Source: a virus. From it: DNA of 64,000 nt. Positions within the stretch are counted from its first letter, which is position 1, and every line of letters starts with the position of its first letter. This document shows, one piece after another, positions 1 to 64,000 of this stretch. Location of the stretch: IMG/VR virus record IMGVR_UViG_3300047160_000733, one strand, 5' to 3'. Made by a program: the position numbers and the translations under genes. The notes beneath the pieces were generated by a model, which was given only the letters and a program-made list of their open reading frames with translations, was not told the DNA's origin and did no database searches.

Positions 1-176
1 ATTGTTGCCAACACTGCGCCGATGGTACAACAAAACATAAAAACACCTAGGGCATATAGGAATAATTTGGCCTGATTATCTGCGCTTAATAAACCGTCTG
101 GGAGCATGAAGCAAGTCAACATAATGAATGCTGCAACCAAAATAAGGATCACATTAAAAACCGTTGCCTTATTCAT
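1..176 (-). CDS. hypothetical membrane protein (3' end runs off the window)
   Basis: ATG at 176 (MNKATVFNVILILVAAFIMLTCFML...), frame open to position 1, two hydrophobic helices. Lies just downstream of promoter 227-256. Absent from the ORF track because it has no stop in the window. Confidence 0.45.
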   Translation of the reverse strand, partial: MNKATVFNVILILVAAFIMLTCFMLPDGLLSADNQAKLFLYALGVFMFCCTIGAVLAT

Positions 177-226
177 TTCTATAAACCCTAAATTCTGGCC
201 TTGCCCGTTGCTTGGCCTATGCGGGT

Positions 227-256
227 ATTATGGGGGGAATCCGTTCCCCCTGTCAA
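227..256 (-). promoter_or_regulatory. sigma70-type early promoter
   Basis: Minus strand reads TTGACA-N18-CATAAT. The spacer is a dyad, GGGGGAA-CGGA-TTCCCCC. Confidence 0.6.
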
Positions 257-270
257 CACCTCAAAACAAA

Positions 271-576
271 TTATTCAAAATATTTATTTGTGCGGTTAGC
301 CGCGATCAAAAGCATTTCCTTTGCTGTTTCCACACTATAGGCGATCCGCTTGATTGTATCATTATCTATTACAATAAGATGCCCGTCAAAATAAAAGCTT
401 CCGCCTAAAACCTCTGATAGATTTACTGGGCACTGTTCAACGGAAACATTCAGATCCATAGTCTCTAATTCTTCCGTGTTGCATAGCTCGGCGCGGATCT
501 CAAACTCAAGACGAACATCAGGATCAATTGTGTTTTTAGGATAGATAGGAAAATTGATTTCTGTTATAAAAGCCAT
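271..576 (-). CDS. hypothetical protein
   Basis: ORF-track 271..609 trimmed to the ATG at 576 (MAFITEINF...) preceded by GAGAGG. The upstream gene stops at 593. Confidence 0.6.
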   Translation of the reverse strand: MAFITEINFPIYPKNTIDPDVRLEFEIRAELCNTEELETMDLNVSVEQCPVNLSEVLGGSFYFDGHLIVIDNDTIKRIAYSVETAKEMLLIAANRTNKYFE

Positions 577-592
577 TGTGTAAACCTCTCTA

Positions 593-880
593 TTATGCCT
601 TGAATGCATCGTTAGCGATAGCGGCGATCACGCCGTAAACCTGTGTACTGGTAAGCTCATCACTTTCTGCGGATTGAATGCAGGTGTTTAAATCCATCAT
701 TACATAACTAACAACAAATGATTTTTCTACGTTGGTAACAGTCACAACAAGTTTTGATTCCTGATCAGTATCTTTCTCATGCCAGAAAGTGATCTTTGTT
801 GTAACGGGGTACTGAGTAGACACGGACGCATCTATGTGGGATTTAACGGCAGATAAGAAAAAGAAGTTGTTTGCCTTCAT
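593..880 (-). CDS. hypothetical protein
   Basis: ORF-track 593..895 trimmed to the ATG at 880 (MKANNFFF...) with GAGAG upstream. Lies downstream of promoter 913-941. Confidence 0.6.
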   Translation of the reverse strand: MKANNFFFLSAVKSHIDASVSTQYPVTTKITFWHEKDTDQESKLVVTVTNVEKSFVVSYVMMDLNTCIQSAESDELTSTQVYGVIAAIANDAFKA

Positions 881-912
881 GGTCTTTACTCTCAATTTGT
901 TTGTGTCTGGGT

Positions 913-941
913 ATTATGGGCGCTTTCCGCGCCCCTGTCAA
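913..941 (-). promoter_or_regulatory. sigma70-type early promoter (repeated cassette)
   Basis: Minus strand TTGACA-N17-CATAAT. Spacer dyad GGGCGC-GGAAA-GCGCCC. Shares AAGCGCCCATAATACCCAGACA with 4339-4367 and 1983-2011. Confidence 0.7.
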
Positions 942-949
942 TCTTATTT

Positions 950-1276
950 TCAAACTTTCTTTACGCTGCGGATCTGCTCGGCTTCCAACTTGGGAACATA
1001 ACCGATCCCAACAATATATTCGTGCTGCTCGGCTATCATTACAAAGGTTCTATGCTTGCGATCTAGTACCCCGTTTAAACGTTCTTGATCGTTAAAAATC
1101 GGCTCTTCTAAGGCTGTTTCAATATAATGATTAAGCGCTTGCGCTTCCAGCTCTGTGAGTATGTGCCCTGTATGGCACTTGTAACCCGCTGCAAGGGGTT
1201 GCGCCTTTGCTCTCAATACTTGCCCTTGCATAGCTGATAGACTCGGTAGCTCTGGGTTTTCGTTGAACTTGTACAT
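950..1276 (-). CDS. hypothetical protein
   Basis: ORF-track 950..1339 trimmed to the ATG at 1276 (MYKFNENPELPS...) with AAAGGA upstream. The longer start would lie inside promoter 1311-1339. Confidence 0.6.
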   Translation of the reverse strand: MYKFNENPELPSLSAMQGQVLRAKAQPLAAGYKCHTGHILTELEAQALNHYIETALEEPIFNDQERLNGVLDRKHRTFVMIAEQHEYIVGIGYVPKLEAEQIRSVKKV

Positions 1277-1310
1277 GTTTAAAATCCTTTGTTGTTGTCT
1301 CGATTTGGGT

Positions 1311-1339
1311 ACTATACGCTTATAAAATCGGGAACACAA
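1311..1339 (-). promoter_or_regulatory. sigma70-type promoter
   Basis: Minus strand TTGTGT-N17-TATAGT. Confidence 0.45.
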
Positions 1340-1569
1340 GAAAAAATTTTCCGCTCGGGGGCGTTTCCGCCCCGTTGCACTTTAGATCATAACGCCATAC
1401 ATAATAGTTTTTACATACAATCCAGAAAATCTCTCCACCTCGGATGTATAAGATCTATACTAGCAAGGTGCCCATATGGGAATAATATTTTAAATAGGCC
1501 TCGCATTATTGCTGGCTTTATGGGTTGCCCTCGTACATTGGACAACCTAAAAACCGCCTAAACATATAA

Positions 1570-1770
1570 CTATTTACAACAATGTGATTCTATGATCTTC
1601 GATAGGTTGGCCGCTTTTCGTGTGGCTCCTGTTTGTATCAGTCTTTGCTTTACTTTGTCCAAAACTTCCAGTGCTTCCAGCTCTGGGAGGAAAGCGATCA
1701 CATAGTCGTAAACATTCCGCATGGCTCCTGATCTTGCTTTACGCATTGCGACGGCTTCACAATTGATCAT
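1570..1770 (-). CDS. hypothetical protein
   Basis: 66-aa ORF. Its start overlaps the stop of the upstream gene (ATGA coupling at 1767-1770). Confidence 0.55.
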   Translation of the reverse strand: MINCEAVAMRKARSGAMRNVYDYVIAFLPELEALEVLDKVKQRLIQTGATRKAANLSKIIESHCCK

Positions 1771-1952
1771 GGCATTGGCTCAATTTCGGGGCTTGGGATA
1801 CACGCCACCAAATAATAACGCTTATCACGTGCGGATCCGGCGGCGCTGATCTCACAGGTTAGACGGTCATCATATGAGTCGATTACATAATCATCACACT
1901 GATTTAAACCGTAGCCACTCAGGGCACATACTACCGCGAATACTTCAAACAT
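1767..1952 (-). CDS. hypothetical protein
   Basis: 61-aa ORF directly downstream of promoter 1983-2011. Confidence 0.55.
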   Translation of the reverse strand: MFEVFAVVCALSGYGLNQCDDYVIDSYDDRLTCEISAAGSARDKRYYLVACIPSPEIEPMP

Positions 1953-1982
1953 TTTTAAACCCTCGCTTGTCTGTGTCTGGTC

Positions 1983-2011
1983 ATTATGGGCGCTTATGGT
2001 GTGGTTGTCAA
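1983..2011 (-). promoter_or_regulatory. sigma70-type early promoter (repeated cassette)
   Basis: Minus strand TTGACA-N17-CATAAT. Same AAGCGCCCATAAT core as 913-941 and 4339-4367, but without the spacer dyad. Confidence 0.65.
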
Positions 2012-2013
2012 TC

Positions 2014-2238
2014 TTATTTCTTAAAAACTTTCACGGCGTACTGTGTAAGCTCTCCGGCCTCTACTATTAGGATCTGCGTTGTACTTATACTGATCCCCTC
2101 TCTGGTCGCCGTGGCTGTTAGGCTGTTCTGTGTGGTCTTGTATGCTTTACCCTCCGGCACAAAGTAAACATAAGGATCCCCAGCTTTACCCTCTTTTATG
2201 GCTCTGATAAAGTCTGTTAGGCTTAAAACGTTATTCAT
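2014..2238 (-). CDS. hypothetical protein
   Basis: 74-aa ORF with an ATG start. Confidence 0.6.
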   Translation of the reverse strand: MNNVLSLTDFIRAIKEGKAGDPYVYFVPEGKAYKTTQNSLTATATREGISISTTQILIVEAGELTQYAVKVFKK

Positions 2239-2257
2239 GATAAAACCCTATACCTTT

Positions 2258-2288
2258 AAATTAAAAATCCCCTAGGGGTTCCTAGGGG
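2258..2288 (-). terminator. rho-independent terminator
   Basis: Minus-strand RNA forms CCCCTAGG-AACC-CCTAGGGG followed by ATTTTTAATTT. Confidence 0.55.
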
Positions 2289-2302
2289 CTGTGTATGCTG
2301 TT

Positions 2303-2440
2303 CTACTCTGCGGTTTCCCACTCTACACGGCGGGCGCGGTTCGGCTTGTTTGCCTTGTCTCGCTTGATCCGTGTTTCTGCTTCACTATAGCCCAGTTTTG
2401 CACGTTTTGCGATCTTTTCTTTATTTGTTGAAACTACCAT
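2303..2440 (-). CDS. small basic hypothetical protein (45 aa, below ORF-track cutoff)
   Basis: Hand translation: MVVSTNKEKIAKRAKLGYSEAETRIKRDKANKPNRARRVEWETAE. Overlaps the end of 2421..2735 by 20 nt and is followed by terminator 2258-2288. RBS is weak. Confidence 0.35.
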   Translation of the reverse strand: MVVSTNKEKIAKRAKLGYSEAETRIKRDKANKPNRARRVEWETAE

Positions 2441-2735
2441 ATTTTTGTTGCTCCTGCTCATCATAATAACGGTTATCAATAATGTTTTCTATGTATTCCT
2501 GAGATCCGGATCTGTGGTACAACACAAAACCGCCGCGCTCTCTGATCTGCTCAAGTAGCCCAACACCTAGCAGATCGTTTAATGCTCCTTCCTCTCGCGT
2601 TGTGTATGTCTCCCTATATATCCGGTATTCAACGTAATGGTAAATACTCATTTTTCTTTTGTCCGAAAATAAGCGCGCCGCCTTGTAAATCGCCACCATC
2701 ACGGCGGCGGTTATGATGAAATAAGTGATCCCCAT
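2421..2735 (-). CDS. hypothetical membrane-anchored protein
   Basis: N-terminal hydrophobic helix (MGITYFIITAAVMVAIYKAARLF). Confidence 0.6.
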   Translation of the reverse strand: MGITYFIITAAVMVAIYKAARLFSDKRKMSIYHYVEYRIYRETYTTREEGALNDLLGVGLLEQIRERGGFVLYHRSGSQEYIENIIDNRYYDEQEQQKYGSFNK

Positions 2736-2755
2736 TATGGCCCCTTATGGGTATT

Positions 2756-3190
2756 TTAACAGGAACTTTCGAGCGTATCAACACAATAACGGGCCACAAT
2801 TTCTACGGCAGCATAAACAAAGGTATTATAAATATAATTATCTTCTGATTTACCCCACAAAGCGATCCCGATCTCGTCGTCGGTGTAGTCTTTCAGACCT
2901 GAAAAACCTTTAACCATTTCAAACATGCTTTCGCTGATCTGCTCGGCTTCCAGTTGGAACACGGCGCGGATCGCTTTCTTGTTTTTCTTCCAAAAGGTTA
3001 CACACTCATGAGTATAACAGAACGAAACTCCGGTATTTGCTCCGTGGTTGTAAACATCATTCATGGTGTCCCGCTTCCAATCTGCCCAACCACCATGCGC
3101 CGCTGCTACGGTACGGATCAAAGGTGCGGCCTCTTCACCGTATACGTTGATCACTTGTTTCATGGTTAAAGTTGAAATAGTGGTTTTCAT
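2756..3190 (-). CDS. hypothetical protein
   Basis: 144-aa ORF with an ATG start. No motif recognised. Confidence 0.65.
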   Translation of the reverse strand: MKTTISTLTMKQVINVYGEEAAPLIRTVAAAHGGWADWKRDTMNDVYNHGANTGVSFCYTHECVTFWKKNKKAIRAVFQLEAEQISESMFEMVKGFSGLKDYTDDEIGIALWGKSEDNYIYNTFVYAAVEIVARYCVDTLESSC

Positions 3191-3285
3191 GATGTATTTC
3201 CTGTTGTGCGTTGTGCCATTGTTGGCGGTTAAATCTCTTTATCAGGTGCCTATAGTCTCATAGGCTAGGCACCTTGTAAAGTAAT

Positions 3286-3531
3286 TTATTGAGCGTTTAA
3301 AACCTGTTTCCCTTTAGCGGTAATGATTACACCGCGAATATCGAAATAGGAAGCACTCAGTGAGATTAAACCCTTCTCTAGCAATACACGTGCAACTGTG
3401 GTAACAGCGCAACCACTCATAAACCAACGATAGGTATTATTTGTTGTATCAGCCAGCATCTTTGCATCGCTGTTTAGTTGAGATAAAACGCGGGTCTGTG
3501 CGGCGGTCAATTTGATAGTGGTAGTAGTCAT
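3286..3531 (-). CDS. hypothetical protein
   Basis: 81-aa ORF downstream of promoter 3585-3613. Confidence 0.6.
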   Translation of the reverse strand: MTTTTIKLTAAQTRVLSQLNSDAKMLADTTNNTYRWFMSGCAVTTVARVLLEKGLISLSASYFDIRGVIITAKGKQVLNAQ

Positions 3532-3584
3532 TTTGTTTTCTCTTTTATTTGTGGGCTTCGGTGTCTCCGTTGCCCTTGTTAGAT

Positions 3585-3613
3585 AATTTAATTGTTTTCG
3601 GTTATGTTGTCAA
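3585..3613 (-). promoter_or_regulatory. sigma70-type promoter
   Basis: Minus strand TTGACA-N17-TAAATT. Confidence 0.5.
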
Positions 3614-3632
3614 TCTTATTTTTAAATCTTTT

Positions 3633-3842
3633 TTATTTCTTGGCTAGGTGGTAAAAGAAATAACGAGCAACTGATCCGTTTCGTGCCTTGGGGCTCGGGG
3701 CGCGATACTTTGCGACCTTGTACCACTCGATCAGCCCTTCAACCTGAGAGCTAGAGAGTACATGAAAATCTTCTGTGAAGTCGATCCCACGTCCAGCTAA
3801 AACGCTTTTAATATACTCGCTCGATACTGTTTTGTTTTTCAT
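3633..3842 (-). CDS. hypothetical protein
   Basis: ORF-track 3633..3896 trimmed to the ATG at 3842 (MKNKTVSSEYIK...). The longer start would precede the predicted -10 at 3885-3890. Confidence 0.5.
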   Translation of the reverse strand: MKNKTVSSEYIKSVLAGRGIDFTEDFHVLSSSQVEGLIEWYKVAKYRAPSPKARNGSVARYFFYHLAKK

Positions 3843-3884
3843 GTTGCGGCCTGTTTGGTTGTTTGCCTTTGTCCGATGTGGGCT

Positions 3885-3914
3885 ATTGTAACCCACATCA
3901 CAAAGCGCTTACAA
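3885..3914 (-). promoter_or_regulatory. possible sigma70-type promoter
   Basis: Minus strand TTGTAA-N18-TACAAT. Confidence 0.35.
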
Positions 3915-3915
3915 G

Positions 3916-4062
3916 TTATTTTTGATAAAACTTTGTGCCGTTGGGTAAGCGATCCCCGAATCCTTCCCGATCTCGCAGGTTCTTTCTAGCTTCCTTTTCA
4001 TTACGTCCGGCAATGGTTAGGGCGTGGGCGAATTGCGGAATGTTTACATAATAGTTTTTCAT
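3916..4062 (-). CDS. small hypothetical protein (48 aa, below ORF-track cutoff)
   Basis: Hand translation: MKNYYVNIPQFAHALTIAGRNEKEARKNLRDREGFGDRLPNGTKFYQK. AGGGG RBS lies 6 nt upstream of the ATG. Fills the gap between 4071 and 3896. Confidence 0.45.
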   Translation of the reverse strand: MKNYYVNIPQFAHALTIAGRNEKEARKNLRDREGFGDRLPNGTKFYQK

Positions 4063-4070
4063 ACATACCC

Positions 4071-4310
4071 CTATTTTTTAAGGCTTGACCAGTTGAAACA
4101 CTCCGGCAATGAATCCAGCGTTAAACCTTTAGCCTTTGCGATTTTGTTTGCCTCGGCCTTTGTGATCTTTTGTTGTAGGCGCTGATCTTGTTTGGACTGC
4201 AAAAGATAAACTGTTTTGTATGTTACAAAACTTTCCCCCGTTTCACGGTTCACGTGGTGGATCACCTTTGCTTTACTATCTTTTACCAGATCGTGCGTTT
4301 CTGTTTTCAT
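4071..4310 (-). CDS. hypothetical protein
   Basis: 79-aa ORF directly downstream of promoter 4339-4367. Confidence 0.6.
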   Translation of the reverse strand: MKTETHDLVKDSKAKVIHHVNRETGESFVTYKTVYLLQSKQDQRLQQKITKAEANKIAKAKGLTLDSLPECFNWSSLKK

Positions 4311-4338
4311 TTTTAAACTCTCGTTTGTTTGTCTGGGT

Positions 4339-4367
4339 ATTATGGGCGCTTACTGCGCCCTTGTCAA
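4339..4367 (-). promoter_or_regulatory. sigma70-type early promoter (repeated cassette)
   Basis: Minus strand TTGACA-N17-CATAAT. Spacer dyad GGGCGC-AGTAA-GCGCCC. Confidence 0.7.
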
Positions 4368-4373
4368 ACAATA

Positions 4374-4775
4374 TTATAAATCTTTTTTACGCTTAACATC
4401 TGAGCAGTTAGAAAAAATCTGTACTCCCAGCGCTTCAGCTGTACGGTCTAAATGATAATGATTCTCAGTAGTGAACCACTCGGGGCGATCCGTCAAACAT
4501 TCCATCATTAAACGCATGGCTGTATTCTGATAGTGATCACCGTAACCATATTCAAACGGAACATAAGCAAGATCAATATACACATCTAAATTTTTATCGG
4601 TTAGTGGGTATTTAACCGGATCAACTCTGTTCGCTGTTTGGCGTGATACAAGGGCGCTTAGCTCTACGCTGTGATAGGTGTTACCGTAGGATGATTGGAA
4701 CCAACGACGCGCCACGATTGAGATTTCTTTGATTTCTTTGATTGAAACGGTGGCGATAATGTTTTTGTTTTTCAT
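4374..4775 (-). CDS. hypothetical protein
   Basis: 133-aa ORF (ARRWFQSSYGNTYHSVEL...). No function recognised. Confidence 0.7.
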   Translation of the reverse strand: MKNKNIIATVSIKEIKEISIVARRWFQSSYGNTYHSVELSALVSRQTANRVDPVKYPLTDKNLDVYIDLAYVPFEYGYGDHYQNTAMRLMMECLTDRPEWFTTENHYHLDRTAEALGVQIFSNCSDVKRKKDL

Positions 4776-4854
4776 ATTCTTAATTCTCGATTGTTGGCGG
4801 TAACATTACCGCCTTTGAATATACTAGTTTACTGTGATCAGGATTGCAAGCGAT

Positions 4855-5148
4855 TTATAAAAGAAAAGCAATCTCTTCTGCTTTTGCATCAACCACAAAG
4901 TAAACATGAGAACGATCACGCGCTCCCAGCGTGACGGCTAGATCCTCACACTCTCGCAGTGTACCAAATGCGGCGAACTCTTTAAACTTGTGATCATGGG
5001 TACGGTACAACACGCCATAATCACGGCTGACACTCTCCCAGCCTTTCGAGAACTCCGCCACCACTGCCGGATCTTTATAGCGTGATGCATTGATCGCGCC
5101 GTTACGCGCCGCCTGTTGCCCTTCAATGTAATATTTAGATACTTGCAC
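4855..5148 (-). CDS. hypothetical protein with Rmf-like N-terminal motif
   Basis: GTG start. YIEGQQAARNGAINASRYKDPAVVAEFSKGWES resembles the G-x-x-A-x-x-G ... P ... W-x-x-GW pattern of ribosome-modulation-factor-like domains. Based on recollection only. Confidence 0.55.
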   Translation of the reverse strand: MQVSKYYIEGQQAARNGAINASRYKDPAVVAEFSKGWESVSRDYGVLYRTHDHKFKEFAAFGTLRECEDLAVTLGARDRSHVYFVVDAKAEEIAFLL

Positions 5149-5151
5149 TCT

Positions 5152-5316
5152 CTAGGCCTCCACGGCATAAACTTTGATAAAATGGATCTGCTCTGTTGGG
5201 TGTTTCTCCCTAAGATCTTTTAGGATAATGGCCTTTGCTTCTACTTCGCTGTAGGCCTTCACATCCTGATCCCCGTAAAAGTTACCGATCCGCCACTGAA
5301 TGGAATATTTTTTCAC
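5152..5316 (-). CDS. small hypothetical protein (54 aa, below ORF-track cutoff)
   Basis: Hand translation from GTG 5316: MKKYSIQWRIGNFYGDQDVKAYSEVEAKAIILKDLREKHPTEQIHFIKVYAVEA. TGAGGA lies upstream. Exactly fills the gap between 5319 and 5148. Confidence 0.45.
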   Translation of the reverse strand: MKKYSIQWRIGNFYGDQDVKAYSEVEAKAIILKDLREKHPTEQIHFIKVYAVEA

Positions 5317-5318
5317 TT

Positions 5319-5633
5319 TTAGTAGTCCTCAACTCGATAGGTGTTTAATGTATCCCGTTTGTTTTGTTGCTCGCAATAGGATTCAGCTTTTTGTTTTGCA
5401 TTGTCGCCGGAAAATACCGCGCCTGTTCCGTTGTTGGTACACGTTACCAGATACGCCGGATCATCATGGCGATTCATAAAGGCTGGCACATTCTTTCGAT
5501 AATTCCACCCGCAAGACTCATGCCCCATAGTGCCCGCCTGATCACAGTTACAACGTTCTAAATCATCCTCGATTGGGGTGCGGCCTGTTGCCTGTTGGAA
5601 GTATTCAGCGGTGATGATCTTTAATGCTTTCAT
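5319..5633 (-). CDS. hypothetical Cys/His-rich protein
   Basis: 104-aa ORF (CNCDQAGTMGHESCGWNY). Confidence 0.65.
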   Translation of the reverse strand: MKALKIITAEYFQQATGRTPIEDDLERCNCDQAGTMGHESCGWNYRKNVPAFMNRHDDPAYLVTCTNNGTGAVFSGDNAKQKAESYCEQQNKRDTLNTYRVEDY

Positions 5634-5709
5634 GGTTCCGTGTCCTGTTTATTGTGGCGGGCTATCCCGCCGATGTGGTAAATATAGCCCAGTTAAAAAT
5701 CCATTGCAA

Positions 5710-5886
5710 CTAGTTTAGCGGTTTAATTTCAACGTCCAGAACTTCACCACGCAACAATTCAAACGTATAGAAAAGATCCTGATACACTATAGAGACAACG
5801 GTTAAAACCCCTTCATTGTGCTGTGTGTCTGTTATGCTGTGGATCTTCCCGTATCTTCTGCAATCTTTGTATAGTCTGTTATTCAT
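5710..5886 (-). CDS. hypothetical protein
   Basis: ORF-track 5710..5916 trimmed to the ATG at 5886 (MNNRLYKD...) with AAGGAAAG RBS. The longer start overlaps the -10 at 5915-5920. Confidence 0.5.
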   Translation of the reverse strand: MNNRLYKDCRRYGKIHSITDTQHNEGVLTVVSIVYQDLFYTFELLRGEVLDVEIKPLN

Positions 5887-5914
5887 GGCTGCTTTCCTTG
5901 TATGTAGTCCGATC

Positions 5915-5943
5915 ATTATGGCTGTATATCGTGGCTAGGTCAA
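5915..5943 (-). promoter_or_regulatory. sigma70-type promoter
   Basis: Minus strand TTGACC-N17-CATAAT. Confidence 0.6.
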
Positions 5944-5964
5944 AGATTTTTATGATTTATTTTG

Positions 5965-5993
5965 TTGCTTTCTGTTTTTGTGTGGTCTATAAT
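5965..5993 (+). promoter_or_regulatory. sigma70-type promoter facing the ORF-free locus
   Basis: Plus strand TTGCTT-N17-TATAAT. Divergent from 5915-5943. No translatable ORF with an RBS follows it. Confidence 0.55.
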
Positions 5994-5999
5994 TCTGTT

Positions 6000-6540
6000 G
6001 AACTTAAGGAACAACGCGCCACCCCCACGGCGAAAAGGCGGGGCTAGGGCTTCGGCACAAGGTGGATCGCCGGTAGCTCGGCCTGAAAAAGTTTTGTAAA
6101 GATTGAAAATAATGCTTGATCGGTGGCGTGGTTCTGCTATTATTATCACATAGCGGGAACACAGAAACCGGAGTTCAAAACACCGGAGGTGCCCGCTATT
6201 CCGGTAATGAGAATGATTATCATTCAACAATCTAAATGCGAATGATTCGTATTTCGCCTCGAAAAAAATCCTCCGATGAAAAATAATTTTGATTTTGTGA
6301 AACCATAAAAAATTTTTTGCGCCCTACCCTGCCGTAACGATTACAAAACCGAATTTGAAAAATCGATCGAGATCCTTGGAAAAATTTTACCGCCCTACCC
6401 TTCTCGACAAATTACGAAAGCTACATCGAGAAACAGATCGAGATCCTAAATTTTGGTAGGTGTAGATTTTATGAGCGCCCTGCCCTGCCCGCTATATTGT
6501 GATTGCTAGATTGAAAAGTAGATCGAGATCCTAAAATGTT
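6000..6540 (+). ncRNA. candidate untranslated transcript (GC-rich structured 5' part plus three-repeat array); 3' end unknown
   Basis: Starts about 7 nt after the -10 of the 5965-5993 promoter. The only plus-strand ATG ORFs are 13 aa or shorter or lack an RBS. Several GC stems are present, e.g. AGCGGG...CCGG-AGTTCAAAACA-CCGG...CCCGCT at 6151-6197. Strand and extent are inferred. Confidence 0.3.
6319..6532. repeat. three bipartite direct repeats (58 nt each; starts 6319, 6390, 6475)
   Basis: Each unit is GCGCCCTACCCTGCC-like (15 nt) + 31 nt semi-conserved + GATCGAGATCCT (12 nt, identical in all three). The 31-nt spacing is exact in all copies. Inter-unit linkers are 13 and 27 nt. Confidence 0.9.
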
Positions 6541-6795
6541 AGGTATCCTTCTATTGCCTCAGTTATGTTTCTTACCGTGAGAATACTCAACTATTTCTGT
6601 GGATGCTGCCATTATGCGGGACACAGTGAGGAGATGTTCTTAATGGTGGTAGATTGTGTGGGAATATCTCTGAGGGTCTTACAATGGCCTGTAGGTATCT
6701 AGAATCTATCTTGAATCCATTTTCATCTCAAAACGAAACGAAGAAATATCCCACAAATATCACAGGCCTTTAAAATATCTAGGATCGGTTTTTGT

Positions 6796-7623
6796 CTACG
6801 GTTGGAAATCGCATCGGGCTTTCAAATATCCCAGTGGGTAGTCCTTACCGTTAAGCATTTTATACATCTTAATTTCATTCTCTGTTGGTGACAGGTAGTC
6901 CTCAAAGGAATCAAATAGGTCATCATACTTACCAAAGGATTGTTTGTACCCTTTATCAATGTACCCCTTAGATGGAACGTAGTCATAATGGGACTGTTTA
7001 AATGTTGTTACTCCTTCCTCAGATTCAAAACTTAGGCAAGTACCATCCCAACGTATATCACACCCTTGACGGTGATGGAGGTAATAGTGGGAGGAGTATC
7101 CTTCACCGCGCCGAGCTATGTCATACACGAACCTATTTGAATCGTGCATCCCAAGACGTGTCAGTAATTCCTTGTGCATCTGAGACAATCTTTTGTGTTT
7201 TATTTCACCGAATGTGAAGTATCCCTCGATAACCTCCTCTGCTTCAGACAGGCACTCCTCAAGTATTTCAGACACCTCATCAGACATCTCCCCGCTAGAC
7301 AAGGCTAATGATATGTTCTTGTGGATAAGGCACATCTTGTCATGCAGGGTGGAAGCTGTATCCTCCAGCCTTTCAGCATACTCTTCATACTCTAGACAAT
7401 CCGACACAGGAACCTCAAACCCTGATAGATAGTCTCCCTCCCTAGTTATATCTTCTTCTTCACTACGGGACATCTCTTTTACTGCTGACTCTATTGCAGA
7501 TTGGGTTTTCCTCAGCTCAGATACAGGCATCACTGGGCATTTATAGTAGTTGTTTGCTGTATGCTCTATGCCGCCTAGAATGTGGAAGTTTTGAACAGGT
7601 GTTGAGTTATTCTTAATGCTCAT
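6796..7623 (-). CDS. hypothetical highly acidic protein
   Basis: 275-aa ORF rich in D/E (EEEDITREGD, SEAEEVIEG, DDLFDSFEDY). Confidence 0.75.
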   Translation of the reverse strand: MSIKNNSTPVQNFHILGGIEHTANNYYKCPVMPVSELRKTQSAIESAVKEMSRSEEEDITREGDYLSGFEVPVSDCLEYEEYAERLEDTASTLHDKMCLIHKNISLALSSGEMSDEVSEILEECLSEAEEVIEGYFTFGEIKHKRLSQMHKELLTRLGMHDSNRFVYDIARRGEGYSSHYYLHHRQGCDIRWDGTCLSFESEEGVTTFKQSHYDYVPSKGYIDKGYKQSFGKYDDLFDSFEDYLSPTENEIKMYKMLNGKDYPLGYLKARCDFQP

Positions 7624-7684
7624 GTACGGCCTCTGGTTGTGTTTAGTTTCATCGGTATGGTGATTGTATATCTTTAAGTGTTTA

Positions 7685-7713
7685 AATGCAACAGCGGGCC
7701 TCTGAGAGCCCGC
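7685..7713 (-). terminator. possible terminator
   Basis: Minus RNA GCGGGC-TCTCAGAG-GCCCGC followed by TGTTGCATTT. The U tract is weak. Confidence 0.35.
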
Positions 7714-7731
7714 ATTTAGTGTTATGATACC

Positions 7732-8010
7732 TTAATCTCTCAACTCGTAACCTAGGAGGGAGATAATGTTGAATAGCTTATCCATACGGGCCTCTAAGAC
7801 CTTATCAGGTAGGAGCTTATCATTGGTTGGCTTGTATTCCACCATGAAGCTATCGTAGGACAGGGTGTCCTCGATGAATGTTAGGTCAGTATCGTAACAG
7901 AACTCACGAATACGGCCTTCCAGTTCTTGCTTAGTGACCAAAGGTCTAATACCTTCCTTGAGGTCAAGTCGTCGGGTGCGGGCCCGCACTTCTATTCCAT
8001 ACTTACTCAT
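7732..8010 (-). CDS. hypothetical protein
   Basis: 92-aa ORF. Confidence 0.65.
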   Translation of the reverse strand: MSKYGIEVRARTRRLDLKEGIRPLVTKQELEGRIREFCYDTDLTFIEDTLSYDSFMVEYKPTNDKLLPDKVLEARMDKLFNIISLLGYELRD

Positions 8011-8012
8011 GA

Positions 8013-8318
8013 TTAACCCTCCCCTTGAAAAATTAAATCAGGGTATTCCTTGCTAATGTGGATCTGTAGCCAAGTGAATGCCTCTGCAACATGCCGCCGT
8101 GACATCTGTGTTTGCCCACTACCCTCAATATAGAATTTGAAGAATGAGTTCGCACTCTCAACCAATCTTACAAATGGGTATACCTCCCCCAAAGCTGCCT
8201 TGATCTTATTCTCGATTTCAAACATCGCACTAAAACCAAGATCAATCTCTGTATCCTCATCCAACATATATTTCAAGACTTGTGTAGTCATTGAGATATC
8301 CGCCTTGATAAGTTCCAT
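8013..8318 (-). CDS. hypothetical protein
   Basis: 101-aa ORF. Its start shares TAATG with the upstream small ORF. Confidence 0.65.
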   Translation of the reverse strand: MELIKADISMTTQVLKYMLDEDTEIDLGFSAMFEIENKIKAALGEVYPFVRLVESANSFFKFYIEGSGQTQMSRRHVAEAFTWLQIHISKEYPDLIFQGEG

Positions 8319-8497
8319 TATTTCACCTTCTTGTTGGGGTTATCGTGCAACGTATAACGGAAGTAGGCCATGTTGCGTGATGCCTTAACACCGTAGTAGG
8401 TGGGATGACCATATCCAAATACCCATCCGGTAAAGATCAGTGTGTATTCCCACAGTCGCCATACAGAACGACGATAGAATTGTTTAACGTCATGCAT
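8318..8497 (-). CDS. small hypothetical membrane protein (59 aa, below ORF-track cutoff)
   Basis: Hand translation: MHDVKQFYRRSVWRLWEYTLIFTGWVFGYGHPTYYGVKASRNMAYFRYTLHDNPNKKVK. AGAGGA RBS. Translationally coupled at both ends. Confidence 0.5.
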   Translation of the reverse strand: MHDVKQFYRRSVWRLWEYTLIFTGWVFGYGHPTYYGVKASRNMAYFRYTLHDNPNKKVK

Positions 8498-8696
8498 CGC
8501 TTTTATCCTCTTTCTTGATTTGTGTGATTACAATATCCGTGGCCCCGTTTAATGCTAGTGTTGCTCGGATCTCTTCCATTAAAGACTTCTCTGTACGCCA
8601 GCGCCAGAATTGGTACAACTTGAATGAGTATTCCAGATCCTGTGTTGCTACCACTCCAAGTACCTTATACTCTGCTTTGAACTGTAATGCAATCAT
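8490..8696 (-). CDS. hypothetical protein
   Basis: ORF-track 8490..8717 trimmed to the ATG at 8696 (MIALQFKAEYK...) behind TAGGAGA. This removes the overlap with 8705..9250. Confidence 0.6.
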   Translation of the reverse strand: MIALQFKAEYKVLGVVATQDLEYSFKLYQFWRWRTEKSLMEEIRATLALNGATDIVITQIKKEDKSDA

Positions 8697-8704
8697 AATT
8701 TCTC

Positions 8705-9250
8705 CTATCCAATCCAAACATGGATGTCTATGTCTTTATCCGCAAAGAACTCTTCGCGATCCTTTTCACCAATATAGTAAGGTTGACAACGAGCCAAATC
8801 AGTAAAGAACTCTACAGCCTCATCACCCTTAGGTCGGCGTGTTACTACACCGATCTTGTGCCCCTCTTGGATTACAATTGTTGCCAATTGCTTCGCTAGG
8901 TTTACATCCTTGCAGAATAAACCCTCGAAGTCAATAGCTATGTTAAGCTTCTTATCTTTATACTCCTTATCTGGGCGTAGACGGGAGAAATCAGAACAGC
9001 GTTTGATAAGCTCTTCAGCCCGCTGGTTGATCTTACGAGAACCGATATGCCAGTGTACCATCATCACAGAGATTACTGTGGTAGCCGATATGACAGCCGT
9101 TGGATACAAGTTTTCATTGAACATACCAGCCGTATTGGTGATCAATGCTACAACAGACACACATGAAGCGATAACGGCGTACCCTATAAAACACAACCAC
9201 CCAAAATAAAGTGGGAGTTTCACCGCCCACCAAATAATACTCTTAAACAT
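8705..9250 (-). CDS. hypothetical membrane protein with soluble C-terminal domain
   Basis: About three N-terminal TM helices. The C-terminal part has a DxDx-like IAIDFEGLF segment, a degenerate HAD-like motif that I am not confident of. Confidence 0.65.
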   Translation of the reverse strand: MFKSIIWWAVKLPLYFGWLCFIGYAVIASCVSVVALITNTAGMFNENLYPTAVISATTVISVMMVHWHIGSRKINQRAEELIKRCSDFSRLRPDKEYKDKKLNIAIDFEGLFCKDVNLAKQLATIVIQEGHKIGVVTRRPKGDEAVEFFTDLARCQPYYIGEKDREEFFADKDIDIHVWIG

Positions 9251-9549
9251 TTCCGGCCCCCCTCGACTCTCATGTTACACATTCGTGACTTTATCCACAG
9301 TACGGTTGCTTTGCAACCTCTCCACAATGCTACGCTGGATCACCTAACAATTCAACTCTTTTCACACTAAATCCTTCCAGATTTTGTAGTACACCCTAAA
9401 GATCTTTTAAAGATCTCTTATAATTTAGGAGTGTAACGAGTAAATTATATAAAGTAATAACGAGCGTATGCGAGTTATAGAGTTGTGGGTTATCTAGTAT
9501 TAATATACTGTCCCTTTTTGGGGACACACGCTTTTGTTGTCCCCTTCTA

Positions 9550-9951
9550 CTACAACTTCTCAATCTTCCCCGTGTACAGATACACCAGTGATTGGAGAGT
9601 GCCTTCAGTATGCCCTCCCGACCAATGGACACATAGACTGGAGCACAAGTCAAGAATAAGTTCCTCTACTTCTCCCCAGTTGTTATCATTCAAAAGCTTT
9701 AACATCTTACGCTCTGCCTCTGTTGGCTCAGAAGGATACAGAAATGTTTCAAAATCTACCAATTCTGTTACCTCCCCGTTCATGTCTTTAGGGTCATGGG
9801 CCAACTTTGATAGGTTAAAACCTCGGGTATTGATCAGGGATGTGTACACATAATCCTGTACAGGTTCCCCATCCGGAACATGGGTGAGGTAGATTTTAAG
9901 GTCTACCCCCAACCGACCAATATATAATTCATGGGTGATATTGTACATCAT
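9550..9951 (-). CDS. hypothetical protein
   Basis: 133-aa ORF starting 6 nt after the VWA gene stop. Confidence 0.7.
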   Translation of the reverse strand: MMYNITHELYIGRLGVDLKIYLTHVPDGEPVQDYVYTSLINTRGFNLSKLAHDPKDMNGEVTELVDFETFLYPSEPTEAERKMLKLLNDNNWGEVEELILDLCSSLCVHWSGGHTEGTLQSLVYLYTGKIEKL

Positions 9952-9956
9952 TTCTC

Positions 9957-11552
9957 CTATTTGGCGTAACGATCAAAGTTCAGGGCTTTTCCGAACGGAG
10001 CTTGCCAAGAATCGTTGTTGAAGATAACCCACAGAGTGTTCTTGTATTTTTGACTCCACTTCTTACCTTTGTCATCCACACCCTCTTTTACTGAACCGAA
10101 GTAACCGTCCGTGAAGATGATGATCTGGTCGCAATCCTTGATCTCGCTATCAACAAACTTAAATGCACAGTGGCAATCCGTCCCGCCGGACGTAGTGATC
10201 TTGTACTTGACCAACTCTTTTATGTTCTTACGATCATACTTCTGTGGGTTAGCCGCGAATGTTGACCAACAGAACAGAGTGATCTCGAACTCATCAAACT
10301 GACTACCAAAGCCGGAAACCTCTGACCAAACCTTATTAAGTAATGCATCTGTGAATGAACCGGACACGTCGATGCCGATAGCTACACGGATTGTCTTACG
10401 TTTCGACTTGGAAGGCAACACAATACGCTGTGTGTTCTTAATTGCTCCACGGGCACGTAGTACACGTGTTAGCGACCCAGACCGACGGTGGGGCTTCTGG
10501 TACGTAATCTTCGTCCGGCGCATAGATGACAGGCGCTTGATCAGGTATTCAACATAGTTGATCTTTGGCTTAGTCAGAGTTTTAACTAATTCACGCGCTT
10601 CAGGTGGAGCTCCGGCACCCGCCGCTGTGGTAGCATTCACGATAGCTCGTTTCATAGATTCATCGTTGGAGTGCTTTTGGTCCTCCGTTAATCGAGGTTC
10701 AACAGAAGAGTCGATCCCCAAAGCCTTACCAACTTCATTGTTGGTGACATAATCGTCGTCACTATCACCTTGCTCGCCACCTCCGCTAGATGGTGTACCT
10801 GCGCCATGTCCTGACTCACATTTTGGTCCATCAGATTTCTGATTTGTAGGTGTGCCATCGCCCGCGCCCATATGGAAGTCATTACTCATCTTCCCTTTGG
10901 TATCTTTGTTCTTACTCATCAGATCTGTGTAGATCTGCTCTGCCGTCCAACCATCATACTTGTGGTTGATATAGATCTGGGCAAAAGATTCGAACTCTTT
11001 ACCCTCTTCAAAGGTATCCTGCCCCTTCTTGAACCAAGGGTTTCGGCTCATCGCGCAGGATTCCGCATGAGTCTGGATCAAGTCTCCGTTGATATAATAG
11101 TCAGCAGCAATGTTAAACATCACCGGATCGTAGCCCTTACCACGACTTAAGTGGTCACAGATAACGTGACGGACTTCATGCTCAAGGAAGAAGATAACTT
11201 CTTTCAGTGTCTTACGCTTGTAGAAGACATCAATTGACTTCTGGATCTTCTTTTTCTTCTTATCTGACACATTCATCTGAGAGATACGCTGTGAAACATT
11301 GTCCTTACGTTCATCACAGAACCCAGCAATGAATTCAGGGTTAAAGATAATGTCTCGACCATTTGTCGCAATAGTTGGTAGCCAACGGGTATCTGCATAC
11401 ACAGGCATGTTGCTCAACAACGTACCATAGAATGGGCGGTAACGCATAAGCTGGATCTTGGCTGCTTCAATCAGTCGGAATGCTTCTTTCGTTGTTCCCT
11501 TGATTAGGTCGCGCTCGTCTTCTGTCATCAATGCCGGATCGTTGTTTTTCAT
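9957..11552 (-). CDS. VWA-domain protein with N-terminal HExxH metallopeptidase-like domain
   Basis: HEVRH motif (FFLEHEVRHVICDHL). G/S/D-rich linker. C-terminal MIDAS motif DxSGS (IGIDVSGSF). Lies downstream of the AAA+ gene. Confidence 0.85.
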   Translation of the reverse strand: MKNNDPALMTEDERDLIKGTTKEAFRLIEAAKIQLMRYRPFYGTLLSNMPVYADTRWLPTIATNGRDIIFNPEFIAGFCDERKDNVSQRISQMNVSDKKKKKIQKSIDVFYKRKTLKEVIFFLEHEVRHVICDHLSRGKGYDPVMFNIAADYYINGDLIQTHAESCAMSRNPWFKKGQDTFEEGKEFESFAQIYINHKYDGWTAEQIYTDLMSKNKDTKGKMSNDFHMGAGDGTPTNQKSDGPKCESGHGAGTPSSGGGEQGDSDDDYVTNNEVGKALGIDSSVEPRLTEDQKHSNDESMKRAIVNATTAAGAGAPPEARELVKTLTKPKINYVEYLIKRLSSMRRTKITYQKPHRRSGSLTRVLRARGAIKNTQRIVLPSKSKRKTIRVAIGIDVSGSFTDALLNKVWSEVSGFGSQFDEFEITLFCWSTFAANPQKYDRKNIKELVKYKITTSGGTDCHCAFKFVDSEIKDCDQIIIFTDGYFGSVKEGVDDKGKKWSQKYKNTLWVIFNNDSWQAPFGKALNFDRYAK

Positions 11553-11565
11553 AGTTCATTCTCCA

Positions 11566-11596
11566 TAAAGAAAAAGGGACATCATTTAGATGTCCC
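11566..11596 (-). terminator. rho-independent terminator/attenuator between the ATPase and VWA genes
   Basis: Minus RNA GGGACATC-TAAAT-GATGTCCC followed by TTTTTCTTT. Confidence 0.6.
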
Positions 11597-11629
11597 ATTA
11601 TTGCATATCCTACTATGTTGTCAACTTAT

Positions 11630-12829
11630 TTATTCTGATTCTGACATCAGGTCGCCGTAGCGCTCTTGGTAGGTATCCAAGATATCAACAAGTGTGTCTG
11701 AGCTTGCCAACAGTTTTGGTTTCAACTTACCACGTTTAGGGTTCGCTTCCAATACAGCCGGATATACCGTTGCCTTCTTGAACAGGTTAATTGTCACAGC
11801 TGTGATGATATCCATCTGCTCTGCTGCATAGTTGTGGAACATGAAGGTTAAGAAGTTACCAACACGTTCAACCAGCTCATCGTCGGTATAAACATCGTCT
11901 AAAGCTTCCTTACGGAGCTGTGACAAGGCACTCTGAGACAGAACATACAACAAGTCCACTTCAGAACGAGCAATTGAGTGGTCCTTCAAAGACCCATCCA
12001 GAACTTCACTCAGTGTAGGTAAAGATTTTGTACGTTGGTTATACGCCAACACTTCAGAATCCATACCATTGCCAAGGACACCTTGAAGCCCAATGGATGC
12101 AATGACTTCATTAATCACCCCAGTTTGGAACTCAGTCAGGATTTTACCACCCTTCACGTTGGAGCGCGGGGTACAGTAAGAAGTACCGCTTGACTCGTCA
12201 ATTTGATCACCAGTGTAGAACTTATCTGGGTGATTCTTTAGGAAGCCGATCATTGTCGGGTTAACATCGTTAGGGATAGCGTAATCTTCGATCCACACAT
12301 CCAGATCATAACGCAACTCACAAATGATCATACGGTTAGCCAGAGGCAGCAGTAGGTTGTTAACGGCACCGCCGTCGCCCTCACGGTTCCCTGCGCCAAC
12401 AACAATAGCACCTTTAGGGAATTTCATTGAACCGATCTTACGGTCTTCCATAGCCTGATAACCTACATGCTGGCTTGCCTCATCGGCGTTTGTAAGTTCA
12501 TCAAGGAAGATAATACCTTCCCAGTCCGGATCTGTAGGCCAGAAGTCAGGGACCGCATAGACTGTACGAACTTGTGCCTCTCCATTGATCACCACGTCAA
12601 CGGGAACCTGTACACCCGCCAAGTCTGTTGGCTCTTTATCAGAGAAACGGATATCCACTAGGTTGTTACCGATGTTGTTTGGGAACAGAATGTCAGCAAT
12701 TTGCTGCATCTTTTGAGATTTCCCTACACCTGCGCCGCCATAAAAGAAGACCCCTGAATTTAGTCGCTGTGCCATCTGCACCATATCAAGCATTTGACGT
12801 ACTGAAATTGTGTGGTTGAACATAGCCAT
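11630..12829 (-). CDS. MoxR/CbbQ-type AAA+ ATPase
   Basis: Walker A GGAGVGKSQ, Walker B IIFLDELTNA, VVGAGNREGDGG sensor region. 399 aa, single AAA module. Confidence 0.9.
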   Translation of the reverse strand: MAMFNHTISVRQMLDMVQMAQRLNSGVFFYGGAGVGKSQKMQQIADILFPNNIGNNLVDIRFSDKEPTDLAGVQVPVDVVINGEAQVRTVYAVPDFWPTDPDWEGIIFLDELTNADEASQHVGYQAMEDRKIGSMKFPKGAIVVGAGNREGDGGAVNNLLLPLANRMIICELRYDLDVWIEDYAIPNDVNPTMIGFLKNHPDKFYTGDQIDESSGTSYCTPRSNVKGGKILTEFQTGVINEVIASIGLQGVLGNGMDSEVLAYNQRTKSLPTLSEVLDGSLKDHSIARSEVDLLYVLSQSALSQLRKEALDDVYTDDELVERVGNFLTFMFHNYAAEQMDIITAVTINLFKKATVYPAVLEANPKRGKLKPKLLASSDTLVDILDTYQERYGDLMSESE

Positions 12830-12868
12830 GCTTATATTTCCCTCTTTAGTTTATTAGTTTAAGCGGGG

Positions 12869-12877
12869 ATTATAACA
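12869..12877 (-). promoter_or_regulatory. possible extended -10 promoter
   Basis: Minus strand TGtTATAAT embedded in the hairpin GGGGAT-GTTATA-ATCCCC. Confidence 0.35.
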
Positions 12878-12926
12878 TCCCCTGTACACAGTTATTAGCT
12901 ATTTGTGCTATTTATTGGGGGTTGAA

Positions 12927-13196
12927 TCAGTCTTCCATGACCTCAATCTCTTTAAACCTTACCGAGAAGTATAGGGTGGTATCATTTTCCCCGCAGTCCC
13001 CTGCATAATCATCAGTATCCATGCCCGCCTCCTCTCTGTAGAACGGCAGAATTTCTTTCTTGATATTTAAGCCGTTTATTTTCCCATGACGCAGACTCCA
13101 TACCGAAAAATCTTCATCAGGGAGATCCAAAACAATAGGGAATGTTGCACCAACGAAACCGCGATAACCACCATTGTTCAGTAGTTTAATCTTCAT
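12927..13196 (-). CDS. hypothetical protein (tandem paralogue of 13193..13417)
   Basis: Starts MKIKLLNNGGY; its neighbour starts MKIKILNDGGY. Confidence 0.65.
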   Translation of the reverse strand: MKIKLLNNGGYRGFVGATFPIVLDLPDEDFSVWSLRHGKINGLNIKKEILPFYREEAGMDTDDYAGDCGENDTTLYFSVRFKEIEVMED

Positions 13197-13417
13197 AAAA
13201 TAACTGCCTCCACTCCAAATTTATGACCTTCCACACAAAACGCCCATGCATGTTCTTTATCTAAATCCGTGAAACCTACCGACTCCAAGACATCAGATGA
13301 AATATTAACCACCTTGCTCTTAGGAAATACTTTGGCCCGATCATCTTCCACAACTAATGGAAAGGTGATTCTCCAGTTTGTACTATATCCACCATCATTT
13401 AAGATCTTGATTTTCAT
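13193..13417 (-). CDS. hypothetical protein (tandem paralogue of 12927..13196)
   Basis: Shares the N-terminus MKIK(I/L)LN(D/N)GGY and (T/A)FP(L/I)V. ATGA-coupled on both sides. Confidence 0.65.
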   Translation of the reverse strand: MKIKILNDGGYSTNWRITFPLVVEDDRAKVFPKSKVVNISSDVLESVGFTDLDKEHAWAFCVEGHKFGVEAVIL

Positions 13418-13923
13418 TTCTTATCCCCTTTTATGTTACGGAGTTCTTCCATCTCATGCTCACGAACTACACGGTCAAGAAGAATGTATGCTTTGGCGTA
13501 TTTCTCCCAACGGTAAATATCTTTATCCGTAACCTCTGGTAGACGGTCTAGGTTCTTATTGTCCTTGAGGTCAGCCATTTTCAGACGTGCCGCATCAATA
13601 TCCAAAGAACAACGGTGGATGAATTCCTTATAGCTCTCTCCATCCTTACGAGTTAACTTATCGACAAGGCGGATAACACGGTTGCTGAACATTTCCGAGT
13701 CTACAAGTCCCTGAAGGGTGACGTTCGTATCCTCTACAACGTCATGCATCACCATTGCTGCCGCCAGCTCGTAGTCTCCTGTAGTTGACAGTATGTCTGC
13801 CATGCAACGTAAGGGGTGAAGGATATATGGAGCACCTGCTTTATCTAGCTGGTCTTTATGAGCAGCTGAGGCTAGGATTATCGCATTTTCTAACATACTG
13901 CTTGGTGTTGGTTGTTTGCTCAT
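13414..13923 (-). CDS. HD-domain hydrolase, RelA/SpoT-type small alarmone hydrolase-like
   Basis: YILHPLRCM ... AAMVMHDVVEDT (H..HP / HD..ED signature). Single-domain protein of 169 aa. Confidence 0.8.
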   Translation of the reverse strand: MSKQPTPSSMLENAIILASAAHKDQLDKAGAPYILHPLRCMADILSTTGDYELAAAMVMHDVVEDTNVTLQGLVDSEMFSNRVIRLVDKLTRKDGESYKEFIHRCSLDIDAARLKMADLKDNKNLDRLPEVTDKDIYRWEKYAKAYILLDRVVREHEMEELRNIKGDKK

Positions 13924-13924
13924 T

Positions 13925-14404
13925 TTATTCCCCTTGTGATAACCAGTTTAGTATTTCTTGTCCTCGGTACTCTCCCCCGAACACGTTGAATAGAGTATCC
14001 TTGTTGTTCTTGAACAAGTCAAGGATTTCTTTTCCAATACTTTCATAGTTCTTTTTGTCGAACCACACAACATGCTCACCAGAGTTAACTGGGCCCAACT
14101 CATAACCATTCCGCTTGTGACCTGTCCAACTCACGGTTTTCTTCTTAATGTGGATACGTAGTCCATCCCAATATCCAGCACATCCAGCATTCCCGCAACT
14201 ACAAGACAGGAAGTAATCACTACTCCACCCACGGTTGTAATCAGATGGAGGAGATAAGAATATAGAAATATCTGTATCACCCTTCAAAAATAGTCCGTCA
14301 ACAGTCACATCGATCATTGTCAGTGGGTATTCGATGGTTTCATCATCGTAATCTTTAACCATTTGGGTATTTGTCACTACTGCTAGTTTCTTTAAAGGTC
14401 GCAT
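13925..14404 (-). CDS. hypothetical protein
   Basis: 159-aa ORF, first gene of the leftward block. Contains a CSCGNAGCAGYWDG Cys cluster. Confidence 0.7.
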   Translation of the reverse strand: MRPLKKLAVVTNTQMVKDYDDETIEYPLTMIDVTVDGLFLKGDTDISIFLSPPSDYNRGWSSDYFLSCSCGNAGCAGYWDGLRIHIKKKTVSWTGHKRNGYELGPVNSGEHVVWFDKKNYESIGKEILDLFKNNKDTLFNVFGGEYRGQEILNWLSQGE

Positions 14405-14432
14405 CTTGTTCTCCTTTGTTTAAGTTACGAGC

Positions 14433-14460
14433 ATATTACCTGAAAAATATTTCTGGTCAA
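14433..14460 (-). promoter_or_regulatory. sigma70-type promoter (leftward block)
   Basis: Minus strand TTGACC-N16-TAATAT. Its -35 lies 3 bp from the -35 of the rightward promoter. Confidence 0.55.
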
Positions 14461-14463
14461 TAG

Positions 14464-14492
14464 TTGACTTCAAATAAATATATGGGTATAGT
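14464..14492 (+). promoter_or_regulatory. sigma70-type promoter (rightward block)
   Basis: TTGACT-N17-TATAGT. Confidence 0.65.
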
Positions 14493-14523
14493 CACCTCAT
14501 CAACAAAATACGGGGAACACGAA

Positions 14524-14784
14524 ATGAAGATAGTAAAAGAGACACGCCAAGTTTCAGTTAATACACTGGTTGTTGACGGTAAGAGTTTTGACCTTCATCC
14601 GTGGTCACGTTATATCGCTGTAGACGCTGATGGTGAAGTATGGGAGTATGAGGATGAGCCAGAGAAATACTACCCCAGCATCCAAGCGCCAAGCTGGTAC
14701 AGTCATGGTCGTTGTTATAAGATAACAAGCTTTGCAACTGTAAAAGAAGATTGGGCTAAATCATTAATTAAAATTGGAGAATAA
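14524..14784 (+). CDS. hypothetical protein
   Basis: ORF-track 14464..14784 trimmed to the ATG at 14524 (MKIVKETRQ...). The longer start is the promoter -35 itself. Confidence 0.6.
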   Translation: MKIVKETRQVSVNTLVVDGKSFDLHPWSRYIAVDADGEVWEYEDEPEKYYPSIQAPSWYSHGRCYKITSFATVKEDWAKSLIKIGE

Positions 14785-14785
14785 G

Positions 14786-15034
14786 ATGAAAAAGATTATT
14801 TTGGCAGTTCTGGTAGCAACAGCTCTGGTCGGTTGTACCCCTGAAACAAAAGAAGTAAGTAATAGCTGGGTATTACCTCCAGAATTACAAGACTGTAAGG
14901 TATACGCACTAAAAAATGACACAGGGTCTACCATGAAAGTTGTTGTGTGCCCTAACACACCAAGCTTTGCAACAACCGAGCGACAAGGTAAGGTTGATGT
15001 TGACACAACAGTGATCTATAAACGAGGAGAATAG
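14786..15034 (+). CDS. putative lipoprotein
   Basis: ATG at 14786 behind GGAGA. MKKIILAVLVATALVGC has the lipobox LVGC. Confidence 0.7.
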   Translation: MKKIILAVLVATALVGCTPETKEVSNSWVLPPELQDCKVYALKNDTGSTMKVVVCPNTPSFATTERQGKVDVDTTVIYKRGE

Positions 15035-15035
15035 A

Positions 15036-15278
15036 ATGGGATTCTTCACCAAGGAGCCGCCTTGTGATCACAACTACATTGTAACATCTATGCGTTATGT
15101 TGAGTACGTTGGATACCAATCAATGAGGTTTACCGTATTTACTCGCGTAGCTGCCACCTGTGTTAACTGCCACCAAGAGGAATTTGGAGAGTTTGCTGGT
15201 AAACTAACTGTTGACACAGTCAAGAAGTTGTACGATGATAGAACACCAAAAGAACGAGAGGTATATATAGATGTGTAA
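15036..15278 (+). CDS. hypothetical protein, possible zinc-binding
   Basis: 80 aa with CDH...CVNCH. Confidence 0.6.
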   Translation: MGFFTKEPPCDHNYIVTSMRYVEYVGYQSMRFTVFTRVAATCVNCHQEEFGEFAGKLTVDTVKKLYDDRTPKEREVYIDV

Positions 15279-15603
15279 ATATGTTGTTGACTTTTCATCC
15301 CTACAAGATAGCATCTTGGGTAAATGTATCCTGTCAATGATGACAGAGCGCGGAGGCATTCTTTCTGTATGGGATCACCAGAAGCGTATGTCTGTTTATG
15401 ATGGCGGTAGCCACAGACTGATTATCTCAATCGAGGACACGGTTGAAGGATTCACTACGATTGTTGCGTTCCTCCGTCTAATGGGTGGGGAGTTTCCGCA
15501 AATCAGTGGCCTCATTGAGGATATAATTGCAGAGATCTATAAAGGACGCCGCATGGTTATTGTCCGTAAATTTAAAAATTGTAAGGAGATTCAAATTGCG
15601 TAA
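15271..15603 (+). CDS. hypothetical protein
   Basis: 110-aa ORF. Confidence 0.6.
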   Translation: MCKYVVDFSSLQDSILGKCILSMMTERGGILSVWDHQKRMSVYDGGSHRLIISIEDTVEGFTTIVAFLRLMGGEFPQISGLIEDIIAEIYKGRRMVIVRKFKNCKEIQIA

Positions 15604-16075
15604 CTTAACATTCCGAGACATCTTAGCCCTGCCACGCGCTCCAGTGGATAGTGACTACAGCGACTACATTACTTCAGCTATTCGTTACGGGGCTATTGAT
15701 AGTCCTCTGCGTGGTGCTTATGATGACCTGTATGAAGACAAGATCTTTAAGGATATTACCATCGGCGTATTGATTGATGACTACACAAACTTCCGTGGTA
15801 CTGATATCTTTGTCTTGACGTACTTAGGGAAGGATGCATGTTTTGTACGTTCCGCCGGACGTGGCTGGGAGTATAGCAATAGCTTAGTCATTGATGAGGA
15901 GGCTTATGAAGCAATGGTTAATTATATTACCTCTATCATGTTAGCTCATCAAATGGGGGAAGGAGATCCAATTGAGGGCTTAGATCTTGATTCCTGCGCT
16001 ACAGATTTCCTAAACTACTACGGTAGCCAGTGGGGATTGAAGGAAGATTCTAATATTTTGGAAAGATTGTATTGA
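15596..16075 (+). CDS. hypothetical protein
   Basis: ORF-track 15527..16075 trimmed to the TTG at 15596, 6 nt after AAGGAG. Confidence 0.55.
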   Translation: MRNLTFRDILALPRAPVDSDYSDYITSAIRYGAIDSPLRGAYDDLYEDKIFKDITIGVLIDDYTNFRGTDIFVLTYLGKDACFVRSAGRGWEYSNSLVIDEEAYEAMVNYITSIMLAHQMGEGDPIEGLDLDSCATDFLNYYGSQWGLKEDSNILERLY

Positions 16076-16100
16076 CATCGCACAGGTGAGGGGTTATCCT
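16072..16100 (+). promoter_or_regulatory. possible sigma70-type promoter
   Basis: TTGACA-N17-TATCCT. Confidence 0.4.
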
Positions 16101-16134
16101 ACCCTCACTGAAGCAATCAAAGGTAGTTAATAAA

Positions 16135-17073
16135 ATGACGATCAGAAAAGAAGCAAAAATCTCAGATGTAAATCGCGGACACACAAAAAAGGAAGATATC
16201 TACCGTTTCTTTGGGGTTATTAACGGAGAGAAGTTGGTTAAGCGCTTTAGAAATAAGCGCGGTAACTCAGCCCAGCGCGGGATTGATTTTGAATTGACAT
16301 ACGATGATCTTCTTACCTTTGGCAATAAGCTGCTGGGGAGAGGGAAGTGCGACTACTCAGGAGTCACATTCTCTCCCGTCGCTGGCAACGATATGTACCC
16401 ATCAATAGAAAGAATAAATGATGATATTGGGTATGTACGTGGTAATATCGCTATTGTTACTGTTAGGGCTAACATGTTGAAGGATTATTTCTTCCATCAA
16501 AACAGTAATGAAATGAGTATCACTATCAGTAAGAAGGATAAGACTCTTATGAAGGGTATTTATAGCTTCATGGCTGATAAAAGTGAACAGAAGCGCGTTG
16601 CTGAACAGTACAAAGTCCGTGTGAATGTTGAAAAAATCAAAGAACTTAAAGAACCTATTACTAAAGAGGAACCAGTTGTGACCAAACAAATCCAAGAAGA
16701 AGAAAAAGCCCCTGTATCCGCCGTGGTTGAGTTAGAACAGAAAACTGGGGCGGTTAGTCACCATCTGCCAGAAGACGTCGTAGTGGCCCGTGGGTATGCC
16801 GGATTGGCTACTTCCATGCATAATATTGGTGTTGTCTTCGAGATGACCTTTGCACAGTACAAAGCGGCCTATATGACCAAGCGCTGCCCGTTCACAGGTC
16901 GCCCTATCGAAGGGATACCGTTCGCTGTTGTTTTTGACCGTACAAAACCTATCGCTGTGGGCAATATCTGTTTCACGTCTGAAGATATTGCTATGGCAGT
17001 AACAAACCTTCTTACCGCTACTGGTGGGACATTGGGTGACTTGACTAAAAACCTTAAGCGTTTAGGAGCATAA
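16135..17073 (+). CDS. hypothetical protein with two degenerate His-Me-finger/HNH-like modules
   Basis: Module 1: RGIDFELTYDDLL...GKCDYSGVTF...PSIERINDDIGYVRGNIAIVTVRANMLK. Module 2: FEMTFAQYKAAYMTKRCPFTGRPI...VVFDRTKPIAVGNICFTSEDIAMAV. An acidic/lysine-rich linker joins them. Confidence 0.6.
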   Translation: MTIRKEAKISDVNRGHTKKEDIYRFFGVINGEKLVKRFRNKRGNSAQRGIDFELTYDDLLTFGNKLLGRGKCDYSGVTFSPVAGNDMYPSIERINDDIGYVRGNIAIVTVRANMLKDYFFHQNSNEMSITISKKDKTLMKGIYSFMADKSEQKRVAEQYKVRVNVEKIKELKEPITKEEPVVTKQIQEEEKAPVSAVVELEQKTGAVSHHLPEDVVVARGYAGLATSMHNIGVVFEMTFAQYKAAYMTKRCPFTGRPIEGIPFAVVFDRTKPIAVGNICFTSEDIAMAVTNLLTATGGTLGDLTKNLKRLGA

Positions 17074-17074
17074 G

Positions 17075-17326
17075 ATGAAAAATAAATTGAAGATGTACCA
17101 GCAACCAATCCCAACATCTGCACTTGTACTCCAAAAAGGTAGCATCTTGAAGGTTGACATGCGTAGCTTGGGCCGAGCATACGGAACGATCCTGATGTAC
17201 ATCTCTGGGGCTAAGGATTTGACATCCTATGAGTTATCCCACATTGATAGCTCCAACACTGGTAAATTGTGGATCTCTTTTGAACAGACCGAAGAAGTTA
17301 TGGTATTTGGGGAGGTTATGCTATGA
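17075..17326 (+). CDS. hypothetical protein
   Basis: 83-aa ORF. Confidence 0.6.
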   Translation: MKNKLKMYQQPIPTSALVLQKGSILKVDMRSLGRAYGTILMYISGAKDLTSYELSHIDSSNTGKLWISFEQTEEVMVFGEVML

Positions 17327-17577
17327 GCGAAGAACTGGCTTCTGAGCTTGATAAGACATTTGGGCGCAGACTGACAACTCATGAGATCCTTGTTTTAGAC
17401 CTGATCGGTATGCCGGAGTACAAGGTCGGTGATAAGGTGTGGGTGACACTAGACCAACCGTTCATAGTGGCTAAGATTATTTGCGGTCAGGTTATCTCTG
17501 ACCAGCCAGCTTGGTTTTATGCCCCTGCTGGTTCAACTCTCTTCACCGATGAAGAACTACTTGAGAAGGAAGATTAA
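17323..17577 (+). CDS. hypothetical protein
   Basis: 84-aa ORF, ATGA-coupled. Confidence 0.6.
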   Translation: MSEELASELDKTFGRRLTTHEILVLDLIGMPEYKVGDKVWVTLDQPFIVAKIICGQVISDQPAWFYAPAGSTLFTDEELLEKED

Positions 17578-17578
17578 T

Positions 17579-17998
17579 ATGCAACATGAATATGGTTATG
17601 AATACAACAACATCCATACAGCGAAGGATGATGAGATTCCTAAGCTTGTTGGCGATAACTACGTTAATGGCTATTTCTACATCTACAACAAAGACAAGAC
17701 AGTCTCGATCTATAACTGCATGAACAGTGAGGCTACGTTGGTTCGCACCTTGAGCCACGCCATTGATAAAGATATGGCCCGCATTCAGGTTGGTGTTTAT
17801 GCCCGTCATAATCCAGTCTCCGGCGGAGAAGACCGTATGAACAGCTACCTGCTGACGATGTATCCACGAAAAAATGAGTTTCATTCTTTTGTAACTGCCC
17901 GTTCCATTCGTAAGGGTGTTATCTACAGCCCTAAAGAAGTAGATGAACTTCATCATATCTTTACCGATTTCTATGATGATTTTGAATATATTATTTAA
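17579..17998 (+). CDS. hypothetical protein
   Basis: ORF-track 17519..17998 trimmed to the ATG at 17579 behind AAGGAAG. Confidence 0.6.
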   Translation: MQHEYGYEYNNIHTAKDDEIPKLVGDNYVNGYFYIYNKDKTVSIYNCMNSEATLVRTLSHAIDKDMARIQVGVYARHNPVSGGEDRMNSYLLTMYPRKNEFHSFVTARSIRKGVIYSPKEVDELHHIFTDFYDDFEYII

Positions 17999-18004
17999 TA
18001 TGTG

Positions 18005-18033
18005 TTGACAGCAGGGAAGCTGAGTAGTATTCT
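18005..18033 (+). promoter_or_regulatory. sigma70-type promoter
   Basis: TTGACA-N17-TATTCT. Confidence 0.5.
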
Positions 18034-18066
18034 CTAGGTATCGAAACAAAACAGAGGAAGTCAAAG

Positions 18067-18678
18067 ATGAACAGTAAAGATATCGCCAAAATCGCAGACA
18101 ACGTATTGAATATTGACCGAGTAACCCTATTAGATATTAATGGGAAATCCTATGGTTTTCCTCGCCGCATGGTCACAAACCTAATCTTCAACAGTCAGGT
18201 TGAGATGGCTAAGGTTTATGATATTATCCATAAAGATATCATTATTGATCCAGAAACTGGCGTACCTTACCCTGAACGTTGCGTGTTGGGTCTTTTCAAC
18301 CCGAAGACGGGTGCAGGTTTTATTTCCGTGACATTTACAGAGGCCAACCGTAAACTCTGCAAGGATATGTGTTCTGCCTTGATGAAGGATGAGGAGTTCG
18401 GCAGAGATACGTTTTTGAATCACATGGGCGATATGCCATCATATCAGTTAATCCCTGTGTTGACGGTTGATAAACCGAAGGTAGCAATTATTGGGTTAGG
18501 TGTTGGCAACCGACTTCCTACCCGCCTCTGCGACTATGTAAACTTAGCTGAGCAAGTTGGGTACTCAGGTTATGATGACCGTAACTGGGTGGACGGTTAC
18601 AGAGCTGTTCGTGGGGCAACGGATAATACGTCTTGGAAGGTAAGCAAAACTCGTTTCAAGAAGAAGGGGAAGAAATAA
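18067..18678 (+). CDS. hypothetical protein
   Basis: 203-aa ORF. Confidence 0.7.
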   Translation: MNSKDIAKIADNVLNIDRVTLLDINGKSYGFPRRMVTNLIFNSQVEMAKVYDIIHKDIIIDPETGVPYPERCVLGLFNPKTGAGFISVTFTEANRKLCKDMCSALMKDEEFGRDTFLNHMGDMPSYQLIPVLTVDKPKVAIIGLGVGNRLPTRLCDYVNLAEQVGYSGYDDRNWVDGYRAVRGATDNTSWKVSKTRFKKKGKK

Positions 18679-18890
18679 TGAATATCAAATATAGCTTCAC
18701 AGAGTATAATGCACACTATGATGGCTTGTTGACTGTTCAACCTTCAGGTCTTATACGCGGATCTTTCTGTTTTGAAGTTTATGCAAAAGACATGAAGAGT
18801 GGTGCGTGTTCCAGTGCAGGTATTCGACTGAACAAATCACAAATGGAAGATCTGGTTAAAACTCTTAACCACCTTATTGAGGAGTATTAA
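18678..18890 (+). CDS. hypothetical protein
   Basis: Trimmed to the ATG at 18678 (TAATG coupling, GGGGAAG RBS). Confidence 0.6.
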   Translation: MNIKYSFTEYNAHYDGLLTVQPSGLIRGSFCFEVYAKDMKSGACSSAGIRLNKSQMEDLVKTLNHLIEEY

Positions 18891-19100
18891 ATGCGAGATC
18901 CTAAAGATACAGAATGGGCAGATCAGTGGATCAGTAATGCCTTTGAGTTATTCTTCGCAGATTTACGTGAAAAACATGGTGACGTATCATACTCTTTCGC
19001 GTACACTCTGTGGCACCAAACAATCAGCCGATTAGCCAATAAAGGCTGGCAAGCAGAGATTGACCGAATCTATGGCCTACCAAAGCCTGTGAATAAATAA
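18891..19100 (+). CDS. hypothetical protein
   Basis: 69-aa ORF. Confidence 0.6.
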   Translation: MRDPKDTEWADQWISNAFELFFADLREKHGDVSYSFAYTLWHQTISRLANKGWQAEIDRIYGLPKPVNK

Positions 19101-19109
19101 GGGGATAAA

Positions 19110-19820
19110 ATGGCACGTAAATATGAACAACCTACAGTAACCAAAAGACCAGCAGACATTGTAGGGTTGGACGATGAGTACACTATCACCCATCCTGCGT
19201 ATGGGGTAATATCTCTTTCACGCCCTTCTGGTGGCAGTCAAGAGATGTTTGGGTCAGACCTTAAACACAACTCCCGTGTGACGTTGACTATCAACCGAGC
19301 TGTCGAGCATCGTAGCTTGAATACGTCATGGATCCACGATAAAAAAGAACTGATTGAGATCGATATGACTGAGCACCAGTGGGCTAAGTTTGTATCATCT
19401 TCGGGTATGTCACCAACACCATGCACTCTCCGACATGCGCCGGAGGAAGGATTCAAGTTGGAGCGTCTTCCTGAAATCATGAACCAGTCTAATGCTAAAG
19501 AGAAGGCATCGGCGGAATTCAGTGAACGTATCGCCAAACAAGTTGACGGCGGGGCTGAGGTACTTGAAAAACTGTCTGTTCTTATTGCTAATGGAAAGGC
19601 AAACAAATCTCAACTTATTGAGCTTTTGTCAGCAGCCAACAATTCCTTTGGTCGTCTTAAGACAGATGCGGTATTCGCCATTGAATGCTTCGAAGAAGAT
19701 ATGGAGCGTATTGTCGAGAGTGGTCGTACTGAGATCGAGGCGCACCTTACTAACCTCGCACACAATACAGGACTGGAAGTCCTGAAGCAGCGCAGTTTCC
19801 AGCTGGAGGATAAGAAATGA
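19110..19820 (+). CDS. hypothetical protein
   Basis: 236-aa ORF behind a GGGGA RBS. Confidence 0.7.
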   Translation: MARKYEQPTVTKRPADIVGLDDEYTITHPAYGVISLSRPSGGSQEMFGSDLKHNSRVTLTINRAVEHRSLNTSWIHDKKELIEIDMTEHQWAKFVSSSGMSPTPCTLRHAPEEGFKLERLPEIMNQSNAKEKASAEFSERIAKQVDGGAEVLEKLSVLIANGKANKSQLIELLSAANNSFGRLKTDAVFAIECFEEDMERIVESGRTEIEAHLTNLAHNTGLEVLKQRSFQLEDKK

Positions 19821-20152
19821 AAATGGTTAAGGTAAACGGGACATTTAATGTCCATCAGACGATGGATGTTAACTTTGATGCAATCAAGCGGGCATACCGT
19901 GATAATGCTTCCGTTCAAGATGTCCTATCGTTACTGGCATTTAAGTTGCGTGAAGAGCTGTGTGGCGACGGAGATGCCCGCCTTGTTCCCGATGGTAGTG
20001 AGGGACAAGGTTGGAAGTATGAAGAATACATCAACAATGGTGGTCATTACGATGGGTATTACTTCATCAAGAACGCTACGGATAAAGGTTTTGCTGTAGA
20101 AGAGGCTCTTCGCCAGCTTTGTGTCGCCTATAACGATAATAAAACTGCTTGA
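19817..20152 (+). CDS. hypothetical protein
   Basis: 111-aa ORF, ATGA-coupled. Confidence 0.65.
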   Translation: MKMVKVNGTFNVHQTMDVNFDAIKRAYRDNASVQDVLSLLAFKLREELCGDGDARLVPDGSEGQGWKYEEYINNGGHYDGYYFIKNATDKGFAVEEALRQLCVAYNDNKTA

Positions 20153-20177
20153 CTCTGAACACTGATTGAATCATAAT
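20149..20177 (+). promoter_or_regulatory. sigma70-type promoter
   Basis: TTGACT-N17-CATAAT. The -10 overlaps the 5' arm of hairpin 20176-20208. Confidence 0.55.
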
Positions 20178-20208
20178 GGCCTCACTTAAACGGTGGAGGC
20201 CATTTTTC
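20176..20208 (+). terminator. rho-independent terminator overlapping a promoter
   Basis: ATGGCCTC-N12-GAGGCCAT followed by TTTTT. Confidence 0.55.
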
Positions 20209-20211
20209 GTT

Positions 20212-20634
20212 ATGAACGTACCAGATTACAGAGTAAAAACAATTGAATCAGGAAACCTGCGTAGCGCATTAGAGGTTTCATTCGATCACCAGCTATTCTC
20301 CATCATCGTGTTGAAGAATAAAGAGTACAGTCATCCTGTGTTCGACAGACTGATTAATAAGATCTTGAAGGATGTTACTGACTCCACAGCTGAAAGAAAT
20401 AAGATGAATAAGACGTCATGGACTGTTAAGCGTAGAGAACAGAAGTTGGTAATTAAAAAGCTTGACTTCCGTAGTCGTTTTGTTAATCTGTATGGAGACA
20501 TTGAGCAAGCCAAGGATGATTGGGACTATAACAGAGCCCCAGCACATTCAAATACAAATGGTAAATTTGGCGACCTACGATCATTTCTTACAATGCGTAA
20601 GGGATCAGAATTAGACTTAGGAGATATAAAGTGA
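20212..20634 (+). CDS. hypothetical protein
   Basis: ORF-track 20176..20634 trimmed to the ATG at 20212 (MNVPDYRVK...), because the first 33 nt form the terminator hairpin. Confidence 0.6.
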   Translation: MNVPDYRVKTIESGNLRSALEVSFDHQLFSIIVLKNKEYSHPVFDRLINKILKDVTDSTAERNKMNKTSWTVKRREQKLVIKKLDFRSRFVNLYGDIEQAKDDWDYNRAPAHSNTNGKFGDLRSFLTMRKGSELDLGDIK

Positions 20635-20900
20635 AAGTAACAATTTCAAATGCTAAAAAGAATGAACTCACGCTTGGGGATATTTCCAGCCGGACAGGTA
20701 CGCCATTTGTACCATATAACAGTATCAAGGAAGATGTGGATATCTACATCGTACTTGAGTTATGGACTAACCAGCGTGTCAAAGTATTAGACATTAGGGG
20801 GAATGAATGTATCTACCTTCCAGCAGAATTGGTAATTGAAGAGGTGCAGATCGATGCTATGCAGGTATCCATTAAGAATCCACTACAGGGGGTTTTATGA
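20631..20900 (+). CDS. hypothetical protein
   Basis: 89-aa ORF, GTG start overlapping the upstream stop. Confidence 0.55.
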   Translation: MKVTISNAKKNELTLGDISSRTGTPFVPYNSIKEDVDIYIVLELWTNQRVKVLDIRGNECIYLPAELVIEEVQIDAMQVSIKNPLQGVL

Positions 20901-21094
20901 TCACCAAAGGCACTAAAGCCTGTATGCTTGACGAGAAGGATGAGATCCTTATCTTTAATGGTAAAGTTTGGGAGAAATGTTCAATTGTTGCCATCCATTA
21001 CGGCGGCGTTACAATTAACCTAATCCTAGAAGGAAAACACGAACGTAAAGTTTGGTTCTACCGTGATGAGATCGTAAATAAGGTGGTAGGTTGA
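20897..21094 (+). CDS. hypothetical protein
   Basis: 65-aa ORF, ATGA-coupled. Confidence 0.55.
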   Translation: MITKGTKACMLDEKDEILIFNGKVWEKCSIVAIHYGGVTINLILEGKHERKVWFYRDEIVNKVVG

Positions 21095-21095
21095 T

Positions 21096-21410
21096 ATGGC
21101 TGAAGAATCTTTCTATGTTGGTGGTGGTACAAATAAAGGGATCATGACAGTCTCTAAAGACCCAACAGAATCAGGTAGTAAGATGGTAAGTTACTTCAGT
21201 AATGATGATTTGGAAGAGCAGACGGAATTCCAACTCTACACATCTGTAGATGGGAGTGTCAAAGTCAATGTATCGACATCACATTCCCAACATGCTACCA
21301 TCGGTGTTCCATTGGAGGTTTTCAAACACATCCTGTTTGAAGGCGAGAAATTAAAAATTGCGGAATCTATGCGGGGGTTTAATGCTGAGCGATATTGTAC
21401 CAAGATCTAA
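21096..21410 (+). CDS. hypothetical protein
   Basis: 104-aa ORF. Confidence 0.6.
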   Translation: MAEESFYVGGGTNKGIMTVSKDPTESGSKMVSYFSNDDLEEQTEFQLYTSVDGSVKVNVSTSHSQHATIGVPLEVFKHILFEGEKLKIAESMRGFNAERYCTKI

Positions 21411-21450
21411 CATAGCCTGTTATCTGGTTCATTCTGGTGACGGGAAGAAT

Positions 21451-21663
21451 ATGCGCCTTTTAAAGGAGCCCCTGCCTCCGTTGCCTGACTGGTGCGGTAA
21501 TGATGTTCCTGTTACCTTTACAAAGGACACCACCACTATCAATTTGGAAGAGTTGTTCATTGAACTTAAGCTCCAAACTGTGACGGTTGATGAGATGTAC
21601 CGTATCTGTGAAGTCCTACTCCGCAAGGAAGAGGCAAACAATGGGAGTATTTTCCGTGAATGA
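21451..21663 (+). CDS. hypothetical protein
   Basis: ORF-track 21358..21663 trimmed to the ATG at 21451 (MRLLKEPLPP...) to avoid overlap with 21096..21410. Confidence 0.5.
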   Translation: MRLLKEPLPPLPDWCGNDVPVTFTKDTTTINLEELFIELKLQTVTVDEMYRICEVLLRKEEANNGSIFRE

Positions 21664-21847
21664 TCAAGATGCTCTTGACGCTACGATGTATTTTGTGAGA
21701 TTGTGCCGTAATCCTCCAGAGGGTTATCGTTTATCAACGATCCTCAGAGAGATTGGTATCATGTATCCTCAATACAGTGATGCGGAAATTAAAAAGTCAC
21801 TACAGCCCGCCATGCAAGAGATGGTGCAACTACTTGCTGGTAACTAA
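21641..21847 (+). CDS. hypothetical protein
   Basis: Trimmed to the ATG at 21641 (MGVFSVNDQD...) behind GGAAGAGG. Confidence 0.5.
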   Translation: MGVFSVNDQDALDATMYFVRLCRNPPEGYRLSTILREIGIMYPQYSDAEIKKSLQPAMQEMVQLLAGN

Positions 21848-21857
21848 GGAGATAGAG

Positions 21858-22073
21858 ATGTTAAGTTTATTGAAGGCGTGGTTAAATTGGTGTTTAGGTG
21901 GTTGCGGTAATTCCGTATCTATCTCTCAGTCCGGTAACGGTAAAAGCACCAACGTTGTTCAGGTTGGTAATGATATTTGGATCAACGGTGTAGAAATCAA
22001 AATTAACGAGCCTGTCCGCTCCATTAAGACCATCAATGGCGTGACTTGGGTAAACGGGAAGCGAGTACAGTAG
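21858..22073 (+). CDS. hypothetical protein
   Basis: Trimmed to the ATG at 21858 behind TAAGGAGA (MLSLLKAWLNWCLGGCG...). Confidence 0.6.
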   Translation: MLSLLKAWLNWCLGGCGNSVSISQSGNGKSTNVVQVGNDIWINGVEIKINEPVRSIKTINGVTWVNGKRVQ

Positions 22074-22083
22074 CTAACCTCAC

Positions 22084-22108
22084 GGGGCCGTACAGGCCCC
22101 TCTGTTTG
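22084..22108 (+). terminator. possible terminator
   Basis: GGGGCC-GTACA-GGCCCC followed by TCTGTTTGG. The U tract is weak. Confidence 0.35.
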
Positions 22109-22116
22109 GAGACTGG

Positions 22117-22626
22117 ATGAGTATATTAAAGAAATTGTTGTTGTGCTGCGTTTTGTCTTTGGCTCTAGTGCATCCTGCTTTGGCCCAAGAGAAAGCGAAG
22201 AAGGAGCGCGTATATCACGTATGTTCCCCAAAAGATGGTGCAAGAGATCTTCTTGCATGTAATATGTATAGGGAGGCTAGAGGAGAGGGCGAGAGAGGAA
22301 TGATGGCAGTCGGTTTTGTAACGATAAATCGCCGTGGTCATGACTCATTTCCTCCTTCCATTAAGGGTGTAGTTTATCAAAAGGCACAATTTAGCTGGAC
22401 ACTGACCAAAAAGTCGTTTAAAGTACACGACATAGAAGCGTGGGAGTTAGCAAGAGAGACAGCCAAGTTCTTGTTGGATTTAAATAAGTTTCCTTGGGCA
22501 TACGAAATGCTTGACTTCACATTCGGAAGCATCTATTATCACACCATCGGCGTTAAACCTATTTGGAGACACGCCTTAAAATATACAGCCACTATCGGCA
22601 ACCATAGATTCTACAAGGAGAAATAA
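22117..22626 (+). CDS. SleB/CwlJ-type cell-wall hydrolase with Sec signal peptide (endolysin candidate)
   Basis: Signal peptide MSILKKLLLCCVLSLALVHPALA|QE. CNMYREARGEGERGMMAVGFVTINR...VVYQKAQFSW matches the Hydrolase_2 (SleB) signature as I recall it. Confidence 0.8.
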   Translation: MSILKKLLLCCVLSLALVHPALAQEKAKKERVYHVCSPKDGARDLLACNMYREARGEGERGMMAVGFVTINRRGHDSFPPSIKGVVYQKAQFSWTLTKKSFKVHDIEAWELARETAKFLLDLNKFPWAYEMLDFTFGSIYYHTIGVKPIWRHALKYTATIGNHRFYKEK

Positions 22627-22923
22627 ATGTCTTATTCTTTTTCTTTCAACGTTAAACGTCTGATCCTTACTATCGCTATTAGCGCTGGCGTAGCTCTCGG
22701 GATTATCCACTTGTTTGAGAATAATTTCTTCTTTAACGTGCTCAATGAGCAGGGTGAGCTGTTGGTAAAACAATCCGCTGCACCGTTCATGGTCATCGGT
22801 GCCATCTTTGGATTACTGGCCCCAAAAGTATCTAACACACTGGTAGACATTGTTATGCATCTAACCCGATCAAAAGCTGAAAAGGAAGCATCCAAAACTG
22901 AAAAAGGCAAAGTGGATGAATAA
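22627..22923 (+). CDS. holin-like small membrane protein
   Basis: 98 aa, two TM helices, charged C-terminal tail (KAEKEASKTEKGKVDE). Starts 1 nt after the endolysin stop. Confidence 0.5.
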   Translation: MSYSFSFNVKRLILTIAISAGVALGIIHLFENNFFFNVLNEQGELLVKQSAAPFMVIGAIFGLLAPKVSNTLVDIVMHLTRSKAEKEASKTEKGKVDE

Positions 22924-24169
22924 GAAACTCAACTTTAGCAGCCGAAAGGCTGCTGTTAGGAAGGTGCTGGAGCATAACATTGCTCCAGCCTTGGTGGCAA
23001 AGTCTGTCGGGATCTCGACAAAAACAATGTTACGATACCTTGATGAATTCTACCCAGTAACAGATGATCGTCCTTACGAGTTGGTTAATGCCAAAACTGC
23101 CAGTTTGGGGGAGTTTCCGTGGGGTGTTAAAGCTGACACACTGGTTGATGTTATCTTGTATCAAGACAACGAGTTGTGTACTGGTATGGCTATGTCATTC
23201 ATTTGGCGAGGTATTAACCGAATAAAAGCATACCGAGTAACTAAAACAAAAGAGGGTATTATTGAAATGCAAAGAGCAATGTTCCTTAAAGATCTTAAAA
23301 AACGCCCAGATGTGGACAGATTCTTAGATGCTGGCTACTGCTACCTTCGAGATTTCAATTTGCGGACTGCCGAGGGACCTCAGGCGGTATGCCTACACAC
23401 TGTCAGTAAGGCGTACAAAGAGAAACGTTGTATGCAGTTGTCTTCATTAGACTTAACTGACGTATTGTTAGTTAAACCGGATATTGCAATGACTAAATGG
23501 GTTATTGCTGAAAACTACCAGTTCAGCGACCAGAGTAGCGGTGCGGTTGTTGATGTTCTACGCCGTAACGGTGATGTATCTTGTCGTGTTCCGGCGGTAA
23601 CGGTTGTTGGTTTCAAGGAAAAACAAGAACGTATGGGTTATTCTCCGCAGGATATCGTCGCTATTAGGGTGTGTGAGCGCATGTTTCTTCATGGTGAGTT
23701 AAGTGACATGACTTTCGTAAACGGCGGGAATATGCCGTTATCTCTGGTAGCCGCCCCTCGGGATACCCTGATCGACGTGATGTACCACACTGGCCTTGTT
23801 TCTAAGCGCTCAGCTTTAAAAAATTTGGACTGGGATCAGTTCTACAACAGACCATTCCGTATCGTTGCGTGGCGTCTGCACAAAGCTGATAAGTTAACCA
23901 CTGACAGTGGGGAAGAACTAACCACGTATTTTGGGTACAAAGACCCAACATATTCTGAACATAAGCCTGTGGAGGACGCTGTGGAAGGGTTTGACAATAT
24001 CAGTATTGTATCTGGTTGTGTTGTAGCGTATCGTACTGGAGAGATCGCTCACCCTGTCTTGGTACTGAAAGAAAAGCGCCCTATCGAGTACATGAAGATT
24101 TGCAGTCTCATGGGTCTTGGGGATGAAGAAGGAATCAAAGACGTATTGAGAGGTATTTTTGACAAATGA
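22916..24169 (+). CDS. hypothetical protein with N-terminal helix-turn-helix
   Basis: VAKSVGISTKTMLRYL is an HTH-like segment. 417 aa. Confidence 0.65.
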   Translation: MNKKLNFSSRKAAVRKVLEHNIAPALVAKSVGISTKTMLRYLDEFYPVTDDRPYELVNAKTASLGEFPWGVKADTLVDVILYQDNELCTGMAMSFIWRGINRIKAYRVTKTKEGIIEMQRAMFLKDLKKRPDVDRFLDAGYCYLRDFNLRTAEGPQAVCLHTVSKAYKEKRCMQLSSLDLTDVLLVKPDIAMTKWVIAENYQFSDQSSGAVVDVLRRNGDVSCRVPAVTVVGFKEKQERMGYSPQDIVAIRVCERMFLHGELSDMTFVNGGNMPLSLVAAPRDTLIDVMYHTGLVSKRSALKNLDWDQFYNRPFRIVAWRLHKADKLTTDSGEELTTYFGYKDPTYSEHKPVEDAVEGFDNISIVSGCVVAYRTGEIAHPVLVLKEKRPIEYMKICSLMGLGDEEGIKDVLRGIFDK

Positions 24170-24393
24170 GTAATCGTGATCCCCTGTTCGCAACCTTCGA
24201 GGCAGGGGCTTACGCTTTACGATATGCCCAAGGCTCTGTTAAGCATTACATGCGTACTGGGGAGCACAGTAAAGCGATAGTCCTTATGCCAATCCTAGAT
24301 TTTTATGTACATGCACTAAAAGATGATGTAGAATTCATGGCTGTTTATAACGAAGCCAAAGAGAAGTATCCAAAATGGAGAGATGATGAATGA
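24166..24393 (+). CDS. hypothetical protein
   Basis: 75-aa ORF, ATGA-coupled on both sides. Confidence 0.6.
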   Translation: MSNRDPLFATFEAGAYALRYAQGSVKHYMRTGEHSKAIVLMPILDFYVHALKDDVEFMAVYNEAKEKYPKWRDDE

Positions 24394-25742
24394 GTAGTTA
24401 CGAATTAGGGACAAAGGCCGCATTAAGCTCAGTAATGAAGGGCAATAACACCTTTATCACAGGGTCTGGTGGTTCTGGTAAGTCACACACCATCCGTACA
24501 ATGCAAGATTTCTTTGAAGACGACACCATCTTCTGTGGACCAACGGGCATTAGTGCCTTAAATATTCGCGGTGCGAGCTGCCACAAGACTTTCGGTCTAG
24601 CAATGGGTGTTTCCCTAGAAGATGACATTCGTCGCGTTAAATCGCGTAAGCAAGCTGCCCTGCTGTCATCCAAAGCGCTGGTTCGTATCGTCATTGACGA
24701 AATGGGGATGGTGCGTACCGATAAGTTGTATGAGATGGATCACAAGATGCGTTACTTCCGTAAGAATGACCTTCCTTTTGGTGGTCTTCAGGTTGTTGCT
24801 CTCGGTGACGGCTTCCAGATCCCTCCGGTATTACGCAACGAAGAGAAGAGCGTTTTCCATAAGATCTACGGGTCAGAGATTCCGTTTGGTAGCCCGACGT
24901 GGAACGCATTGAACTTCACCAATGTACTGCTGAACAAGAACTATCGTCAGAAAGATGCAGAATTCATGCATCACTTAAACAACATCCGTACAGGTGTTAA
25001 TGTGTATGATGCAGTGCAATACTTCAACGACAACTGCTACGGTCAGCCTCCGTCGGACGCTTATGTTACTCTGTGCTCCACAAACAAGCTGGCTTCAGAG
25101 GTCAACCAAGAGCGATTCAATTTATTGGCGGGTAAGTCCAAGCAGTATCGTGCATCCATCAAAGGCGATTTTAAAGAGCGACCTGTAGATGAGATCATGA
25201 GCCTGAAGATTGGTTGCAAGGTAATGATCATCAAGAATGACTCCGCAACACCACCACGGTACGTGAATGGTTCAGTTGGTATCGTTAAGAGCATGGCTGC
25301 AACATATATTGTTGTGGAAATTAATGGTGAACCTATTGAAATCGCCATGCATACGTGGGACAATGTGGGTTATGAGACTTCCAAAAAGAAAGTTGTGGAA
25401 GATGATGAGTGCGGCGTACCAGTTCAGAAAGAGATCGATGTAATTAATGAAGTTAAGTTAGGATCTTATGTTGCACTGCCAGTGAAGTTGGGTTATGCTA
25501 TTACCACTCACAAAGCACAAGGCCTGACATTGGCAGGAGTCAATATCGACCTAGGAGCCGGAGCATTTGCAGCAGGTATGACGTATGTCGCATTATCTCG
25601 GGCAACTAACGTACAAACTCTTACGTTAACTCAACCGCTTCGAACCAAGGATATCATTGTTGATCGACGTATTGTAGACTTTTACCGTAGGACTTTCCCA
25701 AACATGAACCAAGATCTTATTGACGGAAACAAAGGAGACTAA
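24390..25742 (+). CDS. SF1B DNA helicase (PIF1/RecD/Dda-like)
   Basis: Walker A GSGGSGKSH, Walker B VIDEMGMV, C-terminal ITTHKAQGLTL and TYVALSRAT motifs. Confidence 0.85.
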   Translation: MSSYELGTKAALSSVMKGNNTFITGSGGSGKSHTIRTMQDFFEDDTIFCGPTGISALNIRGASCHKTFGLAMGVSLEDDIRRVKSRKQAALLSSKALVRIVIDEMGMVRTDKLYEMDHKMRYFRKNDLPFGGLQVVALGDGFQIPPVLRNEEKSVFHKIYGSEIPFGSPTWNALNFTNVLLNKNYRQKDAEFMHHLNNIRTGVNVYDAVQYFNDNCYGQPPSDAYVTLCSTNKLASEVNQERFNLLAGKSKQYRASIKGDFKERPVDEIMSLKIGCKVMIIKNDSATPPRYVNGSVGIVKSMAATYIVVEINGEPIEIAMHTWDNVGYETSKKKVVEDDECGVPVQKEIDVINEVKLGSYVALPVKLGYAITTHKAQGLTLAGVNIDLGAGAFAAGMTYVALSRATNVQTLTLTQPLRTKDIIVDRRIVDFYRRTFPNMNQDLIDGNKGD

Positions 25743-25743
25743 G

Positions 25744-26265
25744 ATGAGCAAGAACACCATTAACCGTGCAGTACAGCTGGGTATGACATACTCTGAAGAA
25801 GATATCAAATCTGTTGTATCCGCCATCAAACAGGCTATCAAGATGCATTGGAAAGGCCCTCTGGGGCCGGAGGTAATCAAGACATCTCCACTTAGCACCT
25901 ATGCAGTGCAGGTCATGTCACTGTTGGAGTTTATGAAAGTTCTGGGTTACTACCCTGTGGTTAATAACCACGACATCGTGGGCAGCGTTACAGGTATGTA
26001 CGGGTTCGAACTAATTACCTCACTGAAGTATAGTAAAGAAGAGGAAGTCACGCCGCTTGGTGTTTCTTTCACTGATGCAGTTATGCTTCACAACACAGGA
26101 TACCTGACCTGCTTCCCGTCGGAGGATGAAATTTTCTTCGGAGGACGCCTAAGTCTGGCACTGAAGAGTAAGGTCGTAGATGCCGTCGGGCTTCAGAAGC
26201 GCCGAGGAAAGATGTCCACCAATAAACGCTATGTTCAATTTGTAGGAGATTATGCCGATGTCTAA
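25744..26265 (+). CDS. hypothetical protein
   Basis: Trimmed to the ATG at 25744 behind AAAGGAGA. Confidence 0.65.
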   Translation: MSKNTINRAVQLGMTYSEEDIKSVVSAIKQAIKMHWKGPLGPEVIKTSPLSTYAVQVMSLLEFMKVLGYYPVVNNHDIVGSVTGMYGFELITSLKYSKEEEVTPLGVSFTDAVMLHNTGYLTCFPSEDEIFFGGRLSLALKSKVVDAVGLQKRRGKMSTNKRYVQFVGDYADV

Positions 26266-26713
26266 ACAAAAACTTTTTCTCGTAGATGTTATGTACGGTG
26301 TTAAGCGCGATAACTTGGTTCAAGCACTTCGTAACCAGTTCATGCTTCACGGATTGTCTTCTGATCTCGCTGCCGACAGCTCGGCTGCTCAGATTGCAAG
26401 CTTGTTATTCTTTGCACACCGTAAGGGTTTGTTGGTAGTTGGTCGTAAAGAGGGTGAACTCCCTCAAGGGCAGCACGGTTTCTATGCCACGCACTCCACA
26501 TACTTCACTTCAGAAGGTGAGTTTGTTTCCTTGCGTAAGCTGATCCATATTCACAACTGTGCCTATGCGACTCCGGACAAGATTGTTCAAACTATTTCCT
26601 TGCAATATCATAAGAAATTAGGTAAGTTATTGCCTCAAAAGAACAAGAAGTGGGTCCACTTTGTTGAAATTTCTAATGAAAAGCGTATTGTACCTTTGTC
26701 GATGGGAGTGTAA
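26252..26713 (+). CDS. hypothetical protein
   Basis: 153-aa ORF behind TAGGAGA. Confidence 0.65.
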   Translation: MPMSKQKLFLVDVMYGVKRDNLVQALRNQFMLHGLSSDLAADSSAAQIASLLFFAHRKGLLVVGRKEGELPQGQHGFYATHSTYFTSEGEFVSLRKLIHIHNCAYATPDKIVQTISLQYHKKLGKLLPQKNKKWVHFVEISNEKRIVPLSMGV

Positions 26714-26714
26714 T

Positions 26715-26939
26715 ATGTCAGCAACTAAGACGTTTTATGAAGAATTTGGCAATCTTTCGTATTATCCCTCAGATGATAAAAGAGGAGTTGCGGATGTTAA
26801 TATCTACTTTAACGACCCTGAGTGGATTAATATTGAACAAGCTTACGACCTACGTGATGCTTTGACAAACCTGATCAATTACCATGAAAGACTGGAGAAA
26901 GAAACAGAGGTGTCTGATGATCAAAGATTGTTTCGGTAG
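26715..26939 (+). CDS. hypothetical protein
   Basis: Trimmed to the ATG at 26715 behind GGGAG. Confidence 0.6.
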   Translation: MSATKTFYEEFGNLSYYPSDDKRGVADVNIYFNDPEWINIEQAYDLRDALTNLINYHERLEKETEVSDDQRLFR

Positions 26940-27144
26940 AATTGCTCAAGTTGGTGACGAGATCGCATTCTCAAGAGGGAATGCCGGAGCAAAGGAGTGG
27001 GAGAAGGCAACAATCACACGTATAACCCCTAAGACTGTAATGTTCTCAGGTAAGACTGGGGCCATGTACCGCCACGGGAGTGATGAACTCCGCCGAGGTG
27101 AAGGTTGTTTCGTGATCGATATTAATAAACGTTTAGGAGAGTAA
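26917..27144 (+). CDS. hypothetical protein
   Basis: Trimmed to the ATG at 26917 (MIKDCFGRIAQVGDEIAF...). Confidence 0.55.
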   Translation: MIKDCFGRIAQVGDEIAFSRGNAGAKEWEKATITRITPKTVMFSGKTGAMYRHGSDELRRGEGCFVIDINKRLGE

Positions 27145-27146
27145 AT

Positions 27147-27410
27147 TTGGACAAGCAGACCGCCCGAACTTTGGACCAGTACAAGCATGAATCCTTTGAA
27201 GATCTGAAGCAGTTGGACTCAGAGAAGCTTATCAAGATGCGTGACCGTGCTGGCGACTTGGTTAATGAAACCAATACCGCACACCGTGAAGCATTGCTGC
27301 ATTGGACCCACATCATCAATGAGCTGTCTGCTCGCGGGGTTATTCCCGCAAATACAGACCGCCAAGATCGTGCCAAAAAGATCCACGGGATGTTCTACAA
27401 GGAGCAGTAA
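27147..27410 (+). CDS. hypothetical protein
   Basis: TTG start behind TAGGAGA. 87 aa. Confidence 0.6.
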   Translation: MDKQTARTLDQYKHESFEDLKQLDSEKLIKMRDRAGDLVNETNTAHREALLHWTHIINELSARGVIPANTDRQDRAKKIHGMFYKEQ

Positions 27411-27607
27411 TGCAACGTGTATTTAAGTTTGAAGTTAATCAGGTAGTAACGTACAATCAGGGCCCAACAAAATGGGATAAGGCTGGAACAGGAAAGATCA
27501 TCGGACTTAATGGTGAGTACGGTGCCTGTCTTGCCTACCTGATTGATGACACACAACAAGGCTTCAAAGTCCAAGTGACGGAGGAGCAAATCACAGGACT
27601 AGCATAA
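27410..27607 (+). CDS. hypothetical protein
   Basis: 65 aa, TAATG-coupled. Confidence 0.6.
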   Translation: MQRVFKFEVNQVVTYNQGPTKWDKAGTGKIIGLNGEYGACLAYLIDDTQQGFKVQVTEEQITGLA

Positions 27608-27861
27608 TGAAACCCGTTTTTAATTTCTACGAAGTGGTCATTTCCTCTACGGAGGTTGACCACCCAATGTATAGCGCGACAGGTGAAAAGCCCAAGACGG
27701 TCAGACACTTATATGTAATAGCAAGTAGCCCCGAGAATGCCGAGGAACAGCTTGCTTGTTTTAAAGGTTTGAAGGGTATCAATATTCAAATAGGGGAGCA
27801 CGGTTCACACCTAGTAGAATTCGGTCCCTACGATTACACAAAAACTAAACTTGTACACTAA
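27607..27861 (+). CDS. hypothetical protein
   Basis: 84 aa, TAATG-coupled. Confidence 0.6.
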   Translation: MKPVFNFYEVVISSTEVDHPMYSATGEKPKTVRHLYVIASSPENAEEQLACFKGLKGINIQIGEHGSHLVEFGPYDYTKTKLVH

Positions 27862-27870
27862 GGAGCAACA

Positions 27871-28158
27871 ATGGAAATTATCACTTTGTTCATCAACCAT
27901 GAACAGTTCGGTAAAGTTATGGTAGAAGCGGAAGTTACGGTTAAAGCCCCAGAACCTAATAACACAGCGTCAGACTACGACTGCCGTGGCTATATCGACA
28001 TCAACGACTACGAAGTCTTCCTCATGGCAACAGATGGTCGAGTGATCGGTAAAGCAGAAGTTGCAATTGATGAAAAGATCCTGTACTCTGAGATCTCGCG
28101 CCAAGTCCGCGATCATGACATTGATGAATGTTTCGACGCAGAGAACGGGGGTTTCTAA
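27871..28158 (+). CDS. hypothetical protein
   Basis: 95 aa behind AAGGAG. Confidence 0.6.
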   Translation: MEIITLFINHEQFGKVMVEAEVTVKAPEPNNTASDYDCRGYIDINDYEVFLMATDGRVIGKAEVAIDEKILYSEISRQVRDHDIDECFDAENGGF

Positions 28159-28373
28159 TGCCACAGGCAGCAGCAAAGTATGTACGAGTTATGTCTCACT
28201 CAAACCTACAAACCCTGTTAGCCAACCTCAACGAAGCTCTTTTTTCTACTCAATACCGCCCGCTGGGCGGTGTATCATTGAATCCCGACGGAAAATACTA
28301 CATAACGCTATATGATGAAGCGAGCTTAATCATGGACGTCATTGAGTCGGATATTAAAAAGGGGGCTAAATGA
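28158..28373 (+). CDS. hypothetical protein
   Basis: Trimmed to the ATG at 28158 (TAATG coupling). Confidence 0.55.
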   Translation: MPQAAAKYVRVMSHSNLQTLLANLNEALFSTQYRPLGGVSLNPDGKYYITLYDEASLIMDVIESDIKKGAK

Positions 28374-29317
28374 GTGCATTTGGTGAGGGTTTGTTTGGTG
28401 GGTATAAGACGGGGCATAAAAACCCCTCGGCTACCCGTTATGTATCTGGGGGCAAAGTGGGACAACAAGTCATAGAGACAGTAGAGGACATCCTGACGTA
28501 CCCTATGATGGGTATTCCAGAACGTGGTATCACAGAGGAAACAGCTAAGCACTTTGGGATCCGTGTCAAGCTGGATGGTAAAACAGGACTTAAACATGAA
28601 GCGCACTACTTCCCGTATTATGTGGAAGGGGTATTATCCGGATTTAAGAAGCGCGACCTGACTAAGCCTAAGCAGCAAGCAGGGCACTTCTCCGTCGTAG
28701 GCTTCCAGTCGGTCCAGTGTGAACCGTTCGGTCAACACGCTGCCAACAAGACGCGAAATAAGACAGTTATCATCACAGAGGGTGAGTACGATGCAGCAAT
28801 CGTGTGGCAAGCCATGCGAGAGAACTATAAAGGACGTGATGGTAGCACTCGTAAGATCAACCCAACGGTAATCTCCGTATCCAACGGCACTTCCAATGCT
28901 GTCCGTAACTTGGGCCAGAAGAAGAACCTTAAATATGTGGAGAAGCACGAACAGATCGTATTGTGTTTTGATGCGGATAAGGCAACTGATGCGGAGAAGC
29001 AGCAGGGTATTATCAAAGGTAAAGAGGCAACAGCTCAGGTTTATTCTCTTATTCCTCAGATGCGTGTAGCTGACCTGCCAGATGATAAGGATCCGTGTGA
29101 TATGTACGGCGAAGGTATGGCTAACCAGTTGTTCTGGTCAATCATGAAACCTATCGAGTACATCCCTGACGGTTTCCGAACCTATGAGCAGATCCGTACT
29201 AAAGCTCAAGAGATCCCTGTCTTGGGCCGTCCGTGGCCTTGGCCTACCATGACCAAGAAGACTCTGGGCCGACGTATCGGTGAGGGTTACTTCATTGGTG
29301 CTGGTGTAAAAATGGGT
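28370..29317 (+). CDS. primase-helicase, exon 1 (TOPRIM primase domain plus first half of Walker A)
   Basis: TOPRIM motifs IITEGEYDAA and VLCFDADKATDAE...DPCDMY. Ends ...GYFIGAGVKMG at 29317. The unspliced frame adds only WHTSPCKTV* (to 29347). No N-terminal Cys4 zinc finger seen. Confidence 0.75.
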
Positions 29318-30041
29318 TGGCATACTAGCCCATGTAAAACTGTGTGAACTCAGGGGAAGTCTAGAACAGACAATCCTGATCCAAGCCTCTCAACCTCCTA
29401 GATAAGGAGGTGGCTATGAAAAGAATTATAGGGTTTGAAAACTACATATTGTCTCGGAATGGTGTTGTTTATCGTAAAGGTAAAGCACTTAAACCAGATA
29501 AGAATAGTGTAGGATACCGGAGAGTATCTTTGTCGAAAGACGGAAAAGTCACACGTAGATTCATCCATCAGTTGGTGGCTGAACACTATGTTGACAACCC
29601 TAACAATCTGCCATACGTCAATCACATTGACGGTGACAGAGAGAATAACTTTGCGAACAACCTTGAATGGGTTACTCCAAAACAAAACGTTGACGATGGA
29701 TGGCGACGTGGAAGAAGAAACCCAAACAGGTACAGTGATACAATGGAACTTGCAGTGATGGCCCTTGTTGACTCAGGTATGCAACAAAAGCTAATAGCTG
29801 AACATTTTGGAATCCATAGAGATACTGTTAGAATGATAACGCAGAGGTTGAGAGGAAGGAGCAACGACTATCGAAAGGGTAAGCGAAAGCTGAGTAACCG
29901 AGTAGAGTAGGGCCAAGCGGTCCGAAGCGCACAGCACTGGTGACAGTGATGATATAGTCTGGTCTGCATGGGGACATGCAGCAGCACCGACAATAGCCAA
30001 CGGTGCGGGGATGGGAGTAGCGAACCATCCTGAACACAACG
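29318..30041 (+). mobile_element. group I intron carrying an HNH homing-endonuclease ORF
   Basis: Exon ATGGGT (29312-29317) can pair with GCCCAT (29328-29333), giving a U-G wobble at the 5' splice site. The last intron nucleotide, 30041, is G. Joining the exons restores GAGVKMGKSE. GC stems at 29964-29981, 29984-30006 and 30009-30030. Exact boundaries are inferred. Confidence 0.7.
29416..29910 (+). CDS. HNH homing endonuclease (I-HmuI/HNH_3-like) with C-terminal HTH
   Basis: ATG at 29416 behind AAGGAGG, which is sequestered in the hairpin CCTCC-TAGATAA-GGAGG. Motifs: IGFENYILSRNG (NUMOD4-like), VNHIDGDRENNFANNLEWVTPKQN (HNH), IAEHFGIHRDTVRMI (HTH). Confidence 0.85.
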   Translation: MKRIIGFENYILSRNGVVYRKGKALKPDKNSVGYRRVSLSKDGKVTRRFIHQLVAEHYVDNPNNLPYVNHIDGDRENNFANNLEWVTPKQNVDDGWRRGRRNPNRYSDTMELAVMALVDSGMQQKLIAEHFGIHRDTVRMITQRLRGRSNDYRKGKRKLSNRVE

Positions 30042-31088
30042 AAGAGTGAATGGCTTAACCAGCTTATTGAGCACATCGTCAAGATAGAGAAGACGAAGGT
30101 TGCTTGCTTTAAGTTTGAGGAAGAGAACGAGATCACCTGTAAGAAAGTAGCGGGTAAATTGTTCCACAAAGACTTCGTTAACGCCGAGAAGGTGATGATC
30201 CCCAACGAGAATGGTGATGGAGGTTATCATGACGTTTGGGGTACGGAGGTATTTGAGGGGCAACGTGGTTACTTCAAGCAGGAAGAGTTGGTGGCGGCGA
30301 CTGATGCCGTCGGTGATAATATCATCTACTATGCCAACTATGGTCGTGCGGTTTGGGACGAAGTTAAGGGCGCTATCCGTCATGCTGTATTGGTTGAAGG
30401 GGCTAAGGACGTATTTATTGACCCAATCACCCGATTAACGCAAGGTATGCAAGCGTCTGAAGCCAACGTGGAATTGGAACGATTCTCTGATGAGATCTCC
30501 AAACTTGCGAAGGAACTTGGTTTCACGTACTATTGTTTCTGTCACTTGAATAAGCCGGACAACGGTAAACCTCATGAGTTTGGTGGACAAGTTCAATCAG
30601 CTCAGTTTGCGGGTAGCCGTGCGATGATGCGTAACACTTACTACATGGTTGGGATCGAGCGTAACAAGGATCCTAAGTTATCTAGTAAAGAACGTAATAC
30701 GTCGTGGTTCGTTATCCTTGATGACCGTAAGCATGGTCGTTCAGGTCGTTTCCCTGTATTCTATGATATTGATACTGGGGACTACTTGGAGCCGCCAGAA
30801 GGATTCTTGGATTCATCCTTTGATACGTTGCGTGAGTTCTATAACGCTAACCCAGAGCATGACCCAACACGTGAGTTTGATCCTTCTCAGGAGCTATCTC
30901 CGGAGCAGTCTGAGGTTGTATACACAGATCTGAAACAGGAAGATATTCCTCCTGCCGCCGAGGAAGATCAGGAAGAAGTTGAACAGACACCTTTGACTGA
31001 AGCAGAAGAACAGGCCGCTTCTTTGGCCCGTGCAGCTGCCAATACTCCTAAGGTTGATCTGGATTTTGACGACGACGTGCCTTTCTAA
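30042..31088 (+). CDS. primase-helicase, exon 2 (DnaB/T7 gp4-like helicase domain)
   Basis: Frame is open from 30021. Begins KSEWLNQLIEHIV (second half of Walker A). Walker B-like KDVFIDPITRL. H4/arginine-finger-like AGSRAMMRNTYYMVGIERNKD. Acidic tail ends DFDDDVPF. The ORF track begins at an internal TTG (30159). Confidence 0.75.
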   Translation, partial: KSEWLNQLIEHIVKIEKTKVACFKFEEENEITCKKVAGKLFHKDFVNAEKVMIPNENGDGGYHDVWGTEVFEGQRGYFKQEELVAATDAVGDNIIYYANYGRAVWDEVKGAIRHAVLVEGAKDVFIDPITRLTQGMQASEANVELERFSDEISKLAKELGFTYYCFCHLNKPDNGKPHEFGGQVQSAQFAGSRAMMRNTYYMVGIERNKDPKLSSKERNTSWFVILDDRKHGRSGRFPVFYDIDTGDYLEPPEGFLDSSFDTLREFYNANPEHDPTREFDPSQELSPEQSEVVYTDLKQEDIPPAAEEDQEEVEQTPLTEAEEQAASLARAAANTPKVDLDFDDDVPF

Positions 31089-31098
31089 ATAAAATTGG

Positions 31099-31127
31099 TT
31101 GACTTATCTCAAGGGAGGGCGTAAGCT
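31099..31127 (+). promoter_or_regulatory. sigma70-type promoter
   Basis: TTGACT-N17-TAAGCT. Overlaps the hairpin AAGGGAG-N10-CTCCCTT. Confidence 0.5.
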
Positions 31128-31160
31128 CTCCCTTAATTTGTTATAACTGGAGAGAAGAGA

Positions 31161-31364
31161 ATGGCGACTAAATCACGTGAACAGCTAATAAAGATACTCA
31201 ACAAACAGAATGAGAGGTTGGATGCGGCGGGCGGTCCGATGTCTGGAACTTGGATCCACAACATGCTACATAGTGAACCGGACACTGTTGACTTTGAAGA
31301 AGTCCGACGACTAGCTCTTGAAGTATTGAATTCACGACTGAACAACAAATTGTACGGAGGGTGA
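31161..31364 (+). CDS. hypothetical protein
   Basis: 67 aa behind GGAGAG. Confidence 0.6.
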   Translation: MATKSREQLIKILNKQNERLDAAGGPMSGTWIHNMLHSEPDTVDFEEVRRLALEVLNSRLNNKLYGG

Positions 31365-31365
31365 T

Positions 31366-31629
31366 ATGACCAAAGAATACTTTAAGCTTGATGCGGATAA
31401 GATCTTACAATCCTCAAAGGATGAAGAAGATCTGTTGGACTCTTCAGTGATGGAATCTATCTACGTGATCAGGCAATTACGGGCCCTGTGCGCCCTCCGT
31501 GACGGAGTTTATCGTATTGAAGATGTCTTAGACGGGAAGATCAACACCACCTCTAAGATTGTCATGGTGGAAGATGTATGGTGCCCTATCATTCTTGTTG
31601 ACCAAGACGAGGAATGCACCGATGAGTAA
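31366..31629 (+). CDS. hypothetical protein
   Basis: 87 aa behind GGAGGG. Confidence 0.6.
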   Translation: MTKEYFKLDADKILQSSKDEEDLLDSSVMESIYVIRQLRALCALRDGVYRIEDVLDGKINTTSKIVMVEDVWCPIILVDQDEECTDE

Positions 31630-31909
31630 CTGCCCCATGTTCACCGGATGGTTTAGTAAGCTTGTCGATTGGATGTCCGGTGATGAGTGGATCAGGGTTG
31701 GGTACGGATACCCCGCCAAGTCAAAGGTCTGGTTGACAGTCTACTACAAAAGAAAATCTAAGCAGTGGTCTTTTGAGTGGGATGATTTATTTGCAGATCC
31801 TCGACCAAAGAGTTATACTTGGACACAAAGCTATTTCTTCTTCGAGAAAGATATCTCTTTGGAAGAGAAGACTACCGTAAATAAAATGCTACTAGCGAGG
31901 TTAGGATGA
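31622..31909 (+). CDS. hypothetical protein
   Basis: Trimmed to the ATG at 31622 (MSNCPMFTGWF...). Confidence 0.55.
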   Translation: MSNCPMFTGWFSKLVDWMSGDEWIRVGYGYPAKSKVWLTVYYKRKSKQWSFEWDDLFADPRPKSYTWTQSYFFFEKDISLEEKTTVNKMLLARLG

Positions 31910-32454
31910 AAACAGCACAACCACTATTCAACGTAAAGGCCCGTATGGGGTCAGACAGTGACTGGTACGTAGTAAAGACCGACGTTAACTACAATGATGC
32001 GGTAAAGGCCGTCAATGAGTACGCTAAGACATTCCGTCATGTAGTTATGGTTCCATTACAATCCAACGATCCATCTATTAACTACATCGTTAAGCGAGAT
32101 TTCAACCGTTCACATCATGCGGGAGGGTGTAATTATCCTCTCCACATGTTTGTAGATCAGGTACGTACAAGCGCCAGTAATATTGATTACTCTCTGAATG
32201 AGCATATGCCGATCACGGTTATTGAACCAATCGACACTGAAGAGGTTTCTGCCAAAGGGTCACATGTGTATGTAGCCACTATTCAGGCTGTTGATGAGTG
32301 CGGAGAGCATTCTGAGTATGTGTTTGGTGTCTTTGATAACTACGAGAAGGCCTGTAATATTACACAACATGAGTGTGATAACCTAAGTGATGGCGAGACA
32401 AGTCGATACCCTACAATCTTCTCGTACTCTGTAGCAAAGGAGGACTTACTATGA
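31906..32454 (+). CDS. hypothetical protein
   Basis: 182 aa, ATGA-coupled. Confidence 0.65.
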   Translation: MKTAQPLFNVKARMGSDSDWYVVKTDVNYNDAVKAVNEYAKTFRHVVMVPLQSNDPSINYIVKRDFNRSHHAGGCNYPLHMFVDQVRTSASNIDYSLNEHMPITVIEPIDTEEVSAKGSHVYVATIQAVDECGEHSEYVFGVFDNYEKACNITQHECDNLSDGETSRYPTIFSYSVAKEDLL

Positions 32455-32690
32455 AATGCATTAGCTTAACCCATGACCAAGTTAAAGAGTTCATCGACCA
32501 AAGCACACTCTATGCCGCACCATTCTGGCTTAACGAATCAATCTTCCGTGGAGAGCTTGGAATAATGCTGGGCAAGCTGGTACATGTGAATCTGATTCAC
32601 GATGAGTGGAAGATAACCCCAATTGGGAAGAACGATCTGATCTGTTTTGATGGGAAAGATAAGAAGGTAAAAATTATCAAAGGGGCTTAA
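32451..32690 (+). CDS. hypothetical protein
   Basis: 79 aa, ATGA-coupled. Confidence 0.6.
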   Translation: MKCISLTHDQVKEFIDQSTLYAAPFWLNESIFRGELGIMLGKLVHVNLIHDEWKITPIGKNDLICFDGKDKKVKIIKGA

Positions 32691-35381
32691 ATGAAAGGAT
32701 TATACATATTCGATGCCGAGGCCGACGGCCTGTTGGACGATATGACTCACTTCCACTGTATCCTTTTTAAGGCTTACGGTGAGAAGAAGTTTTATCTATT
32801 CTTGGACGAGAAGCATGAGGAGTACGGCGGGGCATTACAGTACGCCAAGCAGAAAGCAGTTGGGGCGGAAGCTGAGCTGATCGTGCGGGACTTCTCTGAG
32901 GTTAACGCATTCTTGAGCACAGAACCACGGGCCATCGCTTGCCACAACATGTTTGGTTATGACCTACGAGCTTTTAAGAAGTTCTTGGGGACTAAGTACG
33001 ATATGTTTGAAGACAAGAAGTGTATGGGGATGATCAACGGGAAGCAGGTTTCTATGTTTGATACCCTGTCAATGTCTCGTACACTCTACCCTGACCGTCC
33101 TTTACCAAAAGGTTGTCCTGATCAGGTATTCGTACCTGCACTTGGGCGCAAGAAGAAGGTTGGCCCTCATGGTTTGGAAGCATGGGGTATGCGTGTTGCC
33201 AACCTGAAGGTATCCATTGACGACTGGCGCGGGCTCCCACTGTGGAAGTACGTTGACCGTTGTTGGGAAGACGTTGTAATCAACGAATTAGTTTGGCAGA
33301 GACTGGTTCAAGAGGCCTCAGGGAAAGATAACCCCGACGATAAACGCTTCTACTACGGGGATAAACCGGATCGTCTGCGAAACCAGATGATCAATTGGAA
33401 GGATTCTTTACGACGTGGTATGCTGGCAGACTACCTGATGATTGAGCAAGAGATTCAGGGTGTTTGTTTCGATGAAGAATCAGCTATCAAGCTGCGAGAT
33501 TATTGTGACAAAACAATGGCAGAGATCGAGGCAGATGTTGAACCACAGCTTCCAAAGAAGGAGTTGTCTCCATCTGCACGTCCTACGTTCCCTGCGGCAC
33601 CATTTAAAGCGGATGGGACGATCTCTACTCACGGTTGGTCATGGCTGAAGAGGTTAGATTACCCTGTTAACCAAGAGGCGTTGGATTACAAGGATCCACC
33701 TAAAACTTCGTTCAAGGCTAACGGTGAGGTATCTAAGGCGGGGGAGACTTTCTGTAATAAGGCGGGCATTACCGATCCTGAGCTCTATGCGGACTACCTG
33801 CGAGAGATGATAGATCGGGGAACCAGTCTATCACCTTTGCCTCCAGACTTGATGGAACAGGCCATACAGGACCTCAGGGACCGTAAAGAACCTTCGTTCA
33901 TGGTAGAGATGAAGATCTCCAACCAGAAAGACATCAAGGAATACCTTATCCGAGATGCAGGGTGGAAACCTACGGTTTGGCGACTGAAGGACGTAACAAA
34001 AGATCAGTTCAAGAAGCAACGTAACCAGTTCGAGATTGATGACTTGGTTAACCAATACATTGATTGGCTGGCGGAGGTGTGTCCTCATCGAGGGTTGATC
34101 TTGAAAGAACTTGGACTTACAGAGTTCCAGTTCAAAGATCGTGAGAAGATGTTTAAGTTCTTTGTCCGTAAGGCACGTGGACTACCAACCACCGCCAAGT
34201 TTAAGGATGATCGCGGACAGTTGTGTGAGAACCTTGAGAAGGTTCAGGGTGATTTGGCTAAGCAGATCGTTAAGTGGCTGTCATTACGTAACCGACGATC
34301 AGTTCTAGACCCGATGAAGGAAGATAAGGTTGATACAGGACTTCTTAATCATCCACGACTACGGATCGATGGAAAGTTACCAGCTAGGGCCAACGGTATT
34401 ACCAACACAGGACGACGTAAACACTCAATCTGTGCTAACATGCCTAAGCCTGATCCAAAGGTTTTACTTGGCAAGGAGATGCGAGCCCTCTGGGGAGTTC
34501 CAGAAGGTAAGTATCAGGTAGGTATTGATGGTTCCAACCTTGAAGGTATGATTGCAGCGTGGGGCGCTTATGAGTTCGACGGCGGCGAATACCTACGAAT
34601 CATGGAATCAGGTGATGCCCATGCCCGAAACGCGAAGGCTTATTCCATTGCAGCAGGGGTGGAGGTAACACGTAACGGCGGGAAGGGGGTAACGTATGGA
34701 ATTATGTACGGGGCCCAAGCAGCTAAGATCTCTGCAATGCTAGGCATCTCGTTGGAGAAAGCACAGGCCGTAATCGACGCATTCTGGGATAGTAACTTTG
34801 GTTTGAAAGGTCGTCGTGAAGCCCTAGAGAAGTTCTGGGAAGCAACAGGTAAGCGATTCATCTACGGTATTGATGGACGTAAGATCTGGACTCGTTCTAA
34901 GCACTCATTGTTGAATGCTTATCAGCAGAACGGCGGGGCATCTCTGTTTGACTTGGTTGGTATTTTGTTCCATTATGCTATCAAGAATAACGGGATGTAC
35001 GATGATGGTGTCCGTCGAACCATCTACTACCACGACGAGTATCAAATCGAAGTACCAGAGAAGTACAAGAAGAAGTTCTACTTTGACACACTGGAAGAGG
35101 CTGATTCCTTTGTTAAAGAGTTTAAGGCCCAAGGTAAACATCTCGACGGACATAAACACTTTAAGGTCCGTAAGGATGAGAACAAGAAAGAGGTGTTAGA
35201 TGAGAACGGCAATCCTGTACGTGACCCAGTTCTGAATGCTGACGGGAAGATTGAAATAATCTATTGCCCTGTCGGAGAACTTGTGGTTAAATGTATTGAG
35301 AAAGCAGCCAAAATGCAAGGATCCCCAGTCCACATTACGGGTGAATACTTGACAGGTTATAACTGGGCAGACTGCCACTAG
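32691..35381 (+). CDS. family-A DNA polymerase with 3'-5' exonuclease domain (T7 gp5-like)
   Basis: Exo I YIFDAEADGL, Exo II CHNMFGYDL, pol motif A GIDGSNLEGM, motif B RNGGKGVTYGIMYGA, motif C YYHDEYQIEV. Confidence 0.9.
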   Translation: MKGLYIFDAEADGLLDDMTHFHCILFKAYGEKKFYLFLDEKHEEYGGALQYAKQKAVGAEAELIVRDFSEVNAFLSTEPRAIACHNMFGYDLRAFKKFLGTKYDMFEDKKCMGMINGKQVSMFDTLSMSRTLYPDRPLPKGCPDQVFVPALGRKKKVGPHGLEAWGMRVANLKVSIDDWRGLPLWKYVDRCWEDVVINELVWQRLVQEASGKDNPDDKRFYYGDKPDRLRNQMINWKDSLRRGMLADYLMIEQEIQGVCFDEESAIKLRDYCDKTMAEIEADVEPQLPKKELSPSARPTFPAAPFKADGTISTHGWSWLKRLDYPVNQEALDYKDPPKTSFKANGEVSKAGETFCNKAGITDPELYADYLREMIDRGTSLSPLPPDLMEQAIQDLRDRKEPSFMVEMKISNQKDIKEYLIRDAGWKPTVWRLKDVTKDQFKKQRNQFEIDDLVNQYIDWLAEVCPHRGLILKELGLTEFQFKDREKMFKFFVRKARGLPTTAKFKDDRGQLCENLEKVQGDLAKQIVKWLSLRNRRSVLDPMKEDKVDTGLLNHPRLRIDGKLPARANGITNTGRRKHSICANMPKPDPKVLLGKEMRALWGVPEGKYQVGIDGSNLEGMIAAWGAYEFDGGEYLRIMESGDAHARNAKAYSIAAGVEVTRNGGKGVTYGIMYGAQAAKISAMLGISLEKAQAVIDAFWDSNFGLKGRREALEKFWEATGKRFIYGIDGRKIWTRSKHSLLNAYQQNGGASLFDLVGILFHYAIKNNGMYDDGVRRTIYYHDEYQIEVPEKYKKKFYFDTLEEADSFVKEFKAQGKHLDGHKHFKVRKDENKKEVLDENGNPVRDPVLNADGKIEIIYCPVGELVVKCIEKAAKMQGSPVHITGEYLTGYNWADCH

Positions 35382-35416
35382 TGAAATGGGCCTACGGGCC
35401 CTTTATAGGGGGAATA

Positions 35417-35695
35417 ATGATTAGGAAAGGCCTTTCTTACTATTTTTTGAACACGGATGGAGATATATTCCATTATGCAACAAATCCAATTGATAAGGAT
35501 TTTGAAGCAACGGTCAAAGGGCGTAATGGAATAGTTGCTATGAATCTGAACGGACCTGTTACCTACGAAGGTGTTAAGTACGACCCAGTTGTGGGAGTAA
35601 ACGATGTTGGTGTGGTGGTATTACGCCTGATGCGAAAGAAAGGTAGTTTATTCTTTACATCACCACTAACTGTAAACGGAGAAATAATTTCATGA
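35417..35695 (+). CDS. hypothetical protein
   Basis: ORF-track 35381..35695 trimmed to the ATG at 35417 behind GGGGGA. The GTG at 35381 remains possible. Confidence 0.55.
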   Translation: MIRKGLSYYFLNTDGDIFHYATNPIDKDFEATVKGRNGIVAMNLNGPVTYEGVKYDPVVGVNDVGVVVLRLMRKKGSLFFTSPLTVNGEIIS

Positions 35696-35949
35696 GTTAT
35701 TGCGAAATGACAAAAGAAGAGCGTAAGTGGGTAGCCAAGCTTAACAAGATGTTAGCTAATCCCCCGTCAACTCGTTTGGGGTTCTTCACCATCGGGGATA
35801 ATTATATCGCCATATTCAACACAGATATCTTGCCGGATTCTTCACCGTTACTAGACAACGAAGATCTTGTTCACGTTGTCAACTCTACAGGTGCCTTATT
35901 CGGAGAGGTTATTTATTTCCCAGAAGCTGTTCAAGGAGTATGTGGATGA
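35692..35949 (+). CDS. hypothetical protein
   Basis: 85 aa, ATGA-coupled. Confidence 0.6.
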   Translation: MSYCEMTKEERKWVAKLNKMLANPPSTRLGFFTIGDNYIAIFNTDILPDSSPLLDNEDLVHVVNSTGALFGEVIYFPEAVQGVCG

Positions 35950-36170
35950 GTAAGAAAAACAAATTGGTTGAAGTTTTTGTAGACGACGATAGCGAAATGA
36001 TGCGGGTAGACATTGACGGTAAATCTTGGTTCGAGGGTAACTTCTGGGATATTGATCGAGATGGTTGGATCGAGATCATGCAGAAGGCCGGACTTAAGGT
36101 TGATGAGTATTCATATCAATACGGCGATGGTTGTGAAGAAGAAGTTGACGACGAGGAAGAAGAGGAGTAA
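35940..36170 (+). CDS. hypothetical protein with poly-acidic C-terminus
   Basis: Ends CEEEVDDEEEEE. Confidence 0.6.
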   Translation: MWMSKKNKLVEVFVDDDSEMMRVDIDGKSWFEGNFWDIDRDGWIEIMQKAGLKVDEYSYQYGDGCEEEVDDEEEEE

Positions 36171-36194
36171 GATCCTCTGTACCGAAACCAAATA

Positions 36195-36219
36195 GGGCCC
36201 TTCGGGGCCCTTTTCTTTT
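36195..36219 (+). terminator. rho-independent terminator
   Basis: GGGCCC-TTCG-GGGCCC followed by TTTTCTTTT. Confidence 0.8.
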
Positions 36220-36233
36220 ATCTGGAGGAAATA

Positions 36234-36476
36234 ATGGGAAAAGAAAAGTTAGAAATTGGTGATGTTGTTTACCTTAAATCTGGCGGAAAACCTATGACCA
36301 TTGTATCAACACATGAAGGTCTTGGTCTTATAGATACGGGCCATGTTGGGGTTATGTGGATGGGTGAAACGGGTGTTATGCATTCTTCCAAACTGTCAGT
36401 GAATGTAGTCACCAAGACTCAACAATCCGCATACTACCTACGATACGCATCTATTAGCGATATTGGGGGGTTATAA
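36234..36476 (+). CDS. small protein, YodC/DUF2158-like
   Basis: KLEIGDVVYLKSGGKPMTIVS resembles the DUF2158 signature (recollection). GGAGGA RBS. Confidence 0.6.
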   Translation: MGKEKLEIGDVVYLKSGGKPMTIVSTHEGLGLIDTGHVGVMWMGETGVMHSSKLSVNVVTKTQQSAYYLRYASISDIGGL

Positions 36477-36955
36477 TGACACCAGATACTGACGGGATTG
36501 ACCACATCAATATCTACACCAAAGGAAAGACAGAGCTAGGTAGAGGGTTAACCAACCTGTCGCCGTATGCATTCCTTCATGACGGGACGATGTTCCACAG
36601 TATGGAGGCCTTCTGGTATTACCACAAGATGAAGATGTTGGGATTTCCATATGCCCACTTCCACACCATGCGCGGGATGGAGGCCAAGAAAGCAGGAGGT
36701 AAGATCAAGAATAATCTTTCACCTGAACAGTTTGAAGAGTTTAAAATAATCATGATTGAGGGTATGAAATGCAGACTACGACAGAACCCGAAATTACTTA
36801 AACTATTGGTTGACTCTGACCTCCCTTTCAAGCATTATTATGGGTACGGAAGTACAGAGACTGGATGGAAAATAGTTGAGCTTGAGCGCCATAACTGGCA
36901 GTGCGAGCTTTATGAGGAAATAAGGGCTATATGTAAAAAGGCTTGGGGGAAATGA
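36476..36955 (+). CDS. possible NADAR (YbiA-like) superfamily protein
   Basis: HINIYTKGKTELGRGLTNLSPYAFLHDGTMFHSMEAFWYYHKM parallels YbiA INFYS...FSNF...DG..W.TSEHYFQAQKF. A later ...LRQNPKLLKLLVDSDLPFKHYYGYG segment also parallels it. The catalytic-region residues are not all conserved. Confidence 0.4.
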   Translation: MTPDTDGIDHINIYTKGKTELGRGLTNLSPYAFLHDGTMFHSMEAFWYYHKMKMLGFPYAHFHTMRGMEAKKAGGKIKNNLSPEQFEEFKIIMIEGMKCRLRQNPKLLKLLVDSDLPFKHYYGYGSTETGWKIVELERHNWQCELYEEIRAICKKAWGK

Positions 36956-37374
36956 TGGAAAGAAACTTTTTAGAAATTGGTAAGAAATACCTTATCACCA
37001 CAGACAATTGGTTTATTGCGCCAAACGGGCGACAGTACCGCTCAGTATTTGGGACCGTGAAAGGAATCAATGATGCTGACTCTACGTTGGGCCTGAAGAC
37101 CAACCGTAACAGCACAAACTGGTACGTTATTATCGGCGGGATGGTCATTGCGGGATGCCAGATCCACTATTTGGTAGAGACTGAGAGTATTGTCCCTGAA
37201 GGACAGGAAATTGTTGACTTCGAATTCCATGAAGGTGAGGTTAGATTCAACACTGCGCCTTCCCGTATCTATCGTGCGGATGAACCATACAACAGCAGGG
37301 CTGAAGATCCTGTTAAAGCTCTCTCAGTAGTCCATGCCGAGCGTAAACGTATTGCGGGTGTTATTAATGGATAA
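36952..37374 (+). CDS. hypothetical protein
   Basis: Trimmed to the ATG at 36952, overlapping the upstream TGA. Confidence 0.6.
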   Translation: MMERNFLEIGKKYLITTDNWFIAPNGRQYRSVFGTVKGINDADSTLGLKTNRNSTNWYVIIGGMVIAGCQIHYLVETESIVPEGQEIVDFEFHEGEVRFNTAPSRIYRADEPYNSRAEDPVKALSVVHAERKRIAGVING

Positions 37375-37693
37375 AAACAAACAAATGCGGGAATGGCTTG
37401 CTAAGCAGAAATACCTACCTGCGGAGTTCAGGGATTTCCATAACCAAAAGGATCTGTTCGAAGCGATCCACTTTGTTATAGGGAACGCTAACGATAACCC
37501 TAACATCAACCAAAGGACTGGGCATATCTATGTGGTAGATACATTCCTCTGGTATATGGCTAAGCGGGGATATACGCTACAGCGTAGCCGACGGAAGGAC
37601 CTAGACTTCGACAGCATTGAGGCGGATATCAAGGCGGTAGATGAGTTCACAAAAAAGCAGTTTTCTCAAATGTTAAACAACAGCAAGGGGTAA
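37367..37693 (+). CDS. hypothetical protein
   Basis: Trimmed to the ATG at 37367 (MDKNKQMREWLAKQKY...). Confidence 0.6.
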   Translation: MDKNKQMREWLAKQKYLPAEFRDFHNQKDLFEAIHFVIGNANDNPNINQRTGHIYVVDTFLWYMAKRGYTLQRSRRKDLDFDSIEADIKAVDEFTKKQFSQMLNNSKG

Positions 37694-37697
37694 TACT

Positions 37698-37952
37698 ATG
37701 ATCACTATCAATATCAGTTCTGAAGGTACTAAATCTGGAAAAACTTCTGTGGCGATGATTATCGCTAAAGCATTATTCGATGCAAACATCACGGGTGTTG
37801 TTCTATCATGCGATACATATAAATCTTTGGAGGAGAAATTCTTCACCAACCCAAAAGAGCTGGGTAGCCGTGTAACTGAAGCTGAAGTGACGATCTATGA
37901 TGATGCAAATACAGAGTTTATCGAAGAAAAAGGTGGAGCTTTCGGCTTCTAA
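37698..37952 (+). CDS. hypothetical protein
   Basis: 84 aa. Has a GTKSGKTS P-loop-like segment but is too short for a complete NTPase. Confidence 0.55.
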   Translation: MITINISSEGTKSGKTSVAMIIAKALFDANITGVVLSCDTYKSLEEKFFTNPKELGSRVTEAEVTIYDDANTEFIEEKGGAFGF

Positions 37953-37970
37953 TTCATTGAGGGCTTTATT

Positions 37971-38204
37971 ATGACACCAAGACTAAGAACTGTGGAGATT
38001 GCAATTAAGAAGTATGCAGACAATGGTAAAGCCCTGCCTCCTAATCTCCTATACGGGAAATTCCACGGTTGGGGTAATCAGGGATTGGAAGGGGATAATG
38101 GATCAGTTGCTTCAGAGACAATAGGTATTGTTGAGCTTTCCGATGGTCAGATCAGCACATACTACCCTTACCAGTTACGCTTTATAAAATGGAGTAACAA
38201 ATGA
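37971..38204 (+). CDS. hypothetical protein
   Basis: 77-aa ORF. Confidence 0.6.
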   Translation: MTPRLRTVEIAIKKYADNGKALPPNLLYGKFHGWGNQGLEGDNGSVASETIGIVELSDGQISTYYPYQLRFIKWSNK

Positions 38205-38485
38205 AAAAGACATACATTGTAAAATACGATCTCTTCCCATACTACATCGTCATTAAGGGGGAGAAAATGGAGTTTTGCGGAGAGACAAGGGTTATGTCCA
38301 GTAGTCTTGGAAACTTCAGTATGAAGAATATTCTTGGGGAGTTTGGACTAGAAGCATACGAAGACCTAAAAGCTGAGAAGCGTATGTTGTGCAGAAAGTA
38401 TGATGAAGGACTCTTACAACTTAAAAAAGATTTGCTTGCATCTTCGTCGATAAGCGATATAATGAAACACAAAATCCCAGACTAA
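38201..38485 (+). CDS. hypothetical protein
   Basis: 94 aa, ATGA-coupled. Confidence 0.6.
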   Translation: MKKTYIVKYDLFPYYIVIKGEKMEFCGETRVMSSSLGNFSMKNILGEFGLEAYEDLKAEKRMLCRKYDEGLLQLKKDLLASSSISDIMKHKIPD

Positions 38486-38502
38486 CAGAAAAGGAAAAAA
38501 TA

Positions 38503-39456
38503 ATGAGCCAACTTACCAAGATTGAAACTTCAAAAGATGGCGTTATGTACTTTGTGCATCCGCAAACAGGTAAAACCCTCGTCAATATGCGATCACTGAT
38601 CAACTTCTTAGCTCCTGAGAAGTTCCATAACCGAATCAATATCATGCTGTCAAATTCATGGAACATGTTTGACCAGTGCGGGCGTCTGAAGAACTTTGAA
38701 GAGTCTGAGAAATTGCATTTCCATTGTCCTGTTGCTTGTCGGAACATCCGTGCCACTAAGTGGGGAGACACTGAGGGAGCGATCCGATTCGTTAAGACCA
38801 TCCATATGTACTTGCACAAGACTGTTGCCGATGCCGTCTGGACGATTAAGAGCTTTAAACATGATGTAAATACAGTCCACGCCGCCACTGTAAACTGGCC
38901 CTCTGTACGTGTTAATGAAACAGCTCCGATCCTACCAACCAAGTTGACCGATGTGTCCGTTGTTTCCAACACCTTGAAGATGCGGATCGATTGTTTGGAG
39001 TATGAATTGAAAACTCACAAGGATACAATTGGTGCTCTTCGTGTAAAGGCTGTTGGTGATGATCTAGAGGTAAAGAAATCTGCAAAAGATCTGGCTAAGG
39101 CTCAGTGTCGAATTGAAGAGCTTGAACTTCAGGTGGCTAACCTTACGAATACTGCTTTGACTTCAACTCATGGTAACGTATTCTTCAACGATGAGGCCTT
39201 CCTGCTGGCCTGTGATAACGTCGGAATTAGTCGGGAGTATGCGAGTAAGCATTTGATGAGCGAGGCCTGTAGCGTTGTCTCACAGAGCATCATGACTATG
39301 GCGCAGATCCATATTGCGAACTCAGGCTTCAGGACTACAGGGGCTGAGTGTCTTAACTCTTGGGGTATTCGTAGATTGAAGGAGCTAGACCTGAAGAAGG
39401 TTGCGGTCAATGTCTATACAGACCATCAGAAAAAGAAGCTGAATAAAAACTTCTAA
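38503..39456 (+). CDS. hypothetical protein with central coiled coil
   Basis: 317 aa behind AAAGGAAAA. Heptad-like region CLEYELKTHKDTIGALRVK...CRIEELELQVANL. Confidence 0.7.
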   Translation: MSQLTKIETSKDGVMYFVHPQTGKTLVNMRSLINFLAPEKFHNRINIMLSNSWNMFDQCGRLKNFEESEKLHFHCPVACRNIRATKWGDTEGAIRFVKTIHMYLHKTVADAVWTIKSFKHDVNTVHAATVNWPSVRVNETAPILPTKLTDVSVVSNTLKMRIDCLEYELKTHKDTIGALRVKAVGDDLEVKKSAKDLAKAQCRIEELELQVANLTNTALTSTHGNVFFNDEAFLLACDNVGISREYASKHLMSEACSVVSQSIMTMAQIHIANSGFRTTGAECLNSWGIRRLKELDLKKVAVNVYTDHQKKKLNKNF

Positions 39457-39465
39457 GACTCCAAC

Positions 39466-39493
39466 AGGCCACCTTCGGGTGGCCTTTCTTTTG
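39466..39493 (+). terminator. rho-independent terminator
   Basis: AGGCCACC-TTCG-GGTGGCCT followed by TTCTTTTGG. Confidence 0.8.
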
Positions 39494-39504
39494 GTTTCAA
39501 GTTA

Positions 39505-39513
39505 TGGTAAAAT
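39505..39513 (+). promoter_or_regulatory. possible extended -10 promoter of the cassette unit
   Basis: TGgTAAAAT. The same 9-mer occurs on the minus strand at 59931-59939 upstream of a baseplate gene. Confidence 0.4.
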
Positions 39514-39543
39514 AGCTTATTGATTGATATTTTGGAGGAACCT

Positions 39544-39681
39544 ATGTGGAATATGCTGTTGAGTCAAACTAAAGCCACTTTCGGGGCTAGGTATGGTGCT
39601 GCAAAGATAAAGATAATGAAGGCAGTTAAACCTTCAGTCCGGTTCGGCGCGGCTAAGATTAAAATAATGAGGAAGGCATAA
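39544..39681 (+). CDS. micro-ORF s0 (45 aa, very basic), cassette 1
   Basis: GGAGGA RBS. MWNMLLSQTKATFGARYGAAKIKIMKAVKPSVRFGAAKIKIMRKA with an internal repeat GAAKIKIM x2. Stop overlaps the next ATG (TAATG). Confidence 0.55.
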   Translation: MWNMLLSQTKATFGARYGAAKIKIMKAVKPSVRFGAAKIKIMRKA

Positions 39682-40772
39682 TGAGTACAGTGTACATGAC
39701 GGATTTTGATGATATGTTCAATGCTGGTACAGCAACATCATGGACTTATGGAAAAGGCGACCTTCTTGCAAGATTTATTGCTGACTCTTCTAGGGTTCAA
39801 GATGGAACGAATAGGAACGGGGTATTAAATTTAGCAATAGGTAGCAATGTGGGTGTACTGAAGTGGGTGACAAAAGAACTCATGATGAAATTTCCACAAA
39901 CTACAACACCATATGCCAACGGTACAGGATCAATAATCTTCTCGGCAGTAGAGAGAAAATCTAAAAAAGAATTCGTAGTTGGTGAGTGCTATACCCTAGG
40001 GGCTAAACTTATTAAAAGTTGGTCAACTACAACGCCAATTGTCATGGTATATGGGTCAAATGATCAGGTTGCAAATAAATTCTCCATTGCAACATCTAGT
40101 TCAGCAACAGATATGTATGTGGAAACTACAGTCAAGATAACTGGAGTGACAGACACTGAATTATCTGGCATTATTGAAGTGTTTATCAACGGTGTTAAAA
40201 CATACAGTCAGGCGTGGAAAGATATTGGGTCAATAATTATAGGTCCGTATTATGCTCAGGTGTGGAATGGGTCATCTTTGGTATATCCTACAATGCCTCC
40301 TGCTGGCGGGCAGATTTCATACTCAAATATCTATGTAGATTCTAGTGCGGGGGATCCAACCAGACACGGTTCTGTGATTATATCATCACAAAATTTTGAC
40401 AGTGTTAAGGTAGGAGGGGAAACAGAGGAAAACAAAGACAGGTTCTACTCACAACATTTTAATATTGAGTCTGGTTTGTTTGGTATGACAACTGACGGGT
40501 ATGTTCCCAGTGGGAACGTTGAGTTTGAGGCTACGATCCAAGACACATCGGATATCATATCTGCAACTTGCTCCTTACTTTGTGACAGCTCTGACCCAGC
40601 TATCCCAGTTAGTGTTGTTTCAAAGATTGATAAAAAGGGGGGAGGTTCGGCTTCGGAAACATCTAAACTAGCGTTGCTGGTCGATAGAGGCCTTGGAGTG
40701 AACATACCAATAGACCCTGTAGATATTTTGAATGGGGGTATTACTTTTAAAAATACCACCGAGAGGTTATGA
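39681..40772 (+). CDS. cassette large protein P1 (363 aa), jelly-roll/ConA-like lectin fold suspected
   Basis: Shares the block DMYVETTV...IEVFINGV...IGSIIIG with P2 (NVFVEVVV...VSVYYNGT...IGSISIG) and P3 (DVYVEVCF...IQMYYNSE...). Confidence 0.75.
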   Translation: MSTVYMTDFDDMFNAGTATSWTYGKGDLLARFIADSSRVQDGTNRNGVLNLAIGSNVGVLKWVTKELMMKFPQTTTPYANGTGSIIFSAVERKSKKEFVVGECYTLGAKLIKSWSTTTPIVMVYGSNDQVANKFSIATSSSATDMYVETTVKITGVTDTELSGIIEVFINGVKTYSQAWKDIGSIIIGPYYAQVWNGSSLVYPTMPPAGGQISYSNIYVDSSAGDPTRHGSVIISSQNFDSVKVGGETEENKDRFYSQHFNIESGLFGMTTDGYVPSGNVEFEATIQDTSDIISATCSLLCDSSDPAIPVSVVSKIDKKGGGSASETSKLALLVDRGLGVNIPIDPVDILNGGITFKNTTERL

Positions 40773-40773
40773 T

Positions 40774-40920
40774 ATGTGGATAACACTACTAGCATCTGGG
40801 CAAGCCTCAGGCCAATCTGCAATAATTCAATCTGTCAGTGAGTACATGTATGTTGTCAGCCCAAAATCGGCAGTTGTTTGGACATTGACAGAATATCTTT
40901 ACACCATCAAGAAGAAATAG
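40774..40920 (+). CDS. micro-ORF s1 (48 aa), cassette 2
   Basis: ATG lies 1 nt after the P1 stop, behind GAGAGG. MWITLLASGQASGQSAIIQSV... The first 9 codons equal s2 at protein level, with 4 synonymous differences. Confidence 0.6.
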   Translation: MWITLLASGQASGQSAIIQSVSEYMYVVSPKSAVVWTLTEYLYTIKKK

Positions 40921-40928
40921 GGGATACT

Positions 40929-42029
40929 ATGATTGTAGGAATGGGTAGTTGGAATGGTCTTGCTTCAGTTGACTACGCTGCAAGTATGGCCCAAGATCTT
41001 CGCACACGGATCAGGGAGATAACCAAACTTGATAAGGGTCTTTCACCAATTAATACTTTTGACGCTAATACTCAATCTCAGATATCCTTTGTAGCTGGTA
41101 CAGGGGTACGGTGGAAAAATGTGATAGCTAATGGGTTGCGTATGGGTTACGGAACTTGGCAACCGACTAGGAACTACGGTGGAAAGTCTTGCAAGCGGTT
41201 TATTTTTGGGGTGTGTTTGGCGAGGGATGGGTCTAATTACGGGCACCCCGTGGTCATGTACGGTAACTTCCCTCAAGATGCGGGTGGTTACAAAACAGGT
41301 TGGTTAGGTGCAGGTACAAGTGCCACTGGTAACGTTTTTGTTGAGGTTGTTGTAGACTATGGCGTTGATGATTATGTAAGTGTATACTATAATGGCACAC
41401 TGACATTGAAGGTCAAGATGTCGAATATTGGTTCTATCAGTATTGGATCTCTAAACGCAACAACAGATATTAATGGTGGGGCAATTGCACCATTCCTAAG
41501 ACCAGAAATCAACGGACTATTGGAGTTTAAGCAGTGGTATTATGCCGTCAACGGACCAGATGATGTAGTTCTGGATGAGCCACGTGGTGCGTTCTATGTA
41601 GGGAAGATGAATCCTTATGGTCGGGAAGATGGCGATGAAGATGGTGGTACTCCTCCAGACTTCTCTTCTCAATACCCTATAATCAACAGCACCTTACCAT
41701 ATACTGCCGGAGTGTCGTCACCACGTGTAACTCTAGCACCTTCGGGGGGTAAGAAAACCGATTTCAGATTTGACAAGGCATCGGGGACCGATATAAGTGT
41801 AATAGCCGTAGCTACTAGGACTCTCGGTATGTCATCAATATCCGGCCTCAATTCCGGTGTTGAGCAAACCATTACGGTAGGTGGTGAGGTTAAGAAAAGT
41901 ACAAACTTCGTCCCTTTGACATCTGCAACGGTACAAGGTAACTACCAAAATGTGTTGCAGTTTTCTACACCTAAAGATGCGCTGGAGAAAGGTGATGTCA
42001 AGGTGTCTTATTCTTCAGTGAAGGTGTAG
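40929..42029 (+). CDS. cassette large protein P2 (366 aa), paralogue of P1/P3
   Basis: ORF-track 40878..42029 trimmed to the ATG at 40929 behind TAGGGGA. Motif block as for P1. Confidence 0.75.
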   Translation: MIVGMGSWNGLASVDYAASMAQDLRTRIREITKLDKGLSPINTFDANTQSQISFVAGTGVRWKNVIANGLRMGYGTWQPTRNYGGKSCKRFIFGVCLARDGSNYGHPVVMYGNFPQDAGGYKTGWLGAGTSATGNVFVEVVVDYGVDDYVSVYYNGTLTLKVKMSNIGSISIGSLNATTDINGGAIAPFLRPEINGLLEFKQWYYAVNGPDDVVLDEPRGAFYVGKMNPYGREDGDEDGGTPPDFSSQYPIINSTLPYTAGVSSPRVTLAPSGGKKTDFRFDKASGTDISVIAVATRTLGMSSISGLNSGVEQTITVGGEVKKSTNFVPLTSATVQGNYQNVLQFSTPKDALEKGDVKVSYSSVKV

Positions 42030-42032
42030 CCT

Positions 42033-42227
42033 ATGTGGATAACTCTTCTAGCCTCTGGCACTGTCGGGGGTACTTTAGTTGGAGCTACCAGTACAACCCT
42101 GATGTTTAGTCAGGTTTCATCTGGGGCATATATCGGTGCAACATCGGCTACCTGTTTATACTCTATCTTGTCGGCAGTTAAAGTTGGACCGACACAAACA
42201 ACAACGATATTTAGGAGATCTGTATAA
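42033..42227 (+). CDS. micro-ORF s2 (64 aa, G/S/T-rich), cassette 3
   Basis: ATG lies 3 nt after the P2 stop, behind GAAGGTG. MWITLLASGTVGGTLVGATSTT... Stop overlaps the P3 ATG (TAATG). Confidence 0.65.
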   Translation: MWITLLASGTVGGTLVGATSTTLMFSQVSSGAYIGATSATCLYSILSAVKVGPTQTTTIFRRSV

Positions 42228-43342
42228 TGACAAAGATGTTTGTAGACCCTCAGGCGAGAATGACACCAATAACCAGCTATGTTCTTGGTAATAACGCCAC
42301 ATGGTTACAATTATCACAGAACACTGCAAGTGTTGTCGGCGCTATTACTGGAGGAAACCCACTATACCCTAGGGCGGGTAATGCCGTTAGTGTACGGTCT
42401 GAGAATGGCGGGAATTTGGACTACTTACTGTTCATGGCTGCGGCAGGCACAGGGTCGCCAACAACAAGTCAAAACTCAAGGGCTTCTCTGGAGCAAGAGG
42501 TGTATAGTATAAACGAACTAACCAATCCTAACTATCCAATGGAGGTTATTATAGGGGCGAGGGTTAGAAGAAGTGCAGGAAGGTCTGCTCCACTGGCTAG
42601 TGTGTTTTACGGTTCGGCTAACTTATTGTATGGGCCGAATACGTCGGAGACTGATGTGTATGTCGAGGTATGTTTTAATATTGTTACACGTAAAATCCAG
42701 ATGTACTATAATTCAGAGTTGGTTATGGAGAGTACCCTAACAATCTCATCTGGTGCCACTGTGGCTATCCTGTATGTAGGTTCAAACCCAACAAGTAACG
42801 GGAATAACTCAGCAATAGCTAACGGTGAGACAATGAACATCTCCTCTATTGTGGGCATTCAGAATAAAACAGCGGGGGATATGGAAAGACTTGGCCCTGT
42901 TTCGTGTCAAAGGATACCTGCCAGCGCATCACCAATCTCTAATCCCGTTGGTGATTGGGCTGACCAGAGTGCTGTTGTTTCTAGCCTTACAAAGACTTTT
43001 GAGAACACAACCACAGGTCTTACTCCGTTGGTAAGTCCTGCGACATTGAATACTAGCCCAACTGGCGGTACAGTTGATTGTGCTTTACCTGCGCTACCTG
43101 CGGGGTATGAGCTGATCGGTTTTGCGACAACCACCTCAGCACAGCGAGCTAATCCCGCTAGTCCTGTGAATCTGGCAGTAAGTACCCTATTGGACGGGGC
43201 GCTTGTTGGTGATGTTGTTAAAGCATCTATAAAATCACCGACGACACACGTTCAGCCTAACGTAGTTCTCTTAAGTAAACCGATAAAATCTGGCGATGTA
43301 TATCCTACTAAATATACAGTTAAGTTTGTCAGCTCAAAATAG
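42227..43342 (+). CDS. cassette large protein P3 (371 aa), paralogue of P1/P2
   Basis: DVYVEVCFNIVTRKIQMYYNSELV block. S/T/P-rich C-terminal half. Confidence 0.75.
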   Translation: MTKMFVDPQARMTPITSYVLGNNATWLQLSQNTASVVGAITGGNPLYPRAGNAVSVRSENGGNLDYLLFMAAAGTGSPTTSQNSRASLEQEVYSINELTNPNYPMEVIIGARVRRSAGRSAPLASVFYGSANLLYGPNTSETDVYVEVCFNIVTRKIQMYYNSELVMESTLTISSGATVAILYVGSNPTSNGNNSAIANGETMNISSIVGIQNKTAGDMERLGPVSCQRIPASASPISNPVGDWADQSAVVSSLTKTFENTTTGLTPLVSPATLNTSPTGGTVDCALPALPAGYELIGFATTTSAQRANPASPVNLAVSTLLDGALVGDVVKASIKSPTTHVQPNVVLLSKPIKSGDVYPTKYTVKFVSSK

Positions 43343-43365
43343 GGACTGTGTGTTTATTACCTTCA

Positions 43366-43390
43366 AGGGCCCTTCGGGCCCTTTTCTTTT
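43366..43390 (+). terminator. rho-independent terminator
   Basis: AGGGCCC-TTCG-GGCCCT followed by TTTCTTTTG. Confidence 0.8.
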
Positions 43391-43404
43391 GCCTAAAATA
43401 AAAG

Positions 43405-43433
43405 TTGACATGTCTTATCTGAGTAGGTAATAT
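43405..43433 (+). promoter_or_regulatory. sigma70-type promoter
   Basis: TTGACA-N17-TAATAT. Confidence 0.65.
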
Positions 43434-43460
43434 CTCCTCATCGAAACAACGGAGGCAGTT

Positions 43461-43682
43461 ATGGAAATAAACTATCCAACAAATGAACAGATAGTCGATG
43501 TTATTGACTACAACTTTAATAACTGTGAATCAACGATTGTAATTTTTGAATTTGTTACTTTCTATGTATTTTACAATGGTTATGTTAAGTTCAGACGTCA
43601 TGATGATGTTGTGGCAGTAGCAGTAAGCATTGAAAATCTAATTAATTACATGGAATCAAAACAAGCAACGAGGGTTTGCTAA
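43461..43682 (+). CDS. hypothetical protein
   Basis: 73 aa behind ACGGAGG. Confidence 0.6.
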   Translation: MEINYPTNEQIVDVIDYNFNNCESTIVIFEFVTFYVFYNGYVKFRRHDDVVAVAVSIENLINYMESKQATRVC

Positions 43683-43882
43683 TGAAACGATTGTACGAGT
43701 TCAAAGAGTCACATGTTTGCCAGATCTACCTAGACCAGTATACTGACGATGACGGAAGTTATTTTTGGCGGGTAGAGGTAAAATACTTTGGAAGTGGGTA
43801 TTCCTCACCACATGACTCGTTGTCGGAGGCCAAACTCCAATATTTAAAAGAATTTAAAAAGCATATGATCGGGGAGCTATGA
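43682..43882 (+). CDS. hypothetical protein
   Basis: Trimmed to the ATG at 43682 (TAATG coupling). Confidence 0.6.
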   Translation: MKRLYEFKESHVCQIYLDQYTDDDGSYFWRVEVKYFGSGYSSPHDSLSEAKLQYLKEFKKHMIGEL

Positions 43883-44175
43883 TGCAAGAGTTCGGATATA
43901 TTCGTCTACACAGACTGAGCGGTGAGCCAGATATGGTCAGAATCATGAGTATTGATATCGAGCATCTTTATTCATGCAACAGAGATTGGCAGGGCTCTTC
44001 TAGAATCAGCACATTTGATGGTTTCATGTCTTCATCGTTCACAGTACAGGAAAGTGTACCGACAATCAGATCAATGATTGCAGATCATGACCAATACTTT
44101 ATGGCTGAAGCTTTCGCGCTTCTGCGCCGTAATCAGAGCAAAATGTTAACCGGAGGGTATTATGACGATAAGTAA
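43879..44175 (+). CDS. hypothetical protein
   Basis: 98 aa, ATGA-coupled. Confidence 0.6.
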   Translation: MMQEFGYIRLHRLSGEPDMVRIMSIDIEHLYSCNRDWQGSSRISTFDGFMSSSFTVQESVPTIRSMIADHDQYFMAEAFALLRRNQSKMLTGGYYDDK

Positions 44176-44386
44176 AGGTGTAATCGACCACATGAAGACC
44201 TTGTACAAGGAGGAATGGGAGGATTTAAAAGGGTTATCGAAAGACGATCTTATTGCAGCGGTAATTGTTGCCCGCTACGAGGCCAAAATGCTAATCACCT
44301 CCCTTAGTGAGCTGGAGAATCAGTCACAAAACAACAGAGCGAGTTACATGTGGGGACGCAAGTCTATCGGGGGTGTAACTGTATGA
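44162..44386 (+). CDS. hypothetical protein
   Basis: 74 aa behind GGAGGG. Confidence 0.6.
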   Translation: MTISKGVIDHMKTLYKEEWEDLKGLSKDDLIAAVIVARYEAKMLITSLSELENQSQNNRASYMWGRKSIGGVTV

Positions 44387-44646
44387 AGTCAGGAAAATGG
44401 CGTCCAATAGAGGATGAGCCTGAGCATACTCTACGATATGCTTTGTATTGTATGTCGTATGGTTCATTGCGACGAAAGGCTATTTTAGAACGTATGGAGG
44501 GGCCACCGTTTAATGGGCGGATCCCAGTCAATCGTTCACACACTTGTCAAATTAAGAAGGATCCGGATCTACGTTTCCTAATTAAACGTGGGACCCTTGT
44601 TCTTAAGAATGGGACACCGCAATATCTAGTCCTCAAGGAGGCCTAA
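44383..44646 (+). CDS. hypothetical protein
   Basis: Trimmed to the ATG at 44383 (ATGA coupling). Confidence 0.55.
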   Translation: MKSGKWRPIEDEPEHTLRYALYCMSYGSLRRKAILERMEGPPFNGRIPVNRSHTCQIKKDPDLRFLIKRGTLVLKNGTPQYLVLKEA

Positions 44647-44964
44647 ATGGTGGAAGTGTTAGCTGTTGTTTCGGTAATCATCCTTATATTTCTGCCCTCA
44701 ATAATCGCCTTGGTGAGAGGGTGCAAATATTTCATGTTTGTCCAAATACTGATGGTTCTTGCTGTCATATCAAACAGTGGGGATTATTCTGCTGGACTCT
44801 GGGGTATAGCTTTGATAGTATCACTATACAAAACACAGACCAAGACTATTCAGGGACCTAGGGGTCCAATGGGGGTGATGGGTATGTCAGCGTATGATAC
44901 ATGGTTAAAGTTAGGCAATAGAGGAACAGAGCAAGACTTTATTAATTTTCTTAAGAAGGGGTAA
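44647..44964 (+). CDS. membrane protein: superinfection-immunity-like TM domain fused to a fibre-like G-x-y/SAYD tail
   Basis: IFLPSIIALVRGCKYFMFVQILMVLAVISN...GLWGIALIVSLYK resembles the Imm_superinfect pattern (recollection). The C-terminus GPRGPMGVMGMSAYDTWLKLGNRGTEQDFINFLKG resembles motifs common in tail-fibre proteins. Confidence 0.55.
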   Translation: MVEVLAVVSVIILIFLPSIIALVRGCKYFMFVQILMVLAVISNSGDYSAGLWGIALIVSLYKTQTKTIQGPRGPMGVMGMSAYDTWLKLGNRGTEQDFINFLKKG

Positions 44965-45260
44965 TGATGTCAGAGAATAAGACGTTGGAAGCAATTGTTG
45001 AAGTGAGTAAGCGTATGCCGGAGAAAGGGATCTTTGAGCGTATGTCAAAACTAACAGAGGAAGTTGGAGAGGTGGCGACTGCACTGAATAAGGGTGAATC
45101 GGACCAATCATTTATTGATGAGTGTGCAGACTCCATGATAGTAATCATGGATATGGTGAGGATCGTTTCAGGCGAAAACGCCGTAGAAGATATCAGTGAG
45201 GCCATCCGCCGTAAGCTGATCCGTTGGGAAAATAAATACGGGGTAGCGATGAGTGGTTAA
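44964..45260 (+). CDS. MazG-like nucleotide pyrophosphohydrolase
   Basis: LTEEVGEVATAL and ECADSMIVIMDM helices (EExxE / ExxD). 98 aa. Confidence 0.75.
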   Translation: MMSENKTLEAIVEVSKRMPEKGIFERMSKLTEEVGEVATALNKGESDQSFIDECADSMIVIMDMVRIVSGENAVEDISEAIRRKLIRWENKYGVAMSG

Positions 45261-45351
45261 GATCCCAGACAGGTTAGCTTCTCCGTAGAGACTAGCTACC
45301 AAACCTATTATTTTACCAACCCAACATTTCAGAAGAAATAGGAGATTTAGT

Positions 45352-45543
45352 TTGCGGAAGTTACGAGATTTTAAGTGTGAAGCAGGGCATATGCAGGAAC
45401 GTCTGGTTAATGATGATGTTATGGTGGTATTATGTACGGAATGTCCATGTTATGCACACAGGCAGCTATCCGCACCTGCTGGTACTGGCAACCATGCCCA
45501 CGGAATGATGAGGAGATCAAAAAGTAATGTTAAAAGTAATTAA
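45352..45543 (+). CDS. FmdB-like zinc-ribbon protein
   Basis: TTG start 5 nt after TAGGAGA. FKCEAGH...LCTECPCYAHRQLSAP. Confidence 0.55.
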   Translation: MRKLRDFKCEAGHMQERLVNDDVMVVLCTECPCYAHRQLSAPAGTGNHAHGMMRRSKSNVKSN

Positions 45544-45772
45544 TATTGCCATCATGGCGCTGTTGTTTTCAGTGTTCTTTGTTCTGGCTTTGTCCGTATA
45601 TTTCATCGGTTTTGTTCTTTATGCGGTGGCATATGTGCTCTTAGAGTGCAGTGATTGGGTATGTGACAAGCTGGACGACCTGAGCAGGAAAGCGGTGCAT
45701 ATCGGGAAGTTCTGGGATCGTGTATTGTGGAAGAAATTGGGCTTGTTCCAAAAGGGCCGTGAGCTTAATTAG
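45527..45772 (+). CDS. small membrane protein
   Basis: Two TM helices (IAIMALLFSVFFVLALSVYFIGFVLYAVAYVLL). Confidence 0.55.
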   Translation: MLKVINIAIMALLFSVFFVLALSVYFIGFVLYAVAYVLLECSDWVCDKLDDLSRKAVHIGKFWDRVLWKKLGLFQKGRELN

Positions 45773-45775
45773 TTG

Positions 45776-45803
45776 TTGACTTCTAAGGTGGGGCTGATAT
45801 ACT
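45776..45803 (+). promoter_or_regulatory. sigma70-type promoter
   Basis: TTGACT-N16-TATACT. Confidence 0.6.
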
Positions 45804-45829
45804 GGCCCCATCAACTAGAGGAACTTGTT

Positions 45830-46162
45830 ATGAACATCTTTGAGAAATTCGATTTTACTGGTTACACAATCACTTCAGCAGTTCGTCACCTAACACGGGG
45901 AGATGAATATACCGGAAGCAGAACGGCGATTAAAGCCTCCAACGGGGAGAATGAGATCGAGGTTCAGGGTTCATGGTCTATAAACGCAGGAGGGAAGGTG
46001 TCAAGACAACAACCTGTTAAAGTGCTAATCAAAGATCTTCATAAGAAGTATCGTGTATGTGGATTCAATGAAGAAGAGATCGACAACGACCTAATCGCGC
46101 TGGTTAAGACATTGGAAGAGATGTTTGAATCGGCACCAAAAGAAACTAAGAGGGTATGGTAA
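45830..46162 (+). CDS. hypothetical protein
   Basis: ORF-track 45773..46162 trimmed to the ATG at 45830 behind GAGGAA. The longer start is the promoter -35. Confidence 0.6.
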   Translation: MNIFEKFDFTGYTITSAVRHLTRGDEYTGSRTAIKASNGENEIEVQGSWSINAGGKVSRQQPVKVLIKDLHKKYRVCGFNEEEIDNDLIALVKTLEEMFESAPKETKRVW

Positions 46163-46165
46163 ATT

Positions 46166-46564
46166 ATGAAAAAGTTAATTATTGCAGCTCTCCTCGGTAT
46201 GGCCTCATTCGTGGCCTGTGCCGAGAGTTCGTTTATCTGCGGTGTTGCAGGTAATATTCAAGGTGATAACTTGGAGCAGAAGGCTAATGACCCATCCGCC
46301 CCGAGTTGGACAGCAGAGACTGTACGTATTGTTGAAACCGATATGTATACAAAGCTGTCGAATGGGATTGATTCAAAATTCTTACATCCTGTAATTGAAG
46401 AGCAGACAGAAATGTTTGTTGCCAAGAAGGGAGTTGATCTGTATATTCGTCATACAGTGAATGGAAAGCCCTTTATCAATCTGTTCAAGTTCAAAGACGC
46501 CAGTCGAAAAGAGAACGAGGTTATTCAGGTAGTATTACTTCGTGAGTGTATCCAAACAAAATAG
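46166..46564 (+). CDS. secreted protein or lipoprotein
   Basis: MKKLIIAALLGMASFVAC|AESS. Signal peptide with a possible lipobox FVAC. Confidence 0.65.
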   Translation: MKKLIIAALLGMASFVACAESSFICGVAGNIQGDNLEQKANDPSAPSWTAETVRIVETDMYTKLSNGIDSKFLHPVIEEQTEMFVAKKGVDLYIRHTVNGKPFINLFKFKDASRKENEVIQVVLLRECIQTK

Positions 46565-46573
46565 GGGAATGTG

Positions 46574-46828
46574 ATGATCGTATCTAAAGGTTTGTTAAAG
46601 AAGTTGGAGTCTATTTACACACCAATCTACACACAGGGTAACTGTGATCCACACAATGACTTCAAGAATGCTTTGAACTCTGAGTTCAGTGCATCTCTTG
46701 AACGGCACGAAGCAAAGACGGTATATTATGTTGTTGTGTACAACCTGTGCTGCGGGGCAGATCTGGAGAACTTCAGTCTAGAGCCGCATGTGGCAGAAAT
46801 TTTCTCCGCATTTGTAGAGGGTAACTAA
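46574..46828 (+). CDS. hypothetical protein
   Basis: ATG at 46574 behind AGGGGAA. The ORF track used the GTG at 46571. Confidence 0.6.
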   Translation: MIVSKGLLKKLESIYTPIYTQGNCDPHNDFKNALNSEFSASLERHEAKTVYYVVVYNLCCGADLENFSLEPHVAEIFSAFVEGN

Positions 46829-47163
46829 TGAAAACAGAACTTGATTTTGAAGTATCTTTTAAGTGTAGTGTCGCAGTATCAGAAGATGGTCGTAAAACCA
46901 TCATTAGCACAGTGATGGGGACGAGTCCAGACGAATTTGACCTAGACGTGCCAGAAGAAGTTAAGTCTAGAGGTCACTTGTTAGACCTGAAGGCGCTGGT
47001 AGGCGATGATGACCAACTTGTGAAGGTGTTCATGGGTAAGTTTATGGCAGAGGAAATCGGAAAACTCCTCATCTACTCTAAGGAGGATTTAGATGATGAT
47101 GACCACTTCTCTGTGGAATACACAAATCAAGAAATCCGTTTAGTGGAGAAGGGTAATGAATAA
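46828..47163 (+). CDS. hypothetical acidic protein
   Basis: 111 aa, TAATG-coupled. Contains EDLDDDDHF. Confidence 0.6.
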   Translation: MKTELDFEVSFKCSVAVSEDGRKTIISTVMGTSPDEFDLDVPEEVKSRGHLLDLKALVGDDDQLVKVFMGKFMAEEIGKLLIYSKEDLDDDDHFSVEYTNQEIRLVEKGNE

Positions 47164-47467
47164 TCTATCCCCTGATCTGGTAGATCTCTATGTCAAGGTG
47201 GTTGCAGTGCATAATAAATATTTCCACCCTGTTCCGGTAGCACTAGACGGCAAAGCAATGATCCCACGTTTAAACACGACTCCAATGGTAGATGAAGATC
47301 AAATCCGTAAATTTATGCCTATGTTCCACTGCGACAAATACCTCCTCCGAGAGATTGAAACGATAGATGCAGAGGTGGAGAAATTTAAAGAGCGTGAACG
47401 GAATGAACTATCTGACGCAGAGAAGGAAAAAGCTTCAATGTTGTTCCAGAAATACAAGTCCGCCTGA
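47156..47467 (+). CDS. hypothetical protein
   Basis: 103-aa ORF. Confidence 0.6.
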   Translation: MNNLSPDLVDLYVKVVAVHNKYFHPVPVALDGKAMIPRLNTTPMVDEDQIRKFMPMFHCDKYLLREIETIDAEVEKFKERERNELSDAEKEKASMLFQKYKSA

Positions 47468-47468
47468 C

Positions 47469-47497
47469 TTGACATTGGCACCCATAGAGGGTAAGAT
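47469..47497 (+). promoter_or_regulatory. sigma70-type promoter
   Basis: TTGACA-N17-TAAGAT. Confidence 0.6.
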
Positions 47498-47533
47498 CAT
47501 TAGTGCGGAATTGTCCGCTTAAAGGAGAAATAA

Positions 47534-47761
47534 ATGGCTGATTTATACGCAGTTTTCAATATCACTGACCCAGACAACCCTGTCCAGATCTCTGCCTTGA
47601 TGACACTGATTGAGGCGGAAGTTGAGATCCAAAAGATGTTGGCTGACCCATTCCACGGTGTTACAATCACCCCTGCGGAAGACGGCGCGGTAATAGGTGA
47701 ACTTGATGGTGAGACTATTGTCTTGAAACCTATTCTGGTCATCCCAGATTCAGCCGTTTAA
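47534..47761 (+). CDS. hypothetical protein
   Basis: 75 aa behind AAAGGAGA. Confidence 0.65.
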   Translation: MADLYAVFNITDPDNPVQISALMTLIEAEVEIQKMLADPFHGVTITPAEDGAVIGELDGETIVLKPILVIPDSAV

Positions 47762-47787
47762 TCTTCTGAGTTGTAGTGTAGTGATTA

Positions 47788-47813
47788 GGGTGGTTAACTC
47801 CACCCTGTTTTTC
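47788..47813 (+). terminator. rho-independent terminator
   Basis: GGGTGG-TTAACT-CCACCC followed by TGTTTTTCG. Confidence 0.7.
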
Positions 47814-47837
47814 GTTTAAATAGTTGAGGAGATATAC

Positions 47838-49067
47838 ATGCCAGTTATTCAAACCGTTAAAGACCCCGCCACCCGTAAAGATGTTAAAATGGCAGAAGGT
47901 GTTATCAAGCGTGTGAATGTTTCACGTATTAACGCAGACGGTTCAGCACGTGAGTCACAAATTAAGAGCGGACCTAAGGCGGGCACTGTGATCCGAGCTA
48001 CGCACCGTTACTCTCTTCTCTTGGAGAAGGATGGTGATTCAGTTTGGATCGGGTTCGGTGATGGAGAGGTTAAGAACCTCAAGTATGAGAAGCAATTCCA
48101 AGTAAAGAATGATGAAGGTAAATACATCGATCTTGTTGAAGGTATCGAACTGAGCGTTTACCCAATCGTAGAGGATTCTTGGACAACCGAAGACGGAACA
48201 GTGAAGACGTCGATCAAAGGTAAGCGTAAGAACATCGCGATCTTGAGCATGGAGAATGCAAAGGCCCCAGCCCCTGCTGGTCAGCAACAATCAGGCGGTA
48301 ATTCACAAAGTAATCAGCAATCTGCTGCGGGGGCCAAGAAGTTCTTCGGTAATATTATCGAAGTTAACGGTAATCTTGTAACCATCGAAGATACCAAGTC
48401 AAACGCTAAGGTGGCGCTGGCATTGACCGATGAGCAACTGGCTCAGGTTGTTGAAGGCGGTCGCTTAGGTGGTGATTACGATCCAACAAATGGTTCTGTC
48501 TCTGTGTTCAAGCCTTACGGTCCAGTGGGTTCTGGCGGTAAAACTACTAAGGATATGACGGGCGTTGAAACTGGTCACGCAATTAATGGTGCCTTAGAGT
48601 TGCATCGCCGTGGTATGGGCGAGAACATTCTTGAGTTGGCTAAGATGATAAATGCTGTAACACTTGAGCACAAATCTTGGTACGGTGAACAACCTTCTGG
48701 TAAAGGACTCTCTGATTATGATCGCGGTAGCGCTGTTGGTAACGCCATCCTTAATGGTTGCCGTGCTGTTAGCGGTTCAAGAATTCCGGAGTTAGCTGTA
48801 GAGATCGGTGGATACACTAAATGGCTCTTGACTGACGTTGTACCAGCACTTACGGATCATATCCGTGAAGTACATGCAGCTAACGCACCGAAGGCTCAGG
48901 CACCCGTAGAAACGCCTAATAAGCCTAAGGCAGAGAGTAAGCCTAAAGCTCAGGAGCAATTACCTCCTGTGAAACAGCAAGCCCCAGCCAACATCCCTGC
49001 GAGTGGTCATGTAGATATGTCAATTGGCAATGCTCCATTCGACTTCGACGAAGATATTCCTTTTTAA
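47838..49067 (+). CDS. single-stranded DNA-binding protein candidate
   Basis: N-terminal beta-rich (OB-like) region, Q/G/S-rich and P/K/A-rich linkers, and the C-terminal tip FDFDEDIPF (E. coli SSB ends DFDDDIPF). Sits at the end of the replication block. Confidence 0.6.
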   Translation: MPVIQTVKDPATRKDVKMAEGVIKRVNVSRINADGSARESQIKSGPKAGTVIRATHRYSLLLEKDGDSVWIGFGDGEVKNLKYEKQFQVKNDEGKYIDLVEGIELSVYPIVEDSWTTEDGTVKTSIKGKRKNIAILSMENAKAPAPAGQQQSGGNSQSNQQSAAGAKKFFGNIIEVNGNLVTIEDTKSNAKVALALTDEQLAQVVEGGRLGGDYDPTNGSVSVFKPYGPVGSGGKTTKDMTGVETGHAINGALELHRRGMGENILELAKMINAVTLEHKSWYGEQPSGKGLSDYDRGSAVGNAILNGCRAVSGSRIPELAVEIGGYTKWLLTDVVPALTDHIREVHAANAPKAQAPVETPNKPKAESKPKAQEQLPPVKQQAPANIPASGHVDMSIGNAPFDFDEDIPF

Positions 49068-49084
49068 TTCAAGAGGTTAGAAAA

Positions 49085-49120
49085 CAAATAAGGCTCCCGA
49101 ATGGGAGCCTTTTCTTTTTG
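49085..49120. terminator. bidirectional terminator between convergent blocks
   Basis: AAGGCTCCC-GAAT-GGGAGCCTT flanked by an A-run (5') and TTCTTTTT (3'). Confidence 0.8.
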
Positions 49121-49131
49121 TGCTTCAAGTA

Positions 49132-50403
49132 TTATACACCCAAAGTTCCGTCGTCAATGTTTGTAGCCTCTACCCATTTACGTCCGGACGTTGGACGGAA
49201 GAATGGAGGAAACTCTGTGACGTTTGCGTTATACCCTGCGAAGTAACACTCCCCTCCGATAATAGCCATAACTGACTGTTCCCCCCAGAAGATATTCTCC
49301 AGTGTACCATTCAATGCTGTTGGGTCAGAATCTGAAGCCTTGATCTTTACAGACATATTAGTTGGTTGAGTTATATCACCAAGCGTGTTACCAATACAGA
49401 GGACTGGACAGACATAGGTCCCGCCCGCCGTTTCCCCTTGACCACCTGAAGCCTTAGAAACTCCAAGACCTTTGCTGTTGTAGTAGTATTGTACTCTAGG
49501 TTCGAAACCAGAACGGTAATAGGATTTAACGTTTAATAGATAGATATCACTTCCGACAGGGGCTGAAATTTCAGACCATGCCGTGGTTGTTGTGTTTCCA
49601 TCAATCTGCCCAACATTCTTTCCTTTCGAGTACCACTTCTGAGTAGATGCCTCTTTAGCTAAGAAAAATGTATCATACTTCCCTAATACATCGACGTTAT
49701 CAAAATGGCTAGAACACTTAACCGCATCATAAGTCAAAGTTGCTCCGGTGATGGCTTGCCACGTGGTGTAGTTAGCATCATTAGCCACTGCGGGGTTGAT
49801 GGCTTTAGAATTACCATTATAGCCCTTGGCAAAGATCTTACCTGTGGTGTCACAATAGATCTGGTTATTCACACTGCAATCATAATCTTTGACGTTATCA
49901 GAGACTTTGGTAAGCTTGGCTGGAACTGTCTGCCACAAGGTGTTATCATTCAGCAGGAACATGATCCCGCCGTTTGGCAGGTAGTTGACGATCTTGCGAA
50001 TGTTCTGGGTAGTCAGCCCTGAGCCGTTGAAGTAAGTTGATGGTAGTTCAGCAAAGATGTTCTTGTTGTTATTGTCTGCAATAGTCGGGATGTTTACGTT
50101 ATCGTAGGCCATAAACAGGAACCGTCCATCTTCCATTACTGCCATCTTAAGCGCCGCCGTTGAGGTATAGAATGATGCAACGCCATCCATCACCTTAGTC
50201 CAAGCACCAGAGGAGGCTTTGTGGGTGACACCATCAGGCATTAAGCCTAGACCAGTAAACTTCTTAGCTGGGCCCCCGACGAACAGCTCACCTTTTGTGG
50301 TTAGTGCCCAAGCCAAGTTGCCGCACATAACTGCATATTTGATCTTTCCATCAGTGACTGGTGGTGTAATTAGACCGAAGGCGATCATTGGAAACGGAAT
50401 CAT
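49132..50403 (-). CDS. hypothetical tail-associated protein, possibly beta-propeller (RCC1-like repeats)
   Basis: ORF-track 49132..50436 trimmed to the ATG at 50403 behind TAGGAGAGA. Recurrent G-x-(L/I/Y)F-x-(G/K)G segments (KGELFVGG, GKIFAKGYNG, GECYFAGYN). Last gene of the late block. Confidence 0.45.
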   Translation of the reverse strand: MIPFPMIAFGLITPPVTDGKIKYAVMCGNLAWALTTKGELFVGGPAKKFTGLGLMPDGVTHKASSGAWTKVMDGVASFYTSTAALKMAVMEDGRFLFMAYDNVNIPTIADNNNKNIFAELPSTYFNGSGLTTQNIRKIVNYLPNGGIMFLLNDNTLWQTVPAKLTKVSDNVKDYDCSVNNQIYCDTTGKIFAKGYNGNSKAINPAVANDANYTTWQAITGATLTYDAVKCSSHFDNVDVLGKYDTFFLAKEASTQKWYSKGKNVGQIDGNTTTTAWSEISAPVGSDIYLLNVKSYYRSGFEPRVQYYYNSKGLGVSKASGGQGETAGGTYVCPVLCIGNTLGDITQPTNMSVKIKASDSDPTALNGTLENIFWGEQSVMAIIGGECYFAGYNANVTEFPPFFRPTSGRKWVEATNIDDGTLGV

Positions 50404-50412
50404 ATTCTCTCC

Positions 50413-50444
50413 TAAAAGAAAAGGCCCCATTCTCATGAGGCCTT
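50413..50444 (-). terminator. rho-independent terminator
   Basis: Minus RNA AAGGCC-N12-GGCCTT followed by TTCTTTT. Confidence 0.55.
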
Positions 50445-50449
50445 AATGG

Positions 50450-52408
50450 TTATGGACGGGTAGTCATGAACACGTCGATCAGGTTGCCTTTACCACGATA
50501 GACCAAGTTACAGATAGTAACTGAGCTAGGGGTTGTGCTAACCTTAGTACCTGTTCCATGAACTACAAAGCTATTTGACCAAGTAACCTCATGGCCCGTA
50601 GCATCCTGTTCAAAGTAGATGTAGATAGACTCCGACTTACCGCCGCCTACAAGGCCCGCTGGGGCGTTAACAGCAAAAGCCGTCTGTACGTTAACGTTGT
50701 AGACGTTCGTCGTACCATCAGGCGTATACGTCGCAGAAGACGGCAATACATCCTTAGGAGTGACGCTGAACTTAGGAGCCGTTACCTTATCTGCCTCTAA
50801 AGATTTAGCTACGACATCATTATTGGCTAAACTAAAGTCACCAGTTACAGTCAAATCTGTTACCGTAGTGGCTTTCAGAGATGTCTCACCTGTAACAGTC
50901 AAGGTCTTAGCCGCCACAGCGTTATTGCTCAGATCCAACTGACCAGTGATTGTACCAGTGACCTTAAGGTTTCCACCAACATTGGCATTGTTGGCAACAT
51001 CAAGTCCTACCTTGCCCATGTCAGCACTGCCAGCAACAACCCGCTGTGCAGTTACATCGTTAGATGCCGTAACGTTAACCGCCCCAATATCACCTGTTAC
51101 CGTCGCGGATAGCGCCGTGATATTCTTGGATGACAGGTCGATCTCGCCGTTAATAGTTCCGGATACGTTAAGGTCGCCTTCTACTAAAGCATTACCTTCT
51201 ACACGGAGCTTGTCGCCAGTCTGACCAGCCTTACGCTTCAGGATTAGCTCATTGGTAGTAACTGAACCTTCCGTAGTCAAACCGCCAACGGTAGCAACAC
51301 CCTCAATTGAGGCCGCACCAGACACAGCAAGTGATCCGCCGTTTACCTCACCAGTTACTGTCAGAGATTCACCAGTGATCGGGCCGACTGCCGTGATAGA
51401 ATCAGATGCCGAAAGATTCAATGCTGACACTGCCTCTGTGGCTGTTACAGACTTCGGTAGAATGTCCTTGCCTTCGATGCTCTCTGCTGACCCGATTGGG
51501 TTTCCATTACCATCACGTAAAGACCCCTTGACAACAAGGTCATTTACTGTAGCTGTTTGACCCGCCACATTAAAGTCGCCTGTTACGCCAGCATCACCAT
51601 CAACAGCCAATGTTCCCTTGGAGTGCATGTTGCCGCCGGAGGTGATACCACCAACGGTAGTGACAGACTGCCCTTTCAGGGACCCCGTGGCATTAACATT
51701 TTTAGGGTTAATGTCGAGGCCATCCATAGTAGGGGCTACAGGTTGACCATCCTCATCGACAAAGTTACCGGATACATAAAGATCCTTCGTGGTAATCTTA
51801 CCAGTGTTAGTGATCTCACCAGAAGCAATCTTAGAGGCCGTAGCATCACCAGTCAAGGTGGTTGTTCCAGTGACAGTTAGGTTCTTAACTGAGATATCTT
51901 GACCATCAACAATGGCCTTGATTGCATCACCTACCCACGAAGTTGTGGGGATCGTATCAGATGAATCACCTTTTGCAGGTTTAGGTGCGCGTGGGTTCCC
52001 AGTGAACTTAGGACTATCAATTGGAGCATATTTCTTACTAGGGTCTTCACCAGTCTGGTTAAGGAAGGCTCTCCACTTAGGGTCGCTCTTCGGAGAAACA
52101 CCTTGTAGAACAATCGTAGATTGTGTTGCTGTAGGAGCATACCACCAAGATGTTGCACCAGCCTCAGTAAAGGCGTATAATTGGTTAAATACAGAAACCT
52201 GTGTACCCTGTTTCCAAGCGATAGGTGGAGTTTTGAAGTAAAGGTTGTCAAGAAGAGCTTTACGTACTGAGGGGATCAGACTACCATCCTCTGTAACGAT
52301 GCTTGCCAATCCATCACCGTTGACCACTCCGTGTAATCTCTTGGAGTCAAGGATCACCTGATCAACAGCTTTGTTGAAATCTTCGCTGACTGCGATTTGT
52401 TCTGCCAC
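50450..52408 (-). CDS. tail fibre protein
   Basis: KYAPIDSPKFTGNPRAPKPAKGDSSDTIPTTSWV fibre motif. Long array of VTG/LTVTG beta-helix-like repeats. Start set to the GTG at 52408 (AAGGAG 6 nt upstream, 1 nt after the upstream stop). The ATG at 52456 is the ORF-track alternative. Confidence 0.8.
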   Translation of the reverse strand: MAEQIAVSEDFNKAVDQVILDSKRLHGVVNGDGLASIVTEDGSLIPSVRKALLDNLYFKTPPIAWKQGTQVSVFNQLYAFTEAGATSWWYAPTATQSTIVLQGVSPKSDPKWRAFLNQTGEDPSKKYAPIDSPKFTGNPRAPKPAKGDSSDTIPTTSWVGDAIKAIVDGQDISVKNLTVTGTTTLTGDATASKIASGEITNTGKITTKDLYVSGNFVDEDGQPVAPTMDGLDINPKNVNATGSLKGQSVTTVGGITSGGNMHSKGTLAVDGDAGVTGDFNVAGQTATVNDLVVKGSLRDGNGNPIGSAESIEGKDILPKSVTATEAVSALNLSASDSITAVGPITGESLTVTGEVNGGSLAVSGAASIEGVATVGGLTTEGSVTTNELILKRKAGQTGDKLRVEGNALVEGDLNVSGTINGEIDLSSKNITALSATVTGDIGAVNVTASNDVTAQRVVAGSADMGKVGLDVANNANVGGNLKVTGTITGQLDLSNNAVAAKTLTVTGETSLKATTVTDLTVTGDFSLANNDVVAKSLEADKVTAPKFSVTPKDVLPSSATYTPDGTTNVYNVNVQTAFAVNAPAGLVGGGKSESIYIYFEQDATGHEVTWSNSFVVHGTGTKVSTTPSSVTICNLVYRGKGNLIDVFMTTRP

Positions 52409-52409
52409 G

Positions 52410-52676
52410 TTACTCTCCTTTATTGGAATTCGTGTTGTTGTTGCCTTGATTGACATTCACACCCCAACGGAGGGAGATGAAATTGCTCAGGAGTTGAGGG
52501 GCAGCAACAGCGGAAGCGTACACCCACATGTACCATTCAGGTAGGGTATTGTTCCACCCCATCTTAATGAAAACAGCAGTCATGGAAGCCATGCCGATGT
52601 TAGACCAGAATTTGGTATGGGATGCCTTGTCTGGGTTAACTGAAGATGTCACCAGATCCTTTAGGAATTTTAACAT
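52410..52676 (-). CDS. small membrane protein (holin-like topology)
   Basis: 88 aa, two TM helices, polar N-rich C-terminus. GAGAGGGAA RBS. Confidence 0.45.
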   Translation of the reverse strand: MLKFLKDLVTSSVNPDKASHTKFWSNIGMASMTAVFIKMGWNNTLPEWYMWVYASAVAAPQLLSNFISLRWGVNVNQGNNNTNSNKGE

Positions 52677-52699
52677 ATTCCCTCTCGTTTATCAACGGG

Positions 52700-53167
52700 T
52701 TAATATAAGAGCAAATGAGCTGCAATAAGGCAGAAAGCTATGATGCATAACTGCACCCATTCACGTATTGATGTATCTTTTAATGCACAGACACAGATCA
52801 ACGACTCAAAGAATAATGAGCTGGATTGTGACCACGTAAAAGAGTACAGACCAGAAGGGAACATATCGGGGTATTGTATCACGAAGACTTGGAGGAGTAG
52901 GAAGGGTATGGCACTTGAAGCAATAAGCTTCTTCTTTGCACCTGCTAGGACACAGGCAATACCGAACATGAGGATTGAGTCGAGGGACCAACACAAAGTA
53001 AGGTAGAAGGATAGATCAAATATATCAGGATGGTTCCAGAAGTACCAATACACCCCATTCTCTATGAGAATATGGCTCAGGCATAAAATAGCCATGAGCC
53101 GTATATCTCTATCTTCTTTAGTTAATAGCACTAAGAAACAGACCCCATACAAAAGGGATGTTACCAT
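52700..53167 (-). CDS. polytopic membrane protein
   Basis: 155 aa with about 5 hydrophobic helices. GAGGG RBS. Confidence 0.6.
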   Translation of the reverse strand: MVTSLLYGVCFLVLLTKEDRDIRLMAILCLSHILIENGVYWYFWNHPDIFDLSFYLTLCWSLDSILMFGIACVLAGAKKKLIASSAIPFLLLQVFVIQYPDMFPSGLYSFTWSQSSSLFFESLICVCALKDTSIREWVQLCIIAFCLIAAHLLLY

Positions 53168-53169
53168 AG

Positions 53170-53508
53170 CTACCCTCGGTGACGAGTCTCCAAGACCGTT
53201 TTGAGAAGTGTCTGTATGTCATCTCTTAATCCGGAAACCTCAGACTTTACTTCGCGGCGAAGGTCAGAGAGGTCTGACCTAACATCCTGCAAACTATCCT
53301 GTAGGTGCTTAACTTTCCTGTCTAGTGTCTCGTCAAGGCGGTCCTTTGTAACCATATCCGATTTCATACGGATCATTTCCTTTTCGATGGCATCCTGACG
53401 TTCTTGCATCTTCTTATAGTCAGTCCAGATATATTTAAGGACACCCATAAGAATAAAGGTTAGAAACCCCCAAGCCGCCTTCAGAACAGACCACATTGTG
53501 ATATCCAA
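53170..53508 (-). CDS. membrane-anchored coiled-coil protein (i-spanin/XhlA-like topology)
   Basis: TTG start 6 nt after GGAGG. N-terminal TM helix, then heptad-rich DAIEKEMIRMKSDM...DLSDLRREVKSEVSGLRDDIQTLL. Confidence 0.5.
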   Translation of the reverse strand: MDITMWSVLKAAWGFLTFILMGVLKYIWTDYKKMQERQDAIEKEMIRMKSDMVTKDRLDETLDRKVKHLQDSLQDVRSDLSDLRREVKSEVSGLRDDIQTLLKTVLETRHRG

Positions 53509-53519
53509 GCATCACCTCC

Positions 53520-54029
53520 TTATGGCGCTTTAGGGAACACAACCTTCTTGACAGTAACATCAAGTCGCTTGAGTGCAGCAACATAGCCCTTAAGTTTTTC
53601 AGCTCGGGCACTCTCTGCTTTATCCAGTAAGTCACCCATCGCCAGAAGGACACTCAGCTCAGTCATCGTGTTTCGAATAAGAGAGTTGCGTTGCTCATCT
53701 AGCTGTTCAGGAGTTACCTTACGCTTGATCAGCTTAGTCTTAACTAATTCCCAATCTCTGCGGGTATTCTCGTTAAAACCTTCAGGTAATTCATCCAACT
53801 CGACAACTGTCATATCTACAGGGAATGACATCTCAATATTCTTTACCAGTTGGACGATGATCCCTTGGTCGTCAATAAGGATCTTCCAAGTGTCTGGAGA
53901 AAAGCTGTTCTGTACATCATACCAACATTGCCCATCTTCCGATTTAATGAAGAAAGCATTTGGGAGGCCGAAGCGGCGTACCGCTTCCTCCGTCGGCTGG
54001 TATTTAGTGAAGTTACGAATAATACGCAT
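53520..54029 (-). CDS. tail fibre assembly protein (Tfa-like chaperone)
   Basis: 169 aa immediately downstream of a fibre gene. The C-terminal pattern ...EQLDEQRNSLIRNTMTELSVLLAMGDLLDKAESARAEKLKGYVAALKRLDV is typical of P2 G / Mu U-type Tfa proteins. Confidence 0.65.
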   Translation of the reverse strand: MRIIRNFTKYQPTEEAVRRFGLPNAFFIKSEDGQCWYDVQNSFSPDTWKILIDDQGIIVQLVKNIEMSFPVDMTVVELDELPEGFNENTRRDWELVKTKLIKRKVTPEQLDEQRNSLIRNTMTELSVLLAMGDLLDKAESARAEKLKGYVAALKRLDVTVKKVVFPKAP

Positions 54030-54038
54030 TTACTCTCC

Positions 54039-55619
54039 TTATCCTAGTTGGTCAATAGTAACCCAAGTATCACCAACCTTTTTCATTGTTGGTCGTGCCC
54101 TAACAAAACCTAAGATACCTGCCCCCTTTGCACCACCCTGATAGCGGTACTGGCTTATATCGGTCATCGAGTGGCCCGCCGGAGCAAGGAATTGCAAGTA
54201 GTTAGGGTTTACTTGGTTAACTCTGGAGTTAACATCTACAGCATTACCGAAACGGACATCAGTAACTGGCAGTGCTGCCGAGTTAGGGATAACTGTTACG
54301 TTAGTAGAAGCACCTACACCAGAAATCGAACCACGGGCAGAAATAACAGCAGAACCTACCGCAATCCCGCTCACGCTACCATCAGCACCGACGGAAGCCA
54401 CTGAAGGGTTACTTGAAGACCATAAGATCTGCTCTGAGTAGTCTGTTGGGGCCGCTGTGAATACAATCTTCTGTGAACCTTCAACTTCAATGCTCGGCGG
54501 CTGGCGCAAAGTCAGAGATGTCAAAAGGACGTTGACTGTAACACCAACACGGCTGTTTAGTCCAGTAGAGATTGAAGCGATAATCTGACAGGTCCCTTTA
54601 CCACGCAGTGTTACCAGACCAGAAGTATCTACCGTTGCAACTGAAGCGTTTGTAGTTGACCAAGATACTGGGAACCCGCTGGCAATGTTGGTAGGGAGAA
54701 CGGTAGCTGTCAGTCGCTGTTGCCCGCCAATCTTGCCTGTGATAGAATCAGGGGAAACGATGATATCCGTAGGTGTTTGAGCACCAGAACCACTATCCGC
54801 CTGATCGGTCTTGATGATGAACATGGTTGCAATGTTCTTCACTCGGTTTTCAGCAGCAGTCGGAACTACACGGCTGGCATCGAATGTTACGTAAGCACCC
54901 CAGTTATCATTACCGCCAGATTTAACCTCGGCGTTCCAACGACGGTTAGATGTTTGGAATGCACCAACATACCCGTCCTGCGCTCTCCAACGGTCATAGG
55001 AAAGTGTTCCGCCAGTGATGTTACGAATAGCATCTTCCTGAGTGGAAAGGATCGCACGGTTTGGCTCTGAGTCTGTGGTGGATCCGTGGGCCCAACCACG
55101 TGGAACACGACCACGCATATCCCATAAAGTATCGCGACCAAGTGCCGAGAACAGTTTAGGGTTTTTAGCCTTATCAAACTTCTGACCATTAAGTTCCAAC
55201 CACCCTTTAGGAGGTGTTGTCGAACCCCAGAGCATCACGCCACCGATTGGTACAAGGTAATCATTCAGCCCGTTAACCTTATTGTTCATATCCTTGATGG
55301 CATCATCCAGCTTTTTCTCCATGTCATCAATTTTCTTATCTACCTCTTTGATCTTATCATCAACTACCTTTTCGAAGTCTTTGATCTTGTCATCAATTAC
55401 TTTCTCAATGGCTGGGACTTGCTCAGTTGTGATGTATCGGATCCACTGGGTGATCATGTTGAGAGTGTAGTTATATTCTTCACAGGCTGGCTTCTGTCCC
55501 TTGTCATAACCCTTCTTGAACAGGTCATCAATAGGGCGCTTCTTGTTTAATTGCCCTGTGTTAGGGAGGACATAGTTATCCCATGCCCAGATATCAAGAC
55601 CAATAAGTGGCTTTGCCAT
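54039..55619 (-). CDS. tail fibre protein (coiled coil + tail-collar + Ig-like Big_2 repeats)
   Basis: Heptads KVIDDKIKDFEKVVDDKIKEVDKKIDDMEKKLDD. Collar motif LVPIGGVMLWGSTTPPKGWLELNGQKF. Two Ig-like repeats (VSPDSITGKIGGQQRLTATVLP... and LRQPPSIEVEGSQKIVFTAAP...). Confidence 0.8.
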   Translation of the reverse strand: MAKPLIGLDIWAWDNYVLPNTGQLNKKRPIDDLFKKGYDKGQKPACEEYNYTLNMITQWIRYITTEQVPAIEKVIDDKIKDFEKVVDDKIKEVDKKIDDMEKKLDDAIKDMNNKVNGLNDYLVPIGGVMLWGSTTPPKGWLELNGQKFDKAKNPKLFSALGRDTLWDMRGRVPRGWAHGSTTDSEPNRAILSTQEDAIRNITGGTLSYDRWRAQDGYVGAFQTSNRRWNAEVKSGGNDNWGAYVTFDASRVVPTAAENRVKNIATMFIIKTDQADSGSGAQTPTDIIVSPDSITGKIGGQQRLTATVLPTNIASGFPVSWSTTNASVATVDTSGLVTLRGKGTCQIIASISTGLNSRVGVTVNVLLTSLTLRQPPSIEVEGSQKIVFTAAPTDYSEQILWSSSNPSVASVGADGSVSGIAVGSAVISARGSISGVGASTNVTVIPNSAALPVTDVRFGNAVDVNSRVNQVNPNYLQFLAPAGHSMTDISQYRYQGGAKGAGILGFVRARPTMKKVGDTWVTIDQLG

Positions 55620-55621
55620 AA

Positions 55622-57694
55622 TTACTCCTCAAAAGGTGTATCTTCAAGGTAAGCTTCAAAAGCCTTACCATCCATATAGAAAACGTCAGAGTACGACCCA
55701 TAGGTTGTTATAGAGTCATGCATTATCTGAGGGTAAGCCCAGATATACTGGTGAATTCTGGGGAACTTTGTAGTATTCAATGCGATATTCCCAAATATCA
55801 TCTTCCACAAATAAGGGCGGTATGGTGAATCTGGGTCGAATCCGTACAGTGGAGCTAAGACCTCATCAGGAACAAAACCAGCTAAGTAGTGGATATTGTC
55901 CTCAGAGTAATTAAGATCATTGGCGGGGATCGTTATCGCATCAAAAGATTTCTCCATCTTCCCTTGGATGAGCCAGTCATAACATTCTGTACAGTAGAAA
56001 TCAAAGTTGGATGATGAGTAGGAATCTTTTGGTAAATTCAAGAATTCCATCAAACCATTGTCTATGATCGACGGCAAGAATGGCAGAAGGGTTATTTTAA
56101 GTGTTGGATGCCTTGCCTTTAAATCGGTGCCAAACTTTACAACCCTCTTACCAAGAGCCTCACGACAAAACTTAACATACTCGTCATAAGGTGATCCTGT
56201 CTGATAATTATCTTTTGTCCCTATGTCTTGAGCATACAACCCTGTAGCCTTGTTAAAAGCCACTTTTGTTGAGTAGTCATAGATACAAGGAAGGTTGGTA
56301 GATGTGTTGTACCACCACCAAGGCTCACCTATTTGAATCTGAGGTGTTACATTGTAGCTCTGGCTTATCTTGGCTATTGTATCCATAACCTCTGTTACGT
56401 ATGCCATACCTCCCTCGATGAGTGGGGATAAGACGTAGCTTGGAGGTACATAACCAGTAGCTGCCAGATCATCATTCCAGTCATGCTGGACCCACTCAGG
56501 CGGACATACCGTGGACATAAGCTCGAAGCTCACAGAGTTAATAACTGCGTAGTTATTTTCCCCGCATAGTTTCATATAGCTCTTAATCCATTCCTCAGTG
56601 GCCTTGTTCAGGTACTTGGTGCGGTTAAGATTCCAACGAGTCCCGTTCCATGAGAAGTCGTAATAGTGGGACATACCGTTATAGTGGTTAACCACGTCAC
56701 GATACCCCAAAGCTTTCATGTTATAAACTACCCTCTCCGCCGTTAGGTTATACATGTCGTCGTATGAGGTACACATACGGATATCATGCGGCGGAACAAT
56801 CTGGTTATTCACCGTCATGGTTGGGGATTTTTCACCATTAGGTAAGGGGAGAAGTGTTATTGTCATCTGCAACTCACGATTGGTTGGAAGAGGCTCCACC
56901 TGAGTGGACTCCTTGTAATCTGAGGCTGCTACAGAGAACATAAGCTGCTTTATTTGGGAGGTATCAACAGTCCTCTCCAGATTGGGCCCTGACTTAAGGT
57001 TTGAGAAGTCAAGTAGAACAGATGCAGTCTTAAAATCACCTGATATTTGAGTGGCATAACGCATCAAGGGCACATAGTGTATTGTGTCATCCATCAGTGT
57101 GATTGTCAATGTAGGTGTCAGCTCTGGCTTACTGAAATCTTGCATCAGGTTTGACACTTTCATTGAGAAATTAAATTTAGCTTTACGGAGATCCCTGTGT
57201 GTTTTATAACCTACACCTTTATGGTCGAAGGTATCTTCCGTATTCCAAATGACTCCGGAAAGTCCAGCCTTTGTCCTGTTCACCATATTAACAGTGAAGG
57301 ATGATCCATTACTAACAATAGAACAGCTCTCTGAGGGTTGGGAGTCTACAGACCAGTACATTGGCTTGAACAGCATTTCCTCTTTAGTTCCGTAAGAGAG
57401 CGGAGTTAGATCTCTGTTAGCGGAGATCTTGCAGACTCCACGTGACTTATCAAATTCCACCTTTGAACTTATAGAGTTCGCATCTACGTAGAAGTTACGA
57501 GATATTGAGTTTACTTTCTTTTCAGCCACAGGGATTGTTATGCTTTTTGAGGTTGCCCCCTTCTCGAATATGAAACTCCCAACAGTATGGGTATAGTCCC
57601 TATCGGCTATCGCTGTAGAAGGGGTAGTCTTGTAGCTTATAGAGATATCCCTATCTGACTTATCCCTTACTATATTAAAAGTTGCAGAAGCCAT
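55622..57694 (-). CDS. baseplate/fibre-associated protein: N-terminal Calx-beta-like domain + large TIM-barrel-like (GTA_TIM-like?) domain
   Basis: ISISYKTTPSTAIADRDYTHTVGSFIFEKGATSKSITIPV is Calx-beta-like. IQIGEPWWWYNTSTNLPCIYD recalls glycoside-hydrolase-like TIM domains of host-specificity proteins (recollection, unverified). Confidence 0.45.
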   Translation of the reverse strand: MASATFNIVRDKSDRDISISYKTTPSTAIADRDYTHTVGSFIFEKGATSKSITIPVAEKKVNSISRNFYVDANSISSKVEFDKSRGVCKISANRDLTPLSYGTKEEMLFKPMYWSVDSQPSESCSIVSNGSSFTVNMVNRTKAGLSGVIWNTEDTFDHKGVGYKTHRDLRKAKFNFSMKVSNLMQDFSKPELTPTLTITLMDDTIHYVPLMRYATQISGDFKTASVLLDFSNLKSGPNLERTVDTSQIKQLMFSVAASDYKESTQVEPLPTNRELQMTITLLPLPNGEKSPTMTVNNQIVPPHDIRMCTSYDDMYNLTAERVVYNMKALGYRDVVNHYNGMSHYYDFSWNGTRWNLNRTKYLNKATEEWIKSYMKLCGENNYAVINSVSFELMSTVCPPEWVQHDWNDDLAATGYVPPSYVLSPLIEGGMAYVTEVMDTIAKISQSYNVTPQIQIGEPWWWYNTSTNLPCIYDYSTKVAFNKATGLYAQDIGTKDNYQTGSPYDEYVKFCREALGKRVVKFGTDLKARHPTLKITLLPFLPSIIDNGLMEFLNLPKDSYSSSNFDFYCTECYDWLIQGKMEKSFDAITIPANDLNYSEDNIHYLAGFVPDEVLAPLYGFDPDSPYRPYLWKMIFGNIALNTTKFPRIHQYIWAYPQIMHDSITTYGSYSDVFYMDGKAFEAYLEDTPFEE

Positions 57695-57703
57695 TGTGTC
57701 TCC

Positions 57704-58387
57704 TTAACTGAAATTGACAGTGGTGTCCTGAACACTCACCTTGATAAGGGACGGAACATAGACGTCTGCGCTGTCAGAAACGTAAATCAGGGATGCCATA
57801 CCTCCGGCACCGTATCTTTGTGAGTCCCACACAGACCCAAATCCAAAATCTTGCTCGTCGTTATCAAAACCGAAAGGGTAGCCCTCATGATCGGTGATTC
57901 TGAGATGAGTAACCAGTGGTAGGATATCAAGGAGTTGGTCAAGAACCTCATCAACCTCTATACAGGTGTTGAAAAGATTAAGGTCAAATCTGAAGTTATC
58001 TCCCTTCCATGTGGCAAAATTACCCTTACCGAATAATTGGTTAAGTGTGGATATTACCTCTGGGCGTGTGCCGTGCTTTGAAGCTCCACCTGAAAGGATC
58101 ATAATTATAGCGCGATATTCTGGGTCTGCCAATCCATTTCGGTAGATACCCATTTGTTCACCTATCTCATTTAGGTTAAGGCCTTCGGCTAGTTGCAGGG
58201 TTCTATACTCTGCTAAATCTACGAAGGCCTCATCGACCAACCTCAGTCTCTCTAAGAAGATAGAAAGTAACTTGGTAAAGTTCTCTTTATCACTTAGAAA
58301 TTCTGAGGGCAGTCTTTCTAAAGCACCCTTAATGAAATCAGGCAGTGGGTGGATGTGGTTAACATCCGGAGCTAACACCTCTGCCAT
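57704..58387 (-). CDS. baseplate wedge/fibre-connector protein (P2 gpI / Mu gp48 position)
   Basis: 227 aa directly downstream of the J-like gene. Assigned by synteny. Confidence 0.5.
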   Translation of the reverse strand: MAEVLAPDVNHIHPLPDFIKGALERLPSEFLSDKENFTKLLSIFLERLRLVDEAFVDLAEYRTLQLAEGLNLNEIGEQMGIYRNGLADPEYRAIIMILSGGASKHGTRPEVISTLNQLFGKGNFATWKGDNFRFDLNLFNTCIEVDEVLDQLLDILPLVTHLRITDHEGYPFGFDNDEQDFGFGSVWDSQRYGAGGMASLIYVSDSADVYVPSLIKVSVQDTTVNFS

Positions 58388-58397
58388 AACCCCTCCG

Positions 58398-59897
58398 TTA
58401 AATTATCTGACTGTAGGTTATATTGTCTGCTGACAAGTTGAAAAGCTGAGTGGTGGCTGGCTTAACATCATTACTTGTGTAAGATGTATCAGGCTGACCA
58501 ACATTCTTAACTTCCACAATCACTTTCGTGAAACGATCTGGACGGATGGTCGAGCTAACAACGGCCCCGAGTTGATGGTTGTATAACGTAGCTGCGATAC
58601 TGCCACCGTTAACCATAGCAACCAGAGCATTATTAATCTCCGTTTCCTCCACGATAGAGACAGGCCTTCCTTGATATTTGACACGTACCGCAATATTGCG
58701 TTGCTCTGCTTTTGTGTGGTACACAGTTTCAATTTGGTCATCCTCTGTGGTTATATCGGTGAATACGGCACCATAGGTTACGTTGCTTAAAGCTATGGTT
58801 TCGTAGAGGGCCTTGTTGATCTCATCAGTATCACCACCATATACCACAGTCATAAACTTGTAAGGCGGGATCCCCAGTGAATTGGTCTTATCGGTATTGT
58901 TAGCGAAGATCTTAACCTTCTCAACACCCTCAACCGTATTCAGTAATCTTGAGAGGATCGCTGGGCGTGTGGCTGCGTTAGCATTACTTATTGTACTGGC
59001 GGCACGCACACGATAGGCGTTATCACTCTCAACATCTGAGCCATCAGCGAAGGCTTTAATGTTTGTCAATGATACAAAGCCAGAAGGTGTTGGGGACATA
59101 GAGGTAATTGAACCCTCTCCACGTGCTAAATCTCCTGCCTCTGTGGCTCGTAGCCCCATGTCGATTGTCTTGTCACCTACAAGAGGTGATGTTCGAAAAT
59201 CAACTCGGGTAGACAGACCTATTAACCTCTTACTTGTATCATAACCAATCCAGAGCTGACCTGCGGCACTATCAATAAAGATCCTTGCGTCATTAGTTTG
59301 AATTGTATTCTCTACAATAAATCTCTTAATGTCACTGAAGAATTTATTAAGTGGTGCAGAGTTTGGAGTGGTATTAGTTAGATTAAGGGTTAAGTTCTTT
59401 GTTGTTCTGTCACTGGTATTCTGGATCGTAAATCTGTATTCCCCAACTCTTAAATCTCGCGACAAGATAGAATGGGCAATAATATTACCAGCTACCTGAA
59501 CATCCTTCGTTAATTCAAAATTACCCGCATCAATATCCCAAGCAGCAACAGAATAAATCATGTTGTATGGGACTGACGCATTAAGTGTCATTTGAGCTGT
59601 GCCTGTAGAACGTGTTTTACCACGACGATAGACACCACGCTTAGCAAAGAGGTCATCGAGGTACATACCTTCAGCACCTGCCTGTGTCTGAGCCTGATAC
59701 ACCCCGCCACCTAATAACCAAAGCTCATACTCTCGCTCTGCAAATACAGAGATAAACTTATCTAGAGCGGAGTTGGAAGCAGTGTTCATTTTTGGGCCAA
59801 GTATCTCTTTTATAGACACTTTTATCTCTTCACGTAGGTCTTCCATTCCGGGTCTAATGTACCCGTTTGGAGTTAATCCGTACTTTCTGCTTGCCAT
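58398..59897 (-). CDS. baseplate J-like protein (P2 gpJ / Mu gp47 position)
   Basis: 499 aa. Follows the W/gp25-like gene. Assigned by size and synteny. Confidence 0.6.
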   Translation of the reverse strand: MASRKYGLTPNGYIRPGMEDLREEIKVSIKEILGPKMNTASNSALDKFISVFAEREYELWLLGGGVYQAQTQAGAEGMYLDDLFAKRGVYRRGKTRSTGTAQMTLNASVPYNMIYSVAAWDIDAGNFELTKDVQVAGNIIAHSILSRDLRVGEYRFTIQNTSDRTTKNLTLNLTNTTPNSAPLNKFFSDIKRFIVENTIQTNDARIFIDSAAGQLWIGYDTSKRLIGLSTRVDFRTSPLVGDKTIDMGLRATEAGDLARGEGSITSMSPTPSGFVSLTNIKAFADGSDVESDNAYRVRAASTISNANAATRPAILSRLLNTVEGVEKVKIFANNTDKTNSLGIPPYKFMTVVYGGDTDEINKALYETIALSNVTYGAVFTDITTEDDQIETVYHTKAEQRNIAVRVKYQGRPVSIVEETEINNALVAMVNGGSIAATLYNHQLGAVVSSTIRPDRFTKVIVEVKNVGQPDTSYTSNDVKPATTQLFNLSADNITYSQII

Positions 59898-59930
59898 TAT
59901 TCCTCCGAGCAGATATCCAACGATGAGATA

Positions 59931-59939
59931 ATTTTACCA
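59931..59939 (-). promoter_or_regulatory. possible extended -10 promoter
   Basis: Minus strand TGgTAAAAT, identical to the 9-mer at 39505-39513. Located just after terminator 59953-59982. Confidence 0.4.
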
Positions 59940-59952
59940 CAATACCTCCCGA

Positions 59953-59982
59953 TTGAAAAGAAAAAGGCCGCATAAGCGGCCT
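59953..59982 (-). terminator. rho-independent terminator
   Basis: Minus RNA AGGCCGC-TTAT-GCGGCCT followed by TTTTTCTTTT. Confidence 0.75.
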
Positions 59983-59990
59983 ATAGTCAA

Positions 59991-60521
59991 TTACTTAACC
60001 CATTTGTTATGCCACGTCACATCACCGAACGTTGGCAGTCTAAAGTTAATTAAATAGTAGAGTTTATTAGCGTAAGTGATCCACCCATCATCACCACACA
60101 TAGAGGCACCTTGATCGTTAGGTGTAGGGTAAGAGAACTCATTTGATCCGACAAAGGCTAATGATAATTCCTCTCCCTCGGTAGTGAGAACTGTGAAATA
60201 ACATTCGTATGTACGACTAGTCTTATTCATCTTAGAAGTGAAGTCTGTTATCGCCACAACGTCTGGTTCCAATCGTGTATGTTCTTTTATTTTATTATCA
60301 AGAACAGTTTTAGCTACACGCTTTGAAATATAAGTTCTGTATGGGAATCCAAAAGTTTCATCAAAATACCAGTCGCCTTGCCAAATATTAAAACGGAAGT
60401 ATAATCGTTGACGCAGGGAATTAAGATTGTCCTCAATGAAGTTAAGTTCTCCATTAGAGAAATCTAAGTCACCAGTAACAGGGTCTAGGGCCATGTCCTG
60501 ATAGAGGGTGGTTACAGCCAT
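59991..60521 (-). CDS. baseplate wedge subunit (gp25/W/XkdS-like)
   Basis: 176 aa. DPVTGDLDFSNGELNFIEDNLNSLRQRLYFRFNIWQGDWYFDETFGFP fits small wedge-protein families. Lies between the spike and J-like genes. Confidence 0.55.
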   Translation of the reverse strand: MAVTTLYQDMALDPVTGDLDFSNGELNFIEDNLNSLRQRLYFRFNIWQGDWYFDETFGFPYRTYISKRVAKTVLDNKIKEHTRLEPDVVAITDFTSKMNKTSRTYECYFTVLTTEGEELSLAFVGSNEFSYPTPNDQGASMCGDDGWITYANKLYYLINFRLPTFGDVTWHNKWVK

Positions 60522-60530
60522 GAGAACTCC

Positions 60531-61223
60531 TTAGTTTGGTTTGTTGGTGTTGCTTCCGCCGGACTCTACACCGCCGTGGGTATGGAGGAGATAAGTCTCA
60601 AAGAAGCTATCGAGGTCAACACCCTTCTTTGTTATGATCCTACCGTCTGGAGTGATCTTTGCGCCGTTGGCATCAACCAGTCCACTAGTCTCCATTTTGA
60701 ACGTGCCGCCCCCATTCTTCATGGTGCTTGAACCATCCTCAAGCATTTGGAAGGATGACTTAGGAGTCTCAATAATAATGGAACCTTCGGGGGATAATGA
60801 GATCTTGACTTTATCGTTCTCAAGGACTACCTTATCAGGGTCGATAGGTTTAGCGTTTTCTGGTGTGTAGATCTCAGTGACAGCGAAACCTGCGAACAAT
60901 CCATGAGTGCTTTGGTCGGAAGAGTTATCTTCGTTTCTCTCTGAGAAGTTAATGCCAACCATATCACCAACCTTGATCGGCATGGTTAGGCGAGCCTTTC
61001 CTCCATTAGCTGACGGTAGTTGTACCGGAACATTAAAGATGGTAGGGTATCCGTCTTCAGTGCCGTCAGAAAGGACTGTCTTAGCCATAGGTTGAACGTC
61101 AACCGTAGGTCCTGAGTAATCTACACCTACAACCTTGCCACGTAGTGAGGTATGCATGTTGTCTCGCATCCATCTACGCAGAAAGATGCCGAAAGCGGCA
61201 TCAAATCTCTGCACAGCTGCCAT
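60531..61223 (-). CDS. baseplate central spike / plug protein (Gp138_N / gpV-like OB domain)
   Basis: GKVVGVDYSGPTVDVQPMAKTVLSDGT...FNVPVQLPSANGGKARLTMPIKVGDMVGINFSERN matches the OB-fold spike N-domain pattern (recollection). Confidence 0.6.
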   Translation of the reverse strand: MAAVQRFDAAFGIFLRRWMRDNMHTSLRGKVVGVDYSGPTVDVQPMAKTVLSDGTEDGYPTIFNVPVQLPSANGGKARLTMPIKVGDMVGINFSERNEDNSSDQSTHGLFAGFAVTEIYTPENAKPIDPDKVVLENDKVKISLSPEGSIIIETPKSSFQMLEDGSSTMKNGGGTFKMETSGLVDANGAKITPDGRIITKKGVDLDSFFETYLLHTHGGVESGGSNTNKPN

Positions 61224-61231
61224 ATAATCTC

Positions 61232-62224
61232 CTATTCAATAAGTTTGCCACGTACCTCTGAAACACCCATCACTGTCTCCCAGTCTCCAGTCAAGTCACC
61301 TTTGTGAGTAAGATAAATCACCTTGTAGAATCCCGTGTATTCTTTACTCTTGAGGTAGATTGAACTTTCAGGTAGGATTGAACCGTTCAAAAGGCTGGTT
61401 ACTTCCATACCCGCATCCTCTCGGATCTCTGCGGAAGTTGGAACGTGAGGTTTAGCCGGAGTCTTTTTACCAGCTCTCTTAGCTAGACGCTTACGGGCGG
61501 GCTCAGGGTTCTTAGGGACGGGGGATCCTTTCATACCAGTATCTTCACTGATCTCAGCAATGGCATCTTTAAATCGAGAGCCTACTTTGGTCCAATAAAC
61601 AGCGCCGTCCTGAACAGAGAATGTTGAATTGGTGTTTCTAGCTAAAGTATCTAGACTCTGTGATGCTGTACCGGAGAAGGCCATAGAATGTTGAATTACC
61701 TCTCCCTTGCCGAATGGAACAACGCGCCCCTTTGGTAATTTAAGGTCGGTAATCAGGTCATTAACTATGGAGTCAACCGGAGTCCCCTTCTTATATGAAC
61801 GGGTTGAGCGGCTTGTGGTAAGATTCAGTGTACCATCACCAAGAATGAACTTAGTTTTTCTCGTAGGGCCATCCCACGTGTTCTCCATGAACTCAACTGT
61901 GCCGGAGAAGATTAGCATGTTCTGGTTGTTATACCCAGCATAGAGCATAACAGCCAAAGACTCACGTTGGTTAGCATCGAGATAGTTAACGGTGTCATCG
62001 GAGAGGTTGCATACGGTAACATACCCCTTATTAGGTTCCTTGGAGTTATCTTTCTTAACCTCAAACTGAATGTTGAGGTCTTCCCTAGAACCATCACCAA
62101 CGATACGGTAGGATTGACCACCTTTATTGGTAGGGGTATACTTGTCGATATTGGTTGGCTTCTCCCCTATGTAAACAGGTCTGCCGATCACCAACTCATA
62201 GGTCCTAAAGGTGGTCTGTGCCAT
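61232..62224 (-). CDS. baseplate hub protein candidate (Mu gp44 / P2 gpD position)
   Basis: 330 aa immediately upstream of the spike gene. Assigned by synteny only. Confidence 0.45.
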   Translation of the reverse strand: MAQTTFRTYELVIGRPVYIGEKPTNIDKYTPTNKGGQSYRIVGDGSREDLNIQFEVKKDNSKEPNKGYVTVCNLSDDTVNYLDANQRESLAVMLYAGYNNQNMLIFSGTVEFMENTWDGPTRKTKFILGDGTLNLTTSRSTRSYKKGTPVDSIVNDLITDLKLPKGRVVPFGKGEVIQHSMAFSGTASQSLDTLARNTNSTFSVQDGAVYWTKVGSRFKDAIAEISEDTGMKGSPVPKNPEPARKRLAKRAGKKTPAKPHVPTSAEIREDAGMEVTSLLNGSILPESSIYLKSKEYTGFYKVIYLTHKGDLTGDWETVMGVSEVRGKLIE

Positions 62225-62583
62225 TAATCTATCTCCTCAACGTCGTCTTCGTTTGATGCATATGTCATTTGAATCTCAGAAAGGATCCCGATATTGTATC
62301 GGCTAGGTCTTGCATCCCAATTCTGAGGGCCCGTGAACATACACAAGTTTCCTTTCGGTATGTTTTCCATGTATCGGTAAGGGGCCAGTAAGTCAACATA
62401 CGGCATAAGTTTCATAGTCACCGTAGGATCAGTACCAACATCACCAATATGGAAGATCCACGACTCATCTCGATCATTCCACTGGAACCTAACTTCATAT
62501 GTCACACTATCAAGAACAATGCGGAAGCTTTGATCAGGATAGCCGTCAATAGAGAAGTCAAAAGTCCTTACAAATTGAGCCAT
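62224..62583 (-). CDS. hypothetical tail/baseplate protein
   Basis: 119 aa, start/stop coupled on both sides. Confidence 0.6.
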   Translation of the reverse strand: MAQFVRTFDFSIDGYPDQSFRIVLDSVTYEVRFQWNDRDESWIFHIGDVGTDPTVTMKLMPYVDLLAPYRYMENIPKGNLCMFTGPQNWDARPSRYNIGILSEIQMTYASNEDDVEEID

Positions 62584-63410
62584 TATTTACCCCCAAGTGA
62601 GTTAGGGTTGAATCCGGTAGGTCCTGCCTGATTAGGTCGGTAGATGTAGGAACCATCCGAGTAGTGGGTTGCAGATGTGTTACCAGTCATCCCCTCAAAC
62701 CATCCCTGATATGTCTTACCTGCCTTACCTAAAAATCGGGATGTTTTCTTACCCTTATTGGCATCATCAACCGCTCCGCCCTCCGCTGTCTGCTTGGCAC
62801 CTTTCTGGGCGTTACCCGCCTTCTTAGGATCAGCTGTTGCTGCCAGAACTGTCTTACCAATATCTCGCAGTCTGAATTCAGACATAGTGAAGTCAAACAC
62901 CAATGCACCACCCTCTTGGGTGGTTCTCTGGGCATCTATCTTTGTGAAGACGTAGTTCTCTAGGATGTTGTCTTCAGTGACAAGAGTGACCATCTGACGT
63001 TTTTCCAAGATCTCTTTAAGGATCTCAAGAGCTTTTGCTGGACGCTTAGACTCTTTTGGATTTCCGTAGTCGGTATCCTTGTCGATATAGTTCTTATCGT
63101 TCATGATGAAAGGAGAATCAGTGACTCTGGCACTGAAACTGAATTCACCATCGTTTATGACCATGTGATCCGATGCTTTAGCTTTTGACTCGATTGCATA
63201 ATCTGTCTTATCAGCTGACAAGCTATAACGGTGATCTTCAACAACGTCAAAAAGGATTAAGAGATCGTCCACAGTATTCTTGCTGTCGGCAATACTCTTA
63301 CGTCCGCCGTTCACAAGACCTGATACGATCAGCGTATACTCTTTCTTATTGTCCTGTACTTGTTTCGCAGAATCAATCTTCGAATCAGGATTAGGTATTG
63401 ACTTAGCCAT
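62583..63410 (-). CDS. hypothetical tail-tip/baseplate assembly protein
   Basis: 275 aa, first gene after the tape-measure terminator/promoter. GGAGG RBS. Confidence 0.6.
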   Translation of the reverse strand: MAKSIPNPDSKIDSAKQVQDNKKEYTLIVSGLVNGGRKSIADSKNTVDDLLILFDVVEDHRYSLSADKTDYAIESKAKASDHMVINDGEFSFSARVTDSPFIMNDKNYIDKDTDYGNPKESKRPAKALEILKEILEKRQMVTLVTEDNILENYVFTKIDAQRTTQEGGALVFDFTMSEFRLRDIGKTVLAATADPKKAGNAQKGAKQTAEGGAVDDANKGKKTSRFLGKAGKTYQGWFEGMTGNTSATHYSDGSYIYRPNQAGPTGFNPNSLGGK

Positions 63411-63425
63411 TTAACCTCCTCTGGG

Positions 63426-63453
63426 ATTATAAAAGTTTATCATAATCCAGTAA
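63426..63453 (-). promoter_or_regulatory. sigma70-like promoter of the baseplate operon
   Basis: Minus strand TTACTG-N16-TATAAT. Confidence 0.45.
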
Positions 63454-63461
63454 GTTACTCA

Positions 63462-63488
63462 ATACAAAAACAGGGGCCGAAGCCCCTG
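63462..63488 (-). terminator. rho-independent terminator
   Basis: Minus RNA CAGGGGC-TTCG-GCCCCTG followed by TTTTTGTATT. Confidence 0.8.
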
Positions 63489-63491
63489 TGA

Positions 63492-64000
63492 TTATGGAGT
63501 GTTGCCACCCTGCATCAGCATGTTAATATTGAACATGTTGTTCTGGTCTACCGTAGCCTGAACCATATTCTGCAACTCACCTGCGTCGATCTTGATAGTC
63601 ATTGCTGCTTCGACTTCTTGAACTGGCAAACGAGCTGGGAATGGGTTGGTAGGTGCCTGACTTACAGGTCCTAATCCATTTGACTGAAGGTAGTCAAGAC
63701 GACGAGTATCTTTCTTCTGTGACTCTCCATTCCACCAATCAGCGATCCCGCTACCGACATCACCAAGTGTGGTATTCTTAGCCCACTGTCCGAAAGATGT
63801 ATCCCCGATTGCAGCATCCGCAACACTGTCAGCTACATCGTACATGAATGCAACTTTCAATGCCTTACCTGCTGCTCCCATAGCGGTCAGCTTAGTTTTA
63901 CCTGCGCCACCTCCCTTACCACCTTTCCCATCACCGCCTGCTCCTACTGCGCCGCCGATACTTGTCGCATCTTTAACAATCTTCAATGCGCCAGCAAGAC
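63492..64000 (-). CDS. C-terminal part of a probable tape-measure protein (5' end outside window)
   Basis: Frame stays open to the window edge. Gly-rich segment GGAVGAGGDGKGGKGGGAGK. Lies immediately upstream of the baseplate module. Confidence 0.45.
   Translation of the reverse strand, partial: LAGALKIVKDATSIGGAVGAGGDGKGGKGGGAGKTKLTAMGAAGKALKVAFMYDVADSVADAAIGDTSFGQWAKNTTLGDVGSGIADWWNGESQKKDTRRLDYLQSNGLGPVSQAPTNPFPARLPVQEVEAAMTIKIDAGELQNMVQATVDQNNMFNINMLMQGGNTP

Follow-up and report, generated by a model that had tools for sequence, protein, structure and literature searches.

A single transcription unit in the window, the whole stretch of 64,000 nucleotides that was analysed, holds three tandem copies of a two-gene cassette, in which a micro-ORF (s) is followed by a gene for a protein of about 365 aa (P). 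The combination of a micro-repeat protein and a protein of predicted lectin fold is an undescribed two-gene module. The best explanation of the unit, with a probability of roughly 55%, is a set of late-expressed, exchangeable lectin-like proteins of the virion, each served by a repeat peptide of its own as adaptor or chaperone. The six coupled ORFs (s0-P1, s1-P2, s2-P3) share one promoter and lie between two terminators:

39466..39493, + strand: 5' intrinsic terminator, closing an upstream gene of 317 aa and marking the 5' edge of the unit
39502..39515, + strand: promoter-like 14-mer TTATGGTAAAATAG, with an extended -10 (TGGTAAAAT, 39505-39513) and no clear -35
39544..39681, + strand: s0, 45-aa micro-protein, with GGAGG 6 nt 5' of its ATG
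39681..40772, + strand: P1, 363 aa, member of the predicted ConA-like two-domain family
40774..40920, + strand: s1, 48-aa micro-protein
40929..42029, + strand: P2, 366-aa family member
42033..42227, + strand: s2, 64-aa micro-protein
42227..43342, + strand: P3, 371-aa family member, the one structurally modelled
43365..43390, + strand: 3' intrinsic terminator, closing the unit

This layout agrees with a preliminary description of the same DNA, which had placed the six ORFs between two terminators and behind an extended -10. The hairpin of the 5' terminator (39466-39485) has the stem AGGCCACC/GGTGGCCT of 8 pairs (6 G-C), the loop TTCG and a T-rich tail, and is also kept in the relatives L002, L006 and L008. 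That of the 3' terminator (43365-43383; AAGGGCCC/GGGCCCTT) likewise has 8 pairs (6 G-C) and a T-rich tail. All junctions bear out the proposed translational coupling: stop and start codons overlap as TAATG at 39679-39683 and 42225-42229, and the remaining junctions have spacers of 1, 8 and 3 nt.

The micro-ORFs are real coding genes, as had been supposed. In the product of each, an MWxxLL leader precedes two or three repeats that recur every 17 residues, a period that is exact in 14 of 16 micro-proteins. Across the family, they span 45-68 aa, and the N-terminal motif is MWxxLLxxG. The repeats carry a cassette-specific motif predicted to form a beta-strand, with Pro-rich linkers between the copies. 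In s0, the leader MWNMLLSQ precedes two repeats (Y/F)GAAKIKIM(K/R), 17 residues apart, which differ synonymously in 5 of 10 codons. The leader MWITLLASG is followed in s1 by two 17-residue repeats (SAxxxxxxEYxY) and in s2 by three repeats ((V/I)G(A/P)Txx(T)xxx(F/Y)) that recur every 17-18 residues. Within a protein, the residues of the repeats stay the same despite synonymous differences in up to 6 of 9 codons. Moreover, pN/pS at the micro-ORFs is 0.11-0.37 in frame (0.74 in a single near-identical pair, which has 6 differences) and at least 0.5, mostly above 1, out of frame; it reaches 0.25-0.31 for s1 against its orthologues in L006 and L002, and 0.11-0.37 for s2 over four orthologues.

In every cassette, the micro-ORF lies directly 5' of P with overlapping or nearly abutting stop and start codons, and its N-terminal peptide motif is conserved. 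Both features would suit cis-acting leader peptides, tuning the translation of the downstream P by arrest or attenuation instead of serving as its partners. This is nevertheless very unlikely. The cassette-specific 17-residue repeats are under strong purifying selection on their amino acids across deep divergence, the motif STTR(V/I/L)G persists where the partner P proteins are only ~22% identical, and a separate Shine-Dalgarno sequence or coupling signal serves each micro-ORF. We know of no arrest peptide with a comparable conserved 17-residue repeat. The arrangement of leader and variable core, with some leaders ending in GG, also recalls a RiPP-like system in which the micro-ORF would encode the precursor (conserved leader, variable repeated core) and P the modifying enzyme. 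Such a system is extremely improbable here, given one putative enzyme per peptide, the predicted lectin fold of P and the presence of the cassette in the structural modules of relatives; no RiPP enzyme, protease or transporter domain was found.

The comparison of close relatives shows the cassettes in different combinations:

Window: s0P1, s1P2, s2P3
L006 and L007: s0P1, s1P2, s3P4
L002 and L003: s1P2, s2P3, s3P4
L008 and L009: s2P3, s3P4

Phages that are otherwise ~96% identical differ by the gain, loss and replacement of whole cassettes. For instance, the window and L006 are 95.9% identical up to base 42043, 11 nt into s2, and then unrelated until 43346; homology with L006 and L002 picks up again at the 3' terminator. 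The s0P1 indel relative to L002 has two ATGTGGA starts as its edges. The breakpoints coincide exactly with the ATGTGGA leader and the stop codon of P, and no s is ever separated from its P. The paired arrangement was seen again in every relative found and is not a chance pattern of ORFs; with this conserved pairing and with inheritance and exchange as units, the three tandem copies first noted are those of a genuine two-gene cassette.

The paralogy of the large proteins is weak but real at the sequence level. BLASTP relates P1 to P2 with E = 2e-5 (28% over 131 aa), P2 to P3 with E = 0.02 and P1 to P3 with E = 0.03, and each of the three aligns over its full length with the family profile (hhalign probability 100%). 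The family is rare, with 11 clusters in 1.84 billion representatives. Among 5.8 billion proteins, the only matches of P1 are near-identical copies, P2 has orthologues at 91% and 70% identity (P0002 and P0003), and a search of 185,579 bacterial and archaeal genomes found no relatives of the family.

An AF2 model of P3 reached medium confidence (pLDDT 57.6, core 75-83, pTM 0.51). In Foldseek, it matched full-length phage proteins and ConA-like jelly rolls, among them the HCN domain of BoNT/NTNH (5e-6) and PL7, SPRY and sialidase lectin domains. Unlike in LamG domains proper, Laminin_G_3 gave weak matches in 4 of 24 members that stayed below the Pfam threshold (best E = 0.016). These matches support the ConA/LamG-type jelly roll suggested earlier: P is predicted to combine an N-terminal jelly roll of ~220 residues, like the ConA-like lectin/glucanase (LamG) domain of botulinum neurotoxin, with a C-terminal beta domain. 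Its composition, with much Ser, Thr, Gly and Val and few charged residues, is typical of fibre and adhesin proteins, and no recognisable anchor domain was found in it. The cassette genes matched no family in Pfam, PHROG, NCBIfam or PADLOC, in line with the preliminary statement that the architecture fits no known phage module.

The Foldseek matches also include PL7 and PL18 alginate lyases (~1e-4), a PDB profile search ranks a GH16 domain first (E = 0.42), and all 24 members share a Glu in the YVEV strand. P could be read from this as a jelly-roll enzyme, a PL7/PL18-like lyase or GH16-like glycanase that depolymerises host surface polysaccharides, virion-borne or not. An enzymatic role is quite unlikely, however. 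The matches at the top are lectin-type domains that are not enzymes, a single acidic residue is invariant and P1 and P3 lack its Asp partner, His is almost absent, and P has neither the GH16 (ExDxxE) nor the PL7 catalytic motif.

In the window, the unit is located in the replication block, on the early/middle-gene strand and ~6 kb from the virion genes. Here and in close relatives, it stands on the replication strand downstream of DNA polymerase, among small hypothetical genes. This position would suit a non-structural accessory module (anti-defence, host takeover or superinfection exclusion) working inside the cell with the middle genes; P would act as a binder or inhibitor, and the micro-protein would regulate or partner it. 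Fast cassette turnover and rarity, typical of arms-race genes, and Lar and Imm-like genes nearby in L008 point in the same direction. Even so, an accessory role is unlikely. PADLOC gave no hit, the composition of P is fibre-like, and more distant members are found inside structural modules, not in accessory islands. Members with the same micro-ORF occur within the structural regions of ChuuTotoro, ABPH49, two metagenomic PhiTE-like phages and PCH45. In ChuuTotoro, ABPH49, L010 and L011, the micro-ORF cassettes have collagen-like fibre genes as neighbours and are located between the head-tail adaptor and capsid/Inh-like genes. In the jumbo phage PCH45, the cassette, micro-ORF included, is convergent with the essential tail-fibre operon gp107-111, and in L017 a fibre-like repeat protein follows it. 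The cassettes occupy different genomic positions in different phages.

The promoter, common to structural genes, likewise speaks against an accessory role. The 14-mer is identical upstream of a small collagen-like structural gene in L012, L015, L011 and L010, and a related GGTAAAAT element heads the cassette arrays of those relatives with the structural-gene 14-mer. The 28-mer around the 14-mer of the unit is identical in L002. With mismatches allowed, the motif was not enriched in the window.

PhiTE-like phages have a variable slot between capsid and adaptor genes, pTE215-217, in which pTE217 is a putative hexamer-centre 'Pagoda' decoration protein (PMC11972413). This is exactly where ChuuTotoro, ABPH49, L010 and L011 hold their cassettes, beside collagen-like proteins whose N-termini resemble that of pTE217. 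In contrast, PhiTE is without a micro-ORF cassette, and the unit of the window lies outside such a slot. As family members, pTE217 (hhalign probability 0.4%) and pTE216 (not among the top hhalign hits) were rejected.

Remote homologues have been found in virions. In an hhalign scan of the ORFs of four regions (window, PhiTE, AchV4 and ChuuTotoro), AchV4_0025, 0026 and 0027 were the only non-family ORFs above 50% probability, at a marginal 55-65%; the first two were detected in virions by LC-MS/MS (PMC7996906, Table 1), another point against an accessory module. Foldseek matched the P3 model to gp50, gp51 and gp53 of JS26, part of a tandem array after the tail-fibre gene gp55, which by elimination would be virion-detected and essential (preprint 10.64898/2025.12.19.695335). 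The proteins of these Casjensviridae arrays (AchV4_0025-0027, JS26 gp50-54) follow a tail-fibre gene, are of the same length class as P (~320-415 aa), form tandem paralogues like P1-P3, and share the predicted two-domain fold over their full length (Foldseek 2e-12 to 5e-7) and an aligned core motif, YVExxxD...YxNxxLV...IG...DxY...R(L/I)G. Unlike the unit, the arrays have no interleaved micro-ORFs (gaps 2-12 nt), and their carriers are siphoviruses. The proteomic support comes from remote homologues or from fold matches to a medium-confidence model, not from the family proper. The preliminary description had implied that the unit has nothing to do with virion modules; the structural regions of distant members, the AchV4 virion homologues, the JS26 fold matches and the promoter common with structural genes speak against this.

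Cassettes with small partners are known from phage fibres, e.g., the P2/Mu fibre with Tfa and T4 gp37 with gp38 and gp57A. As in those, adjacent, coupled genes for a binding protein and its small cognate partner are inherited together, whole modules swap between related phages, and most carriers have them within or beside structural genes. In contrast, the small gene is upstream, not downstream, the array of the window sits in the replication block, and the P protein of ~365 aa has a ConA-like predicted fold without a fibre shaft or known anchor. The helper, a common 9-aa leader with two or three 17-residue repeats, differs as well, and no similarity of the micro-proteins to Tfa, gp38 or gp57A was found. 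Fibre chaperones are usually encoded downstream, which makes an upstream helper atypical. A fibre or adhesin accompanied by a small helper is still the nearest known theme because of the structural context, the virion homologues and the shared promoter. Fibre plus chaperone is a theme that the preliminary description had set aside; the helper here is an unusual one and is encoded upstream.

Phage morons are autonomous inserts bounded by terminators and a promoter, the classical ones being prophage genes expressed in lysogens. The unit is moron-like in its own promoter, flanking terminators and varying genomic position. Unlike with classical morons, the carriers appear to be lytic, because none was found in cellular genomes.

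The cassettes probably supply interchangeable surface-binding parts of the particle, since relatives keep the module among particle-building genes and swap it whole. In the favoured reading as virion proteins, the unit would be a self-contained expression block of terminator, structural-gene-type promoter, three cassettes and terminator, transcribed late, and its products would be exchangeable accessory proteins of the particle. P would most likely be a lectin-like adhesin or decoration protein on fibre, tail or head, bound by its own cognate micro-protein. With one repeat for each subunit, the latter may staple or nucleate a P oligomer, or it may stack into a small beta-solenoid, while the common N-terminal motif may dock the complex on a common site; alternatively, the micro-protein may be a dedicated assembly chaperone. 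Gain, loss and replacement of cassettes at the leader-codon breakpoints would then generate a repertoire of binding specificities.

The GATC content of the unit was also reported to be lower than that of its flanks. This was confirmed, with corrected counts: 9 sites instead of about 10 in the unit (2.3 per kb; window average 6.0 per kb), 19 instead of about 24 in the 3.4 kb upstream, and 21 downstream. Resampling of synonymous codons with the codon usage of the genome gave an expectation of 15.8 +/- 3.1 sites. The depletion is real but modest, as amino-acid composition explains part of it and 1.6% of the resamplings reach 9 sites or fewer.

The unit of three cassettes lies in part of the genome of a large lytic myophage that is distantly related to the Vequintavirinae. 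The DNA polymerase (32691-35381) is 66-67% identical to its counterparts in the Serratia phage ChuuTotoro and in ABPH49, 4MG and PVP-SE1, and from about 49 kb onward the minus strand carries the genes for baseplate and tail fibres. The preliminary description had proposed a transcription unit bounded by two terminators, driven by its own extended -10 element and made of six ORFs, in which a micro-ORF (s) alternates with a gene for a paralogue of about 365 aa (P). All six ORFs, their coordinates and their junctions were re-found as described, together with the elements that delimit the unit:

39466-39485, hairpin of the terminator ahead of the unit
39505-39513 (+), extended -10 element, TGGTAAAAT
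39505-43390 (+), unit with the cassettes s0P1, s1P2 and s2P3
43365-43383, hairpin of the terminator closing the unit

The six-ORF pattern is not due to chance, and it is without annotation anywhere. With a probability of roughly 55%, the unit is an autonomous late-type expression block for exchangeable, lectin-like accessory proteins of the virion, every one with a repeat-peptide partner of its own.

The exchangeable nature of the cassettes is visible in contigs of closer relatives. Four cassette types occur, s3P4 being the fourth, and their combinations vary. The s and P genes are strictly co-inherited, and each micro-ORF type is always paired with one and the same P type.

Cassettes in the window and in contigs of closer relatives
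Window: s0P1, s1P2, s2P3
L006 and L007: s0P1, s1P2, s3P4
L002 and L003: s1P2, s2P3, s3P4
L008 and L009: s2P3, s3P4

Identity between the window and L006 is 95.9% as far as base 42043, 11 nt inside s2; from there to 43346, just beyond the stop codon of P3, the two are unrelated. This difference is a clean replacement of one cassette. Likewise, the s0P1 difference between the window and L002 has the two ATGTGGA start sites as its edges. Whichever cassette stands first, the promoter and leader region ahead of it is unchanged. A purely DNA-level recombination repeat was considered as the reason for the leader conservation and rejected, as the leaders differ at synonymous sites. The pairing expected in relatives was also borne out by synteny: a micro-ORF accompanies P in each distant member examined, and it is located 5' of P in all cassettes examined.

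P1 and P2 are almost without relatives among 5.8 billion proteins. Megablast and tblastn searches of 50,697 phage records with the unit, P1 and P3 gave no match, and neither did scans of IMG/VR with the three-paralogue alignment, the 317-aa gene upstream and a promoter 28-mer. A scan with a six-sequence alignment revealed no relative in 185,579 bacterial and archaeal species genomes or in JGI metagenome contigs. An intracellular accessory or anti-defence role is improbable. PADLOC returned nothing meaningful for defence or toxin-antitoxin genes, and in contrast to toxin-antitoxin and anti-phage defence systems, the cassettes gave no match to known models and no relative in the 185,579 cellular genomes.

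The micro-ORFs encode proteins. In the annotated frame, the pN/pS of orthologues is 0.11-0.37 (0.74 in one pair of near-identical sequences, with just 6 differences between them), against at least 0.5, and mostly more than 1, in the other two frames, and substitutions pile up at third codon positions. Every micro-protein starts with an N-terminal motif, MWxxLLxxG, which takes the forms MIENLLGSG and MQEILLxxN in jumbo phages. It is followed by two to three copies of a cassette-specific, strand-like motif, e.g., STTRVGVIF, AVERVVRVY, FSGAWVTRIY, GAAKIKIM or LRVYGMYPTFL. These copies recur at exactly 17 residues in 14 of the 16 micro-proteins and at 17-18 in the s2 type. Inside one micro-protein, the copies have the same residues with synonymous differences in as many as 6 of 9 codons; what is under selection is therefore the peptide rather than a repeat in DNA or RNA. 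One P subfamily (P4, the family member P0012 and, from ChuuTotoro and ABPH49, the second cassettes) goes with the STTR(V/I/L)G motif, which is kept even where the accompanying P proteins are only about 22% identical.

Regulatory leader peptides, as another explanation of the micro-ORFs, are quite unlikely in view of this coding signature. A structured RNA between the P genes was rejected as well, since no Rfam family matched and the substitutions follow the codon structure; on the unit, Rfam gave only sub-threshold matches, located on the terminator hairpin. Fusion of s to P by frameshifting or read-through was discarded because the relative frames vary by cassette (overlaps of 1, 4 and 11 nt; gaps of 2, 3 and 8 nt). 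A RiPP-like system, in which the micro-ORFs would encode the peptide, is the most remote of the explanations, as no domains of modifying enzymes, proteases or exporters were found beside them in Pfam or NCBIfam. PHROG gave no match for 13 micro-proteins. The cassettes also differ from modules of a tail fibre and a Tfa-type helper: the micro-proteins fall outside Caudo_TAP/Tfa, gp38 and gp57A (PHROG, Pfam and NCBIfam negative), and the helper lies immediately downstream of the fibre gene, whereas the cassette micro-ORF lies upstream of P. Several micro-ORFs are absent from public annotations or gene calls, and for ChuuTotoro and ABPH49 only the first of the two is annotated:

L012 (ChuuTotoro) 8804-8995, second micro-ORF, GTG start, unannotated
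L015 (ABPH49) 5790-5981, second micro-ORF, unannotated
L014 (PCH45) 4508-4714, micro-ORF, unannotated
Window 40774-40920, s1, missed in the JGI calls of L005

The P proteins resemble each other weakly in pairwise comparisons (E = 2e-5, 0.02 and 0.03), yet the family profile aligns with all three over their full length. Pfam gave no match to P1-P3 at E <= 1, and Pfam, PHROG, NCBIfam and PADLOC yielded nothing usable on P1-P3 and the micro-ORFs. A few more relatives, 350-400 aa long, came from a profile search of 1.84 billion representatives. The common architecture in a 24-sequence alignment consists of GKxIxGxRxxR, YVEVxxD...VYYN, IGS and SDxY...DxPxDxxPxGRLGP, followed by a C-terminal domain of about 130 aa. 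A ConA/LamG-type jelly roll had been guessed from a short core block, and the predicted structure agrees with this guess. An AF2 model of P3 from a 16-sequence alignment reached medium confidence (pLDDT 57.6, core 75-83); a model from a 9-sequence alignment (pLDDT 35.6) was discarded. Foldseek searches of the PDB with the retained model placed the N-terminal domain with ConA-like jelly rolls, namely BoNT/NTNH HCN, PL7, SPRY and sialidase lectin domains (probability 1.0, E = 5e-6 to 1e-4). P3 is thus predicted to have the two-sheet beta-sandwich of the ConA-like lectin/glucanase (LamG) superfamily, although P has no above-threshold match to a curated model of that superfamily. Laminin_G_3 in Pfam matched 4 of the 24 family members, with a non-significant best E of 0.016, and a sequence-profile search of the PDB gave only a GH16 domain (E = 0.42). 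Such a fold would also suit a depolymerase, but this is a doubtful reading of P. Only one acidic residue is invariant in the family and His is nearly absent, which favours a lectin or structural role over catalysis.

Proteins of similar predicted fold are found in virions. Foldseek against BFVD returned full-length matches to similar-sized proteins in AchV4, JS26, Enc34 and other phages, with E = 2e-12 for AchV4 and 6e-9 to 5e-7 for JS26 (medium-confidence query model). The tandem virion proteins of Casjensviridae siphoviruses (AchV4_0025-27 and JS26 gp50-54) thus appear to share overall fold and length with P. When every ORF of at least 140 aa in four regions was scanned with hhalign, only AchV4_0025, 0026 and 0027 exceeded 50% outside the family (55-65%, E about 1e-4); all other non-family ORFs in these regions remained at or below 23%. 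A tblastn search for sequence kinship with the Casjensviridae tandem proteins was negative. LC-MS/MS identified AchV4_0025 and 0026 in virions (PMC7996906). In JS26, the matching proteins are gp50, gp51 and gp53, in a five-gene tandem array after the tail-fibre gene gp55. By elimination, since the undetected proteins are listed, these three are probably essential virion components, and virion presence is likely for gp50-54 as a whole (preprint 10.64898/2025.12.19.695335). From these matches and the proteomics, tandem arrays of ConA-like virion proteins would be a recurrent phage feature. The new element here is the interleaved micro-ORFs.

In PhiTE, the stand-alone gene of pTE203 (phiTE_203, L013 1824-2468) lies beside a pseudo-ToxI, and its product was the next most abundant unassigned virion peptide (PMC11972413). 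Its hhalign match to the core motif of the P family is weak (probability 23%) and serves as a lead only.

The position of the cassettes in other phages is also consistent with virion accessory proteins. In ChuuTotoro, ABPH49 and two metagenomic PhiTE-like phages (L010 and L011), one to two cassettes lie between capsid/Inh-like genes and the head-tail adaptor, with collagen-like proteins on the flanks. In PhiTE, the same slot is occupied by pTE215-217, including a putative hexamer-centre 'Pagoda' decoration protein (PMC11972413). By eye, the N-terminus of pTE217 (..GLVTGYAIMDQETGQVKTISELFEGG) is like those of the small and large collagen-like proteins beside the cassettes, which may be capsid-anchored fibres. 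The proteins compared were:

L013 (PhiTE) 15376-15870, pTE217
L012 10136-10450, collagen-like protein
L011 4338-4655 and 4733-6577, collagen-like proteins
L010 9286-9633, collagen-like protein

In PCH45, the cassette comprises gp106 (QFP93094.1) and an unannotated 68-aa ORF (MN334766 114146-114352). It is oriented convergently to gp107-111, an essential tail-fibre operon detected in virions. Of two jumbo contigs in IMG/VR, one bears a single cassette and the other a pair, and a fibre-like protein follows in one of them.

Moreover, the promoter links the unit to structural genes. The 14-mer TTATGGTAAAATAG at 39502-39515 has an identical copy ahead of a small collagen-like structural gene in ChuuTotoro, ABPH49, L011 and L010. 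In the same four phages, a related element of the GGTAAAAT type stands after a terminator at the head of the cassette arrays. The sequence TGTGGTAAAAT is also present ahead of the baseplate wedge gene of the window. Since the 14-mer is shared with structural-gene promoters, co-expression of the unit with the structural genes is suggested, its timing being inferred. When up to 3 mismatches are allowed, the window shows no enrichment of the 14-mer, and no window-wide late-promoter consensus is therefore claimed. On the minus strand, TTGTGGTAAAATTA (59929-59942) follows a terminator-like hairpin upstream of the baseplate-wedge gene (58398-59897). Its GGTAAAAT core is common to the cassette promoter and to intergenic sites in the structural modules of ChuuTotoro, ABPH49, L010 and L011, and judging by this sequence, the site may represent the structural-gene promoter type of the phage group.

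If the cassettes encode virion accessory proteins with peptide partners, the micro-protein would combine a shared N-terminal docking motif with two to three strand motifs at the 17-residue period. Each strand motif might engage one subunit of the cognate lectin-fold P, or the motifs might stack as a mini beta-solenoid. The micro-protein would thereby set the oligomeric state of P and plug it onto a common particle site, and the conserved leader codons could double as the junction for swapping whole cassettes. On this picture, which is less likely than not, the micro-proteins would form a new class of phage assembly or adaptor peptides, and the array a plug-and-play diversifier of host range or adhesion outside the structural block. 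If the cassettes do supply virion accessory proteins, large lytic phages, including rV5/PhiTE-like and nucleus-forming jumbo phages, would possess a portable module for receptor binding or decoration that has gone unrecognised, and whose micro-proteins are mostly overlooked by gene callers. Exchange of a 1.3-kb cassette at a defined junction could then alter specificity, which would help host-range prediction and engineering. The 17-residue repeats would be a compact, testable case of a repeat peptide organising its partner protein, and the tandem ConA-like virion proteins of Chi-like phages would gain a first functional lead.

The unit is poorer in GATC than its surroundings. A lower GATC density had been noted from hand counts, and the recount holds, with 9 sites in the unit vs 19 and 21 in the flanks. 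Given amino-acid composition and codon usage, 15.8 +/- 3.1 sites are expected (p about 0.016); the shortage is real but modest. Across the whole window, GATC is over-represented (6.0 per kb vs a base-composition estimate of about 3.8 per kb). In the first 6 kb, the density rises to 10-12 per kb, and of all 2-kb bins the two lowest lie in the cassette unit.

Several neighbouring features were observed besides. The 317-aa gene 5' of the unit, which has no family match, is mosaic: against L002, alignment is confined to 38000-38811 and 39172-39550, the middle being swapped. The two small ORFs beginning with MWM encode 76 aa with a poly-Glu tail (kept in L002 and L006) in one case and 40 aa in the other, and have no kinship to the cassette micro-proteins beyond the MW start. 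The sigma-70-like promoter directly 3' of the closing terminator presumably restarts transcription into the small genes downstream. In L008, a more remote relative, Lar-like (restriction alleviation) and Imm-like (superinfection immunity, weak match) genes lie in the same block as its two cassettes. A further ORF, among the minus-strand genes at the left end, resembles an HNH endonuclease (PHROG 1314, E = 2.5e-97).

38503-39456 (+), mosaic 317-aa gene
35940-36170 and 36354-36476 (+), small ORFs beginning with MWM
43405-43433 (+), sigma-70-like promoter (TTGACA, 17 nt, TAATAT)
L008 569-877 and 12926-13306, Lar-like and Imm-like genes
9957-11552 (-), HNH endonuclease-like ORF of 531 aa

Follow-up and report, generated by a model that had tools for sequence, protein, structure and literature searches.

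Small phage proteins with a shared nine-residue leader and 17-residue repeats, and their predicted lectin-like partners

Introduction

Three small open reading frames in a 64,000-nucleotide stretch of viral DNA (the window, by which we mean the whole stretch analyzed) start with the same or a related nine-residue peptide, and each is followed by a large gene. This raises the question of what is conserved in these small genes, how they relate to their large neighbors and what the shared start could do. The original prediction, made from the window, considered the start a possible recognition or handover motif on otherwise hypervariable micro-proteins. Here we describe the small genes (s0, s1 and s2) and their partners (P1, P2 and P3) together with their counterparts in related phages, designated by L numbers; the phage of the window belongs to the Vequintavirinae and not to the T4 group.

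Organization of the cassette

The small and large genes alternate on one strand and are flanked on both sides by strong intrinsic terminators. The features of the region are as follows.

39466-39495, + strand: intrinsic terminator GGCCACC-TTCG-GGTGGCC followed by a T-run; marks the end of the upstream gene, insulating the cassette
39503-39515, + strand: promoter-like motif TATGGTAAAATAG, extended -10 type (TGnTAAAAT), 29 nt 5' of the s0 start codon
39544-39681, + strand: s0, 45 aa; leader MWNMLLSQT and two 17-aa repeats; very basic
39681-40772, + strand: P1, 363 aa; large partner of s0 and distant paralogue of P2 and P3
40774-40920, + strand: s1, 48 aa; leader MWITLLASG and two 17-aa repeats (SEYMYVV / TEYLYTI)
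40929-42029, + strand: P2, 366 aa; large partner of s1
42033-42227, + strand: s2, 64 aa; leader MWITLLASG and three repeats of ~17-18 aa (LVGATSTT / YIGATSAT / KVGPTQTT)
42227-43342, + strand: P3, 371 aa; large partner of s2, with a predicted ConA-like jelly roll at ~50-215 and a C-terminal β-sandwich at 280-371
43365-43393, + strand: intrinsic terminator AAGGGCCC-TTC-GGGCCCTT followed by a T-run; closes the cassette

A TAATG overlap joins the stop codon of s0 to the start codon of P1, and likewise s2 to P3, while the other intergenic gaps are 1 nt (P1/s1), 3 nt (P2/s2) and 8 nt (s1/P2). These spacings between small and large genes are those expected of translational coupling, and the Shine-Dalgarno sequences ascribed to the small genes (GGAGGA, GAGAGG and GAAGGTG) were found as described. 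The upstream terminator is kept 5' of the cassette in L002, L005, L007, L008 and L009, and the downstream one 3' of the last module in L002, L007, L008 and L009. Every close relative has the promoter-like motif 5' of its cassette, and the upstream motif of the window cassette (TGGTAAAATA) is also found 5' of the collagen-like and neck genes in L010-L013. TATGGTAAAATAG is a putative promoter, and the cassette may be expressed late. We tentatively regard the region as one transcription unit containing three copies of a two-gene module, a reading somewhat short of probable. The small genes are easily lost in annotation: in L002 gene callers overlooked all three of them, and s1 was overlooked in L006 and in L009.

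Repeat architecture and conservation of the small proteins

Each small protein consists of the leader followed by 2-4 tandem repeats of 17-18 residues, and the repeat sequence differs between families and is specific to the partner family. The leader MWNMLLSQT and the duplicated GAAKIKIM(K/R) segment that had been reported for s0 were both found, the copies being YGAAKIKIMK at residues 17-26 and FGAAKIKIMR at residues 34-43; at the DNA level they differ synonymously at five codons and non-synonymously at two. The best self-lag was 17-18 aa in all of the small proteins analyzed (17/17), and for 15 of these 17 not one of 1000 shuffles reached the observed period score. An unbiased scan of the 395 small ORFs of the window placed s2, s0 and s1 as the top three for a period of 17-18 aa. 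Our analysis of these sequences shows a 17-aa periodicity of the small proteins. In most families a pattern is visible in the repeat that looks like a strand, usually a Gly, a second strand and a Pro-rich loop. This architecture had been only half noticed before, in the form of the s0 duplication. The proposal that the small proteins diverge completely after the leader holds for their sequence and fails for their architecture, in which the internal period of 17-18 residues is common to all three.

None of the relatives has a disrupted small ORF, and each small protein is conserved over its entire length among its orthologues. Nei-Gojobori dN/dS values of the small genes ranged from 0.05 to 0.24, versus 0.10-0.18 for partners that had diverged to a comparable extent. 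The orthologue of s0 in L009 gave 0.13, those of s1 in L002, L005 and L009 gave 0-0.24, and those of s2 in L002, L005, L007 and L008 gave 0.07-0.24, the near-identical L007/L008 pair being too close for an informative dN/dS. The purifying selection that had been suspected is recovered across homologues, in a range like that of the large partners, and these comparisons show s0, s1 and s2 to be real genes under purifying selection. Their description as hypervariable micro-proteins does not stand, given that each family is constrained over its full length (dN/dS 0.05-0.24) and shares the repeat architecture.

Searches of Pfam, PHROGs, NCBIfam, PADLOC and Rfam returned nothing significant for the small or the large proteins of the window, and a family scan of 13 small proteins against Pfam, PHROG and NCBIfam gave no significant match to tail-fiber chaperones or small tail proteins. 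The best matches were phrog_4644, 'tail protein', for s1 (E 0.069, not significant) and phrog_15069, which has no assigned function, for an orthologue of s2 (E 0.0073, not significant). The s0 protein and the s3 type found in relatives are charged. Rich in Gly, Ser and Thr, s2 gave a weak glycine-zipper match (E 0.19).

The leader peptide

The leaders of s1 and s2 are identical (MWITLLASG), and codon comparison bore out that 4 of the 9 codons differ and that all of these differences are synonymous (ACA/ACT, CTA/CTT, GCA/GCC and GGG/GGC). On both strands of the window, MW..LL occurs at the start of an ORF only 3 times. Four synonymous versus no non-synonymous changes correspond to a naive P of ~0.005-0.015, and this pattern, taken from the window alone, is only suggestive. 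With the leader codons of the relatives added the selection signal became robust, since comparison of codons 3-9 between the s1, s2 and s3 families gave a pS of 0.79 and a pN of 0.17. Across these families 2-4 synonymous codons are used per position, and synonymous leader sites are near saturation between families. Sharing at the DNA level is limited to ATGTGGAT. The comparison agrees with the view that the peptide, rather than the RNA or DNA, is conserved, and the leader is constrained at the peptide level.

The leader consensus is M-W-x-x-L-L-(A/S)-x-G. Distant Vequintavirinae also carry the motif, among them the published phages ChuuTotoro (MWALLLANG) and ABPH49 (MWTMLLSGG, as in L010), and it is present in the distant L013 (MWAMLLSNH) and L018 (MWIMLLGAG). 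Weaker forms, MIIPLLGLI, MLEIMLGGG and MIENLIGSG, are found in distant lineages. Frameshifts or stops in the leader, which would speak against a conserved peptide, were present in none of the 17 related or distant small genes inspected. The leader is the sole part common to all modules and to the distant phages. The data are compatible with its serving as a recognition or handover motif, as was proposed.

Large partners and their predicted fold

Every small gene is translationally coupled to a partner encoding ~350-400 aa. The AlphaFold2 model of P3, built from 17 sequences (pLDDT 68, pTM 0.72), is the sole partner model used here, that of P2 (10 sequences, pLDDT 38) being unusable. Foldseek comparison of the P3 model with the PDB returned a sialidase lectin domain, NTNHA/BoNT Hc, PL7 lyases and pentraxin with a probability of ~1.0 over ~200 residues, with low TM-scores (~0.25 over the full length) and with the jelly roll alone covered. 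Comparison with BFVD returned full-length phage proteins, one annotated as 'virion structural protein' and some named ConA-like or LamG-like. The model clearly predicts that the partners consist of a ConA-like jelly roll followed by a C-terminal β-sandwich.

At the sequence level, the window proteins have no Pfam match, including to Laminin_G_3; a distant relative, P0014, has a weak match to this family (E 0.016, below the curated cut-off), and a PDB profile search returned GH16 alone (E 0.43). Comparison of each small protein with its own partner gave nothing significant. We also considered that the leader might be a copy of the N-terminus of the partner; the start of the P4 family, MSLLFAGG, and the leader MWISLLAGG are only qualitatively alike, and this candidate was rejected.

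Co-inheritance and exchange of modules

Small proteins of the STTR(V/I/L)G type are always located 5' of P4-type partners, even where partner identity falls to ~25%. The proposed tie of each micro-ORF to a divergent large partner is seen across phages, in which the two are co-inherited as units, and the sequences show that coupling and co-inheritance link each small gene with its partner.

Different subsets of four module types are present among the relatives. Homology between the window and L009 ends in the fourth codon of s2 (42043) and restarts at 43346. Homology with L002 and L005 extends up to 39550 (ATGTGGA of s0) and is taken up again at 40773, one base ahead of the s1 ATG. The s3 leader of L009 is chimeric (MWITLLAGG). 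These alignments show gain, loss and exchange of whole modules, the junctions of which fall exactly on the codons of the leader, so that the leader is also the module boundary. The coincidence of the leader with module junctions was absent from the original prediction.

In relatives, a gene for a collagen-like fiber of ~950-1100 aa lies on one side of the modules and a short collagen-like gene on the other, and next come the head-tail adaptor, terminator, sheath and tube genes. The window cassette is outside the fiber cluster, among small unassigned genes that lie downstream of the region of the DNA polymerase. Two modules are present in each of the cultured phages ChuuTotoro and ABPH49. The small proteins of these phages include URC22126.1 and AXN57743.1, and a second small ORF was left unannotated in L011 (4804-4995) and in L012 (4790-4981). 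Our literature search found no proteomics for module-carrying phages. Megablast and tblastn of the window proteins against 50,697 phage records gave no match, and no relatives were found in IMG/VR, where a degenerate leader pattern gave one chance match inside another ORF. A P4-family profile had no match in JGI metagenomes, and a two-repeat DNA pattern of the s3 type had only chance matches, in high-GC DNA, among metagenome and GTDB genome contigs.

Proposed role of the modules

The explanation that we favor, as a possibility falling short of probable, is that the modules are two-component, virion-associated lectin-like units in which the leader is the element shared for docking or handling and a partner-specific, β-rich stalk is formed by the repeats. 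The small protein and its partner would form a small fiber or adhesin on the virion. A short β-rich stalk, formed by the repeats, would carry its own lectin-like head or assist in assembling it. The invariant leader would serve all modules as a common plug or handle, bringing each of them to the same docking site or assembly factor. Such a common plug could let one phage carry several interchangeable heads. Virion association and the stalk and anchor roles are what we infer from the features above. A model in which three repeats clamp a homotrimer in a 1:3 arrangement was dropped as the main model once the repeat number of some proteins proved to be 2 or 4. The wider claim is doubtful: that these proteins constitute an unrecognized class of micro-proteins, with a universal 9-residue plug and 2-4 17-residue β-hairpin repeats, acting as stalk-like adaptors by which interchangeable lectin-like heads are docked at a common virion site, the glycan-binding repertoire being changed or multiplied by cassette exchange at the plug codons.

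Several known systems resemble parts of this arrangement. Modular phage fibers and tailspikes (P22-like, T7-like and those of multi-spike phages) have a conserved N-terminal anchor and an exchangeable distal receptor-binding part. The modules share with them a conserved N-terminal element with divergent distal domains, several alternative heads per genome and exchange by recombination at the conserved part; here, however, the conserved element is only 9 residues long and is carried by a separate micro-protein of 45-85 aa, not by the binding protein. The triple β-spiral shafts of adenovirus fiber and reovirus σ1 consist of repeats of ~15-20 residues behind an N-terminal virion-anchoring tail. 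The small proteins resemble them in having a short anchor-like N-terminal peptide and then a variable number of ~17-residue repeats with what look like hydrophobic strands and Gly/Pro turns, whereas they have just 2-4 repeats and their 'knob' would be a separate polypeptide. We know of no sequence relationship between the small proteins and these shafts.

The large partners resemble the ConA-like lectin/glucanase (LamG-type jelly roll) proteins of phages, among them the paralogue arrays of Chi-like siphophages (Enc34 ORF33-36), in the predicted fold, the C-terminal β-sandwich and the occurrence of tandem paralogues beside fiber genes. There are no small ORFs between the Chi-like genes, however, and sequence similarity is marginal. 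A small partner is thus not obligatory for the ConA-like fold, since these arrays of structurally similar proteins lack it. This counts against the stalk model, as does the position of the window cassette outside the fiber cluster. Enc34 ORF37, considered as a counterpart of the known Chi/YSD1 tail fiber, corresponds to YSD1_35, a hypothetical protein, and not to YSD1_29.

Alternative explanations

Small cognate chaperones are common companions of phage fiber genes, and the small protein could be a dedicated, non-structural assembly chaperone of its lectin-like partner that is absent from the finished virion. Its repeats would template folding or oligomerization, and the leader would either bring in a shared factor of the host or the phage or serve the protein's own fold. 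We consider this unlikely, although it agrees with the small size of the protein, with a repeat sequence specific to the partner family and with the tight coupling of translation and the strict co-inheritance that link protein and partner. Known fiber chaperones are usually encoded downstream of the fiber gene and belong to recognizable families, none of which matches here, and variation from 2 to 4 repeats would be more typical of a structural element of variable length. Such a chaperone and the stalk and anchor explanation are hardly distinguished by the data.

It is improbable that the leader is conserved out of a DNA or RNA need, as a recombination linker or a translation (re-)initiation context, with micro-ORFs that mainly couple translation of the large genes. 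Module junctions at the first leader codons, the chimeric leader of L009 and the translational coupling of all genes would fit. The leader codons (pS 0.79, pN 0.17, with only ATGTGGAT common as DNA), purifying selection across the whole small ORF including the repeats, synonymous differences between the internal repeats themselves and the lack of a match to any Rfam family argue against it. The leader may nevertheless have a genuine secondary role in recombination.

The internal proteins of T4 share a conserved N-terminal capsid-targeting sequence (CTS) of ~10 residues, the only feature common to these diverse small proteins of a variable locus (PMC3012670). In the modules, too, a short conserved N-terminal peptide is common to otherwise unrelated small proteins, the locus is polymorphic, and s0 has the very basic character of the T4 internal proteins. 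The leader could by analogy be a packaging or processing signal that steers the small proteins to the prohead or an assembly intermediate and is then cleaved, which we hold to be very improbable. The cleavage motif of the T4 prohead protease contains Glu and is of the L/I-x-E type, whereas the MW-type leaders have no Glu or other acidic residue, although the T4 motif may not be that of the protease of this phage; an acidic residue is present only in the two weakest leader variants, MIENLIGSG and MLEIMLGGG. Only s0 is basic, and the lock between each small gene and a lectin-like partner is not explained by a cargo signal. Furthermore, the bodies consist of 17-aa repeats in contrast to the globular inhibitors of T4, the modules of relatives are in a fiber and neck context rather than among head-core genes, and the phage is one of the Vequintavirinae and not of the T4 group.

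Barely plausible, finally, is that the micro-proteins are RiPP-type precursors modified by the adjacent large protein, or small membrane peptides (superinfection-exclusion or holin-like): a conserved leader and variable body beside a large gene, and the Gly/Ser/Thr-rich s2 with its glycine-zipper match (E 0.19), are offset by the lack of a modifying-enzyme or RRE domain in Pfam and NCBIfam, the lectin-like jelly roll of the partner, 'cores' that are conserved β-type repeats behind a leader of just 9 residues, the absence of PADLOC matches, and the charge of s0 and the s3 type, which cannot span a membrane, so that a membrane role does not suit the family.

Significance

As far as sequence profiles can tell, the module proteins match no database family. 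Micro-proteins of this kind are routinely missed by annotation, and the family can be recognized by its MWxxLL(A/S)xG start and 17-residue period. If the modules are virion adhesins, they would be a compact way to diversify host and glycan binding, with one plug for many heads. Heads would then be exchanged at the plug's own codons, which could help in the engineering of phages from the Vequintavirinae group, under study as candidate therapeutic phages.

Organization of the cassette and its source phage

The window belongs to a large myophage that is related to but distinct from the known Vequintavirinae. Its DNA polymerase (32691-35381) has at most 67% identity to those of Serratia phage ChuuTotoro, Acinetobacter phage ABPH49, 4MG and PVP-SE1, and from ~49 kb onward the minus strand carries its tail-fibre and baseplate genes. 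The cassette alternates three micro-ORFs (s0, s1 and s2; 45, 48 and 64 aa) with three large partner genes (P1, P2 and P3; 363, 366 and 371 aa), each small gene and its partner forming a module. No nucleotide or protein match to this 4-kb region was found among 50,697 phage records.

Features of the cassette region
39466-39495, plus strand, strong terminator upstream of the cassette
39503-39515, plus strand, motif TATGGTAAAATAG between the upstream terminator and s0
39544-39681, plus strand, s0
39681-40772, plus strand, P1
40774-40920, plus strand, s1
40929-42029, plus strand, P2
42033-42227, plus strand, s2
42227-43342, plus strand, P3
43365-43393, plus strand, second strong terminator, downstream of P3

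Between neighbouring genes there is either a TAATG stop/start overlap or a 1-8 nt gap, and all six have Shine-Dalgarno sequences of their own, which is a translational coupling layout. Both flanking terminators are GC-rich hairpins with TTCG/TTC loops, conserved in sequence and position across relatives (L002, L007-L012); if translated, they give spurious ORFs such as '...KGPSGPFSF'. A 317-aa gene without a family match (38503-39456) adjoins the cassette upstream, ending at the upstream terminator; it is conserved in the relatives L002 and L009, while L007 and L008 carry a DUF7206 gene and a small membrane protein instead.

Small genes and their leader

On re-examination, everything that the original prediction had stated about the micro-ORF sequences was correct. 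Orthologous small ORFs are intact in all relatives, and their Nei-Gojobori dN/dS (0.05-0.24, at dS up to >1) is indistinguishable from that of the large partners (0.10-0.18). The single high value of 0.74, for s3 (the small gene of a fourth module type, paired with P4) between L007 and L008, is based on 6 substitutions only. The N-terminal nonapeptide leader is encoded by up to four synonymous codons per position, and a comparison of codons 3-9 across the s1, s2 and s3 families gives pS 0.79 and pN 0.17; the constraint therefore acts on the peptide, as had been proposed. Conservation purely at the nucleic-acid level is contradicted by this synonymous saturation and is improbable; the cassette region matched no Rfam family. 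Rare non-synonymous changes occur in L009, in s0 (MWNMLFSQT, 5864-6001) and s1 (MWITLLTSG, 7094-7240), showing that conservative change is tolerated at leader positions 6 and 7.

Behind the leader, an internal period of 17-18 residues is present in 17 of 17 small proteins, and in 15 of them the observed score was reached by 0 of 1000 shuffles. When all 395 window ORFs of 38-110 aa were scanned in six frames without bias, s2, s0 and s1 ranked first, second and third for this period. The repeats inside one small protein are old duplications, maintained by selection at the peptide level, and show synonymous differences from one another. The C-termini of all small proteins are basic (RKA, KKK, RRSV, KESK, KKG). 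The tail codons (39670-39681, 40909-40920 and 42213-42227 in the window) coincide with the partner gene's Shine-Dalgarno sequence (AGGAAGG, AGGAGA); the basic tails may thus have arisen as a side effect of translational coupling.

Many of the micro-ORFs were missed by gene callers and in GenBank records, and annotation gaps of ~190 nt between large genes correspond to them (L002 6193-6339, 7455-7649, 8768-8959; L006 2984-3130; L009 7094-7240, 8353-8544; L011 4804-4995; L012 4790-4981).

Large partners

Sequence comparison identifies P1, P2 and P3 as distant paralogues (E 2e-5 to 0.03 in pairwise BLASTP) with a common core, 'VYVEV..D....VYYNG.L'. In an AlphaFold2 model of P3 (17-sequence alignment; pLDDT 68, pTM 0.72), residues ~50-215 form a jelly roll and residues 280-371 a β-sandwich. 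Foldseek matched the model to ConA-like lectin-type domains in the PDB with a probability of ~1.0 and low TM-scores, and to full-length phage proteins in BFVD with TM 0.4-0.55; many of the latter belong to multi-paralogue sets of Chi-like siphophages, and one is annotated as 'virion structural protein'. Weak Laminin_G_3 and GH16 matches agree with the ConA-like fold. Because no catalytic signature is conserved, binding would be likelier than catalysis. Four protein-family libraries contained no model for the small proteins or the partners.

The Chi-like Hafnia phage Enc34 (NC_019524, 33450-39757) likewise has four tandem ConA-like paralogues, ORF33-36; in contrast to the window, there are no small ORFs in between. 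The next gene, ORF37 (YSD1_35/phrog_7226), has about four N-terminal 17-residue repeats (RVSTSVLEVMLEGPP, SISVSTVLLEVLLVSPP and others) resembling the STTRVGV-type repeats of the micro-proteins, and may represent an ancestral version of the repeat element or one fused to a larger protein.

Module subsets and exchange at the leader

Searches with P1, P2 and P3 recovered only a handful of proteins, mostly from SRA assemblies. The contigs L002-L009 are syntenic phage fragments with 68-96% DNA identity to the cassette region, and they hold different subsets of four module types in constant order.

Module content of the window and close relatives
Window, L006: s0-P1, s1-P2, s2-P3
L009: s0-P1, s1-P2, s3-P4
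L002, L003: s1-P2, s2-P3, s3-P4 (L004 ends inside s2)
L005: s1-P2, s2-P3 (contig ends there)
L007, L008: s2-P3, s3-P4

The window and L009 are homologous up to 42043, within codon 4 of s2, and again from 43346, just past P3. With L002 and L005, homology covers the putative promoter region as far as 39550 (ATGTGGA of s0) and continues from 40773, the base preceding the s1 ATG. The s3 leader of L009, MWITLLAGG, is a chimera. Modules have thus been deleted or replaced with one junction in the first leader codons. Either microhomology is provided by the short stretch of shared DNA (8-11 nt), or events less precise than these do not survive.

Distant relatives and genomic context

An exhaustive profile search recovered further partner families of 350-400 aa, each of which, where the locus was readable, has its own small gene directly upstream.

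Leaders and repeats of small proteins at distant loci
L010, first module: MWTMLLSGG, FSGAWVTxIYAP, 3 copies
L010, second module: MWTMLLSGG, SSTRIGFITQPP, 3 copies
L013: MWAMLLSNH, LRVYGMYPTFL, 2 copies
L018: MWIMLLGAG, SSTRVGVIYRP, 3 copies
L019: MIIPLLGLI, NxRQxSGQYI, 3 copies
L020 (85 aa): MLEIMLGGG, GVINQITGLVVxxPTRK, 4 copies
L014: MIENLIGSG, TxGAAxF, 3 copies

The published phages ChuuTotoro and ABPH49 carry two modules each, annotated as hypothetical or left without annotation. In ChuuTotoro, one small protein is MWALLLANG plus three AVERVVRVYxP repeats and the other, from a GTG start, is VWVMLLSGG plus three ASTTRLGxIT repeats; both types are also present in ABPH49. The s3 protein consists of MWISLLAGG and three copies of STTRVGV. 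Small proteins of the STTR(V/I/L)G type always lie upstream of a P4-type partner, even at ~25% partner identity, and the pair is therefore an evolutionary unit. The cluster of P0009, a protein encoded by L013, includes WP_284161608.1, 'hypothetical protein [Burkholderia pseudomallei]', whose source (~44% GC) looks like a mislabelled phage genome or one contaminating a Burkholderia assembly.

In ChuuTotoro, ABPH49, L010, L013 and L017/L018, the modules occupy the same place, immediately downstream of a collagen-like 'tail fibre' gene (950-1100 aa) and upstream of a short collagen-like one, which is followed by head-tail adaptor, terminator, sheath and tube genes. An extended -10-like motif, T(A/G)TGGTAAAATA(G/A), occurs upstream of the window cassette, where it has its only occurrence in the window (39503-39515), and of the collagen-like/neck genes in L010-L013 (4281, 6079, 6071 and 7240, respectively; there are other sites). 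This common motif suggests co-regulation of the cassette with structural genes and may represent a late or structural promoter in phages of this group. L013 may belong to the window's own phage lineage; in that case the phage would have a fourth module in its structural region, and the three-module cassette would be an additional array of copies in a displaced position.

Interpretation

A two-component module, with a common leader and partner-specific repeats, is consistent with the data. The likeliest reading, still a tentative one, is that the modules would encode small virion-associated adhesins, each with a stalk or anchor and a lectin-like head. The main rival, in which the small protein is a dedicated chaperone, is less likely but compatible with the present data. 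A targeting tag resembling the T4 CTS (PMC3012670) would be a looser analogy; the leader has no cleavage-type motif and the partner is obligatory, both of which weaken this quite improbable explanation. RiPP-like or membrane peptides are without any support and very improbable.

It is already well known that phage fibres join a conserved N-terminal element to distal parts that can be exchanged, with recombination at the conserved part. The new feature here, by comparison, is that a 9-residue tag, carried by a separate micro-protein made of 17-residue repeats, is the conserved element, and the interest of this arrangement would be greater if the adaptor-stalk model is true.
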